A DNA stretch of 63,367 nt, the filler included, from Rhabdomonas costata (lineage: Eukaryota), in NCBI GenBank assembly GCA_019059605.1. It is 38 parts of 38 records of this genome, joined end to end, with 100 filler letters (N's around TTAATTAATTAA, not from the genome) between each part and the next. Parts side by side here need not be neighbours in the genome. Positions count along the whole stretch, not along the records: positions 61,799 to 63,367 come from JAHMHO010012860.1; 37 more parts are not named here. One strand, written 5' to 3'. Numbering within the stretch: the first letter of the stretch is position 1; every line of letters starts with the position of its first letter. The position numbers were made by a program, and so were the translations under genes. Shown here in pieces: positions 1-63,367 of the stretch. The notes under the pieces are model-generated. The model did not search any database. It saw only the letters and a program-made list of their open reading frames with translations, and was not told the DNA's origin.

Positions 1-188
1 CGTTTTTTTGCCCAACAGTTCCAGCTTTCGACTTCAGGCGCATTGTTTTTGCTCACATTCTCAGGGTATTTCCCCACAACTGTCCACTTCCATCTGGAGC
101 ACTGAGCAAATGCCGTGACCCTCTTCACCACGCAGTGGGGCGCAGGGTGCTCGGCTGGTGTTAGGTGTAAGAGCTGTCTTCCCTCCAA

Positions 189-242
189 CAAATGGATGAG
201 GTTTATATGCAAATGGATGAGGTTTATATGCAAATGGATGAG
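189..242. repeat. 21-bp tandem repeat, about 2.5 copies
   Basis: CAAATGGATGAGGTTTATATG at 189 and 210, partial copy at 231. Confidence 0.95.
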
Positions 243-625
243 TTTTTGAAACCACAGTCGCATCAGAGAGACAATGCGCTCCACGCTCTCGAGTCACCGA
301 GATCAAGATGCTCCGGGAGGGTTTTACATGCTGTAAAACCGCTATCTCACCGACCCGCCCTACCTGCCACACTGGCGCTGGCGGCACTGGTGCCCAGGCA
401 GCTCTGGCAGCTCACCAGGCACTCCAGCAGAGCCCGCCGCAAGGAGTCTGGACACACAGAGTTCTGCTTCAGGCGCTCGTAGGCAACTGCGAACTTCCGG
501 GCCTCGCCCTGCCCGCCCCTCGCCGAGATCTTATGCCCCACCTGTGCGTTTGTGGGACTCAAGGATGAGGGGGCAAAAATAGAAATGCGGGTGCCTAGGT
601 TGGAGGTGCGGAAACGCTTCACCTT

Positions 626-699
626 ACAACACAGGATCTACTTTCTTCTAGTGTTAAGGTTCACAACACAGGATCTACTTTCTTCTAGTGTTAAGGTTC
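626..699. repeat. 37-bp exact tandem duplication
   Basis: ACAACACAGGATCTACTTTCTTCTAGTGTTAAGGTTC at 626-662 and 663-699. Confidence 0.95.
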
Positions 700-1567
700 G
701 AGGGATTTCTCCCGATGCTCAAAAACCGGGGGCAATTACCACCCACAAGAGCAAACTACCCAGCATAACGAGTAGGATGCTCATAGGACGCAAACTAGTA
801 TGAAGGTGGAGGAGGTCTTCGCGATGCTCGACGGCTGTATAATACTTGATTGCTGATGCACTGCACTTAAACAGAAAATATCCGCACCGGTAATTTTCCT
901 GTGGTGCGAAACTGATGCAGATTTCGCAAATTTTTACGTTTAGAGATGAAAAACTGCTTTTTCATACGATTCTCACCCAAATTCCGCCTTCGAGGGGGCC
1001 GTGATTACTTCTGGAGAAGCCATTCTTTTGTTGACCAAAATTTTAAGATGAATTAATGAGACCAACCGCACATGTTCAAAGTCCAACGCAAACCATTCCC
1101 ACAGCACATTTCCGTTCCATTCAGAAAAAGGCCACGGGAGAACAACTACCGCCACACACACAGCCATCATAGCTCGATATGTTCACTGTTTCTTCAGCCC
1201 TCTGCCCTCACAAGAGCCACGTGGTTACAGGGCATCCACACCGCCGCACACAACCGGTCCTCCGCGATGGGAAGGGAGAAGGTTGTGTTGGCGAGGGTCT
1301 TCTCGCATTTCTGCAGAAGCTCGGACTGGCCTGGCCCAGCCAGGTGCTCGACCAGTCGCCGCAGGCTGGCCCCAGTCGCGGTCGGGGTGCCAGCAGTTGG
1401 GCTACCACCCCAAACCCCATTTCCCGGTGCATGGGCTGACATATATGTGCCTGCACCCACCCGCGCCACAACCACACACTACGTCTGTAACGGTCACAGC
1501 GTGCAAGGGCGGCGAAACCCTAGGTGAACATCAGGCCCATTCAAAGAACAAAGAACTCGATACATTT

Positions 1568-1667
1568 NNNNNNNNNNNNNNNNNNNNNNNNNNNNNNNNN
1601 NNNNNNNNNNNTTAATTAATTAANNNNNNNNNNNNNNNNNNNNNNNNNNNNNNNNNNNNNNNNNNNN
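1568..1667. other. Artificial contig linker (44 N + TTAATTAATTAA + 44 N), first of 37
   Basis: An identical 100-nt spacer with stops in all six frames recurs about every 1.67 kb, separating contigs of near-identical length. Neighbouring contigs are therefore not genomic neighbours. Confidence 0.99.
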
Positions 1668-2314
1668 AAGAAATGGACCTTTTCTGCCCGAATGGGAGCG
1701 CGCCGCGTCAGTTGATTACCTCGTCTTTGGGGGAGGCTTTCGAGAGAACTGGATGTCGGTTGGATCCACGCCTATGCTCCATCAGTTTCCCTCTTCATGT
1801 GAGACTATTTTGCTGCCTTTTTTTTGGGGGGGGGGATAGGTGAACTTCCGGTGGACGTCCTGCAGGAACGGTTCGGTTGGTTGAATAATGTTGTTTAGGA
1901 GCCCTTTTCTTTCGGAGTATGGGCCGAACGCTTTCAGGCGTAACGGTTTGCTTCTTTCGGAAAGCCACAATTAGAAACGCACTTGACGAAGTAAATGTGG
2001 CTGTGTGAGATCTGCTTCGGTTATGTAATTGTGTGTGGAAGTGCTGTGTAGAAGCTTTCCTGTGTAGAAGCTTTCTCTCCAAACAAGTCCGTACTTTGAG
2101 CGGCGTTGCTAATATTTCAGTTCACCGCTACTGCTCTGCTTTTCTTATACCCTTGTTCTGCTCTTTGTTGAGTGGTGTGAAAACCGTCTGAGAAAAAGGA
2201 ACCTTGTCTTAACTCAGCTCCTATTGGAGTGCTTGGATCGGCTTCTGGTGGAGCCCTGCCCTCTGAGTTGGCCTTGTTGTTTCACTTGACTTTGCTTTGG
2301 AACAGAAAATCGCA

Positions 2315-3238
2315 ATGCGAGTCCGTCTTCTCTTCATCTCCGTCGTTGCCGTTGTCTTGGCGGTGATCCCTGGGGTTCTCTTTGCCTGCTTGTTCCAAAC
2401 CCTTGCCTTCGCTGCCCTGGACCGCGCTGGCTCAGTCATGAGCAGTGCCCGCGGCCTGACTCTGAGTGCAGAGCGTTGTGTGCGCGTGGCCACAGACGCG
2501 TCGCGCAGTTCAGCGAACTCATCCGAAAGAAGTCTGTATGCCACCAGTGATGTCCTGGGCTGGTCACAACTCCTCGCCCTTGGGCTGCACTCGAGGGCAA
2601 TGGGGCGAATGGAGACTGCCGTCAGCCGCCGCTTGGATGCCGCGGAGGGCGTCACTGAGGCCATGGGAAAGGCATGGGAGCGGGGCTTCCTAAGGTCATG
2701 CAACCTAAACTCTACAGGGCTCACCTTCACCTCCTTTATGGCGCAGTTTCGGGAGCAAGTGCAGCCCTTTCCGCACTGTTTCAAGTACATCTATTACGAC
2801 GAGCCTAACCCGGTGATGTCTGGAGAGTTTACCGACTGCGGCTGGGCCGACTCTTCGAACTACACATTTTATGCGATGGGAGATGACCAGCGCTACGTTT
2901 ACTGGGGAGATGAGGGGCCCCAGAGCTTCTTGAACTCCCTGTGGAAGGACGAAGCCATTACTTTTTACTCCTATACCCCGCAGCGGCTTGCAACCCTGGA
3001 AAGTGATGGTTTTCTGTGGGGGTCCTATATCTACGTTGACGTCATTGATGGGCTTCCAATGTCTCCTGTACTGCTTTATTCGCGGTGGCTTTCAACGAGG
3101 AGCGATGGCAGCATCACCGGAATCTTCGGCGTGGATTTGGACATGGACTTTTTGAGCAGTTCGCTGCAGAGCAGCCTGGTTACCCCAGAGTCGTTGGCGT
3201 TCATCAATGACGTCAACGTAGATATAGGACCCCCACAA
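2315..3238 (+). CDS. Membrane sensor protein N-terminus (TM helix plus probable Cache-like domain), 3' partial
   Basis: Open frame of about 308 codons from ATG 2315 to the contig end. Hydrophobic N-terminus RLLFISVVAVVLAVIPGVLFACLF, then FLWGSYIYVD...DGSITGIFGVDLDMDFLSSSL, resembling the dCache W..PY.D / G.f.GV.gvD..l..l pattern. Confidence 0.65.
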
Positions 3239-6200
3239 NNNNNNNNNNNNNNNNNNNNNNNNNNNNNNNNNNNNNNNNNNNNTTAATTAATTAANNNNNN
3301 NNNNNNNNNNNNNNNNNNNNNNNNNNNNNNNNNNNNNNGGGGGGTGGTTGATGAAAAGCAAAGTGAAAAATGACAGCTGGGACAGCAAAAGAGATGGCAC
3401 TGAAAGGCCGTGGAGAAGCGAAATCCAACTTTTCAATGGTGTGGGATTTTGTCGTCTCGGTTTTCAGAATGCCACAGTGCGCATATTAAAGCAATTACTC
3501 GCACTGACTGATGCGGTTGGTTTACTCCACCCCGTCGCCCCTTATGCCCGGGGTGCCACCGCAAACTGCACCAACTCCTGCCCTACTTTACCAACTTTAC
3601 ACCCTCCCCGCCTGCATTTCCACCAAAGCACATACTCATCGCTGACCCCCGCGCATGCAGTCATGAAGGTCACTGCTGCATAATCGAAATATCGATCCCT
3701 CCGACAGCTCAGTCAGGGCTATAAATGTATGCGCATGTGTGGGGGTCCCCAAATGACTCAGGCATGAAACAAATCGGGAAAAGCGGTCACGGCTCACACA
3801 TAGCCGCTGCCCACATTGCCCCTAGCGAAAACACAACAACTCGTGAAACTCGCGATGATTGATTTCACTCAATACACAATGGACCCCCACGGCCCGAACT
3901 CATCCCCATCACTTGCCTATATGGGCCCCCCGTGCCCCCTGCTTAAAACACGACGAAAATCAGAAATATGAGCAGCGCAGTAAAAGACAGGCAGTCCTCG
4001 CAAAGCTACAAGGCACGGGTGTACGAAACAATAAGCAAAGCTATCTATTTCCAAAGACATTGGAAGAGCGCACAGGCAAAACGGACACACAAAAAATTTA
4101 CGACCACACTGAATGTGCTGGGAGTGGTAACATTATTGACATAGGGTGAGAGGGCGACCTCAGGCCGAGAGGGGACGAGGGACGGCGCATTCCCCTCTCA
4201 CTAAGAGAAGACGGGCAACATAGAAAGGGCTACTGCGAAACGGGCTGCTCGTTGTAGTTCCGAACGCTGAGGCTTCCCTTGCGGCGGACAAGGCCAGAGG
4301 TCGGTCTGGGCTCAGCCGACGACGAGCGCTGCACACCCCCATTAACCCACCCACAGATTCACCAGCACTCCCGCAATTTCTCAGGGATTCCCACGGCCCT
4401 TTGTTTCACCTTTCAAGAAAGTAGTCACACTGCTTCATAGAATTTGATTCGATATTGGCGCACCGTAGGCAATAATCGGCCTAAATCAACCTACCTGCAC
4501 TGTCTGATGGATCTCCGTTTACACCTACACGACTGTTTTGTTTCTAGTTTGTATTACTCACTGACTGCTTCTTCGCTTTGAATTCGAAATGTTTTTCGCT
4601 GTTTTTGCTGTCCCCCCCCCCTCTCTCTCCCGACGCACTGTCAGACAAGAGCCCCAAACCTTTTCCCCGTCTTGAACATTATTTTACCGAACCGCCCAGC
4701 AAATGCTGTGCATAAGTCAGCCTCTTCTTATCTTTCGTTTCCATAGCGCACACAATCACGGTTAAGCCGCACCAAGAGACACCAACAATGGCACTGCGAG
4801 TGCGATTTGTGTTTTTTTGGACGCCCCTTGCCAGACATTCGATTGAGCCGTGTATGCGTTTGTACCGCACCTGCCGCAACACGCCATTACGCAAACAGAA
4901 CAACAACCNNNNNNNNNNNNNNNNNNNNNNNNNNNNNNNNNNNNNNNNNNNNTTAATTAATTAANNNNNNNNNNNNNNNNNNNNNNNNNNNNNNNNNNNN
5001 NNNNNNNNGTTGTGTCTGAATTGACCATTGGTTTCGTCTTTTTTCTGGGGAGGGGATACAATGCCTGATCCTGCTGCAATGGACTAGTCCGGCGTCTGAC
5101 GTTGAAAGCAAAGCAAATCCTCCAACTGATTTGGAGAATCAACAACGTTTGCCTGCTGAGTTACACTTCTTCCATGCCTTTCGGCCGCAATCAGGCATTG
5201 TATCCCCTCCCCAGAAAAAAGACGAAACCAATGGTCAATTCAGACACAATATGGCAAAAGCTGCCAGCGGAGTATCTGAGAAGTGTGTCATAAATACGAC
5301 AAGAGAATGAGCGCGTCATCCAATAAAAGCGCTCTCTATAAAAGGGGTCCCGAAAGGAACCGAAGCGATAGGTGTCAAATAGGTGTGTCTGTCATCCCAG
5401 ACCCGCACACACACTCCAAGGTCACCCGAAGAGAGAAGAGAAGTTCTCCACAGATTACACGACTTTCCTACCTCTGCTTTCGAATGAAAGACAAACCCCA
5501 CACAAAGTGAACACGGACATTCTACAATTGGCATTGATTCGTTGTACATTTTGATGTCATGCACTTCCCATTGCGCAGGACACTTACACAAGGAAGGGCA
5601 TGGCAAAAACCAAAGACCGGAAACACTCCGCCTAAGCTCTGCGTGTGCTCTGTAAAAAGAATGTAAAGGTGATAGTGCCAGAACTCTGATGCAGAGAAAG
5701 AGACGCCTCCAGAGGCAGGAGCTCCGATTCCTCGAAGCCTCAAAGGCCCGGTGCACGCAAATATCTGGTGCGAGGGAAACTGCCGACTTTCTTCGGCTGC
5801 GGCGACTGCGAAGGATGTTGGTGGTGAAGGCAAAGGAGGCAAAGAAGTGGGAAATAACAAGAAGAGGAAAGCCAAGTCACTGAAACGGCGGAGGGGAAGG
5901 GTTGTGTTCTTGAGCTCCGAGAAGCTCCGTGTTGGAGGAAGGGTGAAGATGAAAGAGAGGGCCTGTTCACCCGTCTCACTCTATGCAATGCAAAGAGCCA
6001 AACGAAGCATGCGTTATTTTCCTTAACCTGTTTCTTAACCCGAAATCAGAACAAAGAATCCGAAGAAAGTGATCACACGTATAAAAAACTCAAAACTGAC
6101 TCCTTCCCCACTCGCCAATGCAACACGTTCGGATACACCGTAAGCAAAAACGAAAGGGAACACTATTATAGAAGGAAAAAGACACTATTTACCGCCCCCC

Positions 6201-8870
6201 CTCCTCCCACCCTCAAAAGGAACCCATCGACACATTCCCAGGACGAATACCAAAAAGGCAATTCTTCAATCATTCTTATTCGGATGGAGAAACGCCTCTC
6301 CCTTTTCGCTAAGCACAGCTTGGGCAAGGGAGAGAGCGCTTCCGCTCTGAACTGGCGGGCGAAGCGTGAAGCTTCAGGGGAATTCGAGTGGAGCCACTCT
6401 TGCTGGAGTCGTACACCACGGCAAACCACTCCACCTATGATAAATACCGCCGGCTCAGGATTGCTTGACTTGACAGGAAAGGCGAGCAGCGACCGTCGCC
6501 TTTGGACGGTACTTCAAGCGCAGAGCATTGGCGGGTTCACGCACCATCAGCTGAATAAGGCGATCAACCACAACCCACNNNNNNNNNNNNNNNNNNNNNN
6601 NNNNNNNNNNNNNNNNNNNNNNTTAATTAATTAANNNNNNNNNNNNNNNNNNNNNNNNNNNNNNNNNNNNNNNNNNNNTGTTGGTTGGAGCAATATCGCT
6701 GTGGTGTGGTCGACAGGACGTCGTGTGAGGGGACGTGTGTTTCTCTGGCACGCCGTGTGTGCGTGTCTAGCAATTGACCTCGCGGAAGGGAGATGGCGGA
6801 AAGTGGCAGTTGTAAGCTGCCGTTGTTGCCGCTGTTGAAAGCCAATATCTGCTTAGGAATGTGGAGTCCGTCTTAAAAGGTTTCAGGCTGCTGCCTACTC
6901 GATCGGCCTTCCAAATCGTTCAAGCTCAATATGAGGAACGCACCGTGATGGAAACATTCTCCAAAAGAGGGCACATGACCAATGCGTGAGAATAAGAATG
7001 CTGTTTCATGGTGTCAGCGTCAATTCAGCATCCATTAGCCCATTATCGTTTTCCCACCACTCAGGGCAGTCGACCTTTCGTGGGGTGGTAACGCTGTCAC
7101 TAGGCCGCCGAATGAGTTCCGGAAACCGGGAACCTTCCCCCCGTGGGTTCCAAACGCGGTTGGTGCGCCCGATTGCCTCGGGTGTTACCCTTTTTGCCCC
7201 AAAAGACTTTAGCCGAGGCTTTTGCTTTTCTGTCCGGCCATTTGCTTTAACCGGTGCTGTTTGAGTGTTCTCCCGTTTTCCCGCCACGGAGCGGGAGAAT
7301 CTTTCAAAGAGGGCGGGATCAAGACCGGCCAAAATCACCGGCAAAATAACTCTAATTGCGTTCGCCCAAGCCTATAGCCTCCGATCACTCCTTTACCCCC
7401 CCCCCCTCAAGATCGCTTTGCCCACGCTTCCGCCAAGGACCAAATCCGCAATTAGACTTGATTCGTCAAACTCCCCGCCCGACGTGCCTGTTTTCCTTCA
7501 AGCGCAGCGCCCCAAAGGGGACTTGACTGCCGGCGGAAGGGGGATAAACCCCCATCTCCTTTACAACCTCGCTTGCCCGCGCTGCTCGCGCTCCAAAATG
7601 TTTGTCAGAGCATATTTGATCAAACTTTCCGATCTTTGCACTTCATGCGCTCATTGGTGGACTTCCGGATTCTCTCAATTCGAATCTATGCCATATCTGG
7701 TCCGATAACTCTCCACGATTCGCCTAGTTTTCTGCTCATGCGGAATATATCAGCATACCCGTATGCTCGATATTGCCTGGTTGATTCCCGTGCGGATGTG
7801 GTGACAAGCGTGACCCTGCAACTACAGGAGTTCATGTTGTCGTTCCGTTGGTGCGCCGGCTTCCGGTGCGTCGGCGCGTCCGCTCCCACGAAAATACAGC
7901 ATTTCCTTTCGATCCCTTTTCTTGTCGGCTTCTCTGTCCCAAACGGCTGGCAAAAACTAAAAATCCACTTTTCAACCGGTGTTGTTGTGAAATCTTCTGC
8001 TGCTGCTGCTTAGTTCAGCCCACCTTTTTTACGGCCTTCCGCTCGGTCCATCCGGGCCTATCCCTCAGGCATTAGGTCTTTGGAGGATGTTCCTGCATAT
8101 TTCAAATCCTCTCCACAATTTTCCCTGCAGGCTCCGTTTTGAATGGAATGTGATAAGGCAAATTCGCCAAAAGGGGGGACGCAGGCATGCTGTAGCACGA
8201 AGGCAGGACGAACACGGAGAACAGGCCACACCTGTGAAAAAAGCGAGCNNNNNNNNNNNNNNNNNNNNNNNNNNNNNNNNNNNNNNNNNNNNTTAATTAA
8301 TTAANNNNNNNNNNNNNNNNNNNNNNNNNNNNNNNNNNNNNNNNNNNNGGGTTGGTTGATCCCATCCCATGGCCCCTCAGTCCTAGTTTATACTTAACGT
8401 GAAACGCATAACGGCGTTAAACGTTTTAAGACTGGGACATCGTTATTTTGGGGCGGAGCCAGTCCATCGGGCGCCGGAGGGCACGGGGTCAAACACAAGT
8501 TCATTTTGACGTAAAACTGTGTTTAACGCGGAGAAATTATTTCCAAGCGCAGGAGTGAAGGAAATATCCACTACACAGTGTCAGTTTGCCTAAAGGAACA
8601 AGGTGTATTCTGCCAATGCCCCAGAATGAGAATTTTATTAGATTTAAGTATTACTGTTTAACCGTTTAACGTTTAACGCTACCCGCCCGTAACAAAGAAA
8701 TGCGATATTCTTTTTTTTGGGGGGTGGGGCGTAGCCCTGTGATGAGGCGTGATGAAATACCGCCGCAGCCAACCCAAACGAACCACATCCAAAGCAGCAA
8801 CGAAGCTGAGACCGGCGCCGTCGTTCACTCTCTACTCTCTATGAAACATAAAAAAAATACGCGAAAATAC

Positions 8871-9649
8871 CGTGCCACAGCTCAAGGACATCCACGGCGG
8901 CCAGCCTCTTCACCGGAACAACCTCAGCACAGTCAAAGGTGGCGTAGCTCCGTGCAATAATCTGCTTCAGGTCCGCAGCGGGGATGTCATCCACAAAAAG
9001 TTGGATCACTTCCAGCGCCAAGTCCTATCCCATCCACCCGCCCACCACAAACCATGCACACAAAAACCGGGGGTGCAGCCCCCGGTGGAAGGCCACCTTT
9101 TCCCTGCCTTGATATGTCACGGCTACAAATGGGAATCGCTGATCAGGCCAATGGGGAATTCGGATATGGTTCCATGCATTTATTCCAGCCGGGGGGTAGC
9201 AGAGTGCACTTCTCCGCCGTGTTCTGTCCAGGATCCAAGGTGCATCCTCTCAAATCATGCAAATCTTGGTGCTGGACTACCGGAGATGTGTGGAGCCTTC
9301 AAGAAGCTGGAGTAGGGTACAAAAATGAGAGAAAGGTCTATAGATATTCTGTGAGAATCTGGCTAAATTTCACTACCACGCTTTCTTTGCGAGGCCGAAC
9401 TCTTTGCTCCGCGGCTGACTGCTGTCAGGCATTGTGTTTTCTGATGCCTGCATGTCTGGTCTGGGACCTTGCCCGAAGCCAAACTTAGAGCGCCCTCTGT
9501 CAGTGTCGACATCGACACAGGCGAGGCATCAAGGCAACGAAGCAACCACCACACCCCTGCTAATTACCTACAGCATACATGGAAGCTCAGAGCTCTCCAC
9601 GACTCCAGCTTGGACTCGACCCGGGGTATCGTCTCCGGAATAAGCAGCC
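8871..9649 (-). CDS. thrC: Threonine synthase, two internal exons
   Basis: Exons 9649-9579 (GLLIPETIPRVESKLESWRALSFH) and 9024-8871 (DLALEVIQLFVDDIPAADLKQIIARSYATFDCAEVVPVKRLAAVDVLELWHG) join in frame across a GT-AG intron. They match the Thr synthase N-domain leading to LELFHGPT.AFKD. Confidence 0.9.
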
Positions 9650-10609
9650 CTGGGGTCACACACGATCGCAGATTGCGTAAAAAGGTAAAGGGGCTCCAGT
9701 TGAAGTGTGACAGAGACTAGCGGAAAATGAATCTTTCAAGTGGAAAGGAAATGATGCTGAAACGAAAAACAAGGCAAGCGGAGCGACTGCAGCTGCGTTT
9801 TTCACGAAAAAAGCATTCCGTGGCGTTCGGAAGCTTTGTGCGGGCAATTCGGGGCCCACAGTTGCCCACTGAGACGCCCAATTCCCTCTTCCGTCCCCTA
9901 ATGATGGTGTCGCGATTTNNNNNNNNNNNNNNNNNNNNNNNNNNNNNNNNNNNNNNNNNNNNTTAATTAATTAANNNNNNNNNNNNNNNNNNNNNNNNNN
10001 NNNNNNNNNNNNNNNNNNGTGGGGTTTTGCAACATCCCTGTATCGCCGAGAGGATTTTGGAAAGGGGGGGAGGCTGCAAAGATTGCCGGTGGTAAGAGAA
10101 AACTCGCTAATGGCGCTTGGAAGAGGGCAAGTATAGCTGTACAGATGCTCTCGAGATAGATCTGTGTTAGGGTTGGGTGAAGTTTTTCTTTTGGTAATGG
10201 GTTTTGCGTTTTGGTTAATGCGTTTTGGGTAAGTGGTGCACTCCCCAAACAGGAACGTGGCATGGGAGGAGGGGGTATGCATCATTCGATGCGTTTTAAT
10301 TATGAAGCAATTTGAATGAAATGGATACCATAGTCTTCGGCTTCGGGTTCTGGCTTCGTTTCTGGGTTCGGGTTTCGGGTTCACTAACAATGGGCGGGTT
10401 CGTAGTGGGGCTGGGGTTCGTTAGCGGTCAAATTGATGGGCGATTGTGAGGTCCCTGGCGTTACGACAGGGATACATTACCACCCTTACACCTCCATCCC
10501 AAGTTAAATTAAATTAACTGGCGAGCTTTTTAATCCCCTCGCGACTGTTGGGCCTTCCTCTCATTCTTTTGCCCAGCTTGGCTTTTTACAAGTATCCTCA
10601 TACAGTCCT

Positions 10610-11406
10610 ATGGCTGGATTCATGGCGGTGCCTCCGCTTGCTTCTTTGCTCCTTCTGGTGGGGTTGATTCTTCACACATCAGAGGGACTTATGCCCACGG
10701 AGCCGGTCCCAGCGGCCTATGCTCGAATCGAGACTTGCAGTGGGTATCCCCTCACGCCCTAGAGTTGGGACAGCAACAGCAACTTGCTCCCTAGCGGTTC
10801 ACACGTGCTTCTGTTTGTTACCTTCCATCCGGGGTCTGGGAATTGAGCAAGTTTCCCGTTCCCACCGAAACTCTGAGCACTTTAACTCTTTTTTTTTCAG
10901 CTCTAACTCTGTTCAGAATGTTTGGCTGCGCGACTAATAATAATGTAATTCAGACCACAAGGAAATGTCGGCGACCGCTTCTGGTTAGCATATGCGGTAA
11001 GGTCTTGACCCCTGCCACCACCACAGCAGCTGTGTGAGAGACAGTGGGCATTCAACCTCTCAGGGAAGCGAAAATTGCTTAAGTATGAATGGTACTATTC
11101 ATTCGATTTCGGTTTTCTTTGGCATGCCTGACGTCTCGCAGTAATTCGAGTTATAATAATTTCGCTGGTCGGATTCGTTTGGTTTTACTGTGCTGTTTTT
11201 GCGACCCCCCAACTCTTCGGTTAATGCACGTGTTCAGGTGCCGGTTGAACCACCTGCCCAAGGTGCGGAACTTTGTGCACGTCGTGTCAAAGGAGTTCCC
11301 TGCTCTGACGGTGAAGTTTATTGGGGGGAAGTCTCCCACCCTGATGCTGTTTGATCAGGACGACACCTTGGTTGCGGAGACGGACATCAGCTCCTTGGAC
11401 GAGGCG
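10610..11406 (+). CDS. SELENOM: Sep15/SelM-family thioredoxin-like protein, Cys homolog (CSGC), 3' partial
   Basis: Exon 10610-10743 (signal peptide...AYARIETCSG), GT-AG intron 10744-11237, exon 11238-11406 (CRLNHLPKVRNFVHVVSKEFPALTVKFIGGKSPTLMLFD...). Resembles SelM ARVETCGGUQLNRLKEVKAF...PGADPELVLL. Confidence 0.85.
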
Positions 11407-13488
11407 GTGCGAGCTCTTCCTAACCCAACTCACCCGCGCTTGCATTCTACCTTCGTTGTGCTCGGTAGCGCCACTGAGTAATGAGCTATTTTCCCTGGGA
11501 ACGTCCTGGGAACGCTCCCAAATGCCGATAGGCTTCATATGCGCTTTAGGCGTTTTTCCGTTCGCTCTGGCTTGGTAACCAAAACCNNNNNNNNNNNNNN
11601 NNNNNNNNNNNNNNNNNNNNNNNNNNNNNNTTAATTAATTAANNNNNNNNNNNNNNNNNNNNNNNNNNNNNNNNNNNNNNNNNNNNAACCACTGACCCCA
11701 TTGCAAGTGTCCAAGGACATAAAAACTAAAAGACATAAGACTTAACCTGGGTAAGTGAGAATCCAAGTCGAAAACAAGATTACAGTCGATGATTGAATTG
11801 CGGGATCATCCTTTCCAGTGGGAGCCGCTACCAAAGCGATAAAGCGATCATAGCGCGTAATTGTAGGGCTCCCCGCAAATGCTCAATGCGCGCGGCCGTC
11901 GACAGGAAATTCGTACAGCGAACCAAAGATGACGCGTACCGTTGTCCCACCAACCTTCGCAGGCATTGAGGCAGGCCAGAACCCACAAAATAAACAAGAA
12001 GGCGAAAGCCATCGGTCGACAAAAAGCAAAAGCTAGGCCAGAAGAGCGAAAACAGAATTGCGAAAGGAGACATTTCCGTCCGTGTCAGAAAGCTTGAGGT
12101 CTTTGCAATGAACAGCGTACTTACTTTGGCAACTGTCACAATTCTGCATTGCAGGAGTCACAAGTGTACCCCCCCCCGCTCCCGGACAGAGGCAAGTTGC
12201 TGGGGGAGGGGGTGCAGTATCGTAACCAGAACCCTTACTTTGTGGTGTGCGCTCTTCTCCCACGGGTGCCCTTCGCAAGCGGCCTTCTCCCAATCTCGGC
12301 CGGTATGTCAGACGCAAGATGCGGTGTGCGGTGGTTCGGATTGCAGAGGCATCTGAAGTCAGCTGTTGGTTTGAATTGTGGAACTCGCAGGACTACAGCG
12401 GACGCTCATATAGAAGACAATGACCGCGAGCCGACTTAGCGAGGTTGCAGTTTCCAGTTGAGTTCAGACTTCCCTAGATTCGGCCTGAACAAGGAGTTGC
12501 TATGCTCGACGTTGTGCGCCAAATAAGAGCCTTTGTGCTTTGCTCCAGACGGCCAGGTGGCCAACACATGCTGCCATGCTGCGGTTGGGAGACACCTGTC
12601 GTGGCATTACCACCCTCTTCCGCTGAAAAGCAGGAAACCTGTTTGGGGGCACCCAAACCCCACTTTCAATCGCTGGCAATGTGCTCACAAAACCCCACCA
12701 GTGCAACAAACAACGTTCAGATCTCAGCAAGCCGCTAAAAAAGAAACGCCGGCAGGTGTGGATGTGCGTCCGCGGGCAAAGTGTGCAACAGTGAATTGTA
12801 TGTACATGCGTTTTGTTTTGCTGAAGGCCGAATTCCTCGAGCGAGTCCTTGTCCAAGAACACCAACTCTCAAAGAGAATATGCGCTCTTGTCACTTAATT
12901 TCGGCCCAGCCATGCGCGAGTCCGTCACATAAATTGCCCAATGAGCATACCAACACGAAAAAACAACAACACGAACCACACTCATGCAAAACCCGCGTGC
13001 TTCAACCTATGCCCTGCCTTGTTCTGCGGCCTTTTCTTCCCTTTTCTTCAGCCGGTGCTGCCTCAGGGTGTTATAATCCTCATCCATCAGGTTGACCAGC
13101 TGAAAGCGGCTCATGCACCCCGCGATGCGTCTGTCCAGCCCCCCTAGAATCATCTCCGGGCCAGACGGGAGTTTGCGGTGCCTTTGCCCACCCTGTGAGA
13201 AGTCGAACGGGCACACACACACACACACACACACACCCACCCCCCAACACACCCAACANNNNNNNNNNNNNNNNNNNNNNNNNNNNNNNNNNNNNNNNNN
13301 NNTTAATTAATTAANNNNNNNNNNNNNNNNNNNNNNNNNNNNNNNNNNNNNNNNNNNNGTTGGGGGTGTGGTGCTTTTGTAAAGTGCCAACAGATGATAT
13401 GGGGCTGCATCGCCTGAGGAACGGTAATTGCACACACCTCATCCCGAAAATTTTCCTCCGAAATGATTGTGAACCGATATATGCATAC

Positions 13489-14305
13489 CGCAGAGAAAGG
13501 GCCTGGCGGTAGGCTGCAATCGCTTCACTCACACTGCTCGCATCCCTGAAAGGAGAAAGTAGAGAAGAAAACGTTCAACATCCTTCCAATAACCTTTCGC
13601 CCTGCGACTTTCCATACACGCACGGCCCTCTGTGTCTTTCCAGCTCCCAATTCACTTAAATCTGATTAATCACTATTCTCAACTGATGTAACCAGTGGCG
13701 TCAACATGCTGTTGCTCTCGCCTCGAGCACGCGCTTCCACCGCTAGCATTGAAAATGGAACAGGTCGCCGTACAGTGTGTGATTTGAGGTCCAATGGTAT
13801 GGGCACATGTTGCTCACCCCATTCGTCATGAAATGAAGTGCGCGAGCACAGACACTTGTAGCTGCCAGCGAGGTTGCACCAGGCATGGGGATGCGCTGGG
13901 TTGGCTATCAGAGCCAGCCGATATTGCTCCACAGCTTCTATGGCAAGGCCCTTTTCCTTCAGAAGGTTTCCTGTTGAAGAGATGACCAGCAACATTGTCT
14001 GGCTTGCCGAGAGAGGCCTGTACCATATCACGAATGCTGGCTCCTTGACCAAACAAGAAATGCACTTTGTTGGGGAATCGAACCTTCTCTGTTCAATTTC
14101 AGGTCGAAAAAAAACGGGAAGCGGGACCGTTTGTCACGGAAACGTAAAAATCAAGACAGAACGTCCATAGACATATCCAAAAAATGGAAAAGCACGCTCT
14201 TCTTGGACCTCTGTAAGAAAACCAGACAGATGTCGCACCATAGTTTGAACGGCCGTCAGCAAAGTTGGGCTCACACTCCAAAGCTTTGAGGTAGTGCGCT
14301 TCGGC
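13489..14305 (-). CDS. TPR repeats of an O-GlcNAc transferase (OGT/SEC)-like protein, three exons
   Basis: Exons 14305-14239, 13970-13856 and 13545-13489 splice GT-AG in frame to AEAHYLKALECEPNFADGRSNYGNLLKEKGLAIEAVEQYRLALIANPAHPHAWCNLAGSYKDASSVSEAIAAYRQALSLR. This parallels the last OGT TPRs (P.FADA.SN.GN.LKE...NP.FA.A..NLAS..KD.G...EAI..YR.AL.L). Confidence 0.75.
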
Positions 14306-15069
14306 CTGTGACATCACCGCACAGCATGAGCATTCAAAGGATTCCATTACACGACTAAAATACAGCGGTAGACACATTTGACGATTTTAAATGTAAAATT
14401 CTGTGGTGTCCAAATTCTGCCGAAAAACGTTAAAGAATGATTTACACCTTCAGCGCTCGCGTGTCTGGATGGTCCATGGCAGTATCGCCTTGCTGTGTGT
14501 CTTTTTTATGCGGCCGCCTTTTCTTCCGGGTTCTTTCCCTTGTAGGTTCTTTCGTTCTGATTCTTCTGGAAATTTAGGGTTGCTGGGTTGTATACGGGTC
14601 GGGAGGATGCTGGGTTCTCCCGTCCCGTCACTCTCTGTAACTTCGGTACTGGTACCGAATCCTGCGAAATGTAATGAGTATTGTGATGTGTCCTTTTCAT
14701 GAGCAGCAAAGAAGCGCAGCGAAATTCTCTGAGAAACAGGTACAACATTCTCAGCGGAGGCTCCAGACTGAATTCCTGCTAATGCCCACAGAGGCCAATT
14801 CATGTCTATGGTGCCTCAGATCGTGAAGCATGCCAATCTCTTGCTGGGTGTTACCTTCTGAAGCATGGGCAGGATGACCCAAGGGGCCCAGGGGGTACGA
14901 GCGCGGAAGGTTGGAGAAAAAAACACCCNNNNNNNNNNNNNNNNNNNNNNNNNNNNNNNNNNNNNNNNNNNNTTAATTAATTAANNNNNNNNNNNNNNNN
15001 NNNNNNNNNNNNNNNNNNNNNNNNNNNNGGTGCGGTCCCACCCTTTCTGCTCTCTCTCTCCCTCATTAG

Positions 15070-15383
15070 GGTGGGAGCTCACCGGGACCTTCGCGGTGAT
15101 GGTGTGGACCATCCTCACCAAGGACGTGGCCCGGTTTGTGCTGCTGTACCTCACCTTCCTGGTCTCCTTCGCACTGGCCCTGTACGGGGGAATCCTTTAC
15201 GACCCTGACGACGCGGCGACGGAGCTTCAGGACGCCTTCCTGCAGCCTGTGGGGACGTGGCTTGGAGGGATCCAGTACGGGGTGTTCCTGAGCTTCGGCC
15301 CGAAGTGGTTCGGAGTGGTGCTGTTTGTCGTGTGGGTGATCCTGTCCACGGTGCTGCTGGCCAACCTGTTGATCGCAATGATG
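15070..15383 (+). CDS. TRP-like cation channel, S5-pore-S6 exon
   Basis: WELTGTFAVMVWTILTKDVARFVLLYLTFLVSFALALY...VLFVVWVILSTVLLANLLIAMM carries the TRP hallmarks G.f..M....l..D..RF and NLLIAMM. Probable donor ATG|GCATGC. Confidence 0.8.
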
Positions 15384-15695
15384 GCATGCGTTGCTGTGGC
15401 TTTCCCCCTTGCAATTCTTTCTTTCGCTTTCAGAAATGGTCTACTCAATTCAGTTGAGTTTTTCCAGAGCCTCGAGGCGCTTCCTTTCGAAGCATTTCAC
15501 GTGTGCTCGGAGGCAACTCTGGGTCGCTGTTGGTTGGCTTTTTTCCACGGTTTTCACAGAGTGACTTGTATTTTTTATTCAGCCTTGAATTCACGATCCC
15601 CAGACTCCTTCATCCGACGGAACACGCACACAGACCTGTGTGTACATGTGTACACAAATACTGAGGACCCCCCCCAAAAAAAAATCAAGCATATC

Positions 15696-16164
15696 AAGCG
15701 GATCGGTGTTTAATCAATGGTTGAATCAAGCGGATGGAAACAGATCCGTGCCTAATCAAGTATGCTTCCTCTGCTGAGCTGACCACCACCGCATGGGCTC
15801 TTTCCTCCACCGTCCAGCGCATTGTGCAAAGCGGGTGTTTGTTTGTTTTTGGAAGAAAGGACAAGATCCGTCACTAGAAGGAGACGCAGCCCGGTAACCC
15901 CCCCCCAAACAGAATGGGAAGCACCCAAGACAGAAACCAGCACCGGATCCCAACCACCAAACTTTGTCGTAAAAGGTATTCAAAATACCTTTTAAGTAGT
16001 TATTGCGTTAACTTGGACATCTGACAGGTGGAATAGGCAAATGAAAGCAGATCCGTTCTTATTCAGATAGTTAAATCATGAGGATGTTTTGAAAGCAGAT
16101 CCGTGCTACATACTATATTTGGTGTTTGAGTTTGGCAGATTGAACAAGATCCGTTCTTAATCAA
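15696..16164. repeat. Degenerate short dispersed repeat, about 22-bp motif, about 6 copies
   Basis: AAGCAGATCCGT(G/T)CTTAATCAA-like copies near 15696, 15738, 15860, 16045, 16093 and 16143. Confidence 0.7.
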
Positions 16165-16946
16165 AACGGCTTGCTGTAACACTCCAGCCCGCCAGGCTTT
16201 TTACATTGTGCTCGTCCTGTGCTTTGGCTGGTCTTCCTTGTGCGTTTGGGTTTCTGTAATTTTCCCGGTGTGTCCACGCACTCATTCTCAACCCGCAGCC
16301 TTCTCTGTCCCCTCGGCGCTGCTGTACTCCCTGTCAAGCTACCCCCCAGCCTTTCCTTCCTTGTACTTCCCTTTTCCCCCTCTATGACTCACTTTCTGCC
16401 CCTCTTGTGGTGGCTTCCTGTGTGCATCCGAGACTTTGTCCTGATTCCCTTTCTTGTCCGTTTGCTTCCGCTGAAATTACCTGGCACCTGCTTCCCCCTT
16501 CACTCATTTGCTAAAACACAATGCGCTGGACTACTTTCACTGTCGGGTGTTGTTTGCCGAAGAACGTTGGGAATGTCAACAACGCGAAACCCAACCCNNN
16601 NNNNNNNNNNNNNNNNNNNNNNNNNNNNNNNNNNNNNNNNNTTAATTAATTAANNNNNNNNNNNNNNNNNNNNNNNNNNNNNNNNNNNNNNNNNNNNGGG
16701 TTTTTCCGTTGGTTTAGCTGTGGTGAAGGGAATGGTGGCGTTCACAAAATCTTGTGGCAAATTGCGGTCTTTGTTCGGATAATGTATGTGCTTGTATGTA
16801 CTGAAACCTGAAGGTGACCTACCCGTACCCGCCCTTGTTGCTCGTTTCAACAAACGAGAACGCATGTTTCGTTCAACAGCCCGCCCCAGATGTCAGCACC
16901 ATGAGTCTTTTTGTGCGCCGTGGTGCTGTTTTCCGTCTCTTCGCAG

Positions 16947-18020
16947 GTTTTTAGAGATGTGGTGACAGAAGTGCCGACTAGGGTTCCTGTCGAGCTCGTT
17001 AGGGAGACCACCTTTCCTGTCAGTGTGGAAAAGGTGGTTGCTTTTTCGACTTTTTCTGTCTGTTGGGTTGCTCCCTAGCGCTACGACTTGTTTCTTGCTT
17101 TGTTCTCCAGTTGGTTCTGTATGCTTACTGACTCCTGCCTTTCGACCACGCTGAGGGATATTGTCGTAGTTGTCGTGCATTTTCTTCTTCGAATCTTTGA
17201 TTTTCTGAAGAACAGGAACGAAGAGGCGCTGCAGGTTGTTCTTTTTCATTTCTGAGTGGACGTCTCGTGGGTTGCCCACGAGGTGACCGCATCTGTGCTT
17301 GATATGTTTCGCCCCAGTGCTGCTTCTCTGAACAATTGCTGTGCGTTGTCCTGCCCAGATTGTTGATGTGCCTGTCGACGTGGTGAAGGTAATCCACGTA
17401 CCCACCCCCCATGAGCGGAACATCACTAAGTTGGTCGAGGTGCCTGTCACTAGGATCCAAGAGAGCATGACCGAGGTCGTCGTCGAGAAGTTCGTCGAAA
17501 AGATCACGGAAGTCCCCTTGGAGCGCCACCGAACGCGGCGAGTCCCTGTACAATGCACCCCAACCTCCACCCCCACCTCTGCAGCTCACCCTTCCTCCCT
17601 TGATACCCTCCCGGCTCTTTTTGTCCTCGGTGTGTGGGCTTTGCTATGTGGTAAGGAGGATTCACAGTACCCGAGCAGCGCGATGAATTGAAACAAAAGC
17701 TTCCAAACGACGCCCAGAGTGCCAGAGGGAGGCAAGCCTCCCTCTCAGAGGCGGTGGGCGAAAGTTCCTTGCACCGCTTTTCGTTCCGCAGCGCTTTTTT
17801 GTGTTGTGTTATCTTGGTAGTGCTGGTTCTTCTTTATTATCTGTCCTTTTCATTTTTCTTTCCTCTCGCAGCTTGCCGAATTGCATATTTTGTTTAGGTT
17901 GAGGTGATCAAGTTGGTGACCGTTGAGGTTCCGAGGGAAGTTGTGGTGGAGCGCGTTGTGCAGCTCCCCCCTCAGGTCTTGGACAGGCCGCGGGATGCCA
18001 CCGAGCGGGCCGAGGAGAAG
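16947..18020 (+). CDS. Articulin/epiplasmin-like VPV-repeat cytoskeletal protein, three exons
   Basis: Phase-0 exons 16947-17033, 17359-17547 and 17898-18020 give TEVPTRVPVELVRE...IVDVPVDVVKVIHVP...KLVEVPVTRIQE...EKITEVPLER...VEVIKLVTVEVPREVVVERVVQ. These V/P/E/K-rich repeats are typical of pellicle and epiplasm proteins. Confidence 0.75.
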
Positions 18021-20142
18021 GTTATGGCTTCCGCCTGGCTTCTCACATTGCTCAATTAGCTGCCCCTGCTACCTCTGAGCGGAAGGACAAGACTCCGCCA
18101 GGGTTCTCCAAATATTGGGCCTTAGCAATGGCACACAACGCTTTATGCGTCAGACACCGGCACATGACTTCATAACTTCTTGACTGCTTCACCCCTCTCC
18201 CCCGATCCCGTTAGCTGACTGGCGGACCTTTGCTCCTCTCAAGACCTGGCCTCATCCCCAAACCCCCNNNNNNNNNNNNNNNNNNNNNNNNNNNNNNNNN
18301 NNNNNNNNNNNTTAATTAATTAANNNNNNNNNNNNNNNNNNNNNNNNNNNNNNNNNNNNNNNNNNNNTGTGTGGTTGGCGATAGTTGGCGAGAGTATCCT
18401 TGGCTTTGCGTTTTTGACACCTCGTAGCTGTCCATTTTGTGTTTCCGTGCTCATGGCATTACAGCGCCCGAGCAAGTGTGCTGTGCGCTTCCAACCGCTT
18501 CGCTGACCTGTTCACTGGAGATCTACATGGTGAGGTGCTCAATTTTTATTCGGTAATTGTGCCCACAAATTGTGGCGAGCTTTTCAACAAAGGCTGTGTG
18601 AACTCTTGGCTAAGCAGATCATTCTCTTCGGTGGTGATTCCTTCTACACAGTTGCACTGCTGTGAGTGGACGGATTGATGACTTAAAGGTGTAACCACAC
18701 CTCGAACCCACGCCACCATCAGACTTTCACTTCTCAATTAGGTCAAAAGCCGGGCACAAACTTCTCTGTTCCAACCCTCTCGTCTTCACATCAATACCTG
18801 GTGGTAAGTGGTGCCAGTTGACCTGAAGCCCAATAATAATCTGCGCTCCTTCGTTACCTATCACTTCATTCATATCAAAAAAGAATTCGTTCATTTATTT
18901 AAGAACAATCTGCTCCATTTATGCTTCTTTCCAGTACTAGCGATCAAAATAGACCTGGTAAATGAAGAAACCGTTCTAGCTCAACTACTCATCTACCTGT
19001 CCATCATTCACGCTTATTAGTTGTGAATTTATCTGAATGAATTAAGTTTCTGAAATCACCGTGTTTCATTACGTGGCGTGCATTTTTTACACCCAAAACT
19101 AACAGAACCTTATACGCTTTGTTGAATACGCAATAAGTAATGGAAAATTCATCCTTAATTAAAAATTGTTGGCCAAGTGTTGAATGCCCTATTCTGATCA
19201 AAGCTTGAGTTCCACTCTCGATTTTAACAATTACTATTATGCAAGTATTACAGAGCACGTAAAAAATACTGACTTTAGGACTAAGAATGGAATGTTTTAC
19301 TAAATTTCAATTCCAGTTGTGTTGTCACTTGTACTTTCAAAGGTACTATGAACGTTGTCATTTAAAAACTACATGAGTTTGTCTGATCGTACTCTGATAA
19401 TGTGTAATCTTCTCTAATTCGCTGTAATAACAGCTGCATGTTATCCGACAGGTGTACTAACGACTTGACAATAAACATCTTATTTCCAACATCAAAAATG
19501 CTCATTCAATCATCAGGAAGTTGATTGCGGTGGTTTTATTTTGTTAAACAAAGATGCCACCATTCCAAACCTTGCACCAGTACATATTTTTTGACCTAAC
19601 CAGAGCAAACTTACTAATACACCGACTGCGTTACCATTGCAGCACTACTGGATAGAAAAAACATAAGAATATGAGAGAATCAAACGCAGAAGTGCAGAAA
19701 TGTCAAAAAACACTGTCCTAATTGTTTAGAATTTTTACAAACCGCGCATTCTTCACTCTGAAACTGTAGACTTTGAGGCGTACGGCTTGTTTCTTGAAAC
19801 CTTATGAACCTCTCGCTAGCAAAAAAGAACTACCAGGTTAATTACATTACCCACAACTTCGTAAATCATTCAAACGTAGCACAAATTCACTGCATATTGA
19901 CATTGCGGAATTCACACTATCATAGCATTGATCAAACNNNNNNNNNNNNNNNNNNNNNNNNNNNNNNNNNNNNNNNNNNNNTTAATTAATTAANNNNNNN
20001 NNNNNNNNNNNNNNNNNNNNNNNNNNNNNNNNNNNNNGGGTTGTCTCCTATTCCTGACTTCAACAGGGAACTAATATCTTATATGTGTTTCTTGCTTTGT
20101 TCTTTCTTTCGCTCTTTCTTGTACCGCACTCGGCTGTCTCAG

Positions 20143-21383
20143 TTTCCCAAGCCGCGATCTTCGCCAACTCCCAGAACCAGGGCCGCACGGACTCCCTGGA
20201 GCTAATGGTGGCTCAGAGGCGGCCCAACGTCAGCTATGGCACCGCCGATGACCTGCAGGATCTTACTGTGATCTCCGATCTCACCAACAACACAAGCTGC
20301 AGCGTGACAGGGTGCTGGGGCGAGGGCTCTGACCCCAGCGCTTTGGTGGCCGCGGTGAACGGAAAACAAGGCTTTGTCGTCACCAATGACTATCGCCCCA
20401 AGAAAACCCTGCAGGTCGCCCAATTCCATCTTTTCGCTGGACGTATCCCCGTCTCGGATTATGGTTGGGGACTGCCTCCCGTGCGTCTTTTTAGTTACTG
20501 ATAGAAAGAGAGATCGGAAGGGTCCTCCTTTTTTCAAGAGCAGCTGTTCTGTAGAGAATTAATTCATCGCCAAGGATAAGTTGTGGGTGCAATATTTCTG
20601 AGTGTGTGGGTCATTGTGCTGGCTTACCACGTATGTCCACTGCTTACAATAAGACTTTCACTCAAAATAGCAGAAGGTCCCCCGCCGCTCCCTCTTCATT
20701 GAACTTCTGGCTCGCACCTCGCGCAGGTTTACGCCTACAGCGTTCGGCTGGACCTTGGGATGCTTCTCAAGGTGGATCAGTCCGAGGTCGAAGCCCCGAT
20801 GTACATTAGCCTGTACATCCTGCTGTTCTCGGCGCTGGGGATCGTCACGGCAGGGGTGCTGCTGCTGGCGCTTGCCGCACAGAAGATGCTGAAGTCGATG
20901 ATGGACACGTGGGAGAAGGGCAAGCTGGCGGTGCAGCAGCAGAAGGTTTGCTTGTTTCGGTGTATATTTCTGCGGCATTTTAGGGGTTGTGGTTATACTG
21001 CTGCACAAGAGATGGAGGCGATGTTGAGGTAGTTTCCTGGAGTTTTTGCCCTGGGGTCCGCTCGACGGTTTTATTTTGTACATTTGGATTTTACCTGTGG
21101 CATGGGTTCTCGCTTACTGCCCTCTTTTCCCTCCTCTTTCTCGATGTCTAACAGCTCCTCTCAGTCCGAACATCCGCATAGCCTTATTACAGCCTGTTTT
21201 TTTTGGGACGTCAACGACGAAGCGAGGGTGATTTTTCTTTCATTCGACCCAATTGTATGCGCATTTCTCCATTTTCAACGCCTGCAGGAGAGCTTTGAGG
21301 TGCTGGTGTCTGCGCTATACCCGCCGTTTGCCACGGAGAGGCTACTGGCGGGTGAGCAGCAAGTTGTCCTGGAAGTTCCGGAG
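20143..21383 (+). CDS. Receptor-type nucleotide cyclase: Cache-like sensor, TM and signalling helix, three exons
   Basis: Exons 20143-20414 (...AVNGKQGFVVTNDYRPKKTLQ), 20727-20945 (VYAYSVRLDLGMLLKVDQSEVEAP + TM + QQQK) and 21288-21383 (ESFEVLVSALYPPFATERLLAGEQQVVLEVPE). The last resembles the LL...LP..VA..L..G helix preceding class III cyclase domains. The catalytic domain is not in the contig. Confidence 0.7.
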
Positions 21384-23965
21384 GTGCGCCAAAGTTTGCG
21401 TGCACTGAATTATTCGATAGGTGCAGCAATGAGTGAAGATGAGGTTAGTGAGGCTGCAACTAGATACCGTTTCCCATTTCGCCTCCTCGACTCCCCTCCT
21501 GCATGTTGGTTGCAGGGGGAACATCCGCATAGCCTTATTACAGCCTGTTTTTTTTGGGACGTCAACGACGAAGCGAGGGTGATTTTTCTTTCATTCGACC
21601 CAAAAACNNNNNNNNNNNNNNNNNNNNNNNNNNNNNNNNNNNNNNNNNNNNTTAATTAATTAANNNNNNNNNNNNNNNNNNNNNNNNNNNNNNNNNNNNN
21701 NNNNNNNGTGGTGTGTGCTGGCCTTCCTTCTTGCAGGAAAACGTTTCCAATGTCCATGTTTTCCGTTGTCTGTGTGTTTTTATGTTTTATGTTTTGGGTG
21801 CACGTCAATGATGGACGGTCCAGGGCTTGTGTCTTGTGAAGATCTGGCACTGGACTGTTCGCCCGCGCCTAGTGTTGTGAGAGTTCTGGCGTTTGCTTTG
21901 GGTTCCCTGTGCCCTTTTATGCTTCCTGTGCTTGTAAACAGTTTTCCCGTGCAATTCTCATCGCCTTTATCGAAAGTGAGGTGGGTGTCTTTGTGAAAAC
22001 ACTCCGACTTGTGGAGTTCTTTAATGTTGTAGAGTGCTGTAAACATCGGCATGTCTTTTTATCGCATGTAACATGTTCAAAAGTAAAATGTGTGCCTTTG
22101 CGAACGAATTGGCCCTTTCGGCAGCAGTGCATGCCAGCGTACACATTGCATCTTTGGTACATAAGAGGAGCGGACTACACACTCCAATACCGTCATTGGC
22201 GAATGAACAAATGCAAATGCTCAAAAGTGTAAGCAACTATGAAAAAAGACTGGACGATTGTCTTTCTCCTTCGGCACTGTCCCCTCTTCATGGTTCCGTT
22301 CTCACTCATCTCTGTTCACGAGCGGGCATTCCCCTTGCTCAGCCTTTTGAAACCCCCTGGGGTGTTGGGGTTTCTGTGGGGGTTTCTCCGCAATGCAACT
22401 CTCCGCTGTGAACAAGCCGACGTGGTTTCTGTGCGGAATCATGTTTGGTATGACCCCCGCCGCTGAGCCTGCCCCTAAACCTGCACCCTCCTCCTTTTCA
22501 AATCCCGATGAAGAAACACAATTCCTGAGGGCTACCCCGAAGCAGGCGTGGGGTGTTTTCTATATGCAACAGGCCTTCCAAAACGCTACGTGGCCGGTGC
22601 TCGGGGTCAGGGTTTCCTGACCTTTCACCCTTGGCCGGTTTCAGTGTGTCTTGGTGGCTCTTTTGTATCCTTATTGCGCCGCTTGTTGTCGCACGCAGCA
22701 GGCATGTGGTATGGTTGGGTAGGGTTGGGTAGAGTGGTTCATCGTTGTCGTTGGTCCCTAAGTGCTGGTAGTGTGGGTGGTGGTGGTTGTGTGTTGGTTC
22801 ATCGTCGGTAGTGTAGTTGTTGTTGGGCTGTGTGTCTGGTTAGTGGTAACGTTGGGTTTGGTAGCGCGGGATGTGGTGCTTGAGTTCATGGCGTTGGTTG
22901 TGTTGCTTGTCGTGTCGTTGTTGGTCTGGTTGTCCGACGCAGCAGAGGGTTTACAATCGCGTTGAAAACCTGCAGATCTGGATGAACGCTTTTTTCGCCA
23001 CGCAATTGCTGTGAGAGACATAATCAAACGTTGAACCGAAGTCAAAGTTTGTAGTCTTCGTTCCAAGAGCTTTCCTTGTATCGCTTGCCGCGCACTCCCG
23101 TTCTTTTTCCCTTTCTCCGAAAAGGTGTCATCTTTACCCTCCTGTACTCCGCGCTGATCGGCAACGCTGGGAGTACCGCGGCGGCTGGGGCCACAGCCCA
23201 ATGCAAGCCGTGCTCGCCGTGCCCCACTCACCCTAAACGGCATGAAGCGAGGAGAGTCTGTCTGTCTACCAACCAACNNNNNNNNNNNNNNNNNNNNNNN
23301 NNNNNNNNNNNNNNNNNNNNNTTAATTAATTAANNNNNNNNNNNNNNNNNNNNNNNNNNNNNNNNNNNNNNNNNNNNGGGGTGTGCGCTTGGATGAGAGC
23401 CCCAGAGTCTCTATGGTGTTGCAGAATGATGTGGGTGTCGATCTCTTACTTCGGTTATTGCGGAAGTAATTAGTTATTTGGGATGCCTGCAGAAGCTTGC
23501 CACCATGTAATTCTTCTGTGGTGGTGGTGTCTTTCTGCGGTGTGTGTCCTTTTGGTCGGATCTCCGCCTTGTGTCCCGCAGGGTTTGAATCTCACACCTC
23601 CAACGAAATGGTGGTGGAGAATGCCGTCCGCCTTCTTTCGATTTGCAGCAAAGAAGGTTTGGCGCCTTCTCCCAGGGGCATTTCGATCTCCTCTTAACTT
23701 AATGATTGCCCATCCTATTTCCGTCTGCATCCTTGCTCTACCCGCATTTTATGTGAAGGTTTCTTCTTTGACTTAGGCGACAGTTGTGTCGTATTGCACC
23801 CAGGCTCTTTGAAGAATTGAGAAATAAGTAACAGCGAAAAAATAATAATAAATTTCATGCGTGCGCGGGTTACGTTACCGCCTGATGCTTTCAGGTTTCT
23901 CTTCCTGGGGGTTGCGTGTTCTTCGTCTTCGTGAATTCGCAGGTGAGTTTCGGAGAGCTCCTCAG

Positions 23966-24075
23966 ATTCAAGCGCTGGTTCCTGCGGTTGTCCGGGCCGT
24001 GTCCCCGTTTCTCTCCTCCAATGTGAACGTTGCTCATTTTGTCAACTCCGCGCTGTGGAACCTGGGGCTGGAGCG
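23966..24075 (+). CDS. Probable exon, ARM-like helical segment
   Basis: An AG...GTATGC-bounded segment encodes IQALVPAVVRAVSPFLSSNVNVAHFVNSALWNLGLE. Only the ALWNL-type motif supports the family call. Confidence 0.3.
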
Positions 24076-25883
24076 TATGCATCCCTCCGATGCGTACGCA
24101 CACACACACACACACACGGATATGCGCAAGGAGTGTGGAGTCGCAGAGACCTGAGCCGTAATGGAGCAACGCAGGTAGCCGCTGAAAAAGAGCAGCTGCG
24201 CCGACAAGGCCCGGGATTCGTGGGGCTGTAGGGAGGTTACCAGATGTGGAACGTTCAGCGGTGAGCGGTTCCGGCTCCCCACGGCACCGTTTGCTCCAAC
24301 TGCACCTCTCGCGAGCACTCGTGACCAACAGCGCGTGCGCCAGTCAGTCCACAGTGGCCACCCACAACCAAGCAACCGGTCAACTAGGCAACAGCCAGCG
24401 CGCATTGCGCCCAACACACTGATATGCGCATGCATAAACAAGGCGCTGCCCGAACACACAAACAGAGAGGGTGTTGTCGCAGCCATTAAAAGGAGGTGAA
24501 GTGTGCAGCGGGTCACTAAAGTTGGGACAAAGTTGCGATCGCGATGCTTTTGGGACAAGGATGCGCTTCTCTTCCTTTTTTTTTCTGCGCTCACGGGATA
24601 CTTTGCGGCATTTTGTACTGTGGGTGGGTACTGTGGGTGAGCGCTGCCAATACACTTCACAATGGCTGGGAAGGCTCGGATGGATATTAGGCGCCATGTC
24701 GTTACTTTTGTACCACAACTCTGCGTATTCCCACTGCCCAGCGCTCGCTCATCTTTTGCGCAGCAACGATTCGGGCTGCCTTCGCCGAAAACGGGGGTCT
24801 GGACTGTCTTTCCCGCTCAATATACGCCGCCTGTAGACCGCCAGTCTGGATTCCCACGTAAGAATTCCCCACAGTGGCAAAGATGCTTCAGGCTGGCGGT
24901 CTACAGGCGGCGTATATTGAGCGGGAAAGACAGTCCAAACCCCAACANNNNNNNNNNNNNNNNNNNNNNNNNNNNNNNNNNNNNNNNNNNNTTAATTAAT
25001 TAANNNNNNNNNNNNNNNNNNNNNNNNNNNNNNNNNNNNNNNNNNNNGTGGGTTTTTTTTCGGCACTGTAATGGAAGGAAAGGGAAAGTCGGTTCGCCAT
25101 CCGCTTGTGTGGCAGTCGACTTGTCCACTTGTGTGAAGAAGGACAAGGTTCTGGAAATATGAGGTGAGCTGCCTTTGTCCCCTTGCTCACTTGGGTATCG
25201 AACTCCGCCCAAATTTGCGAATTGCCCCTTCTCCAGTTTTCGCAGTTCTCAGTTGCGAAGGGACCCCTCTCAATTGTACAACTGCAGTGACCGAAACACC
25301 GCGAAATCTCTCAGTACACATCAGACGAGGACTTTGATGCCGCTGATGAGCTTCTCAGTTTCCATCCTTAAGTCCCTTACCCCCTCATACCTTTGAAGTT
25401 ACCTTGACGGCCAATTATTCTCAATTCCACATCAATCCCATGGGAAGAGAATTATTACCCCGAGCGACTGATTCGAGCGACTGATTTCCTTCCATCTAAT
25501 TCCGCCGCAAAAGCTCTTGAATCCATTATTGGTATATTAATTTAAGTTTACTTTTTAGAGTCTTTCTGCATCGGACGTTGCAGTAGCGCTGAGGTGCACA
25601 CAGAGGGGAGAGGGGAGGGGGGCCAAGGAACCCGTCTTATCCGCCATCCACAGGAAAGAGATGGAGCGTCTTGTTTCGGTTCACATGGTTCCGTTTGAAA
25701 AATAGCTGTTGCCAATGCCCAATGGCCACTGACCACCGGAAAGCGGAATCCAGCATGCGCTTCACGAGCCTTTGTCCGAAACCAAACGACGTACTCTTGG
25801 GAATGCACTGCATCACTTTCTTTCAGGCGATTATTGACAGCTTCTGTAGTTTTTTCAGTGTTTCTTGTCACTGGGCAGTGAGA

Positions 25884-26617
25884 ATGGCGGAAATGGAGTT
25901 GCCACCACCTCCGCCATTGCGGGCGCCGCGTGACCTAACCATCGACACCAATGTAGCTGAGGTGGAGGCTCCCCCTGCGAATTCGGCGCGAACTCCTCGG
26001 ATTATGATCAATGGGGCCTCCCTAAACGTCCGGGAGGTTGGGCTGTGCGTATCTTTTGTTCGCTCTCGTGTTTTGACATGCGTTATTTCAATGGTCAAGG
26101 AGCGTTGGTGCCCCATGCTTAGACATTGTTGTTAGTTGTTTCTACGAAAGCTCTCCCATTGAGATGGTGGTGCCCATCGTTTCATCACTTTACGTTACCG
26201 TAAAAATCAAGATCGACCACGCCGCATGAGTTGGTCATGTTGCACCCACCAATTTGGCTTTCTCGCAGATTTTGATGCACAACAATGTATGTGTGTGGGT
26301 GGGTTGCCAGATGCTCTTGGTTAATTTTGTAAGGGCGTCCGCCCAGCAAAAATAGCGCGATCCGCGACCCTGAGGTGCGGCCTGGAAACTGCGGAGAAAC
26401 CTCGAAAGCCCGTTGGAGGCAGAAACACCTTCACCATAGCACTGCCTCGAGCACGCGAGGTCGGCGCAGGTGCATGCGTTTTGCAAAGGTGCTCGAGTCC
26501 CTGGCCGAATTCCGTGACGAAGAGGACCTGGAGCAGAGGGTCTCGGTGATTTTCAGCCGAGGACAGCCCCCCCAAGTCCCGCGGCGGGACTCCGCAACCC
26601 CTGTGCCGACCCCCACA
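25884..26617 (+). CDS. Hypothetical protein N-terminus, two exons
   Basis: ATG 25884 to 26036 (MAEMELPPPPP...SLNVRE|GT) and 26489 to contig end (VLESLAEFRDEEDLEQRVSVIF...), phase-0 GT-AG. Confidence 0.45.
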
Positions 26618-26737
26618 NNNNNNNNNNNNNNNNNNNNNNNNNNNNNNNNNNNNNNNNNNNNTTAATTAATTAANNNNNNNNNNNNNNNNNNNNNNNNNNN
26701 NNNNNNNNNNNNNNNNNGTTGGTGTTTACTCGCCCAC

Positions 26738-27130
26738 CTGAAGTGCAGCGAACTCGGAAAGCTCGCTCTGCTCGGCCAAGGAGCTGTTGGTCAAGTTGTC
26801 CAGCATCTGCAGAGTGTCCGAGGAAAGCTTTGATAGGATCGATTCAGAGCCGGTCTGGACCTCCAGCGTGGTCTCTTTCAAGATAGCTTGCAGTTCGCCT
26901 GTAACTTTATACGTGGAAGCAAGAAGCACTGCAGCCACCGACGCCGCGGTAACCACCACAACCAGAGCAAACCAAAAAACGATGCACATCCGGATGGAGA
27001 GGAGCCTTGGGGGTCGCTCTTCTGGAACGGAGATGCTGGTTAGGCGGGGTAAACGACTTGTAACAAGGGGATGAGGGCTCTGCATTCCGGATTCAAGAAC
27101 GGGTTCCATCTCCCCAGTAGAAGCGGGCAT
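26738..27130 (-). CDS. Membrane receptor N-terminal exon (cytosolic leader, TM, long helix)
   Basis: MPASTGEMEP...LLSIRMCIVFWFALVVVVTAASVAAVLLAS followed by an amphipathic helix, ending at CAG|GTGGGC. Layout resembles the sensor ORF at 2315. Confidence 0.55.
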
Positions 27131-28387
27131 ATCGAATTCACCACAGAAAAAATGAGTTGGCGCAGAGAAAAAACACTGCAGAAAAGAGAACCTTTCAAAA
27201 CAAGCGCCCTCTTTCTCCTTGAAGCTGAAAAAGAAGGGGCTTGAATGGTTTGCTTGCACGTGCCGGGGCCCCGGCAGCTCAAATATTTCCTTGCTTCTCA
27301 GAGTTCTACTATTTTGTGCGCTTTCTCACCGCTGAAAAAGAAGGGGCTCGAGTCCTGTTCGACCACCAGGCGCAGGCGGTGACCCTATCATAATACCGTT
27401 CTGATATTAGTGTTCGCTTTCTGTCTCATATTGGGCCATCAGGTCAACGCGATGAGCAACATTTGTCACGAGTCAGAACGCGCTCCGCAATGGGAGGAGG
27501 GACTTTATGACAGAATTTCGAGGTGAATTATACGCGACCTTGCCTGGCTACGTCAATAATTTTGCAAATTTTCGTCTGCATTTCGCTTAAAAACCTCTCA
27601 AGATATGCCGCGAATCACGTCACAAGAGTTTTTGGGGAATCTTGATGGTGATAGAATGGTAGAATGCCGGTTTCATTATACAGTAAGAATATAGTCTCTA
27701 AAACGAATGGCAGAACAAAAGCAGCTGCTGCTCAGGACCAAGTTTCTGTTGATCAGCCACTTAGCTTATCTCAGCCTCAGTAAGTTTATTGAGTGTGAGT
27801 CCGAAAAGAAAATAATTTTAACGGACAGTGAGTCCCGTCACCAAAAAAAAAAAGATAGGCTGGCCAGCCAGATTTGGTGCATCCATGGCTTTGGGGCTGC
27901 AGCGAACACTGCACAGTCACTGCACAATGTGGATGCCGTGGAGGCAGAATGCATCGGTGGCATAGTCCACATCAAAGTTGCCACCTTACAGACCCCTGAC
28001 AAACCAAAAAGCTTGCACCGGGCAATGTACTCTGCAAACCCCATCGCGCCTGAATGCAAGTCGTCAGCGCAACTGGATCAATGTTGCAAAAGCACCACCA
28101 AGTGAAACGAATGTCACGGAAGATATGGAAAAGCACACGCACCCCGTGCACGTGCTAAGACCCAGACGACACCGCACCCGGCAACACCGTAATGTGCGGA
28201 TGCTTCGCTTCGCAGTGAAAAGGCACAGATGTAAACGGCTTCATCTCTCCTCTGAGTGAGGAAGTAGTTGCATCTCCACACCCCACCNNNNNNNNNNNNN
28301 NNNNNNNNNNNNNNNNNNNNNNNNNNNNNNNTTAATTAATTAANNNNNNNNNNNNNNNNNNNNNNNNNNNNNNNNNNNNNNNNNNNN

Positions 28388-29259
<872 letters not shown>

Positions 29260-30636
29260 CTGGAAAAAAAGCAAAAGGGGAAAAACAAACAAAGCTAAAG
29301 TGGGCAAAACCGCTCCAATGGACCCTGTTATTTCATGGGCTCTTTCAGAAAACCATTATTCTTCTTTTGTGGCTTTGTCCTGTCCAATTATGGCACCCTC
29401 TTGCAGCGATGGCATAACCAGTGACAAAAAACTCTTTGCACGTTATGCTAAGCGTTAGTGGAGCGGAGCGTGGCGGTGGCGGTGGAAACACATGCGGGAA
29501 AATGTATCAGGGAAATCCGCAGCTAGGGGTGCGATTCGCTGGTGCCACGGACGACCACCTTTCCTCTCCTTTCGGCGAGGAGCGCTGTGCGGTTCAGCTA
29601 CTGAGACAGTGGCGCTACTCTTGTGAGGTTTTTGCCGCGCTGCTCCGTTTTAGTTCTTCTCCCCTCTTTGTCACACTGCTCCGTTGTGGCACTCCGATGG
29701 CCTGAACTCAGTACAGCGGGAGGCTCACAGCAGCGGCAGTCGTGCACTGAATTTCTCGAAACCTGACCGTTTCCTTCGGAAACTTTCGTTTCCCGGGGCC
29801 CAGGAGAAGGCAACAAGAGGAAAGGCACACAACTGTTTTCATTTTCACAACCAAAAATTTCATTTTCACAACCAAGGTGGGTTGTGTACAGCGTTGGGGC
29901 CGTGGCAGTTCACAGACTGCGAAACCGTCAAGAAGAAAGGGAGCGAGAAGAAAGAAANNNNNNNNNNNNNNNNNNNNNNNNNNNNNNNNNNNNNNNNNNN
30001 NTTAATTAATTAANNNNNNNNNNNNNNNNNNNNNNNNNNNNNNNNNNNNNNNNNNNNTGTGTTTGTGGACCACATGTTTCCCCCCGCGGCGGCTTGTCAG
30101 CAGCCACGGGGGGAAACATGTGGTCCACAAACTGCGCGCCATAGATGAGCGAAGAAATTTACACACACCAGGTCCTGCCGCAAGAGTCTTCGCTGCTCAA
30201 GTTGTAAAGTGAATGAATGAACAGCCATCACCTATGTTTGCCGGTCTCAGGAGTCCTAGTGAGTTGCTGAGGGCATTTTTTTAAGTCTGGAATCCCCACA
30301 GCACTGTAACAGAGAGAGAAGGTGAGCCAGTCCATGTCAACTGGGTACTGTCCCTATCCAGCTTTTAGGGACAGGTCGACTGGGCACATCAGCTCACAAT
30401 GTGAAGATCTACACTGAGAAGGCGTCGCTCACAATAACCTGATTACCCTGATTACCAGTGAAAGGATGAGCAGCAAATGCACCGAATTATATGCGCAAAT
30501 TACTGGCTGAGAGCTGATATGCACCCCTCAAACACATCCGCCCATCCCTGCCATTGCTTTTCAGAGCTGTTCAGAGCTGCATTGGTTCCGAATTACATGA
30601 TAGCATTGGTAGTTAGTATTTCCTCCGGTGCGGCAG

Positions 30637-30756
30637 GTCATTTGGAAGAAGCCAGAGGAGTTCAAGATCACCGCTCTGCAGATGGTGATGGCTGCCTTTC
30701 CACAGAACCCGTTCTATGCCGGCTTTGGCAACCGGGCAAACGACACCGTGTCGTAC
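30637..30756 (+). CDS. LPIN: Next lipin LNS2 exon, on the opposite strand
   Basis: CAG|VIWKKPEEFKITALQMVMAAFPQNPFYAGFGNRANDTVSY is the direct continuation of ...AFKRE (lipin REVI.KKPE.FKI..L...PFYA.FGNR..D..SY). Confidence 0.9.
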
Positions 30757-30858
30757 GGGGACGGTTCACAAAAGGGCAGAATAGTCTTTGATCTTTCACT
30801 TCAGATAACTGAGTCGTGAAGCCACTATATCAGTATATGATGTTATCCTGTTAGTGAC

Positions 30859-31568
30859 CTCCCGCTTGAAGGCGTCAAACAGGCGGCCGGGGAACACGAG
30901 CACAGGTCCTGGGGGCAGCTTCTTGTCGTCCTGCTTCACACTCTCTAGAAAGCTCCGCGTAGACGCGACCTGTGCGAACAAAAACAATGTCATCGGGGTG
31001 GACAGGGGTACGCTAAACGACACGCAAAATACTCTTGAGGGGAACGTTTCCAATAGAGACCATCGATTGCCAGAAATATGTCAGTATAAAGTTACACTGC
31101 GAAGAAGCCAAAGATAATCTGAACTCTAAGCACAGAAGAAAAGCGAAGGGAGAGCTGAAATACCGTAAATTCATTGATAACAAAGACCTAATCCAACTGC
31201 TCGGAATTTAAAGGATAACAAGAGTCTAAAAACGAAGCAAAACGAGCACCCAGCAGACAGTCCTTAACCGCAAAGAAAAGGGAAATATTCGGACGTTTCA
31301 AAAACATCACTGAAAAATTTTCAGTGAAGCAAGAAGTGCCTTCCTGCGTTTGTTACTGCTTTCCCAAAGGCAGCGTTGCGAAGCTCCGCCACTTGGGTCT
31401 CCTCTCTCTTGGGCAACCACACCTGAGAGACGCTGCGGCTGCTGAGGTAAAGCAGCTTGTAGCCATTTTCGTAGATCCGGGTGTACAGGGCACAAATCCC
31501 GTAGTGGGACCAGTCCAGACCCACCTTGGGCAACAGCTGCCCCAGGACGTCCGACTTAGATATCGTTC
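30859..31568 (-). CDS. LPIN: Lipin/Pah1 phosphatidate phosphatase LNS2 domain, two exons
   Basis: Exons 31568-31423 (GTISKSDVLGQLLPKVGLDWSHYGICALYTRIYENGYKLLYLSSRSVSQ) and 30969-30859 (VASTRSFLESVKQDDKKLPPGPVLVFPGRLFDAFKRE) match DIDGTIT.SD.LG...DW.H.G...NGY..LYLSAR...LP.GP. Confidence 0.93.
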
Positions 31569-33586
31569 CTTCCATTAAAAAGCAGGAGCGGAAGAAGAAA
31601 GCGCAGCAATCTGGAAAACCCAAACAANNNNNNNNNNNNNNNNNNNNNNNNNNNNNNNNNNNNNNNNNNNNTTAATTAATTAANNNNNNNNNNNNNNNNN
31701 NNNNNNNNNNNNNNNNNNNNNNNNNNNGTGGGGTTGGTGCATCCCCTGCAGCTGTAGGCGGACTTTGGTAAGGACTGCGGGGCAGTGGACGCTCGCCTAG
31801 AGCAACAGAATGACGAGCAGTTCCTCGTCCGCTGCCACAGTGCCTGCGTGCGCTTCGCCTCGGTGGTCGGGGAGACAACAGGAGGGTGCTGCCCGTCCTC
31901 CTCTGGCTTCTTGAGGAACCGGGCGTACCGCTCGAGGCACCCAGGCTCCGGCCGCTTGGTGTACTCGGACCTTTGGTGCCGAGTGTTCGTGGTTGTCGCC
32001 AAAGCAGTGGGGCGTCAGCTGGGTTGCGCGGTGGTCCACGACAGCCTTAATCTGTAATGGCCCCGTAACCCCTCCATCCACGATGCTCACCAGTTTTAGG
32101 CGTAGATGTACAGTGTCTTGTAGTTATACGTTCTGATTTTCTTGTTTAACTTCCTTCCTCCGCACCCGATCCCCACATTTGCCTGTTTGTTTTCTTCACA
32201 GGTTCCATCCCTGCTACTGGTTCCACACGACACTTTGCATTACCCAAGTGCCATATTCCGCGCCCCTTTCCATCCCGTCCTCTCACAAGCACGTTGTCCT
32301 TCTCCTCCAACTTCTCCTCCTTCTACATACTCCAATCCATCCCAGTCTTTCATCTGATCTGACCCCCATCCCACTTACCGCTACTCAACTTTTTTACGTA
32401 CCGTCACCTGCTGTTTTGGACTATCCTCCACACATTACATTTCTGACCCTCACATTCCTATCCTGCTTCAGTCTTTGAATTTTCATTAAATTTTTGCTCT
32501 ATCGTCATTTTTTCTTATGTGCTTAGTTCACCCCTGCTATATCTCGCGTTTTTTCCTGTAAATTGTTTGTTTTTGGTGTTGCACTCTTCCAGCACTATGG
32601 TTCCTTTGCTGCAGTGCCGTAAAATCATATAAACACCTCTCAAAACATCAGTGTTTGAAAAGCCGATGGTCGAATTTGGTCCAGATCGCCAAGTTGGTTG
32701 TTGTACCAGCGCGTTACATCGTTGATGGTGTAAGTTTGGCGGTTTTGTGGCTCTGAGTAGATGTTACGATGTGGTAGGGGCTGGTATCAACCCTGATTTG
32801 TCGGAAGCTGGTAAATGAATTGGAGCAAATTGGAGCCCTGGTTGGGGATAGGTTGAGCGGACGACTGGTGAGATCGGCTAAGAGGTCGGAGCTGAGCGGT
32901 TAGCCCACCGTGTGTAGTTCGCTCGCTGTGTACATCTTGACATTACTGGCAACGAAACTCGATGTCTCTTCAAGTGATTTATTCTCAGCGTGGTTCCGGT
33001 CGCTCATTAGTAGTGGGTATCACTGGGAGTGGTGAGGCAGGTTGTGTGAGTTGTGGGTGTGTGGTAGAAGAGTAAAAAAACTCGTGCGTGCTCCTGTTAG
33101 ACAACACCACAAATACCGGCAACTACTTAAAATTTTTACTCGCGTGTACTCGCACGCTCTATGGCGGTTAGGCTTGTGTGATCGACTCAGTGTCTGATCT
33201 TTGACTAAGAAAATTTGCTACCACTATTTTCTAGCGCCACAAAATCGCCAAACTTACACCATCAACGATGTAACGCGCTGGTACAACAACCCAAACCNNN
33301 NNNNNNNNNNNNNNNNNNNNNNNNNNNNNNNNNNNNNNNNNTTAATTAATTAANNNNNNNNNNNNNNNNNNNNNNNNNNNNNNNNNNNNNNNNNNNNGGT
33401 TGTTTGGCAAAGAAGGCTTGATTTGGTTTTTTAAACCTTAGGTAATATCCGCCCTTGTCTGGTAGATGGTGTCGTTATTACTATATCTTCGTTCCGAGTT
33501 ACTTCTACCCCCATCTGTGCAGTGGTGAGATATCACTCATCATGGCACACGGTTCGCCCCACCCCCACCCATGAAAAACACGGAAG

Positions 33587-34966
33587 GCTCTGTTTCCCCG
33601 CCACCGGATCACCGCGGGGTCCCCTCTGCTACACACGGTGGGGCTGCATCTTCGGCGGTGGTGTGCAGAGTGGGCCCTGGGGGGGCTGTCCTCGGTGTGT
33701 CTTTCCGGGGGCTGTGTCCCTGGGGAGGGGGAATTCAAGATGGCTCAACACATCCGCTGGCTTCTGGGCGGAAGCGGCGGCGCGACTTCCTCAGACACCT
33801 TTGCTCTGGTCAGCAACGACAGTGACTTGATCCTGATTGGTTGGACCCCTCCACCACCACCACCACCGCGCTCCTCCCATTCCCACGTAAGTCCCGATCT
33901 CCGCCTCCGTTCATTTCCCATCTCAAAACCCCAGTGCTGCCGTTCACCGCTACCGTTCACTTCCCCTATGCAATGCTCTCAGATGATTGCTTCCTCCCCA
34001 TTTCTTTCCGGGGTGCATCAACTGTAGTGGCTTTGCGCAGAAGTAATTCCAACACAGCAGAGTTGTTTTCTCAGACACCTCTTGGCGTCAGCGGAACAGA
34101 CTGATCTAGTACGATTGCTCTCTTCTAAACTTTGAAATTTGAGAACCATACATAAGCATTGGGATTTTTTGCTCATGTTCCTTCCATCTCTCACTCCTCC
34201 GTTCCCTAGATCTCGTCTCTTCCCCTGCTTGGCTTCTTTCTTTGCTTAGATGTGAAGCGTTCTCCCCCCGCTGGTTTGGCGTACCCCTCTGTTTACAATA
34301 AACCTCGCTGATCTTTTTTCAATTGTAAGTACTTGATTCAAGGTGCCCTTTTCGTCGCATTCGCCGTGACTTTGCGTTCGAATTTGCTGCCCTTATTTTC
34401 CTCCCAGGAATGGCCGCCAACCTCCCGACGAATATTTACGTCTGTGACCCGACACAGAGCTTTTACATCTCCCTTCCGGCGGTGTATTTCCAGTGGGTGC
34501 AGCCCGCCCCGAAACCTTCCACGGGCACCCCACCATTGGGGACTGGCCCCGTGACCACAGCAGGGCTCCTCCCGGGCACCCGGCTGGATTTCGTGGTGTG
34601 TTCCCTCCTCCGCGGCAACGACGTCCTCCCTGCTCTGCCGCACCTGAACCCCGACAAGCTGTGGCCCTCTTACTGCAGTCAGCGCCGCAAGGAGTCCAGC
34701 GGCCCCAAGCTCTTGGCACATGCCGAGGATGGCCTGGTCCACCTCAATGTGAAGCTTCTCGGGGCGGTGGTGCAGAGTGCCCTGGACATTGCCCAGTGCC
34801 CGAAGCACCGTCAAGGGTCCAGCCAAGGGTCCTCGAAGAAGGGTCCAGCGCAGGCCTTGCGGGTGGAGCGGTACATCCAGGCCCTGCTTTGGGCGCTGTC
34901 CTGCTTCGCGGCGGGGTGCTGCGTGGACTATTGGTTTCTCTACGAAGAGCCCGACCCACCAACCCC
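33587..34966 (+). CDS. XRN-family 5'-3' exoribonuclease (divergent), two exons
   Basis: Exon ~33587-33839 (FPRHRITAGSPLL...LSGGCVPGEGEFK...SNDSDLILIG) and exon 34408 to contig end (...RLDFVVCSLLRGNDVLPALP...YIQALLWALSCFAAGCCVDYWFLY). These are the XRN motifs ITPGT, PGEGEHK, D.DL, GNDFLP and Y..GL.W in order. The 5' boundary is uncertain. Confidence 0.85.
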
Positions 34967-37175
34967 NNNNNNNNNNNNNNNNNNNNNNNNNNNNNNNNNN
35001 NNNNNNNNNNTTAATTAATTAANNNNNNNNNNNNNNNNNNNNNNNNNNNNNNNNNNNNNNNNNNNNGCTGGCTGTTGCCTGGTTGACTGGTTCACTGGTT
35101 GGTGGTGACCACTGGGGATTGACTGGCCCACGCGCTGTTGGCCACGGGTGCTCGCGAGAGGTGCCGTGTGTGTGTGGGGGGGGGAATTTCTCGATGTATC
35201 GGTCCATTTTGAATGAGGGAGGAGGCACAGAAAAGACGAAAGAAAAACTGCAAAGCCACACGCTCCGGGTGCAAAGGGTCAAAAAAAAATGAAATTTTCG
35301 GGGGGGGGGTATGTGGTTCGAAAACTATAAATCTTCAATCTTCAATCTGTCTGGGACTTTTTCCATCATGCAGCCCACCTATGCAAACTTGGGGCTTGAA
35401 GGACCTACGGAGTCTTGGTTTCGTTTCGGGAACACAAACATTCTTGCAAACTAAACCCTCAACTTAATACGTTCGTACCTCACTTCGTTTCGTACCGGGA
35501 AAAGGGTGAGATACTTTGAAAAGAAGACATCAGACGGGCCCATACCTTCTGCAGGGCAGCCACGTAGGCTGCCCGTGCCCGCTGCTCCTGCTGTGCGACC
35601 TCAGGGGGGCAGCTGCCGCTTTCACCTCTCGGCTTGCCTTACAAAAAAAAAGCGACAACTCGGGTGCGCTTCGTGAAGGGCTTGCGTAACAGCCAAATGA
35701 GTGGCAAAAGAGGTCACATTGGATAAAATGGTGAAAGTAAATCCAGGGAGGTGTGCCTAGCAGTTCGGTGGGATTTTCCCCAGCGCGAGTACTTTTGCGC
35801 GATGGGCAAAGCAGGTGAGCTTTGCCACTGGTGTCCTCCTTGCTGAGAGTCTGCCATTTCCAGGCTCCTCCTTCACTTTTTGGCCCTGGCGGTGGCACAG
35901 AATTTGCTTCGGGGGGTGTTTAGGCTGCTTCGGCTTAGCCCTCTACTCGAACCCTTGTGTTTAGTGTACGTTATTTCGTGCTGCTGCTTTGAGTTCCTGT
36001 GGATCAGCGTTTCCCTCCAGCAACGATTCCCTTGCTGCAGTTTTCCACTGCTGTGTTCCCGCCTGTTCGCACGCTTCACTCAGCCCCCCCCCCATTCCCG
36101 CCTGTCCTGCTTCCTCCTTGGATCTTGGCCCTTTGTACATTTTGCTTGTCCTGATTATAGATAGTTAGTTTTTAGAGTTCCTTCTTAATCCAACACTTGC
36201 TTCCGGAGTTCGGGGGTTCCGAGCGTCGTCTAACTTCTCAGTGAGGTGTTCTTTGGTGTCCAGTGCAGCATAGTTTGGTGCCTTGTTCGTTCTAACGCTT
36301 ACCCAGGTGGTTCTCAAGGTCTCTCTCGCCCTGCACTCCTGTTAGTTTCTTTCCACTGACCCGAACCACCTTCCACCTGCTTTGCTGCCTCCCATTTCCC
36401 CAGTCACCTTTGTAGGACCATTTCCACTTACCTCTGTGTTTCGTGTCTTTCTATGTGCTCTTCTTGTCTCAAAAAACAGAGCTAAAACAACTGCAACCCC
36501 CTTCCCGCCATTTTCCGGGCTACTTCTGTTCGCGGTTTTTTCCAACCGCGCGGTGACCATTGCACAAAAAATTGTTTACATACCTTGAAAACCTATAAAT
36601 CAAGGCTTGGAATCTAACTTGCGGGGAACAAACACCNNNNNNNNNNNNNNNNNNNNNNNNNNNNNNNNNNNNNNNNNNNNTTAATTAATTAANNNNNNNN
36701 NNNNNNNNNNNNNNNNNNNNNNNNNNNNNNNNNNNNCCGCCCAAGTGCTGGAGGGAGAAATTTGGTCCAGCTGTATGGCGAAGGGAAGCAGTGATGACGA
36801 TTTTGGTTGGTGTCCTTTCTGGTGTTGGTCGCTGGTCAATGACAAGTAAAAAACAGTGAGGAAACAAATAAAGTGACAGTGGACCGGAATTGGGTGATGA
36901 ACCAATTCTACCGGGCATGGTCGTGGCAGGACTCCTTTCGTGACTGAACCTGGGTTAGGGGTTAGGATAGCCTGCCGTCCGTAGCTCCGTAGCTTTAGAG
37001 CCCGGGCTCAGCACCCTCCTGCGCAACACACCTTCAGTACCTTGGGTCCGTAAAATACACCGTAAGTGAGCCCCAAATGGCCCACTTACGCCAGAGCCCG
37101 AAATGCGACTACGCCAGAGCCTTTGCTGGTGGGGGGGTTTGCGTCGGTCAGAGGGAAGCCGGTTTGGGGGTTCAG

Positions 37176-37729
37176 GCTGCTGAGGCCAGCCGGTGCGTGG
37201 TTCTGGACAACATGGTACCCGACCCCAGCGACGTGGATGACAACTTGGGCACAGAGACCAAGGAAGAGTGCTCGAAGTACGGCGCCGTGGACCAGGTCCT
37301 CGTGAGTTCTCTCTGTCTCACCTTTTTGACCATCTTAAGACAAAGAGGAAAGATCACCCATGGGTCCTTTTTTAAGGTTGGGGATGGGTCCAATATCATT
37401 TCCGCACACGTTCACACGCGGGCCTTTTTGACAGGGTGATTTGTATCCCCAAACCCCAAGACTGGCTGCAAACTCCATCTGCTTGGTGGTGGTGATGGGC
37501 GGTGGTGGTGAGTATACGTGGTCCACGAAGCCATCTTTTGTTGGTTCATTGTATTCGAAGGGGGGTTCTGCTGGGTTTCCACCAAGCGTTTTCTGGGAGA
37601 GTGGTGATCAGGGTGGCTAAGCGGGGCTGCCCTCATATCTCTTCCCGCAGGTGCTCATTTACGACGAGGTGGACCCCAAAGGCGGCGCCCCTGTAGTGCG
37701 GGTGTTCGTGCTATTTTCAGAGCTATCCG
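37176..37729 (+). CDS. UHM-type RRM of a SPF45/RBM17- or PUF60-like splicing factor, two exons
   Basis: 37176-37295 (SRCVVLDNMVPDPSDVDDNLGTETKEECSKYGAVDQ) plus 37651-37729 (VLIYDEVDPKGGAPVVRVFVLFSELS) match V.L.NMV...VD..L..E.KEEC.KYG.V..V.I...VR.F..F. Confidence 0.88.
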
Positions 37730-38405
37730 GTGCGTGCTTCGAGTGTATGTATGCATGTGCTATGTACATCGCACGGAATGTTGGGTGTGAAGTTCAGCTG
37801 AGGGGGTTCTCTTTTTCTGCTCGTATTTATCCATCGCTTTATCCGGCGCATATGGTTATATGTGTGTGTCAGCATGGGTGGGGCGAGGCTGAGCAAGCGC
37901 CGCCGAGAGCTGTGCCTGCTCTAACCCGCAGTGGATCGTGTCACTGAATATATCAAGAATCTCCGCCCAGACCGAAGTAACGACCAGGAAGATGAAGAAA
38001 GCTCGAAAGCTCGAAAGCACCGACTGCATTGGGGGAAACACCCTTCAGTGATCCCCTTATCCGGCCTATAGGCCATTTGGAACAAAGTATGCCAGGGTGT
38101 CCCTATACCGGGAACTCGTCTGGGCCCATGGCAGGCCATGTGGCCATGTGACGACCCTTCCCCCCCCACACGCACAAGTGGGGGCGGGCTGTAGAAAGGT
38201 GCGAGTCTGTAGCTTTGCAGGCTAGGACACCTGGATTCATAAGGTCAAACTATTTCCATAGTCTATAGGCTGCCTATACTTCTTTGGACGCGTACCCCCA
38301 ACCCGNNNNNNNNNNNNNNNNNNNNNNNNNNNNNNNNNNNNNNNNNNNNTTAATTAATTAANNNNNNNNNNNNNNNNNNNNNNNNNNNNNNNNNNNNNNN
38401 NNNNN

Positions 38406-39961
38406 ATCGAGGGGGAGGGGGACAGAGAGGGGGAGATAGACCCGCTGCCACTGGGGAATGAAGGAGACGTGGTCCAGCTTGCCGATGATGGAGTGACTGA
38501 TAAGGTCACAGATGGAGAGACCGTCGCGTTGGGCTCAATGCTGAGCGAAACTGATGGCGAGGGGCTTGGGGACGGACTCTGGGAGGGACTGGAGCTGAGC
38601 GTCAGGGTGGGAGAAGGAGAGCTGGAGGACCTCTTCGTGAAGGTCGGAGAAGCAGCTGTGGAACGAGTAAAGGAAAGGGTCTTCGCCAGAGTGAACGTTG
38701 ACGTTGAAGACAACGAGGCGGTGCGAGTGCCAGTGAGACTCGGCGTATTTATTGAAGTCCACGTTAACGTCTCCGTGGCCAGCTTGGTAACCGTGCGAGA
38801 GGCGCTCCAGGACAGAGTGTCCCAATCAGTTGCGGACAAGGTGCGAGTCTCCGTAAGCCTCGCAAACGTTTCCGTTTCGGTCGAAGTTTTGGAAGTAGTG
38901 CACGTCACCATGGAACTCAAAGTCACAGAAGCTGACGGAACCTTTGTGAGAGATGGAGTACCTGCATGGGACAAGGTCGGGGAGATACTAGGTGTCAGTG
39001 AAGGTGTGGGAGGCGGACTGCGAGAAGGAGTGGGTGAGAAACTCCCTGTTGGTTTCAAAGTATCGCTTGTGGTTGACGTGCACGTCAAGCTGTAACTAGA
39101 CCGAGAGGAAGTGAGCGAGGGACTCAACGAAGGACTTGGAGAAAGAGTTACTTTGGAAGTGGGGGAGCACGTCCGGGTCACTGAAGCGGACTCTCGGCCG
39201 CTCCTGCTTGGAGTAGCAGTTGTCGTTACAGTATAGGAGACGTGCGTCGAAGGCGTCCTCGTGTAGGAGCGGGTCATAGTGAATGTCAGTGAAGATGTTG
39301 AGGTCCCGCTGAGCAAAAGTGAAGGGGTTGGTGATGAGGAGATCGTAAGCGCAGGACTCACCGAGGGAGATACACTCTTGGTGACACTTCTAGTCGAGGA
39401 TGCTGAAATGCTAAGTGTGTCTGTGGGAAGCAACGAATTACTTAATGTTGATGTCATTGTCCCACTGTGGGACACCGTCTCGGAAGGGGTGGAGGACAAA
39501 GTAGCGGAAGAGTAGGTGGGACTATCTGAAAACGAGGAAGACACCGTGGCCGTTGCACTCAACGTCTGGCTTGCCGACTCAGTGGAAGAAGAACTGAAGC
39601 TGTGCGTGATGGTGGAATGCACGGTTACTGTTGGCGACACAGCGGGTGTGGAGGAGGAAGATGGCGTGAGCGACGCTGAAGGTGTGCTTGGGGTGGAGCT
39701 GGGGGTCTGAGTGGGCGTCTTCGTTTGAGAGCCAGTCAGGCTACGAACCAAGCTCAGAGAAGAGGAAAGGGTAGAAGTACGGGTCGCCGTGGCAAGGACC
39801 GATTGCGTAGCAGTTCTGGTCAAAGTGATATGCACAACAGTGGGTGTCAACGTGTAGGTTGGCTTGGAGGTGATGGTGGGAGAGACGGATATTGATGACG
39901 AATAAACGGACGAGCTAGTTGGAGTGGGCGTCGGCGACCCAGAGGGCGTCGCCGAAGGACT
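38406..39961 (-). CDS. Ser/Thr/Pro-rich mucin-like protein, partial at both ends
   Basis: An uninterrupted frame of over 500 codons spans almost the whole contig, dominated by S/T/P (TPSLTPSISPTLS...) with diverse synonymous codons. Confidence 0.8.
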
Positions 39962-40959
39962 TAAAAACCCACACCNNNNNNNNNNNNNNNNNNNNNNNNN
40001 NNNNNNNNNNNNNNNNNNNTTAATTAATTAANNNNNNNNNNNNNNNNNNNNNNNNNNNNNNNNNNNNNNNNNNNNAGGGGGGGGGGGGGGGCAAACAAGA
40101 ACACAACGGGCAGGAACAGACCCAAGTGCGGCAGATTTATATTCCCGGTCCTTTAACAGGAGTCAAAACACACCCGTGCGGGTTATGGTTGTTCCCAGAG
40201 AACCCCTCCGAGCCCGAAAAAGCCGTAGCTGGTGATGTAGGTGAGAAGGGCTTCCGGCAAGGGCCCTCTGCCCGACAGAAAGGTAAGAGGGAAACGCGGC
40301 AGCTGGGTTGCGGAGGCTTGGCCACTCGGCCCTGCCATCAGCACTCTCAAACCCTCTCTCCCCTCAGCCACCCCCACGACGCGTTGGAAATGTTGATGGA
40401 GATTCCTTAGCCCCCACCGACATTCACGTGGACGACATGACCTCGGACCTGGATTGCCGCTCTTGGCGCAGCGCACAGAGAAAAAACGACAGCGCCCATA
40501 AACACCTGGAGGTGGTCGAGAAGCTCCAGTGCGTCTTTCTACAAGCCATTGGAAGCGACCAAAAGATAACGGGCAAAACGCTCAGTGATCCAAGACTATC
40601 CCAAAATGTGAAAATCAGAGGTCTCGATGACGTACAAGCCTGAGGAGTCCTATAGCAGTGATATAAGGCGGCGCAGGATAGAATCCAACAACATCTCATA
40701 GTGTTGTGCTCCGGCGGGGACCACGCTACGGCGGTGCTCCCTTTGTCAGAGGTAGGTTGGTCAGAGGAGGTTTGCCAGAGCTCGGTTGAGGATCACAGGC
40801 AGAAATGAGAAGACAAGTGAGCTCGCCGAGCAACTTGAAGAGTGAAGAGCCGGTGACGAGCAGAGGAAGTGAAAGACGGAAAGCGGAAAGCCATCACATG
40901 CACGAAATTATGATGGCAAGGTTAAGGGAGAAGCGGCGGATGGTGGATCATTTCGCACA

Positions 40960-41175
40960 TTCCCGTGCCACCGTGGGCCGCAACGGTCGTCAGCACGTCC
41001 GTAACCAGCTCCGCAGCAATCGCGGCGTAGTCGCTGTGGTGGGTGGCCAGGCTCTAACGCCGCACCACCTCCCGCTGCGGTGGTGCCGCACCGCAGCCGC
41101 ACAGATGCAGAGGGCAGCATCGAGGAACAGCTCGAGCCCAAGAAACGGTGAAGCCTCGCGAGACCATTGAAGGCC
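40960..41175 (-). CDS. Hypothetical helical protein, candidate small exons
   Basis: AG/GT-bounded segments read AFNGLARLHRFLGLELFLDAALCI and SLATHHSDYAAIAAELVTDVLTTVAAHGGTG. No family recognised and splice phase not confirmed. Confidence 0.25.
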
Positions 41176-42704
41176 CTAAAGAGCAGCAGATAGGATTCAA
41201 AAGGGTCCCGAAGTCCCGTGCCATGACAAAGAGGGCCAAGGAGGGCCCCACGGTTGGGCTCTCCGCGGTGCGAAGAAGGTGAAGTGAGAATCTCAGGCGG
41301 ACGAAGAGTCGAAGAGGGACCATTGGGCTCTCAGCATATTGGCTGAGCGCAGAGAGTTGCAGCTCTCTAGAACCGCGGTACAATGCGCCATCGAGGTTTC
41401 CTTAGAACCTGGGACCAGCAGCAGAGGCCTGCATCCCGAAAAGCAGCCATGCAAAGAATTTCAAAACCCAGTTGAGGCAGAAAAGACCTCCACCAAAACA
41501 GTCCCTTCTGCAGGGTGTGTGAGTGTGTGTGTGCGTATGCGCGTGCACAGGAAGTTGTCACTGTTCTGCTGAACAGCTTGCCCTCCAAGGGGACGCTTTA
41601 CCGAAAAGGACGCGCGATTACATCCCTGGTGCCCACAACCAACANNNNNNNNNNNNNNNNNNNNNNNNNNNNNNNNNNNNNNNNNNNNTTAATTAATTAA
41701 NNNNNNNNNNNNNNNNNNNNNNNNNNNNNNNNNNNNNNNNNNNNGGGTTGTGTGGTGACTGCGTCCCAAGTGACTCTGAAGTACATTTCGGACTGGGGTC
41801 TGAACATCTCTGTGTTCTCTGATATGCTGGAAATCGGGAGACAGGTATATTTTTCTTGGGCAGCTTGGCCATGTTTTATACCCTTTTGCATGTCTTGGAT
41901 TCCTCCATTGCGATTGAGCAGAGGTGTTGGTTGCAGCTAACAATCTCCCACTCTGATAATTTTCTGACTTTTCCAACGATTTTCTCAAAAGGGAATTTCG
42001 GGTTGCTCCGTACTTCTTTTCCGTTGGGAACGACTGTGTCCAATCTACCATACGCACCCACGGGGAAAGCGGCAAGGGTTTGGGATAAATCGTTGTACGG
42101 GGTCTTGGAATGAAGAGGAAGAGGGACCCGATCCGAAATGTGCGTGGCACCCCTGTGTTGCCCATGTGATGCCAGAGTCGTGTGATCTGAAATCCCCTGA
42201 AGTCGCGCGTCAAGATTGCCGTGGATCCGCTGCGATGTGAGGCAATTCGTGTGGGCACATGCTTCACCTACACACCACACTTAACGTTTCGCTTGTGGTT
42301 CCAGTGAACATGGGTACGGTGGTACGGGTGAACGTGGGTACGGGTGGTTGCATCTACGATGCTAACCACACGGAAATACCAACAAAAACCTCCGTACCCG
42401 GCAGCTATAACCACCTTCTGGATGCAAATGATTGATGCTTAACCTTCGTGATCGTATTCATATTCATATTCAAACAACGTAAAAAAAAAACAGTTACCGG
42501 TCGCTGAAGGGATCCTAGGACCACTCTTTTATCATCAGCATATAACGATGGGCCGAGCTGTGGGACCGGCAGAGGCCGGTGAATTGTGTTAGGAAAAAGG
42601 AGAGACCGTTGAGCAGCTACCGTCCTATCGTTGTGCGCGATATGCATGGTTGCTGTTCTGAATATCGTGGATTTAGCGTGAACTTCTGCTCTCGCCGGTA
42701 ACAG

Positions 42705-43070
42705 GTGTTCTCCTCCCAACGCTTTGAGCTCTCTTCTGCGGTGGAGCTGGTTGATGCCCTCTCGGGCACGTCTTTGCTGATGCTGCAGGGCGCGCAGATC
42801 GGTGCCCTTACCTTTGCGATTCTGCACAACGGCAGCACCAGCACCGCCAGCATGTACATGGTGGACCGGGCAACCTCCAAGATCGTGTACCCAGGCGGCC
42901 GGTGCTTCCTGGGAAGGTCCTACTGTGACTTCCCGCAGAGCGACCCCAGGCTGGGCCCGGAGTTTCAGCTTGCCTCCTCATTGGCTCTTGGGGAGATGGC
43001 CTGGGGCCCTTTGATGGACTCGCCCTCGAAGTACATGTATCTCAGCCTGTTGTCTCCAATTCGGGAGCAG
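42705..43070 (+). CDS. Internal exon, possible extracellular sensor (Cache/CHASE-like) domain
   Basis: A 122-codon phase-0 exon between CAG| and |GTTGTG reads SMYMVDRATSKIVYPGG...GEMAWGPLMDSPSKYMYLSLLSPIREQ. The exon is well supported; the domain call is weak. Confidence 0.45.
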
Positions 43071-43555
43071 GTTGTGCTCTCCTCCTTCTAAATCGCTAAT
43101 TCGATGAAGGGAGATTTCCGAAAGGCCCGAAGCCAAGAAGCAGCACGAACGCGGAGTGCCTAATCATCGCTTTGGCGCGGTGGATGCATTACAGGCGGCA
43201 GTACATTTATGGCCCTCCCTCTATGCCCCCCCCCCCTCTCAACATACTGTACCCTCCGCGGTACAAGACATCCGTGAACAAAAAGTATCGGCAAGCGTGC
43301 ATCACCACACACCNNNNNNNNNNNNNNNNNNNNNNNNNNNNNNNNNNNNNNNNNNNNTTAATTAATTAANNNNNNNNNNNNNNNNNNNNNNNNNNNNNNN
43401 NNNNNNNNNNNNNTTGTTTGGTTCCGACTTCAACTGCTCGGTTGCAGACGTACCTGCCTGTTGCTTATATTCGGGTTAGCATTTCGTGCTGATACGGCCC
43501 CAAATTGGACGTGAACCCTTTTTGAGTGGAGGGTGTGAATGATCGCTGCTCACAG

Positions 43556-44153
43556 GCCGCTTGACTCGCGAATGTGGTGCGCCATGGCAGGCTGCTACGT
43601 GAACCTCAAGCGGACCGCTGAGGCGGTGGAGTGCTATCAGCGTGCGGAGGCCCACGGGGGTGTTGTTTTTCACAGAGTCGGAATCTGCTGGAAGACTTTT
43701 TTGAATTGCTCTTTCGTTGATCTTGTGTTATGGCTCCGAACTGGTTGGGAGCCGGATGTGGAAGGTGGGAATGAACGAAGGTGGGAAGTGGGCAAAGTGG
43801 GGAAGTGAGCATCCTCTTGTTTTTCAAGGTCGTCTTTCGGCGTTTTACTTTCTTTTTTGCTGACAAGTAGCTATACCTGCGACAAGCTGGAACCCCTGAC
43901 GAGCCAGAACCCTTGCTGTTTTATTGATCTGTTTGCGGATCTAATCGTTGTACTCCCGGTCGCCTTGAGTGACGATGGCAGAGCTGTGTTTTCACCCTTT
44001 GATCATTTGTGCTGGGTAGGGGCTCTCTTTTACTGCGTCCTAGATGCCAGCATTGCGACTGCAAAGCTGGCCGAGCTGTACTTGGAGATGAAGCAGCTGC
44101 ACCGCGCGGCGCAGTACTACGAAAAGTTCATCAGCTTAAAAAGCTCAGAGGAG
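43556..44153 (+). CDS. CDC23: Anaphase-promoting complex subunit 8 (CDC23) TPR region, two exons
   Basis: 43556-43659 (PLDSRMWCAMAGCYVNLKRTAEAVECYQRAEAHG) plus 44044-44153 (DASIATAKLAELYLEMKQLHRAAQYYEKFI) match RP.DSRM..A.G.CY..L....EA..CY.RA...GD....A..KLA.L. Confidence 0.85.
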
Positions 44154-45399
44154 GTGCGCGCAATTGGGTGTTGTGTGAGAGGGAGTTTCGAGCAGAGGTC
44201 CTGCCAGAGTTGAGCACCTTGGGGGCAAGTAGGGAAGGTGTGGCAATGCTTTTGTCTATTTTCTGTGAGGGTGCGTGCTACTCTGGGTGACATCGCAGTG
44301 CTCAAGCATGCAGTCGATTCGCTGTTTTGCGCGGGCACATGGAAAATGAGCACTAAATGGTGGTTCCACATCAAGGCAAGTTTTTTCAGATCCTCGGTTC
44401 TTGAGTAACGGAGTGTGGGGCATCCGACACCCCTGCAATCTGCTTTGGCTTCCATTTGCAGCCCCGTGATTCAGACAAAGATGGGCTTCGGTTTCTTGCA
44501 AACTACTACCTTCGAGAGGGAATGCTGGACAAGGCGGAGCAGTGCTGCATCCGACTGCTAAGCTTCTCTGGGCCGGTGCTGTTCCTTGCTTACAGTTACT
44601 GACAGTTTCCGCTCTCCAAGTTGCACTGTGTGGAGATATGCGTTGAGAGATTGCGGCAAGTGTTGGAGGGAGACCTTCTGCGTTTCCCGCCACCTCCGGG
44701 TCAGTTGTGACAACATTATTTCCTCTAACCTCTTTCGATTTACAATTCATCGCAAAGTTGCCTGTCTTTCGCGTCCCCTGGTTCTCTTTCCCTGAAATCG
44801 GTCATTTATGCCTTCCACAGGATGCATCCAGTATTTCCCTCTGAAAGGTTTTTTCTTCCTTATCAATCTGTTTTTTCCTCCTTCTGCTTTTACCCTTTCG
44901 CCCCCCCCCCCTTGTACAGGAATCACGATAATTCAACTGACCCGGAGGTGGCGGGAAACGCAGAAGGTCTCCCACCACCACNNNNNNNNNNNNNNNNNNN
45001 NNNNNNNNNNNNNNNNNNNNNNNNNTTAATTAATTAANNNNNNNNNNNNNNNNNNNNNNNNNNNNNNNNNNNNNNNNNNNNGTGGTGGGGGGAGTCGGTG
45101 TGCAGGGCAGGTAGGTGCCGCTTGGGAGCACTATGAAATTATTTTTTTTGAACGGTTTGAAACAGTTTTTGCAATTATATGCCACTTGCAGCACAAAGCC
45201 TCTTCTCACTGTTCCCCAATACATCAGCTCTTAGTCCGATCGAATCATTTTTGCTCGAAACAGAAAATATTCGTCCCAACAATATGAACAGATTTTTGGA
45301 AGGAGTCGGGATGAGTGAGAGGAGAGGCGGAAGGGAATGCGCAAAGCACACCTGGCGGCGAGGACAACATCGGGGTGCTCACCGTCCAGGATCCTGCCC

Positions 45400-45639
45400 A
45401 GGACTCTCTGGAAGACCTCAGTGTGGATTATTCTCCCCAAAGGTCAGGCTCTTATGAGTGAGGATTGCGTACAAATTCTGGAGGAGCTCGAGAATGAAGA
45501 GGTTGACGTAAAGGTTATTCCCGACACCGGCGCTGATGCTCGCACGGTGCTGCAAGAACTCATCCCACGCACCCACATTCAGCTGGTTGGGGTGCATGCC
45601 CCACTGGAAACTCTTGAGCAGTGGACGGCCTGTCCCAGG
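45400..45639 (+). CDS. Hypothetical exon (5' boundary uncertain)
   Basis: Coding-like frame WIILPKGQALMSEDCVQILEELENEEVDVKVIPDTGADARTVLQELIPRTHIQLVGVHAPLETLEQW ending at a strong AG|GTACGT donor. Confidence 0.4.
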
Positions 45640-46026
45640 TACGTATGTGCAATTACTACGCTTGCACGCATGAACCACTGCATTTGTTGACCTCTCCATT
45701 TGGGCATTTTGGGAGGTGCGCATAAAGAGATCACGTACACGCACACAACACCCTCCGGACACCACGGACACCAGCCCGCATAAAAAAGTCAAACCTACCA
45801 CACAGACGTGTCCAAAGAACCCGGCTGTCCCCCGGGAACATTTCGAGGGAAGCCTTGAAGTTTTGCGTCCAAGCGATTGCAGCGTTTCATCTACAGAGAA
45901 GGGGTCAAGCCGGTGCAAAAGCCCCCCCCCACACACACACACTGGCCCTCCTGCTCGCAAACCCCAACCCAACCAAGGATTCACAACACACAACCCAACC
46001 AAGGATTGCTGTTGCCGCCTTTTAAC

Positions 46027-46150
46027 CTGTCTCGGTCTTCTTCCAGATCCGCACGGTGGAGTCGTCGGAGGCAGTGAAGAGGACCTCCGCGGTGGGGTGA
46101 ATCATCACCCGCCGGACTGCCTTGGTGTGCCCGGGGAGCTTCGCAGAGAT
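46027..46150 (-). CDS. WD40 repeat exon, PRP19-like
   Basis: ISAKLPGHTKAVRRVMIHPTAEVLFTASDDSTVRIWKK is one complete GH...W repeat resembling PRP19 L.GHTKKV..V..HP....FSAS.D.T.RIW. AG/GT bounded. Confidence 0.7.
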
Positions 46151-46772
46151 CTGTGAGACAGAATGAGACAGCACCGCAGACAAGGGAAGGGTGGAAACAA
46201 AACGGATGTCAGCACAGTATAGCATATTCCAGCTGGCATGTTTGGCCGAGTGAATTTGCACACAGAAAATGACGCACGGACGCACATCATGAGGGAACAA
46301 AACGAATGCTGGGAGTCAGCAGGGAAAAGAGCCATAGATAAGCACGGAATCAAAACTGCGTGGGGAGGTCGGAAAAGCGGTGCAACAGAAAAAGTCAGGG
46401 CGTGGGAACTGCACCGATGCTGGATAGGGTCAGCGATGCAGAAAATCGAACTCAATTATTTCCGAAAATGGCGATCCCCCGTTTTCTTGGGTGACCGCGT
46501 GCAAGGACAGCTCACGGAGTGCGAAGAAGGGAGCAAATTAAAATCAGAAAGGGATGAGCAGATTGACTCAGCGGCACCTGCAACGGGCCAAAAAAACGAT
46601 TCGATGGGAGCGTATTCACTCAACTTCTATTCCTCTGCATAACCAAAACANNNNNNNNNNNNNNNNNNNNNNNNNNNNNNNNNNNNNNNNNNNNTTAATT
46701 AATTAANNNNNNNNNNNNNNNNNNNNNNNNNNNNNNNNNNNNNNNNNNNNGTTTTGTGGGAAAGCTACCTAC

Positions 46773-48311
46773 GCTCGGTAACTGCGGAGTCTGCCAGATT
46801 CATGTTGTCAAGGAGAAGGATACCTCCTCCGTGCACAGCGGTCACCACAGGCCCAATGCGGAACCGGTACACCTGAGCGAAGGTAGCTTTTTCAGGAAAG
46901 GCTTTTGCTACCTTCTCAATTGGTGGGAGCAGCAGCCCTTCGGGGATTTTCTGCAGCTCGGATAATAGGTCCTGCTCCTCAGCAGATGCAGCTTCTTCAG
47001 GACAAGGCTGCTGCTGCTCAGCCGTCTCGTATGCCAGCTGCAGGCTATCACACTTACGAGTCAGATTTTTCGCAAGGTCGCTGAGATCCCGGCGCCGAGC
47101 AGCCGCATCGCGGGCCACAGTAGCTACATAAACAAGCAGTCGCGGCCAGGTGAAGGGCTGAATCGCCCCCACCAGGCTATCCGTCTCCGTCATGGGAGAC
47201 ATTGGTACTGCCCTGTAGGCGTATTTCCACTCATCGAAGGCAATTTGGGCCAACACTTCGACAGCTAAGCTCTTGTGTGACGTGGGGCCGGTCAGCAGCA
47301 CAGGCTCAGCGTGGCGGGCCACCGAGGCGGGCTTTCCCGGCTTTCCACGGCTCTCAAGAGTTTTGGGGTAAAGCGCAAACACCAGCTTAGCCAGGGTGCG
47401 CAGAAATCCATTGGGCACCGAGGGCATTCCCGCCGCAAACAACGGGCATCGTGACAGCACTCCCGGCATGGTCCGCTCCAGGCCGTACATCCTAAACTTG
47501 ACAAGGTGGGCTCCGGTGACCTGTTCCACCACCAGGTCTTCGAGGGCAGAAGTCGCGTTGGGCAAGGGCAGCTCCATGCCCTCATCCACGAACCTGGGGA
47601 ATAAGATCGCTGCGTGCTTGCGAAGAATAATGGGCCAGTCATCGGGGCTTTCCCAGCAGATATCGGCCCTGAAACGAAAGTATGGAAAGAAAGACGAGCA
47701 AAGGAGCAAATCTGCGGGAAAAGCAGAAAGGAGTGAGATCTTAAGAATGCATCAGAAAATGGAATGAAGGGACAGGTGCAGCAAAAAGTGCGCGTTGTCA
47801 GAAACCTGACACTTGAATAAAGGACAGAAAACAGCCATTTCGGAAACAAATTACACAGAGACCACACAGAAAAAAGCACCCGTGAATTCTCTCACTTCGA
47901 ATTCATTCCATGCAGACTGCCAGAAACAAAAACATTTAACACGAGCCCAAAGGTTACAATCCCACCAAAACTGTAACGCGAATACCTTGCACGGTAGAAC
48001 CAGCGAATAAGCTGCCTCAGTGTCTCCCCGGATTCTTCGTTCCAGTGCAGAATATTGAGCATCTCTCGAGCCATCGACGTTGCCTTCTCATGAGAGGCAT
48101 CGCTCTGGTCCTCAAGGGCAGCAGCAATCTTCCCGGCTAGAATCTTCACAATCTCCGACGCCTCCAGCGGAGGATACACCACCACTAGACACCGGGTCTG
48201 GATGCTCTGAGGAAGGGCCTTGCGGCCGGCGTAGCCCGTGGGGTTCTGCGTGGCGAAGAACTGGAAATTGGGGTGCACGTGCAGAACCTCGTTGGTCATC
48301 GGCACGACCAC
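46773..48311 (-). CDS. Midasin/MoxR-like multi-AAA+ protein, two exons
   Basis: Exon ~48311-47986 (HVHPNFQFFATQNPTGYAGRKALPQSIQTR) and 47668-46773 (PVLLTGPTSHKS...MSPMTETDSLVGAIQPF...FRIGPVVTAVHGGGILLLDNMNLADSAVTER) show AAA_5 motifs from two successive modules. Confidence 0.8.
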
Positions 48312-49744
48312 CCCACCCCNNNNNNNNNNNNNNNNNNNNNNNNNNNNNNNNNNNNNNNNNNNNTTAATTAATTAANNNNNNNNNNNNNNNNNNNNNNNNN
48401 NNNNNNNNNNNNNNNNNNNGGGTTTGTTGATTCGCCTGTGACCATCAGAACCTCTGTTGTTTACATATAGGCTTACTGTAAAGCGTGCGACTGTCCGTTG
48501 CAGGCGACCGCTGTTTGTGACCGAGGTGACGCGGCTGCTGCGGAATTCCATCGGTGGTGAGGAGCCCCTAGCGGCCGTGGAAGGCGACCGTCTGGTATGG
48601 CTGATGACCGTGCTGCCTCTTTGCTAACCCTCGGGCTGTTTCGCAGGCTGCGTTTCCATGTTTTCCATTGAAATCTAGAGAGGTGACTGCTGGGCGTAGA
48701 TCTGACTAGCACCAGCACGAAAATGTGCACGCAAGCCTTTTATTTGGGGTTTAAATGAATAGCCCGGCGAATAAAGGAGTTGCAAACAATATCATGATCC
48801 TCATTGTCCCGGGATGGATGTGAGGGGGGGGGGGGTGCGGGATACCCGAAATCCGAACAAAAGGTTTTCCGCAACCGCTAAAACCAGCCAAGACTACAAG
48901 AAAACCATACAAACTACCGCAAAATCAGCAAAAATTTCGCGTCGGCAAAGCTAGACCCAATCTTAAGCCAACCAGAACCAACTAAAACCACAACAAAACC
49001 ACTCAGCTAAGAGCAGTCAAAACCACTGCAAAAAGAGCCCAAACGAACGCTGCAAGAACAGCTAAGCTAACGCCCCCCCCCCTGCACGGACATTGCCTCT
49101 CCAACGCTCTCCCTACAAAAAATTTCTCTCATCTCTATCTAGAGCAGAACAACAAGCAAAACAAGACCAGACCAGGGGCTCTTGGGGGGCTGTTGTATTT
49201 GGGAGGTGGGCGTTGTCATCTGGAGTTCACTGGCACAGTACATCTAACCCCTTTCGGACAAAATAACGTCATCTGGTGGGTCCAGACACACTTTACCTGA
49301 CCCCGGTTCTCACAACAAAAAATGTCACCAAAACGCGAAGAAAAAAGTTGCCGGTGTTAAATGCTGAACGCTGTCAATTGCTTAACCTCCCCCCCCCCAA
49401 AAAAAAACACTTGTCCCCACCTTATACGAGGAACAAATGTGAATGCGTTTTTTTTAGAAATTGCCAGAGTCACGGCACTGCCTGATACGGGTTTTCGGTT
49501 CCTACGGGGGAGGGCGGACACTCAGGCGGGTACTCCTATGTGAACGTAATTGTGGGCGTGAGAGGTGGGGAGTGATCGATTGGCTGCAAATCCTTTTCCG
49601 TTCGGAACCACTTTTGCAAGATCTGAGCGTGAGTGCAGCCTTGAAATGTGAGGGGTAGGGCACATTTTCTCCAGCGCCCTGCATGCCTTCGATAAGGATG
49701 GCTTGCTTTTTCGGATGGGCCAAACCGCCATTGCTTTGCCCCAG

Positions 49745-49951
49745 GTCCCCGTATCATTTGACGTGACGACCCGAGAGGCCCGCCTGCCCTCCCTGCCAGA
49801 CACGATGACGGGCTTTGTGCGTGCACGGATCGACCGGATGCCCGTGGAGCTGCAGATGGTGCTTAAAATAGCAAGTGCGGCTCATACGTTACTTTGTCCC
49901 AGAGCCCTGGCCTTTGTCATCCAGCCCTACTGCGAGATGTCTCTGACCCAG
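49745..49951 (+). CDS. Exon of a STAND-type NTPase helical region (soluble adenylate cyclase/ADCY10-like)
   Basis: LPDTMTGFVRARIDRMPVELQMVLKIASAA matches the LP.tl..li.aRiDrL....q.vLk.ASv.G motif of cyclase-AAA/STAND proteins. Phase-0 AG/GT exon. Confidence 0.7.
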
Positions 49952-50652
49952 GTGTGACGACACTCGAACCCCTCGTTTTTCAGTCGTCNNNNNNNNNNNN
50001 NNNNNNNNNNNNNNNNNNNNNNNNNNNNNNNNTTAATTAATTAANNNNNNNNNNNNNNNNNNNNNNNNNNNNNNNNNNNNNNNNNNNNGTTGGGGGTGTG
50101 GGTTGACAGAATTTCGGAAGGGAGACATAATCCAAGAACCAGAAGCGCCGTCAAAATCGGTGGAAAATGAAGCTGACCGCTTTTTGGTTGGGCCATGTCT
50201 CCAGTGCCTCCATCATAATTCTTTCCCTGGGACTTCCGGCTTACTTTTTTGGGGCAGGATGATCCCCAATGAAGTGCTTTCTCCCTTTGTCACAGGAATA
50301 TGTTCTTGGTCATCTTGGCCGTGGCAGGGTGTGTGCACGCGTTTGAGGAAAAGGTTGGTTTTGCGGGCATCACGTTTCTGGAGCGTTCCCTCAATGCTCA
50401 GCTTCTCGACGGGTCTCGCCAAGGCGGCTCCCTATAACGCACCGAGTTGTCCATTTCCTCTCTGCTTTTTTTTGTTCAAGCGTTCTTGGTTGTGGTGCTT
50501 GCGAGGCTCCGTAGAAACCTGTAAAACGCAAAGCCTCTGGTCAGGAAGCAGGCATCTCCCTTTAAGTCCAAGAGGAGCTCCCAACTCTGCCTGCACCACC
50601 CACCACCGCCCACTTCCCACCTTTTACCTGTTTCCTTGCGATGCTTGCGCAG

Positions 50653-51640
50653 GGTGGTGCTGTACATCGTCGACTCATACCAGGTTATCCTTCAGCTTGT
50701 GTGTGGGGGAAACCGTGGGGAGAGCTCTTTTCATTGCATAAAATTTCCATATGGATCTGTCTTTCTCTTTCTGTCTTTCAGTTTGATAACAGTTCATTTT
50801 GAATCCATTTGGGTGCGGTTTTTTGAAGAGGGTTCCTATCTCATTTGAAGTACACCACCAGGAGTCAAGGACATTTTGTACCACTTCTTCTTTTTTACGC
50901 GTTAGGTGGACCAAGCTCTCGCGGAGGCGGGATACGCCATGAAGGCCGTTGCTGCAATCAGCGCCATCTTCTTCAGCATTGACATTATTATCAACATCCT
51001 GATCAGCCCCACGATATACTCCTACTTCCTAAAGTCTGGCGATGCACAACACCGGGACCCCACGATTTCATTTTTTCTTTGATGGAACAAAGAAAACAAG
51101 AAAAAAAGGTAGTAAAGAAGAACTTCGTTTGTTGTCCAAGATAAGCAGCTTGCCCCGTCTTTGGAACTAATGCACAGTGTGCGCACACAAATACCCGCAT
51201 GATCTTTTGACTCCTGTCCATGCACTTCACACTGCTCTCCAGCTATTATAACACATCTGTCACCTGATCACGCTTTTACCACGATTTTTTTCCTTCAGAA
51301 TTCCGTCTCGCTGACGCAGTCTGAAAAGCGGAATCCAAACGTCAACATGTCGTCTGTTGGTTTAATGATTCGTCGAGACAAACGCAACCTCTTCTTTATC
51401 ACTTCTCGTTTTCAACAGCATGCTCTCCGGTGTCAATATTTGGTCCTGTTTAGATTATAAGATTCTTCCGCAAGTCGCGCCTCCTGTGTGTTCTTATGGG
51501 GCAGGTGGGACTCCTGGGTGGACATCATCTCAGTGATCCCACTGTTTACGATGTTTACTCCTTACAAGCTGGCGCCCTTTCTCACTGTCTTCCGAATGTT
51601 TCGGCTCACTCGGGTGTACCGGATCCTCCGCCTGACGAAG
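50653..51640 (+). CDS. Voltage-sensor domain (S1-S4) of an ion channel, three exons
   Basis: Exons 50653-50683 (VVLYIVDSYQ), 50906-51033 (AIFFSIDIIINILISPTIYSYFLK) and 51505-51640 (WDSWVDIISVIPLF...FLTVFRMFRLTRVYRILRLTK). S4 has Arg at every third position. Confidence 0.85.
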
Positions 51641-53032
51641 GTGGAGCAACACCCACCNNNNNNNNNNNNNNNNNNNNNNNNNNNNNNNNNNNNNNNNNNN
51701 NTTAATTAATTAANNNNNNNNNNNNNNNNNNNNNNNNNNNNNNNNNNNNNNNNNNNNGTGGTGGGTGTGGTTGGGTGTGGGGGGGAGATAAAGAATGGGG
51801 AATTTTGGCGCATGTACATTGCACACGACGTTGAGAGGGAGATAAACATTTGCTGACGTGGGACATAGCTGGAATGCAATAAGTTAGGATTGGCCGTTGA
51901 CCGTTGAAGGGAAGGTTATTTCGAGATTCGATGATGCATGCATTCCAAGAATCATGGCCATCGGCCGTGAATCTTCATCAGTTAGCCCAACCCCTGGAAC
52001 GAGAGGCCCACGTGCTGCTTTGTTTTGTGGCCTCTCATTCAACTTTCTCCTTCACCAGGCAAGGTCACAAACTAAAAAAAAAACAGCACCTGCTGTGGTC
52101 CTTTGCTTTGGGGAGAAGGTCTCCCTCTGCAACCACCGGTGGCGGCCTCTACCCATGACGGGAGTGGAGGAATGGCAATAACCAGACCTGAGGTCTACAG
52201 GGGTGAAGAGGTCACATTTCATATCTTTATATCTTTGGGGTACCATTGGTTAAGTGAGGGCGCCATTTTCTTCTTTAACTGTTAATTGTGTGATTGCTTT
52301 CGAGGGGGAGGGGGCTTGTTCTGTGAAACAAACTCGCACACAGCTGGAACAGTGAAGAGCGTCAGGCGCAGCCCGTTTCTGTCGCCTCCCACACACAAGA
52401 ACTTTGAAACCATCATTGGGACCGCGGCGCCAAACCTTGGGTGTCTTGAACTTTCATAAAGAAACCAGGTTCGGGGTTGGCTCAGGGAACGGTGGTTGTC
52501 TTGAAGAACGGCCAGAAGGTGGGCGAGATGCATCAGTGTGAGTTTATGTGTCCTTGCAGGGGGTTAGGTGGCGATGCTCACAGCTTTTGCGCGGATGATT
52601 GATGCTTGATACTTGATGATGTCCACTTTCCCAAGTTTCCTCAGTGGCAGGTAGCGCAGCAACAATGTCAGCGGCACCACCAAGGCACCTGGCTGAAGGG
52701 CTGCCACCACTCAACTTCCGGTGTTTGCCCTTCGATGATCCGCCATCCTCTCTCCAAGGCTTGTACGAATCCGCTAGAGATCGTGCAAGATGTTGAAATG
52801 TGCTAAGATGGCGGATGTTGCTGCAGGGCAAGCTGAGCTCTGTGTGTGAATGGTGATAATTCACCTTATCAGTGGTGATGCCCAGTCCCCGTCTCCCGCT
52901 CCTGCTCTGGTTGAGTGAAGACCCACCCAAGTTTTGCCCCTTCGATCCCCCTCACACTTTCCGGATGAGGCCAACGTCCGAATTCGTAAAGTTGTTGGAG
53001 CGATGTGTGTGTGTGTGTGGGGGGGGATTCAG

Positions 53033-53182
53033 GAAGCCGTGCAGCAGCAGCTGGGAAGGCTTGCCCGTCGCGAAGACTTGCAGCGCAGCCTGGAACTCGC
53101 AGTGCGGCAGCAGCAGCAGCAGAGTGGCAGGCCGCCTCCGCCTCCGCAACAGATCATCCGAGCGGCTGCACAAGCCCAGCAG
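53033..53182 (+). CDS. Gln/Pro-rich hypothetical exon
   Basis: Phase-0 exon CAG|...|GTGCGT encoding EAVQQQLGRLARREDLQRSLELAVRQQQQQSGRPPPPPQQIIRAAAQAQQ. Confidence 0.5.
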
Positions 53183-53426
53183 GTGCGTCACAGAGAGGAA
53201 TAGGAGGGAATCCATCATCCTTTTTGGCCCTTTTGGGGGCTTTTCCGCACACCATCTGCATTCTCCGTTCCAAGTGGTGCACAACTTGGGTGGGTCTTCA
53301 CCCAACACCTAAACACACGCAACACANNNNNNNNNNNNNNNNNNNNNNNNNNNNNNNNNNNNNNNNNNNNTTAATTAATTAANNNNNNNNNNNNNNNNNN
53401 NNNNNNNNNNNNNNNNNNNNNNNNNN

Positions 53427-54995
53427 GGGTTGTGGGCGCTTGCGGTTGCGCCGTGTCTTACACCAACGTTCAAATTGGTGGCCTCCCGTTCTGCAACCTT
53501 TTCCTCTCTATTGTGGGTGCCCTGACCCTGACCAGCTCCCAGATTACGTTCCAGATATCAAAGGTTTGAAGGATTTTTTTTCATTTTCCTCATTTTCGCG
53601 TGTGAAAGAACCCCTGTAAAAGAACTGCTGCTAACAGAGCAGCTCCAAATCCGGGCCGTTCAAGCGCTCGGGCCTTGCTGAAGTTGTTTCGGTGCCCCTT
53701 CGAGGCGCCATTCCAAGCGAGGGGTTCATGTTGCGTGAATTAAGCTTCGCAGTGGGATCGGCTTTTTTTTAACAGGACTGCTCGACGTTTACAGTCGACG
53801 CGTTCAAGAGCGCGATCTACACGACCACTGGGATTCCAGCCGCGGTATTTCATTTCCGACATCACTAAGTTGTTCTGCTCTTCAACTGCTCCTCAACTCC
53901 TCTTCAACTCAAAAATCGTCAAAATGTGCAGTTGAAAAAGTTGTGCTGCTCGGGTGAGTGCCCTAAGTCCTAACTGGACCACTGAAAAAGTCACCTAATT
54001 GTGCACTACATTGGGTCCACTGCACCGACAAGTGTTCCTTTTTCCCAGCTTCCCCCCCCCCCTTCCAAAAAAAAGGCGATCAAGATCTTGTCCTGGGCGT
54101 GCGGCTCCATCACCATCACCTTCGTTGTGCTGGGCAGCAACTCGGCGCTGCTCGCCGCCGCTGTTCAGGCCATCCTAGCAGCAGCTGCCCCTGGTGGTTC
54201 CTTGGCCGTTCTCTTGGGAATCACGTATGCTGGCATCGGCGGCTTGCCCACAACGTACTATCCGCTGCCGTACTGCTTCTACGACGGTTACAGCTACTGC
54301 ACGACCACCGTTACGATGCCAATCTCGTGTGGCGCTTTTTACGCGTCTGTTGGGTTTGGTTGGCAACTTCTGGGCCTCGGACTAAATCGGACGTTCAATT
54401 TTGAGGCTTTTAAGACCTTTACGACATACGTGCATTTCCAGGGCCACTCTTGGGTTTTACACATGTTCCAAGTTTTCTGCCCGGGCAGCTTAGCACAGCG
54501 TAGGGTAGAGCCCTAATGATGACACCTACAGGCCATTTTGGGGGACATGGGGACATGGGGAGCTGGTACTGGTGCTTTACAAACGAAAGAAGTTGACATG
54601 TTCCTTCACCTGCGATCACAGCTTCAAATTCTTCATAAGTGTGTTATCCTTTTTATTTGTGGTTGTGTTGCTAAAACAAACGCCTTTGAAATCTTTTTAT
54701 CCTGCTGTGGCACAGTTTTCAAGTGAATGTTGAGCGTTTTACTTTGCCTATTTTCATCACTCAAGTATTCCTATCCCTGGGTTTGAAAGAAATGAAGCCA
54801 CAACGACATGCCGTCTTCCACACTTGCGGTACCCGCTGGCGCTGTCCCCCTCACAGGAGCAGTAACCCCGCGCTGTTCGCACTGCTGACTCTGCTCGTCA
54901 TCCCACTGGTCTTGATTGTCGGCCTGTTGGTGTGGTGCTGCATGCAGAAGGAGGCTGCCTGCGAGCCGCTGCAGATCTGCCCACCCAACCCCCAC
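53427..54995 (+). CDS. Type I membrane surface protein with SEA-like juxtamembrane domain, four exons
   Basis: Exons ending 53563, 53776-53844 (DCSTFTVDAFKSAIYTTTGIPAA), from 54076 (AIKILSWACGSITITFVV, a GS.V.F SEA-like motif; donor uncertain) and from 54857 (SSNPALFALLTLLVIPLVLIVGLLVWCC, TM). Confidence 0.65.
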
Positions 54996-56569
54996 NNNNN
55001 NNNNNNNNNNNNNNNNNNNNNNNNNNNNNNNNNNNNNNNTTAATTAATTAANNNNNNNNNNNNNNNNNNNNNNNNNNNNNNNNNNNNNNNNNNNNGGGGG
55101 TTGTGTGCACTTTTTGCAGCCTGGACAGGGAACGGGGGGTGCCGGTTTTGTGTCCACTATATGCTCGTTAAGACACACATAACGTGATTGTTGCAGCATT
55201 CCCACCCACTAGGAAGCTACACCCAAGCGAACTCTTCCATTATGCTCTATTGAGGTTGTTAAGGACGGAAGGCGAGCTCACGCGCTTGGCGCGCAAGCCA
55301 CACCACGCAGAGAGACCTCTGCACATTGGTTACCAGAGCATAAGAAAGCACCCATTTGCATCCCAAACGGGTACGTTAAAATCCCCCGCCCCCTACGAAC
55401 AGAGATTACCCGGAGAAAAAGGGAAGCGCTTGCATGGCTATCTCCAAAGTCTTCCGTTCGAATCCCAGATGGCATATGCATTGTCCTCTGTTCGTGTGCA
55501 AAAGCTTCTGATCGAATCCCGAATGTCATGCTGAAAACTTTGACTTCGTAGTTCCCCGGCTCCGAACTCGATTTTGCATTGTGTAGCAGCTGACTTGGGA
55601 CCGAGCTCGGGTTTCGCGGTGTGGAACATTTGAAGTCTTGCCAGGGGTTCAACTTTAAAAGATGCCGTCTTTGGAGTGAATCTGTTTCCTCGGTGTTCGG
55701 GCAGGCGACTGGGTTGGCAATTGGACCCAGAGTCCGACGGCACTCGCTACGTCGGCACCCTGACGTGACCCCCATCCTTGAGCACGGAGTTCCTCCCAAC
55801 CCAGTCGGAGGCTGAGGCGCCCACCATCTCCGTTGGTTTTTCTGAGGGGGTCTCCACCAGAGCTGCTCCCAGTACACCGCCCTATCGGATGGTTTTCGTG
55901 AGCGACTTTTGGCGGCCCGGATGCGGAAGAAGGCGTGTACTGTCCGCGATTGCGTGTACTCTGCAACTATGCAGAGACCACCCCCAATGAAGTGCACACC
56001 CTGCCCCGCTCGCAGAATCTGGGCGTTTACTGTACGAGCTCGGGATCGCGAGAGACATCAGGCGATTCACAACTGTTCCACCGCACAGGCTACGCAGCCA
56101 AGTTTTTCCTTGCTATCACAGAGAGTGTATTCCCTCCACGACAGAAGCAAACCGCTGAAATGTCTCATATTACGTTTTCCCGCTTTGTCTGCGCTGGTTT
56201 TTATTTTTTATGCCTGTCCACGAACCGGCTTTGGTGTCAACAAAAACATCCGAAATGGGTTTCTGTCTAAACGCAGCCCAAATTGAGTGCATGGCGCTAA
56301 TTGACACTATTGGGGCTGGATGGCGTTTCGGCAGATACTGTTTGTTGTTTCTCAACTCTGTTCATTTATTTAACTATCTGGGGTAAGGATCACATTCGGG
56401 GGGACTGCATCCTTTCTCTTGCAGGGGACAGTAACATGAGGCAGCGAAGCGCTGCGCGGACAGAGAAAAGGGAGATGCCCGATGGTCCCATGGCCTTCGA
56501 GAGTGGAGATCCCAGTTGGGAAGAGAATCACGAGTCTTCCCCAGAAAAAGCTGCCTTTGCCAAGTGCAC

Positions 56570-56572
<3 letters not shown>

Positions 56573-56607
<35 letters not shown>
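56573..56607. repeat. (GT)n microsatellite
   Basis: About 17 perfect units. Confidence 0.95.
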
Positions 56608-56608
<1 letters not shown>

Positions 56609-56769
56609 TCTGTGAGCTCTCCCAGACTCGCAACCAGGATGGAAAAACACCCCCACCCACACCCAACACNNNNNNNNNNNNNNNNNNNNNNNNNNNNNNN
56701 NNNNNNNNNNNNNTTAATTAATTAANNNNNNNNNNNNNNNNNNNNNNNNNNNNNNNNNNNNNNNNNNNN

Positions 56770-56871
56770 GTGAGTGAGTGAGTGAGTGAGTGAGTGAGTG
56801 AGTGAGTGAGTGAGTGAGTGAGTGAGTGAGTGAATGAGTGAGTGAGCGAGCGAGCGACTGAGTGAGTGAGT
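56770..56871. repeat. (GTGA)n microsatellite
   Basis: About 25 units with a few GCGA variants at the contig start. Confidence 0.95.
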
Positions 56872-57336
56872 CATGTGGGCAAACCCCGACAAACGTCGCA
56901 CTCTCGTTAAAGACCGCGCCTCCAGAGGCGAAGTAGTCGTGGCAGAACAGGGCCTGAGCACAGCGCCGTGGCAGGAAAAACCACACAAACCGAGCTAGGG
57001 GACGAACCGATCGCTGCAGGCAGCGCACTGCGCAAGCTACGCAAGCCGGATGATAACCGGAATTTAAATAGCTGGGATAGCTGGGGACTTCGGTGTGGCG
57101 CCGCAAGCTGATCGATCCTTGGAAGATTTACCAAGTGCAGACGAGGAGTGAAGGCGAAATATAGAATTCGCAGTTTGTAACGGGAAAGTCTGCAGAACCA
57201 GATCGTGAATGCACACGCGTGGTCGGTTTCCACTACGGCAACTACAAACATCAGGGCATTTACAGCGATTACACAGTTTGCGATATATCACAAAATCACA
57301 GCATTTAACCAACAAATGGCAGAGAGACAGATATAC

Positions 57337-57460
57337 CTTCAGCTCTGCAGCGTTCTTGGAGGAGGTCAACACAGTGTTGACGTGGAGCTTCCGGGGCTTC
57401 TCTCCGTCAGGGTGTTGCAGAGCCAGCACCGTGTCACCGACCCGGAGGATGCTCTGTGGC
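57337..57460 (-). CDS. Possible trypsin-like peptidase exon
   Basis: LRVGDTVLALQHPDGEKPRKLHVNTV...ELK|GTATAT resembles the G..v.iiqHP.G.pk motif of Trypsin_2 peptidases. No catalytic motif seen. Confidence 0.35.
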
Positions 57461-58442
57461 GGGCGGGACAATCATATCCAGTGGGTGACAACGTTGGGTC
57501 ACACTCTTCCTTTCTTCGGAAGGGGTACTGTCGCATAAAATGTGTTTGTTGGTGGGGTGAGGTAATTAGCTGGGAGGACAAGCAATCACTCGACAACAAA
57601 ACTCGAAAAAAGAAGGCATCGGACGCCCCTTAAGGTTCTCAGGGCACACCAGGGCGAGCCCAGGAAATCCCCAACGGCACGTCAGCTCTTCGGCAGCGGC
57701 GCAAGAACCACAAGAGCGCAGCCCAAGATCGAAAATTCACAAAACACCGAGTGAAAGACTCACCCGTCCGTCCGCTCATATCAGCACTACGCTTCCGGTG
57801 AAAGGTCGAAGCAATGGTGCACAGCATCCATACCATGATTCGGATAAGATGCCGATAGAGGATGACATTACTGGCTGTGTTGGATGCAACGCTTCATGAC
57901 CACAGTAAAAAGGGAGAGAAGAGGGAGAAGCGAAGCTTAACCTTCTCTTGAAGTGCCTTAGTCACGGGGAGGTACAGTGGAACAACGTCGTGGACACCCC
58001 CGCCGGCTTTGCCCCTGTAGCGACAAATAAGAGCCGGAAACCAGGCAGGCGGGTGGGTAGTTGCGGAACAACGAAGAAGCGTTCTTCCAGACCTCTTCCC
58101 TTTAGTGTACGCTGATACATTAGCCGATCGCGGGTGTTCTCCCTCATAGCATAGTGATTCAAAAATTGAATGATTCGAAACCTAATGAGAACCCGTAAGG
58201 ATAACATTGAAAACACAAATCACACAACCTGTTCCACCTCGAGGGACGGGAGATGAGGGGATTGTGGTGGAACTGAGGAGGACTGGCCACTTCCGTGGGC
58301 TGGTGAGTTGTGCAAGGTCCTCACCCAACTCAGGCCAACCTNNNNNNNNNNNNNNNNNNNNNNNNNNNNNNNNNNNNNNNNNNNNTTAATTAATTAANNN
58401 NNNNNNNNNNNNNNNNNNNNNNNNNNNNNNNNNNNNNNNNNG

Positions 58443-58595
58443 GTTGGGTGTTAGAGGGCAACACACGTGTCCCCTGGAATCCCAATCGAAGACTGGCAGG
58501 GGGTTAGGGTGCGCTGCACGCATCCCCCGGGATCCGAATAGCAGACCTGCAGGGAGTTAGGTGGTGATGCAAGTGTCCCCTGGGACAGGAGCACA
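58443..58595. repeat. Degenerate 53-bp tandem repeat (three units here, two more at 58871 and 58924)
   Basis: Core GCAGGGGGTTAGGG.GCGA.GCA.GTGTCCCCTGGGA. Unit starts 58496/58549 and 58871/58924 are each 53 bp apart. Confidence 0.8.
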
Positions 58596-58708
58596 GGGGC
58601 CTAGCCCCCCGGGAACGTAAAGGGACTTGTATCTTGATCGGCTTCTCAAGATCTTCACGGCCTCTGTTTAACTGTTTTTCTCTAATTTGTGGTTTTATAT
58701 ATATAGTT

Positions 58709-58985
58709 GGCACTCCTACCGCAGTGAACCCTTTTTTCCCTTTATGTCTCCTTCTTGAGGATGATCACTATTTATGATGTCTTGGAGCTCTGCAGTGATG
58801 ATCTGAAGCTTCGGGAGTGGCTACAGGGCGAAAGGACATTTTCAGGGGTGGTGTTCTTTTATTTCCTCTCGCAGGGGGTTAGGGAGCGACGTACGTGTCC
58901 CCTGGGATATGATAATTAGTCTCGCATGGGGTTGGGGAGCGATGCAGCTGTCCCCGAAAAAAAGGTTCACTGCGGTTGGTATGCC
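58709..58985. mobile_element. 277-bp non-autonomous DNA transposon (MITE) with 30-bp TIRs and 8-bp TSD
   Basis: Left end GGCACTCCTACCGCAGTGAACCCTTTTTTC versus reverse-complemented right end GGCATACCAACCGCAGTGAACCTTTTTTTC (26/30). A perfect direct repeat ATATAGTT lies at 58701-58708 and 58986-58993. Confidence 0.8.
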
Positions 58986-59179
58986 ATATAGTTATATCAA
59001 TTACTTCGCAACTCCTGGGAACCCTTCATCGCCCTTCCCGGGCAAATTCACCGAATTCAGCCTCTAACACACCAAAAAACCGTGGAAACGTACCCCGATA
59101 CAAAATGTCCAATTTGGTAACCCACTGTATAACACCGTAAACCAAAGCATGCATTAACCATATGAACTCCCTCACTCAC

Positions 59180-59329
59180 CTGAGGCCCAGGGTGCACCAC
59201 AACAGTCCGGAAGGCATTTTTCTGGGCAATCGCCAGCAGGCCCACCAGGGTGCCCTCCGACAGGGGCCGCCCCAGTGCCCCGGCCAGGGTGACGAACCCC
59301 AGGGGCACCACTCCGCCCGGCTGCAGGAC
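59180..59329 (-). CDS. Hypothetical internal exon
   Basis: A 50-codon GC-rich phase-0 exon TAG|VLQPGGVVPLGFVTLAGALGRPLSEGTLVGLLAIAQKNAFRTVVVHPGPQ|GTGAGT. Confidence 0.5.
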
Positions 59330-59870
59330 CTAAGAGTGGATGCGGTGGGTGGGGTCGGGGGAAACCCTCCTAGGTAGCGATGCATGTGTCCTTGGATCCC
59401 AATACACATTAGCGGGGGTTAAATAGTCCCAAAAAAACAGGATTTGGCTGCGGTGCACAGAAGCGAGCATCCGAGCTGCTTTTTTCTGCCAGAGTCTCAG
59501 CGGTGCGAAAAAAATGGGCAGGGCAGGGAGGGGTCCCCACAATAGCATGGATGCCATAGGGGCCAGCGTTACACCTGCTTTAACAAAGTCTCCACACGGA
59601 CCACACGGACCTGACACCGTAACCCCAACAGCCTGACCCACCACACCCTGACACCCAGCAACCATGAGCCCAAGACACCAACACACCATGACACTACAGC
59701 CCTTGACACAAACGCTAAACCCTGAGACCTTACAACATAACCCCTCGGACCTACAAGCAACGACACATCGACCCACAGCACAAGCCCTGACACCAACATC
59801 CACACAACTAAGCACCAACAACACCTACGCACCAACCATACCCTACGCCTAGACCTACTACACACTACGC

Positions 59871-59945
59871 TACACTACACTACACTACACTACACTACAC
59901 TACACTACACTACACTACACTACACTACACTACACTACACTACAC
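59871..59945. repeat. (TACAC)15 pentanucleotide microsatellite
   Basis: Perfect run preceded by an AC-rich degenerate tract. Confidence 0.95.
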
Positions 59946-61387
59946 AATACCATACTATAATATAATACACGCGCGTAAGGAACCCGACACCACCACACCC
60001 GATTAGCCCAGCACACACCCCCACCAACCNNNNNNNNNNNNNNNNNNNNNNNNNNNNNNNNNNNNNNNNNNNNTTAATTAATTAANNNNNNNNNNNNNNN
60101 NNNNNNNNNNNNNNNNNNNNNNNNNNNNNGTGTTGGGTGTGTGTGGGGGGGTGTTGGGGAGGGCAAGAAAACCACAAAGTTGGGCGGACAAGAGCAATTC
60201 GAAAGGACAGGTCGGCACCTCAGGTTCGAAATGCAGCGGAAATCCCACTACCATAGAAGTTGTCAGCATAACTTCAAGCAGCGTTGAGGTTGGGGGCGCG
60301 CAATGGAGGCAAGCTTCGCTCCGGTTTTCGAACGCCGCACAAAAATTCGCGAGATGTTGCAAAAAGGGTTCAGAGAAGGGTCAAGAGTGTGCTGGAAATA
60401 GTTATAGCGTGTGCACAAGGCCATTGCCCAACCAAGTAGAGGAAAGGGGACATTCCGTGAGAAGAGGCTCCGCTTGGCCCTGGCTCTGCGCTCCCTCCAT
60501 GGCCATGTTCGAACAACAAAATTTGAAAACAAATACAAAAGGGCAAGCAAAATAAACCGCAACTGGGGCGCACTGTCGAAATGCATGAATGATTGCGGTT
60601 ACGCGGTTGTCAACACGTTCCGAACATCTTCCATTCATCGGGTATGCTAAACTGCAGGAGTCTTCTCCATCCTCGAATCGCACAATCCGCTCACCAACCA
60701 CTGCAATGAAAGCCACAGAAGTTGCTTTCAATAAGTAGTTTCCCATTAAAATCACGCAAAGTCAAAAAATTTGAAAAGAGTGACAAAGGTCCACGAAAAG
60801 TGCTAAGACACCTGATTCAGCCGCCCAGAGTTCAGCACCCACGAAAAAGGGAGCCTATCGTTGGTAATTTGGTAAAACATCAGCGGGTTTCCGGAGAAGC
60901 AGCTTCCGTAACCAGCGCACAGGGTGGCACACCCCTCCAGAAGGAACCCAACATGTCGACAAGGGCACACCAGGGCAGACGGTGGAGGTGCCTGTGTTCT
61001 TCGCACACGCACACGCAGCCGCACACACCCAGGCACACGGCACACGGCAGATGGCAAGGAAGGACACGCAGGGCGCAAGCAAACAGAACGCCGCTGGTTC
61101 TGAAGTTGAGAAATAGTTTCTTTTTCTGAGGGGGGGGCACAGCGAGGCCAAAACCAGAACCGAAAACATTCCACTGAGTGGTGACACAATGCAATGAGGC
61201 CTTGCCATTGCAGAGGACGCCCCCCATCCCTCCAGCGGGGACCCAACATGACCTCTCAACTCACTCAATCCCCCGCACACTACCAACACCACACACCACA
61301 CAATCGAATTGAACATAAGGACGCCGCACACCAAACCACTCACAATCCCCAAATGCAACCCATTTGAACAGGAATCCATTGCCCCCT

Positions 61388-61610
61388 CTACTTCTCCAGC
61401 AAAGTGTACCCCGAGGGCCCGACCCCTGCCTGCCTCAGAAGCTCCACACAGTGCGCGTTGAAGCCCGGGGGCCCACAGACCACCACATGGCAGCCCTCAG
61501 GAAGAGTGCCTGAGGGGATAAGCGCGGCGCTGGCCTCTCCGGGGAGCAGCCCGCAGAACCCTTGGAGGTGCTCCAGGCGAAGGCGGTTGCGCAGGCCCTC
61601 AGCCACACGG
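61388..61610 (-). CDS. Final exon of an FNR/cytochrome b5 reductase-like NAD(P)H-binding domain
   Basis: ...CHVVVCGPPGFNAHCVELLRQAGVGPSGYTLLEK*, with the CGPP motif close to the C-terminus and stop at 61388. Confidence 0.75.
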
Positions 61611-62166
61611 CTAGTAACGGTATGTAGGGTAAACCGGGGCTCGGCCCGCGCTGGACGGGCAGCGTTGGGCGTGGCCGTAGCGGCGGTTTACCCACACANN
61701 NNNNNNNNNNNNNNNNNNNNNNNNNNNNNNNNNNNNNNNNNNTTAATTAATTAANNNNNNNNNNNNNNNNNNNNNNNNNNNNNNNNNNNNNNNNNNNNTG
61801 TTGGTTGTTTGGGGGCTTTCAGGCAGGCCTTCCAACCCATTGCATAAGGGGAGGGCGTTGAGGTTTTCCCCGCCTCTCGGGGTGTACGTTCTGTGGACGG
61901 AGCCAGTGAATAATCGCGATGGAAGGCGAGCAACGGTGTGTTGGGAGGTTGGGGGTGAGCCATTGCGAGGTTCCAGACATTGATGTCGTCCTCGCACTTT
62001 GCAAAGTTCGTTGCCCCGAAGAATCTACGAATGGGAAACACTCCCTCCAACGTGGGTAGGCCTTCTGCATGGCTCGTTCGCAAGTGCGTTGTTGTTTGTG
62101 CAGGCATCGCTGCTTCTCTTGCGCCCGCTTTCTTCGTTCTCCCTTCGCGCCCATATCACTACGATT

Positions 62167-63327
62167 ATGGCCGACAAGGCAGGAGGCAGGCCCCTGGACG
62201 AGGTTGTGGTGAGCCGTGCGATCATTGACACGCAGACCAAGGTGATGATGGAGCACCTGGACACGGACGTGGCGATTGTGGGGGGTGGCCCCGCGGGGCT
62301 GACCGCTGCGGCGTGCCTGGCGGGCAGTGGGCTGAGGGTGTCGATCTTCGAGCGCAAGCTGGGCATCGGCGGGGGGGTGCTGGGCGGGGGGATGTGCTTC
62401 CCTCGGATTGTCGTGCAGGACGCCGCGCTGCCCCTGCTGCACCGGTTCGGGGTGAAGACGGAGGAGTACCAGAGGGGCTACTTCACCGCCAACTCCGTGG
62501 AGGCACGCACCTCGCGCCCCTTTTGGTTTTTGCCTCAATGCCTTTCCCCCCATTGCCTTTTGCCTGGGCGCGTGGGAGTGGGACTGCGAGGGTGGAGGGC
62601 AGGGCAGCGGGCTGGGGGGCCGATGGATCCCCGAGGAGTTCTCAGTGGGTAATGGGTGAGGTTAAGTCGTGGCCCTTGCATCTCTGTTTGGCTCTGACCG
62701 CTCGCTCGCAGACCACTGGGAAGCTGATCGCGGCCGCCGCGGACGCTGGCGCGGAGATCTTCAACAACATCGCCGTGCAGGATGTGATGATCAAGGTGTG
62801 GGAGTGGGAGTGTGGTGGAGAGGAGGAGGATGAGTAGGAGGAGGATGAGTAGGAGGAGGGGAAGAAAGGAGGTGCTTGGTGCCCCCGTTCTTACATACCC
62901 TGGGGTGGATTTTACGCTTCGGTGTTGTTTCTTAAAAGAGGCTTTGAACGTATGCCAGCGGTGTTGTTGCTGCTGGTGCGTTGGAGCCACTCCCATTTGT
63001 GGGGGTTGTGTCCCACAGGTTCTCACTTTCTGTGAGTCGGTGCAACGGATTTTGATTTTACCAATCGGGTTTCTCGCCTTTTTTCTACCCGTTTCGTGAG
63101 TTTTCTTTGCGATGGCGCAGGAGGACGGTGTGCTGTGCGGGCTGGTGATCAACTGGGGAGCGGTGGACCAGATCAACCTGCACGTGGACCCTTTGGTGGT
63201 CTCCGCGAAGGTCGTGCTGGACGGCACGGGCCACGGCTCAGGGATCGGGCAGATGATTGTGAAGAAGGGTGGCAGCCTGAAGATCAAGGGCGAGAAGTTC
63301 ATGTGGGCGGCCCGCGGGGAGGAGCAG
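62167..63327 (+). CDS. thi4: Thiamine thiazole synthase THI4, prokaryotic His-type (sulfide-dependent), three exons, 3' partial
   Basis: Exons 62167-62502, 62712-62795 and 63121-63327, all phase 0, give LDEVVVSRAII...DVAIVGGGPAGL...FERKLGIGGGVLGGGMCFPRIVVQ...NSVE|TTGKLIAAAADAGAEIFNNIAVQDVMIK|EDGVLCGLVINWGAVDQINLHVDPLVVSAKVVLDGTGH...GEKFMWAARGEEQ. Confidence 0.93.
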
Positions 63328-63367
63328 GCGCGAGCGCGAGCGCGCGCGCACCTTCACCCCACAACAA

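Follow-up and report, generated by a model that had tools for sequence, protein, structure and literature searches.

An intron-split THI4 gene of the prokaryotic non-Cys kind, with Methanomicrobiales relatives, in the Rhabdomonas costata assembly

The stretch of DNA analysed here, referred to as the window (63,367 nucleotides, filler included), is made of 38 separate contigs from the Rhabdomonas costata assembly, each of about 1570 bp and joined via N44-TTAATTAATTAA-N44 linkers. The true neighbourhood of the THI4 gene is therefore limited to a single contig of 1569 bp at 61799–63367 (listed with no strand), separated from the preceding contig by one of these artificial linkers. Three exons lie on the plus strand of this contig: exon 1 (62167–62502, 112 codons), which starts with the first ATG of the open frame (ATG 62167), exon 2 (62712–62795, 28 codons), and exon 3 (63121–63327, 69 codons), which holds the active-site loop. 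Intron 1 (62503–62711, plus strand, 209 nt, phase 0) has GC-AG ends (GCACG...CGCAG), and intron 2 (62796–63120, plus strand, 325 nt, phase 0) has GT-AG ends (GTGTGG...GCGCAG) and carries a 15-nt tandem repeat at 62821–62859. The start of a third intron, at 63328–63367 on the same strand, reads GCGCGA... and consists of a (GCGCGA)n/(GC)n simple repeat, inside which the contig ends; two of the three introns (1 and 3) thus have GC in place of GT at their 5' ends. The 3' end of the gene is missing: intron 3 extends beyond the contig, and some 59 residues of the C-terminus are absent, while all 209 visible codons are open. Homologues go on with VVADTKEV... after ...GEKQ, and tblastn located no such further exon anywhere in the window. 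On the 5' side, a candidate AG acceptor for spliced-leader addition (62102–62103, plus strand; ...tgttgtttgtgcag followed by gcatcg) would be positioned 64 nt upstream of the ATG, with no AG between the two.

A tblastn search of the window with the environmental relative P0002 matched the three exons only, exon 2 with an E value of 4.5e-4. In the alignment with P0002 and P0004, exons 1, 2, and 3 fill columns 1–112, 113–140, and 141–209, respectively, with no gap and no overlap; identity to P0002 is 72% in exon 1 (residues 1–112) and 75% in exon 2 (columns 113–140). The intron 1 junction restores the exact length of the homologues (SVE/xxxKL). Exon 2 does not share the frame of exons 1 and 3, neither intron length (209 and 325 nt) is a multiple of three, and the exon 1 frame meets a stop at about 62650, so that no single continuous reading frame exists. 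These collinear Thi4 matches, the exact tiling, and the frame changes between exons bear out the intron-split eukaryotic gene proposed in an earlier sequence-only reading of the locus, whose exon coordinates and content also agree with the Pfam order and with the tiling of the homologues. A GT donor at 62497 was considered for intron 1 and rejected, as it would remove two residues present in all homologues.

The intron ends follow the pattern of conventional euglenid introns (GT/GC-AG, with GTGTG at the 5' end or G at +5, and CAG at the 3' end): intron 2 opens with GTGTG, a G occupies position +5 of the two GC introns, and the two complete introns have CAG as their last three bases. All of this is as described for Euglena gracilis, whose GT-AG introns have GTGTG as their 5' splice-site consensus and in which 659 of 28,337 introns are GC-AG (PMC11170887). 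For R. costata itself, all 29 complete introns that were checked by hand are GT/AG. Hemistasiid drafts differ from the THI4 gene, as about 97% of their introns are non-GT-AG (96.6% in a hemistasiid diplonemid draft with an N50 of 1160 bp); the two complete introns of the window gene have GT/GC-AG ends. A nonconventional euglenid intron was also considered for intron 1; the sequence has neither CCAGG at +3 to +7 nor CCTG at −9 to −6, and is a plain GC-AG intron. Both the intron ends and the literature are compatible with the euglenozoan origin suggested in the earlier reading, and the gene is presumably transcribed and spliced.

Pfam assigned the exons to Thi4 (PF01946) in consecutive order: exon 1 at positions 1–98 (E 1.4e-26, 93.7 bits), exon 2 at 100–127 (E 0.023, 14.4 bits), and exon 3 at 132–205 (E 4.7e-12, 46.1 bits). 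Against the cut-off of 26.2 bits, exons 1 and 3 score above and exon 2 below, the latter at its expected positions. The model TIGR00292, named 'sulfide-dependent ADT synthase' (equivalog cut-off 148.3 bits), gave 268 bits for P0002 and P0004; the window pieces, scored separately and with a quarter of the protein missing, gave 102.5 bits for exon 1, 48.6 bits for exon 3, and no score for exon 2. The dinucleotide-binding motif GGGPAG (GxGxxG) is encoded in exon 1 at 62281–62298 on the plus strand, and matches to NAD_binding_8 and FAD-family Pfam models extend across residues 34–76.

The position of the sulfur-donor Cys is taken by His, encoded by CAC at 63181–63183 (plus strand) in the loop NLHVDPL, just as the sequence-only reading had noted. 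This residue aligns with the His of 4y4m, 4y4n, and 6hk1 and with Met158 of 7rk0, and no Cys is found there. The two Fe(II) ligands of T. ammonificans THI4, Asp160 and His175 (PMC8454699), correspond to an Asp codon at 63187–63189 and a His codon at 63232–63234 (in TGH), both on the plus strand; the Asp has the same spacing (x-V-D-P-L), and the His follows 15 residues past it, as in 7rk0. The C-terminal part, with Arg239 of TaTHI4 and the RMGP...GGM motif, is present in P0002 and P0004 and lies beyond the contig end in the window gene.

Comparison with chains of known structure separated the two kinds of THI4. Exon 1 matched the non-Cys chains 7rk0, 6hk1, 4y4n, and 4y4m with E values from 4e-27 (7rk0, the best) to 9e-21, against 1e-9 to 8e-7 for the Cys-type chains 1rp0, 3jsk, and 3fpz. 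All four PDB matches of exon 3 were non-Cys chains (4y4m, 4y4n, 7rk0, and 6hk1), and no match to 1rp0, 3fpz, or 3jsk appeared at E<=0.01. P0002 scored 225–233 bits against the non-Cys chains, compared with 119 for the Arabidopsis, 78 for the Neurospora, and 60 for the yeast protein. The window protein is of the same fold family as the characterised catalytic THI4s (4Y4M, 4Y4N, and 7RK0 of Thermovibrio ammonificans), whose Asp and His ligands of Fe(II) it conserves. 4Y4M and 4Y4N, which we take to be the Thi4 proteins of Methanocaldococcus jannaschii and M. igneus, and the window protein have His in common at the Cys position. With the suicidal Cys-type THI4/THI1 of fungi and plants (3FPZ, 3JSK, and 1RP0), it shares PF01946, the reaction product, and the NAD-derived chemistry, but it has neither the active-site Cys nor the extended ...HTQSCMDPN-type loop. 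It thus falls outside the Cys-type THI4/THI1 group, having His in place of Cys and far weaker similarity to that group than to the prokaryotic chains.

These data support assignment of the window protein, judged by its sequence, to the prokaryotic non-Cys THI4s rather than to Cys-loss derivatives of plant THI1. The earlier reading had drawn the same distinction, and the E values of exon 1, together with an exon 3 that matches prokaryotic chains only, uphold it. The comparison with Cys- and His-type enzymes which it proposed is carried through on the side of similarity, where the non-Cys proteins are closer; on the side of phylogeny, the tree has 45 rows, among them no Cys-type THI4 and no archaeal order besides Methanomicrobiales. 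A cereal-type non-Cys THI4, built on a plant THI1 backbone, was rejected as an identity for this gene, given the 119 bits of P0002 to Arabidopsis THI1 and a loop that has no plant insertion. According to their description (Joshi et al. 2020, bioRxiv 10.1101/2020.04.29.067249), the non-Cys THI4s of cereal grains are paralogues of the plant Cys THI4 with the active-site peptide ...SQTQSHMDANVMEAK, which arose by vertical substitution and not via a transferred prokaryotic gene, and their rescue of an E. coli thiG mutant depends on added Cys.

At least five other sequence types of the same clade occur in environmental data (P0001, P0003, P0244, P0002, and P0004), with identities of 66–95%, P0001 being 95% identical to the window gene. 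The window protein and five environmental relatives form a clade of their own, sister to the Methanomicrobiales THI4s. In the tree, the five eukaryote-like rows are a clade with support of 100/100 and a stem of 0.6 substitutions per site; a group of 25 rows holds all 17 named Methanomicrobiales (98/87), its union with the eukaryote-like clade receives 98/94, and the bacterial rows stand apart (99/99). Of the 25 listed matches of P0002 that have an NCBI organism name, 24 belong to Methanomicrobiales, at 55–61% identity, and no prokaryote among the matches listed exceeds 61%. Exon 1 alone as query gave a mixed set of named prokaryotic matches, one Methanoculleaceae archaeon and many bacteria; the case for an archaeal affinity comes from the full-length relatives. 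The nearest named relatives, Thi4 of Methanomicrobiales (Methanoculleus, Methanoregula, Methanolinea, Methanofollis, and others; TIGR00292), agree in length and motifs and have no insertions. They are uninterrupted prokaryotic genes, in contrast to the eukaryote-like clade, which lies outside them on a long stem, bears introns, and has 7–9 extra N-terminal residues (MAD.A.G...).

Intron positions appear to differ within the clade. P0001 diverges after SVE, the exact position of intron 1, and reads Ala (GCN) there, indicating that its intron likewise begins with GC. Further relatives (P0003/P0121, P0244, P0124, and P0125) stop or lose homology directly after ...(F/Y)PR, where the window gene and P0001 continue; this pattern reads as an intron present in several relatives and absent from the window gene and P0001.

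Taken together, the locus is very probably a real eukaryotic nuclear gene, most likely of a heterotrophic euglenid host and cut at its 3' end by the contig, that encodes a non-Cys sulfide-dependent THI4 acquired from a relative of the Methanomicrobiales. The ancestor of a small protist clade would have acquired the gene from a relative of these methanogens, and spliceosomal introns would have been gained and lost afterwards. The horizontal acquisition proposed in the sequence-only reading is compatible with the tree, in which the clade is sister to Methanomicrobiales.

It is unlikely that the contig comes instead from a co-cultured or contaminating eukaryote and is uninformative about thiamine synthesis in the main organism, an idea to which the composition of the contig lends some weight. 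Its GC of 0.606 is the top value among the 38 contigs (window GC 52.2%, R. costata assembly 51.63%), and its coding GC3 of 0.90, with a GC2 of 0.42, lies well above the 0.63–0.72 measured for the window's other exon-like ORFs. Either a foreign source of the contig or merely a strong bias of the gene could therefore account for this, and an assembly of unlinked 1.5-kb contigs leaves room for such an origin. On the other hand, GC in the non-coding parts of the contig ranges from 0.52 to 0.64, and the upstream region (0.557) and intron 2 (0.523) are near the window mean of about 0.52. The intron ends match the euglenid consensus, and spliced leaders are described on R. costata transcripts of the same pathway in PMC8219788; both argue against a foreign source.

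Two domains confined to eukaryotes are encoded on other contigs of the window, with E values of 3.5e-13 for LNS2 and 1.5e-24 for Mec-17. The ten longest ORFs outside the THI4 contig yielded only a weak Ion_trans match in Pfam. Rfam returned no match in the whole window at gathering thresholds. The spliced-leader sequences of Euglena and of R. costata each had no match in the window with up to three mismatches, and spliced-leader genes need not sit on these 38 contigs. The THI4 contig also has two long ORFs antisense to the gene, which were assigned to no family; such ORFs are a usual by-product of high GC3.

A decaying, non-functional relic, or one inactive paralogue among several, is quite improbable. 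The 3' quarter of the gene is not in the contig, a second copy 95% identical to it exists (P0001), and two of its 5' splice sites are of the unusual GC kind, all of which could fit a pseudogene; yet none of the 209 visible codons is interrupted, every motif and ligand tested is retained, the strong codon bias is kept (GC3 against GC2), and the GC start of intron 1 is common to P0001. Finally, a prokaryotic contaminant gene split by artefacts of assembly or amplification, for which one could point to the archaeal identity of the closest named relatives and to draft reads from amplified DNA (PMC8219788), amplification being able to create chimeras, is scarcely credible against two phase 0 interruptions bounded by GC-AG and GT-AG that restore exact collinearity, relatives whose interruptions partly coincide in codon position and partly differ, the ceiling of 61% identity to any prokaryote among the matches listed, and the clade's own long stem.

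With the nuclear euglenid gene as the preferred reading, the enzyme itself is already known. A sulfide-dependent, methanogen-type THI4 was described in R. costata in 2021 (Soukal et al., Sci Rep 11:13070, PMC8219788); the sequence-only reading had left open whether the enzyme was unreported, which it is not. The paper reports a methanogen-related, sulphide-dependent ADT synthase, and names it as the example of prokaryote-like thiamine-pathway transcripts which spliced leaders mark as R. costata's own. This enzyme type agrees with the window gene, and it is by the described type that the two are likened, the published work, so far as it is available, being transcriptome-based and without exon-intron structure. 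From the same source, R. costata has no enzymes reducing sulphate to sulphide and apparently makes thiamine, whereas E. gracilis cannot because its pyrimidine branch is absent; the THI4 of E. gracilis is of the Cys type and derived from a green plastid donor, which makes that species an unlikely host of the window gene. When the literature was searched for further protist enzymes of the sulfide-dependent type, the R. costata paper alone came up.

By homology with the methanococcal and Thermovibrio enzymes, the window protein is predicted to bind NAD via its GxGxxG fold and to build the ADP-ribulose-glycine imine on Fe(II) held by Asp (63187) and His (63232). Sulfur would then be taken from free sulfide and not from a Cys of its own, which would permit many turnovers; sulfide use and multi-turnover are thus suggested by homology. 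Only about 7 residues are added at the N-terminus relative to the archaeal proteins, leaving no room for a targeting peptide, and the enzyme is probably cytosolic. Two functional points of the earlier reading fare less well. The residue replacing Cys in non-Cys THI4s has no catalytic role (Joshi et al. 2021, PMC8454699), which speaks against His as a catalytic determinant. In the same study, the aerotolerance of non-Cys THI4s does not follow the ecology of the source organism, so a hypoxic or sulfidic niche can be deduced only weakly from the gene.

In plants and fungi, suicidal THI4 ranks with the costliest enzymes, and catalytic THI4s that use sulfide are being sought to take its place (PMC8454699). 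A catalytic THI4 already at work in a eukaryotic cell would be a natural replacement candidate, and the gene would also present a clean case of archaeon-to-protist transfer reshaping a vitamin pathway. To the known enzyme, the present analysis adds what appears to be genomic proof of domestication, in the form of at least three introns, two of them read as GC-AG; placement of the gene in a small environmental protist clade whose members differ in where their introns lie; and a sharper donor assignment, sister to Methanomicrobiales. A broader proposal is possible but doubtful: that a wider, intron-bearing, domesticated family of catalytic THI4s (six sequence types so far, 66–95% identity) goes back to a single acquisition from a Methanomicrobiales-like archaeon, is distributed across several lineages of uncultured euglenids, and works in ordinary cytosol without a sulphate-reduction pathway. 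If this were true, and if the enzymes tolerated oxygen and could draw on the low sulfide present in the cell, they would offer ready-made substitutes, already adapted to eukaryotes, for the costly suicidal THI4 of crops. Beyond this clade, a metagenome scan with P0002, in which the contigs of P0002 and P0004 did not appear, recovered only two distant, prokaryote-like loci, L001 and L002, at 45–47% identity.

The Pfam Thi4 profile matched three plus-strand exons in order: exon 1 at 62167–62502 (112 codons; profile positions 1–98, E 1.4e-26), exon 2 at 62712–62795 (28 codons; positions 100–127, E 0.023), and exon 3 at 63121–63327 (69 codons; positions 132–205, E 4.7e-12). The start codon at 62167 (+) is the first ATG of its open frame. 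An alignment with two full-length environmental relatives, P0002 (268 aa) and P0004 (262 aa), revealed that the exons occupy columns 1–112, 113–140, and 141–209 without gap or overlap, with 72–75% identity to P0002, and tblastn returned the same three blocks and no further piece in the window. These data confirmed the sequence-only reading, in which three in-frame exons rebuild a THI4 (ADP-thiazole synthase); the His codon lies at 63181, as that reading had placed it. Exon 2 is read in a different frame from exons 1 and 3, and neither intron 1 (209 nt) nor intron 2 (325 nt) is divisible by three; thus, there is no uninterrupted open reading frame and the gene is not bacterial.

The gene is truncated at its 3' end. 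After ...GEEQ, a (GCGCGA)n repeat reaches the contig end, and approximately 59 C-terminal residues present in the relatives (VVADTKEV...RMGPIFGGM...) are missing. The (GCGCGA)n/(GC)n run occupies the start of intron 3 (63328–63349) and probably broke the assembly there. A separate repeat, the 15-nt unit AGGAGGAGGATGAGT in 2.6 copies, is located in intron 2 (62821–62859).

Comparison with solved structures disclosed that exon 1 matches the prokaryotic non-Cys THI4s (PDB: 7rk0, 6hk1, 4y4n, and 4y4m) at E 4e-27 to 9e-21, but the Cys-type enzymes of plants and fungi (1rp0, 3jsk, and 3fpz) at only 1e-9 to 8e-7, while at E<=0.01 exon 3 matched the four non-Cys chains only. Full-length P0002 scored 225–233 bits against the non-Cys chains compared with 119, 78, and 60 bits against the Arabidopsis, Neurospora, and yeast proteins, respectively. 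P0002 and P0004 matched the NCBIfam equivalog TIGR00292, "sulfide-dependent adenosine diphosphate thiazole synthase", with 268 bits (cut-off 148.3). Scored separately, the window exons reached 102.5 and 48.6 bits on this model, whose cut-off refers to a whole protein, including the C-terminus missing here. The encoded protein is a THI4 family member with a GxGxxG motif at 62281–62298. Its Asp (63187) and His (63232) align with Asp-160 and His-175, the Fe(II) ligands of Thermovibrio ammonificans THI4 (TaTHI4, 7rk0; PMC8454699), and the His encoded at 63181 aligns with TaTHI4 Met-158 and the sacrificial Cys of yeast, so that the sulfur-donor position holds no Cys. The structure matches, TIGR00292 scores, and aligned residues together bear out the earlier assignment of every diagnostic segment to the prokaryotic kind. 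The same segments exclude a Cys-loss variant of plant THI1 of the cereal style outlined in bioRxiv 10.1101/2020.04.29.067249, which the sequence-only reading had likewise set aside. Its description of a catalytic "His-type" enzyme stands for the presence of His and the non-Cys kind, but not for a role of the His itself. In non-Cys THI4s the residue replacing Cys has no catalytic role and is variable (His in 171 of 199 sequences, the rest Met, Leu, Pro, Ala, etc.; PMC8454699), and "His-type" is therefore a label rather than a mechanism.

A search of longer proteins with exon 1 yielded four environmental outliers far above the prokaryotic background (~50–61% identity): P0001 (95%, Logan), P0003 (83%, ENA), P0002 (72%, JGI), and P0004 (66%, JGI). 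Another, P0244 (89%, ENA), came from the search of shorter proteins. P0001 is a genomic read-through that matches up to ...NSVE and diverges exactly at the start of intron 1; the Ala (GCN) that follows shows that its intron 1 likewise starts with GC. Homology ends directly after ...MCFPR in P0003/P0121 and P0244. P0124 and P0125 (80 residues), which share a 90% cluster with full-length P0004, themselves stop directly after ...(Y/C)PR. The break point in all five thus follows the Arg of GGGM.(F/Y/C)PR, a position through which the window and P0001 read. The letters after this Arg are Tyr, Ser, or stop, which would be consistent with an intron in phase 2 whose first bases are GT and point to a post-PR intron in part of the clade that is absent from the window's gene. 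P0002 and P0004 are full-length spliced forms. Read-throughs, breaks, and full-length forms together describe a clade with genomic copies, introns at shared and differing positions, and spliced forms, comprising six sequence types in environmental data, the window's included. Judged from these sequences, such a pattern is characteristic of eukaryotic gene families. Two metagenome-contig THI4s (L001, 529–1305; L002, 3–392), 45–47% identical to P0002, are ordinary prokaryote-like relatives outside the intron-bearing clade.

Introns 1 and 3 have GC 5' ends with G at +5, intron 2 begins GTGTG, and both complete introns finish in CAG. These ends resemble those of Euglena gracilis, in which GTGTG is the 5' consensus of GT-AG introns and G at +5 the sole prominent position in GC-AG introns, a rare class there (659 of 28,337; Gao et al. 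2024, PMC11170887). For Rhabdomonas costata, Soukal et al. 2021 (PMC8219788) inspected 29 complete introns by hand, every one of them GT/AG. In an equally fragmented hemistasiid diplonemid draft (N50 1160), 96.6% of introns lack GT-AG (PMC12621601).

Among the matches listed in the P0002 search, 25 bore an NCBI organism name, and 24 of these were Methanomicrobiales (Methanoculleus, Methanoregula, Methanolinea, Methanofollis, Methanoplanus, Methanospirillum, Methanocalculus, and Methanomicrobium), the 25th being a "hydrocarbon metagenome"; identities of the 25 were 55–61%. Exon 1 alone gave mixed named hits, the best prokaryote being one Methanoculleaceae archaeon, followed by many bacteria. 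We built a tree of 45 rows, drawn from the best hits among ~240 fetched proteins: 27 named prokaryotic, 13 unnamed, the spliced product of the window, and four eukaryote-like relatives. Short fragments make up two of the eukaryote-like rows. In a careful IQ-TREE run, the eukaryote-like clade (5 rows; 100/100; stem length 0.6) joined a group of 25 rows holding all 17 named Methanomicrobiales (98/87) in a clade of 30 rows (98/94), separate from 14 bacterial rows (99/99). A faster tree with 64 rows agreed. The phylogeny thus places the clade as sister to Methanomicrobiales specifically, in a sampling of non-Cys THI4s with Methanomicrobiales as the only named archaeal order.

By homology, the enzyme would be an NAD- and glycine-dependent ADP-thiazole synthase in which the conserved Asp and His hold a glycine-imine intermediate on Fe(II). 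Sulfur would likely come from free sulfide, in which case the protein would not be consumed and would turn over many times; the gene is presumably expressed. The N-terminus is just ~7 residues longer than in archaeal proteins, leaving no room for a transit peptide, which points to the cytosol.

The hypoxic or sulfidic niche previously suggested from the gene is only weakly carried, since aerotolerance of non-Cys THI4s does not correlate with the ecology of the source organism (PMC8454699). According to Soukal et al., and independently of this gene, the mitochondrion of R. costata is facultatively anaerobic and the species lacks the reductive sulphate pathway. The same authors already report a prokaryote-type, sulfide-dependent THI4 of methanogen affinity in this species, which answers the doubt in the sequence-only reading as to novelty: such an enzyme in a euglenid is already known. 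Literature searches turned up no protist case beyond R. costata. Our analysis adds the exon–intron structure with its two GC 5' splice sites, the six-type clade with variable intron positions, and the sister relation to Methanomicrobiales specifically. With sulfide use and turnover predicted, clade members may keep some engineering interest.

The window consists of 38 unlinked, roughly length-sorted contigs of 1567–1588 bp (17 of exactly 1570 bp, 13 of exactly 1569 bp) separated by artificial N44-TTAATTAATTAA-N44 linkers, and synteny that seems to span a linker is an artefact of the joining. THI4 lies on the last contig (61799–63367) and therefore has no true neighbour to its left; its true neighbourhood is 1.5 kb only. 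The R. costata draft genome (PMC8219788) has 36,105 contigs of at least 1 kb, N50 1194, maximum 8093 bp, and GC 51.63%. The window has 52.2% GC and the THI4 contig 60.6%, the highest of the 38. GC3 is 0.90 in the THI4 coding sequence versus 0.63–0.72 in the window's other exon-like ORFs, and non-coding GC on this contig (intron 2 and upstream region) is 0.52–0.56, matching the assembly. By overall GC content and intron ends, the host is probably R. costata or a very close relative, with the high GC3 and the GC introns counting against this assignment.

Other window contigs carry two eukaryote-only domains, an LNS2 exon (lipin/Ned1/Smp2 phosphatidate phosphatase, PF08235) at 30613–30816 (+; E 3.5e-13) and a Mec-17 alpha-tubulin acetyltransferase exon (PF05301) at 28910–29332 (-; E 1.5e-24), indicating an assembly from a eukaryote. 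Mec-17-type acetyltransferases are typically encoded by ciliated or flagellated organisms, and this one would suit a flagellate host.

The contig at 18368–19937 has a GC content of just 0.394 versus 0.49–0.57 elsewhere (THI4 contig, 0.606, aside) and one ORF of at least 90 aa; it could be organellar, repeat, or foreign DNA. At 38408–39973 (-), a contig-wide open frame of 522 codons, with no Pfam match, encodes nearly all Ser/Thr/Pro and is mucin-like. Weak Ion_trans matches on two contigs, 15030–15710 (+; E 7e-4) and 51461–51655 (+; E 1.9e-4), the latter with an S4-like Arg/Lys repeat, are probably voltage-gated channel exons.
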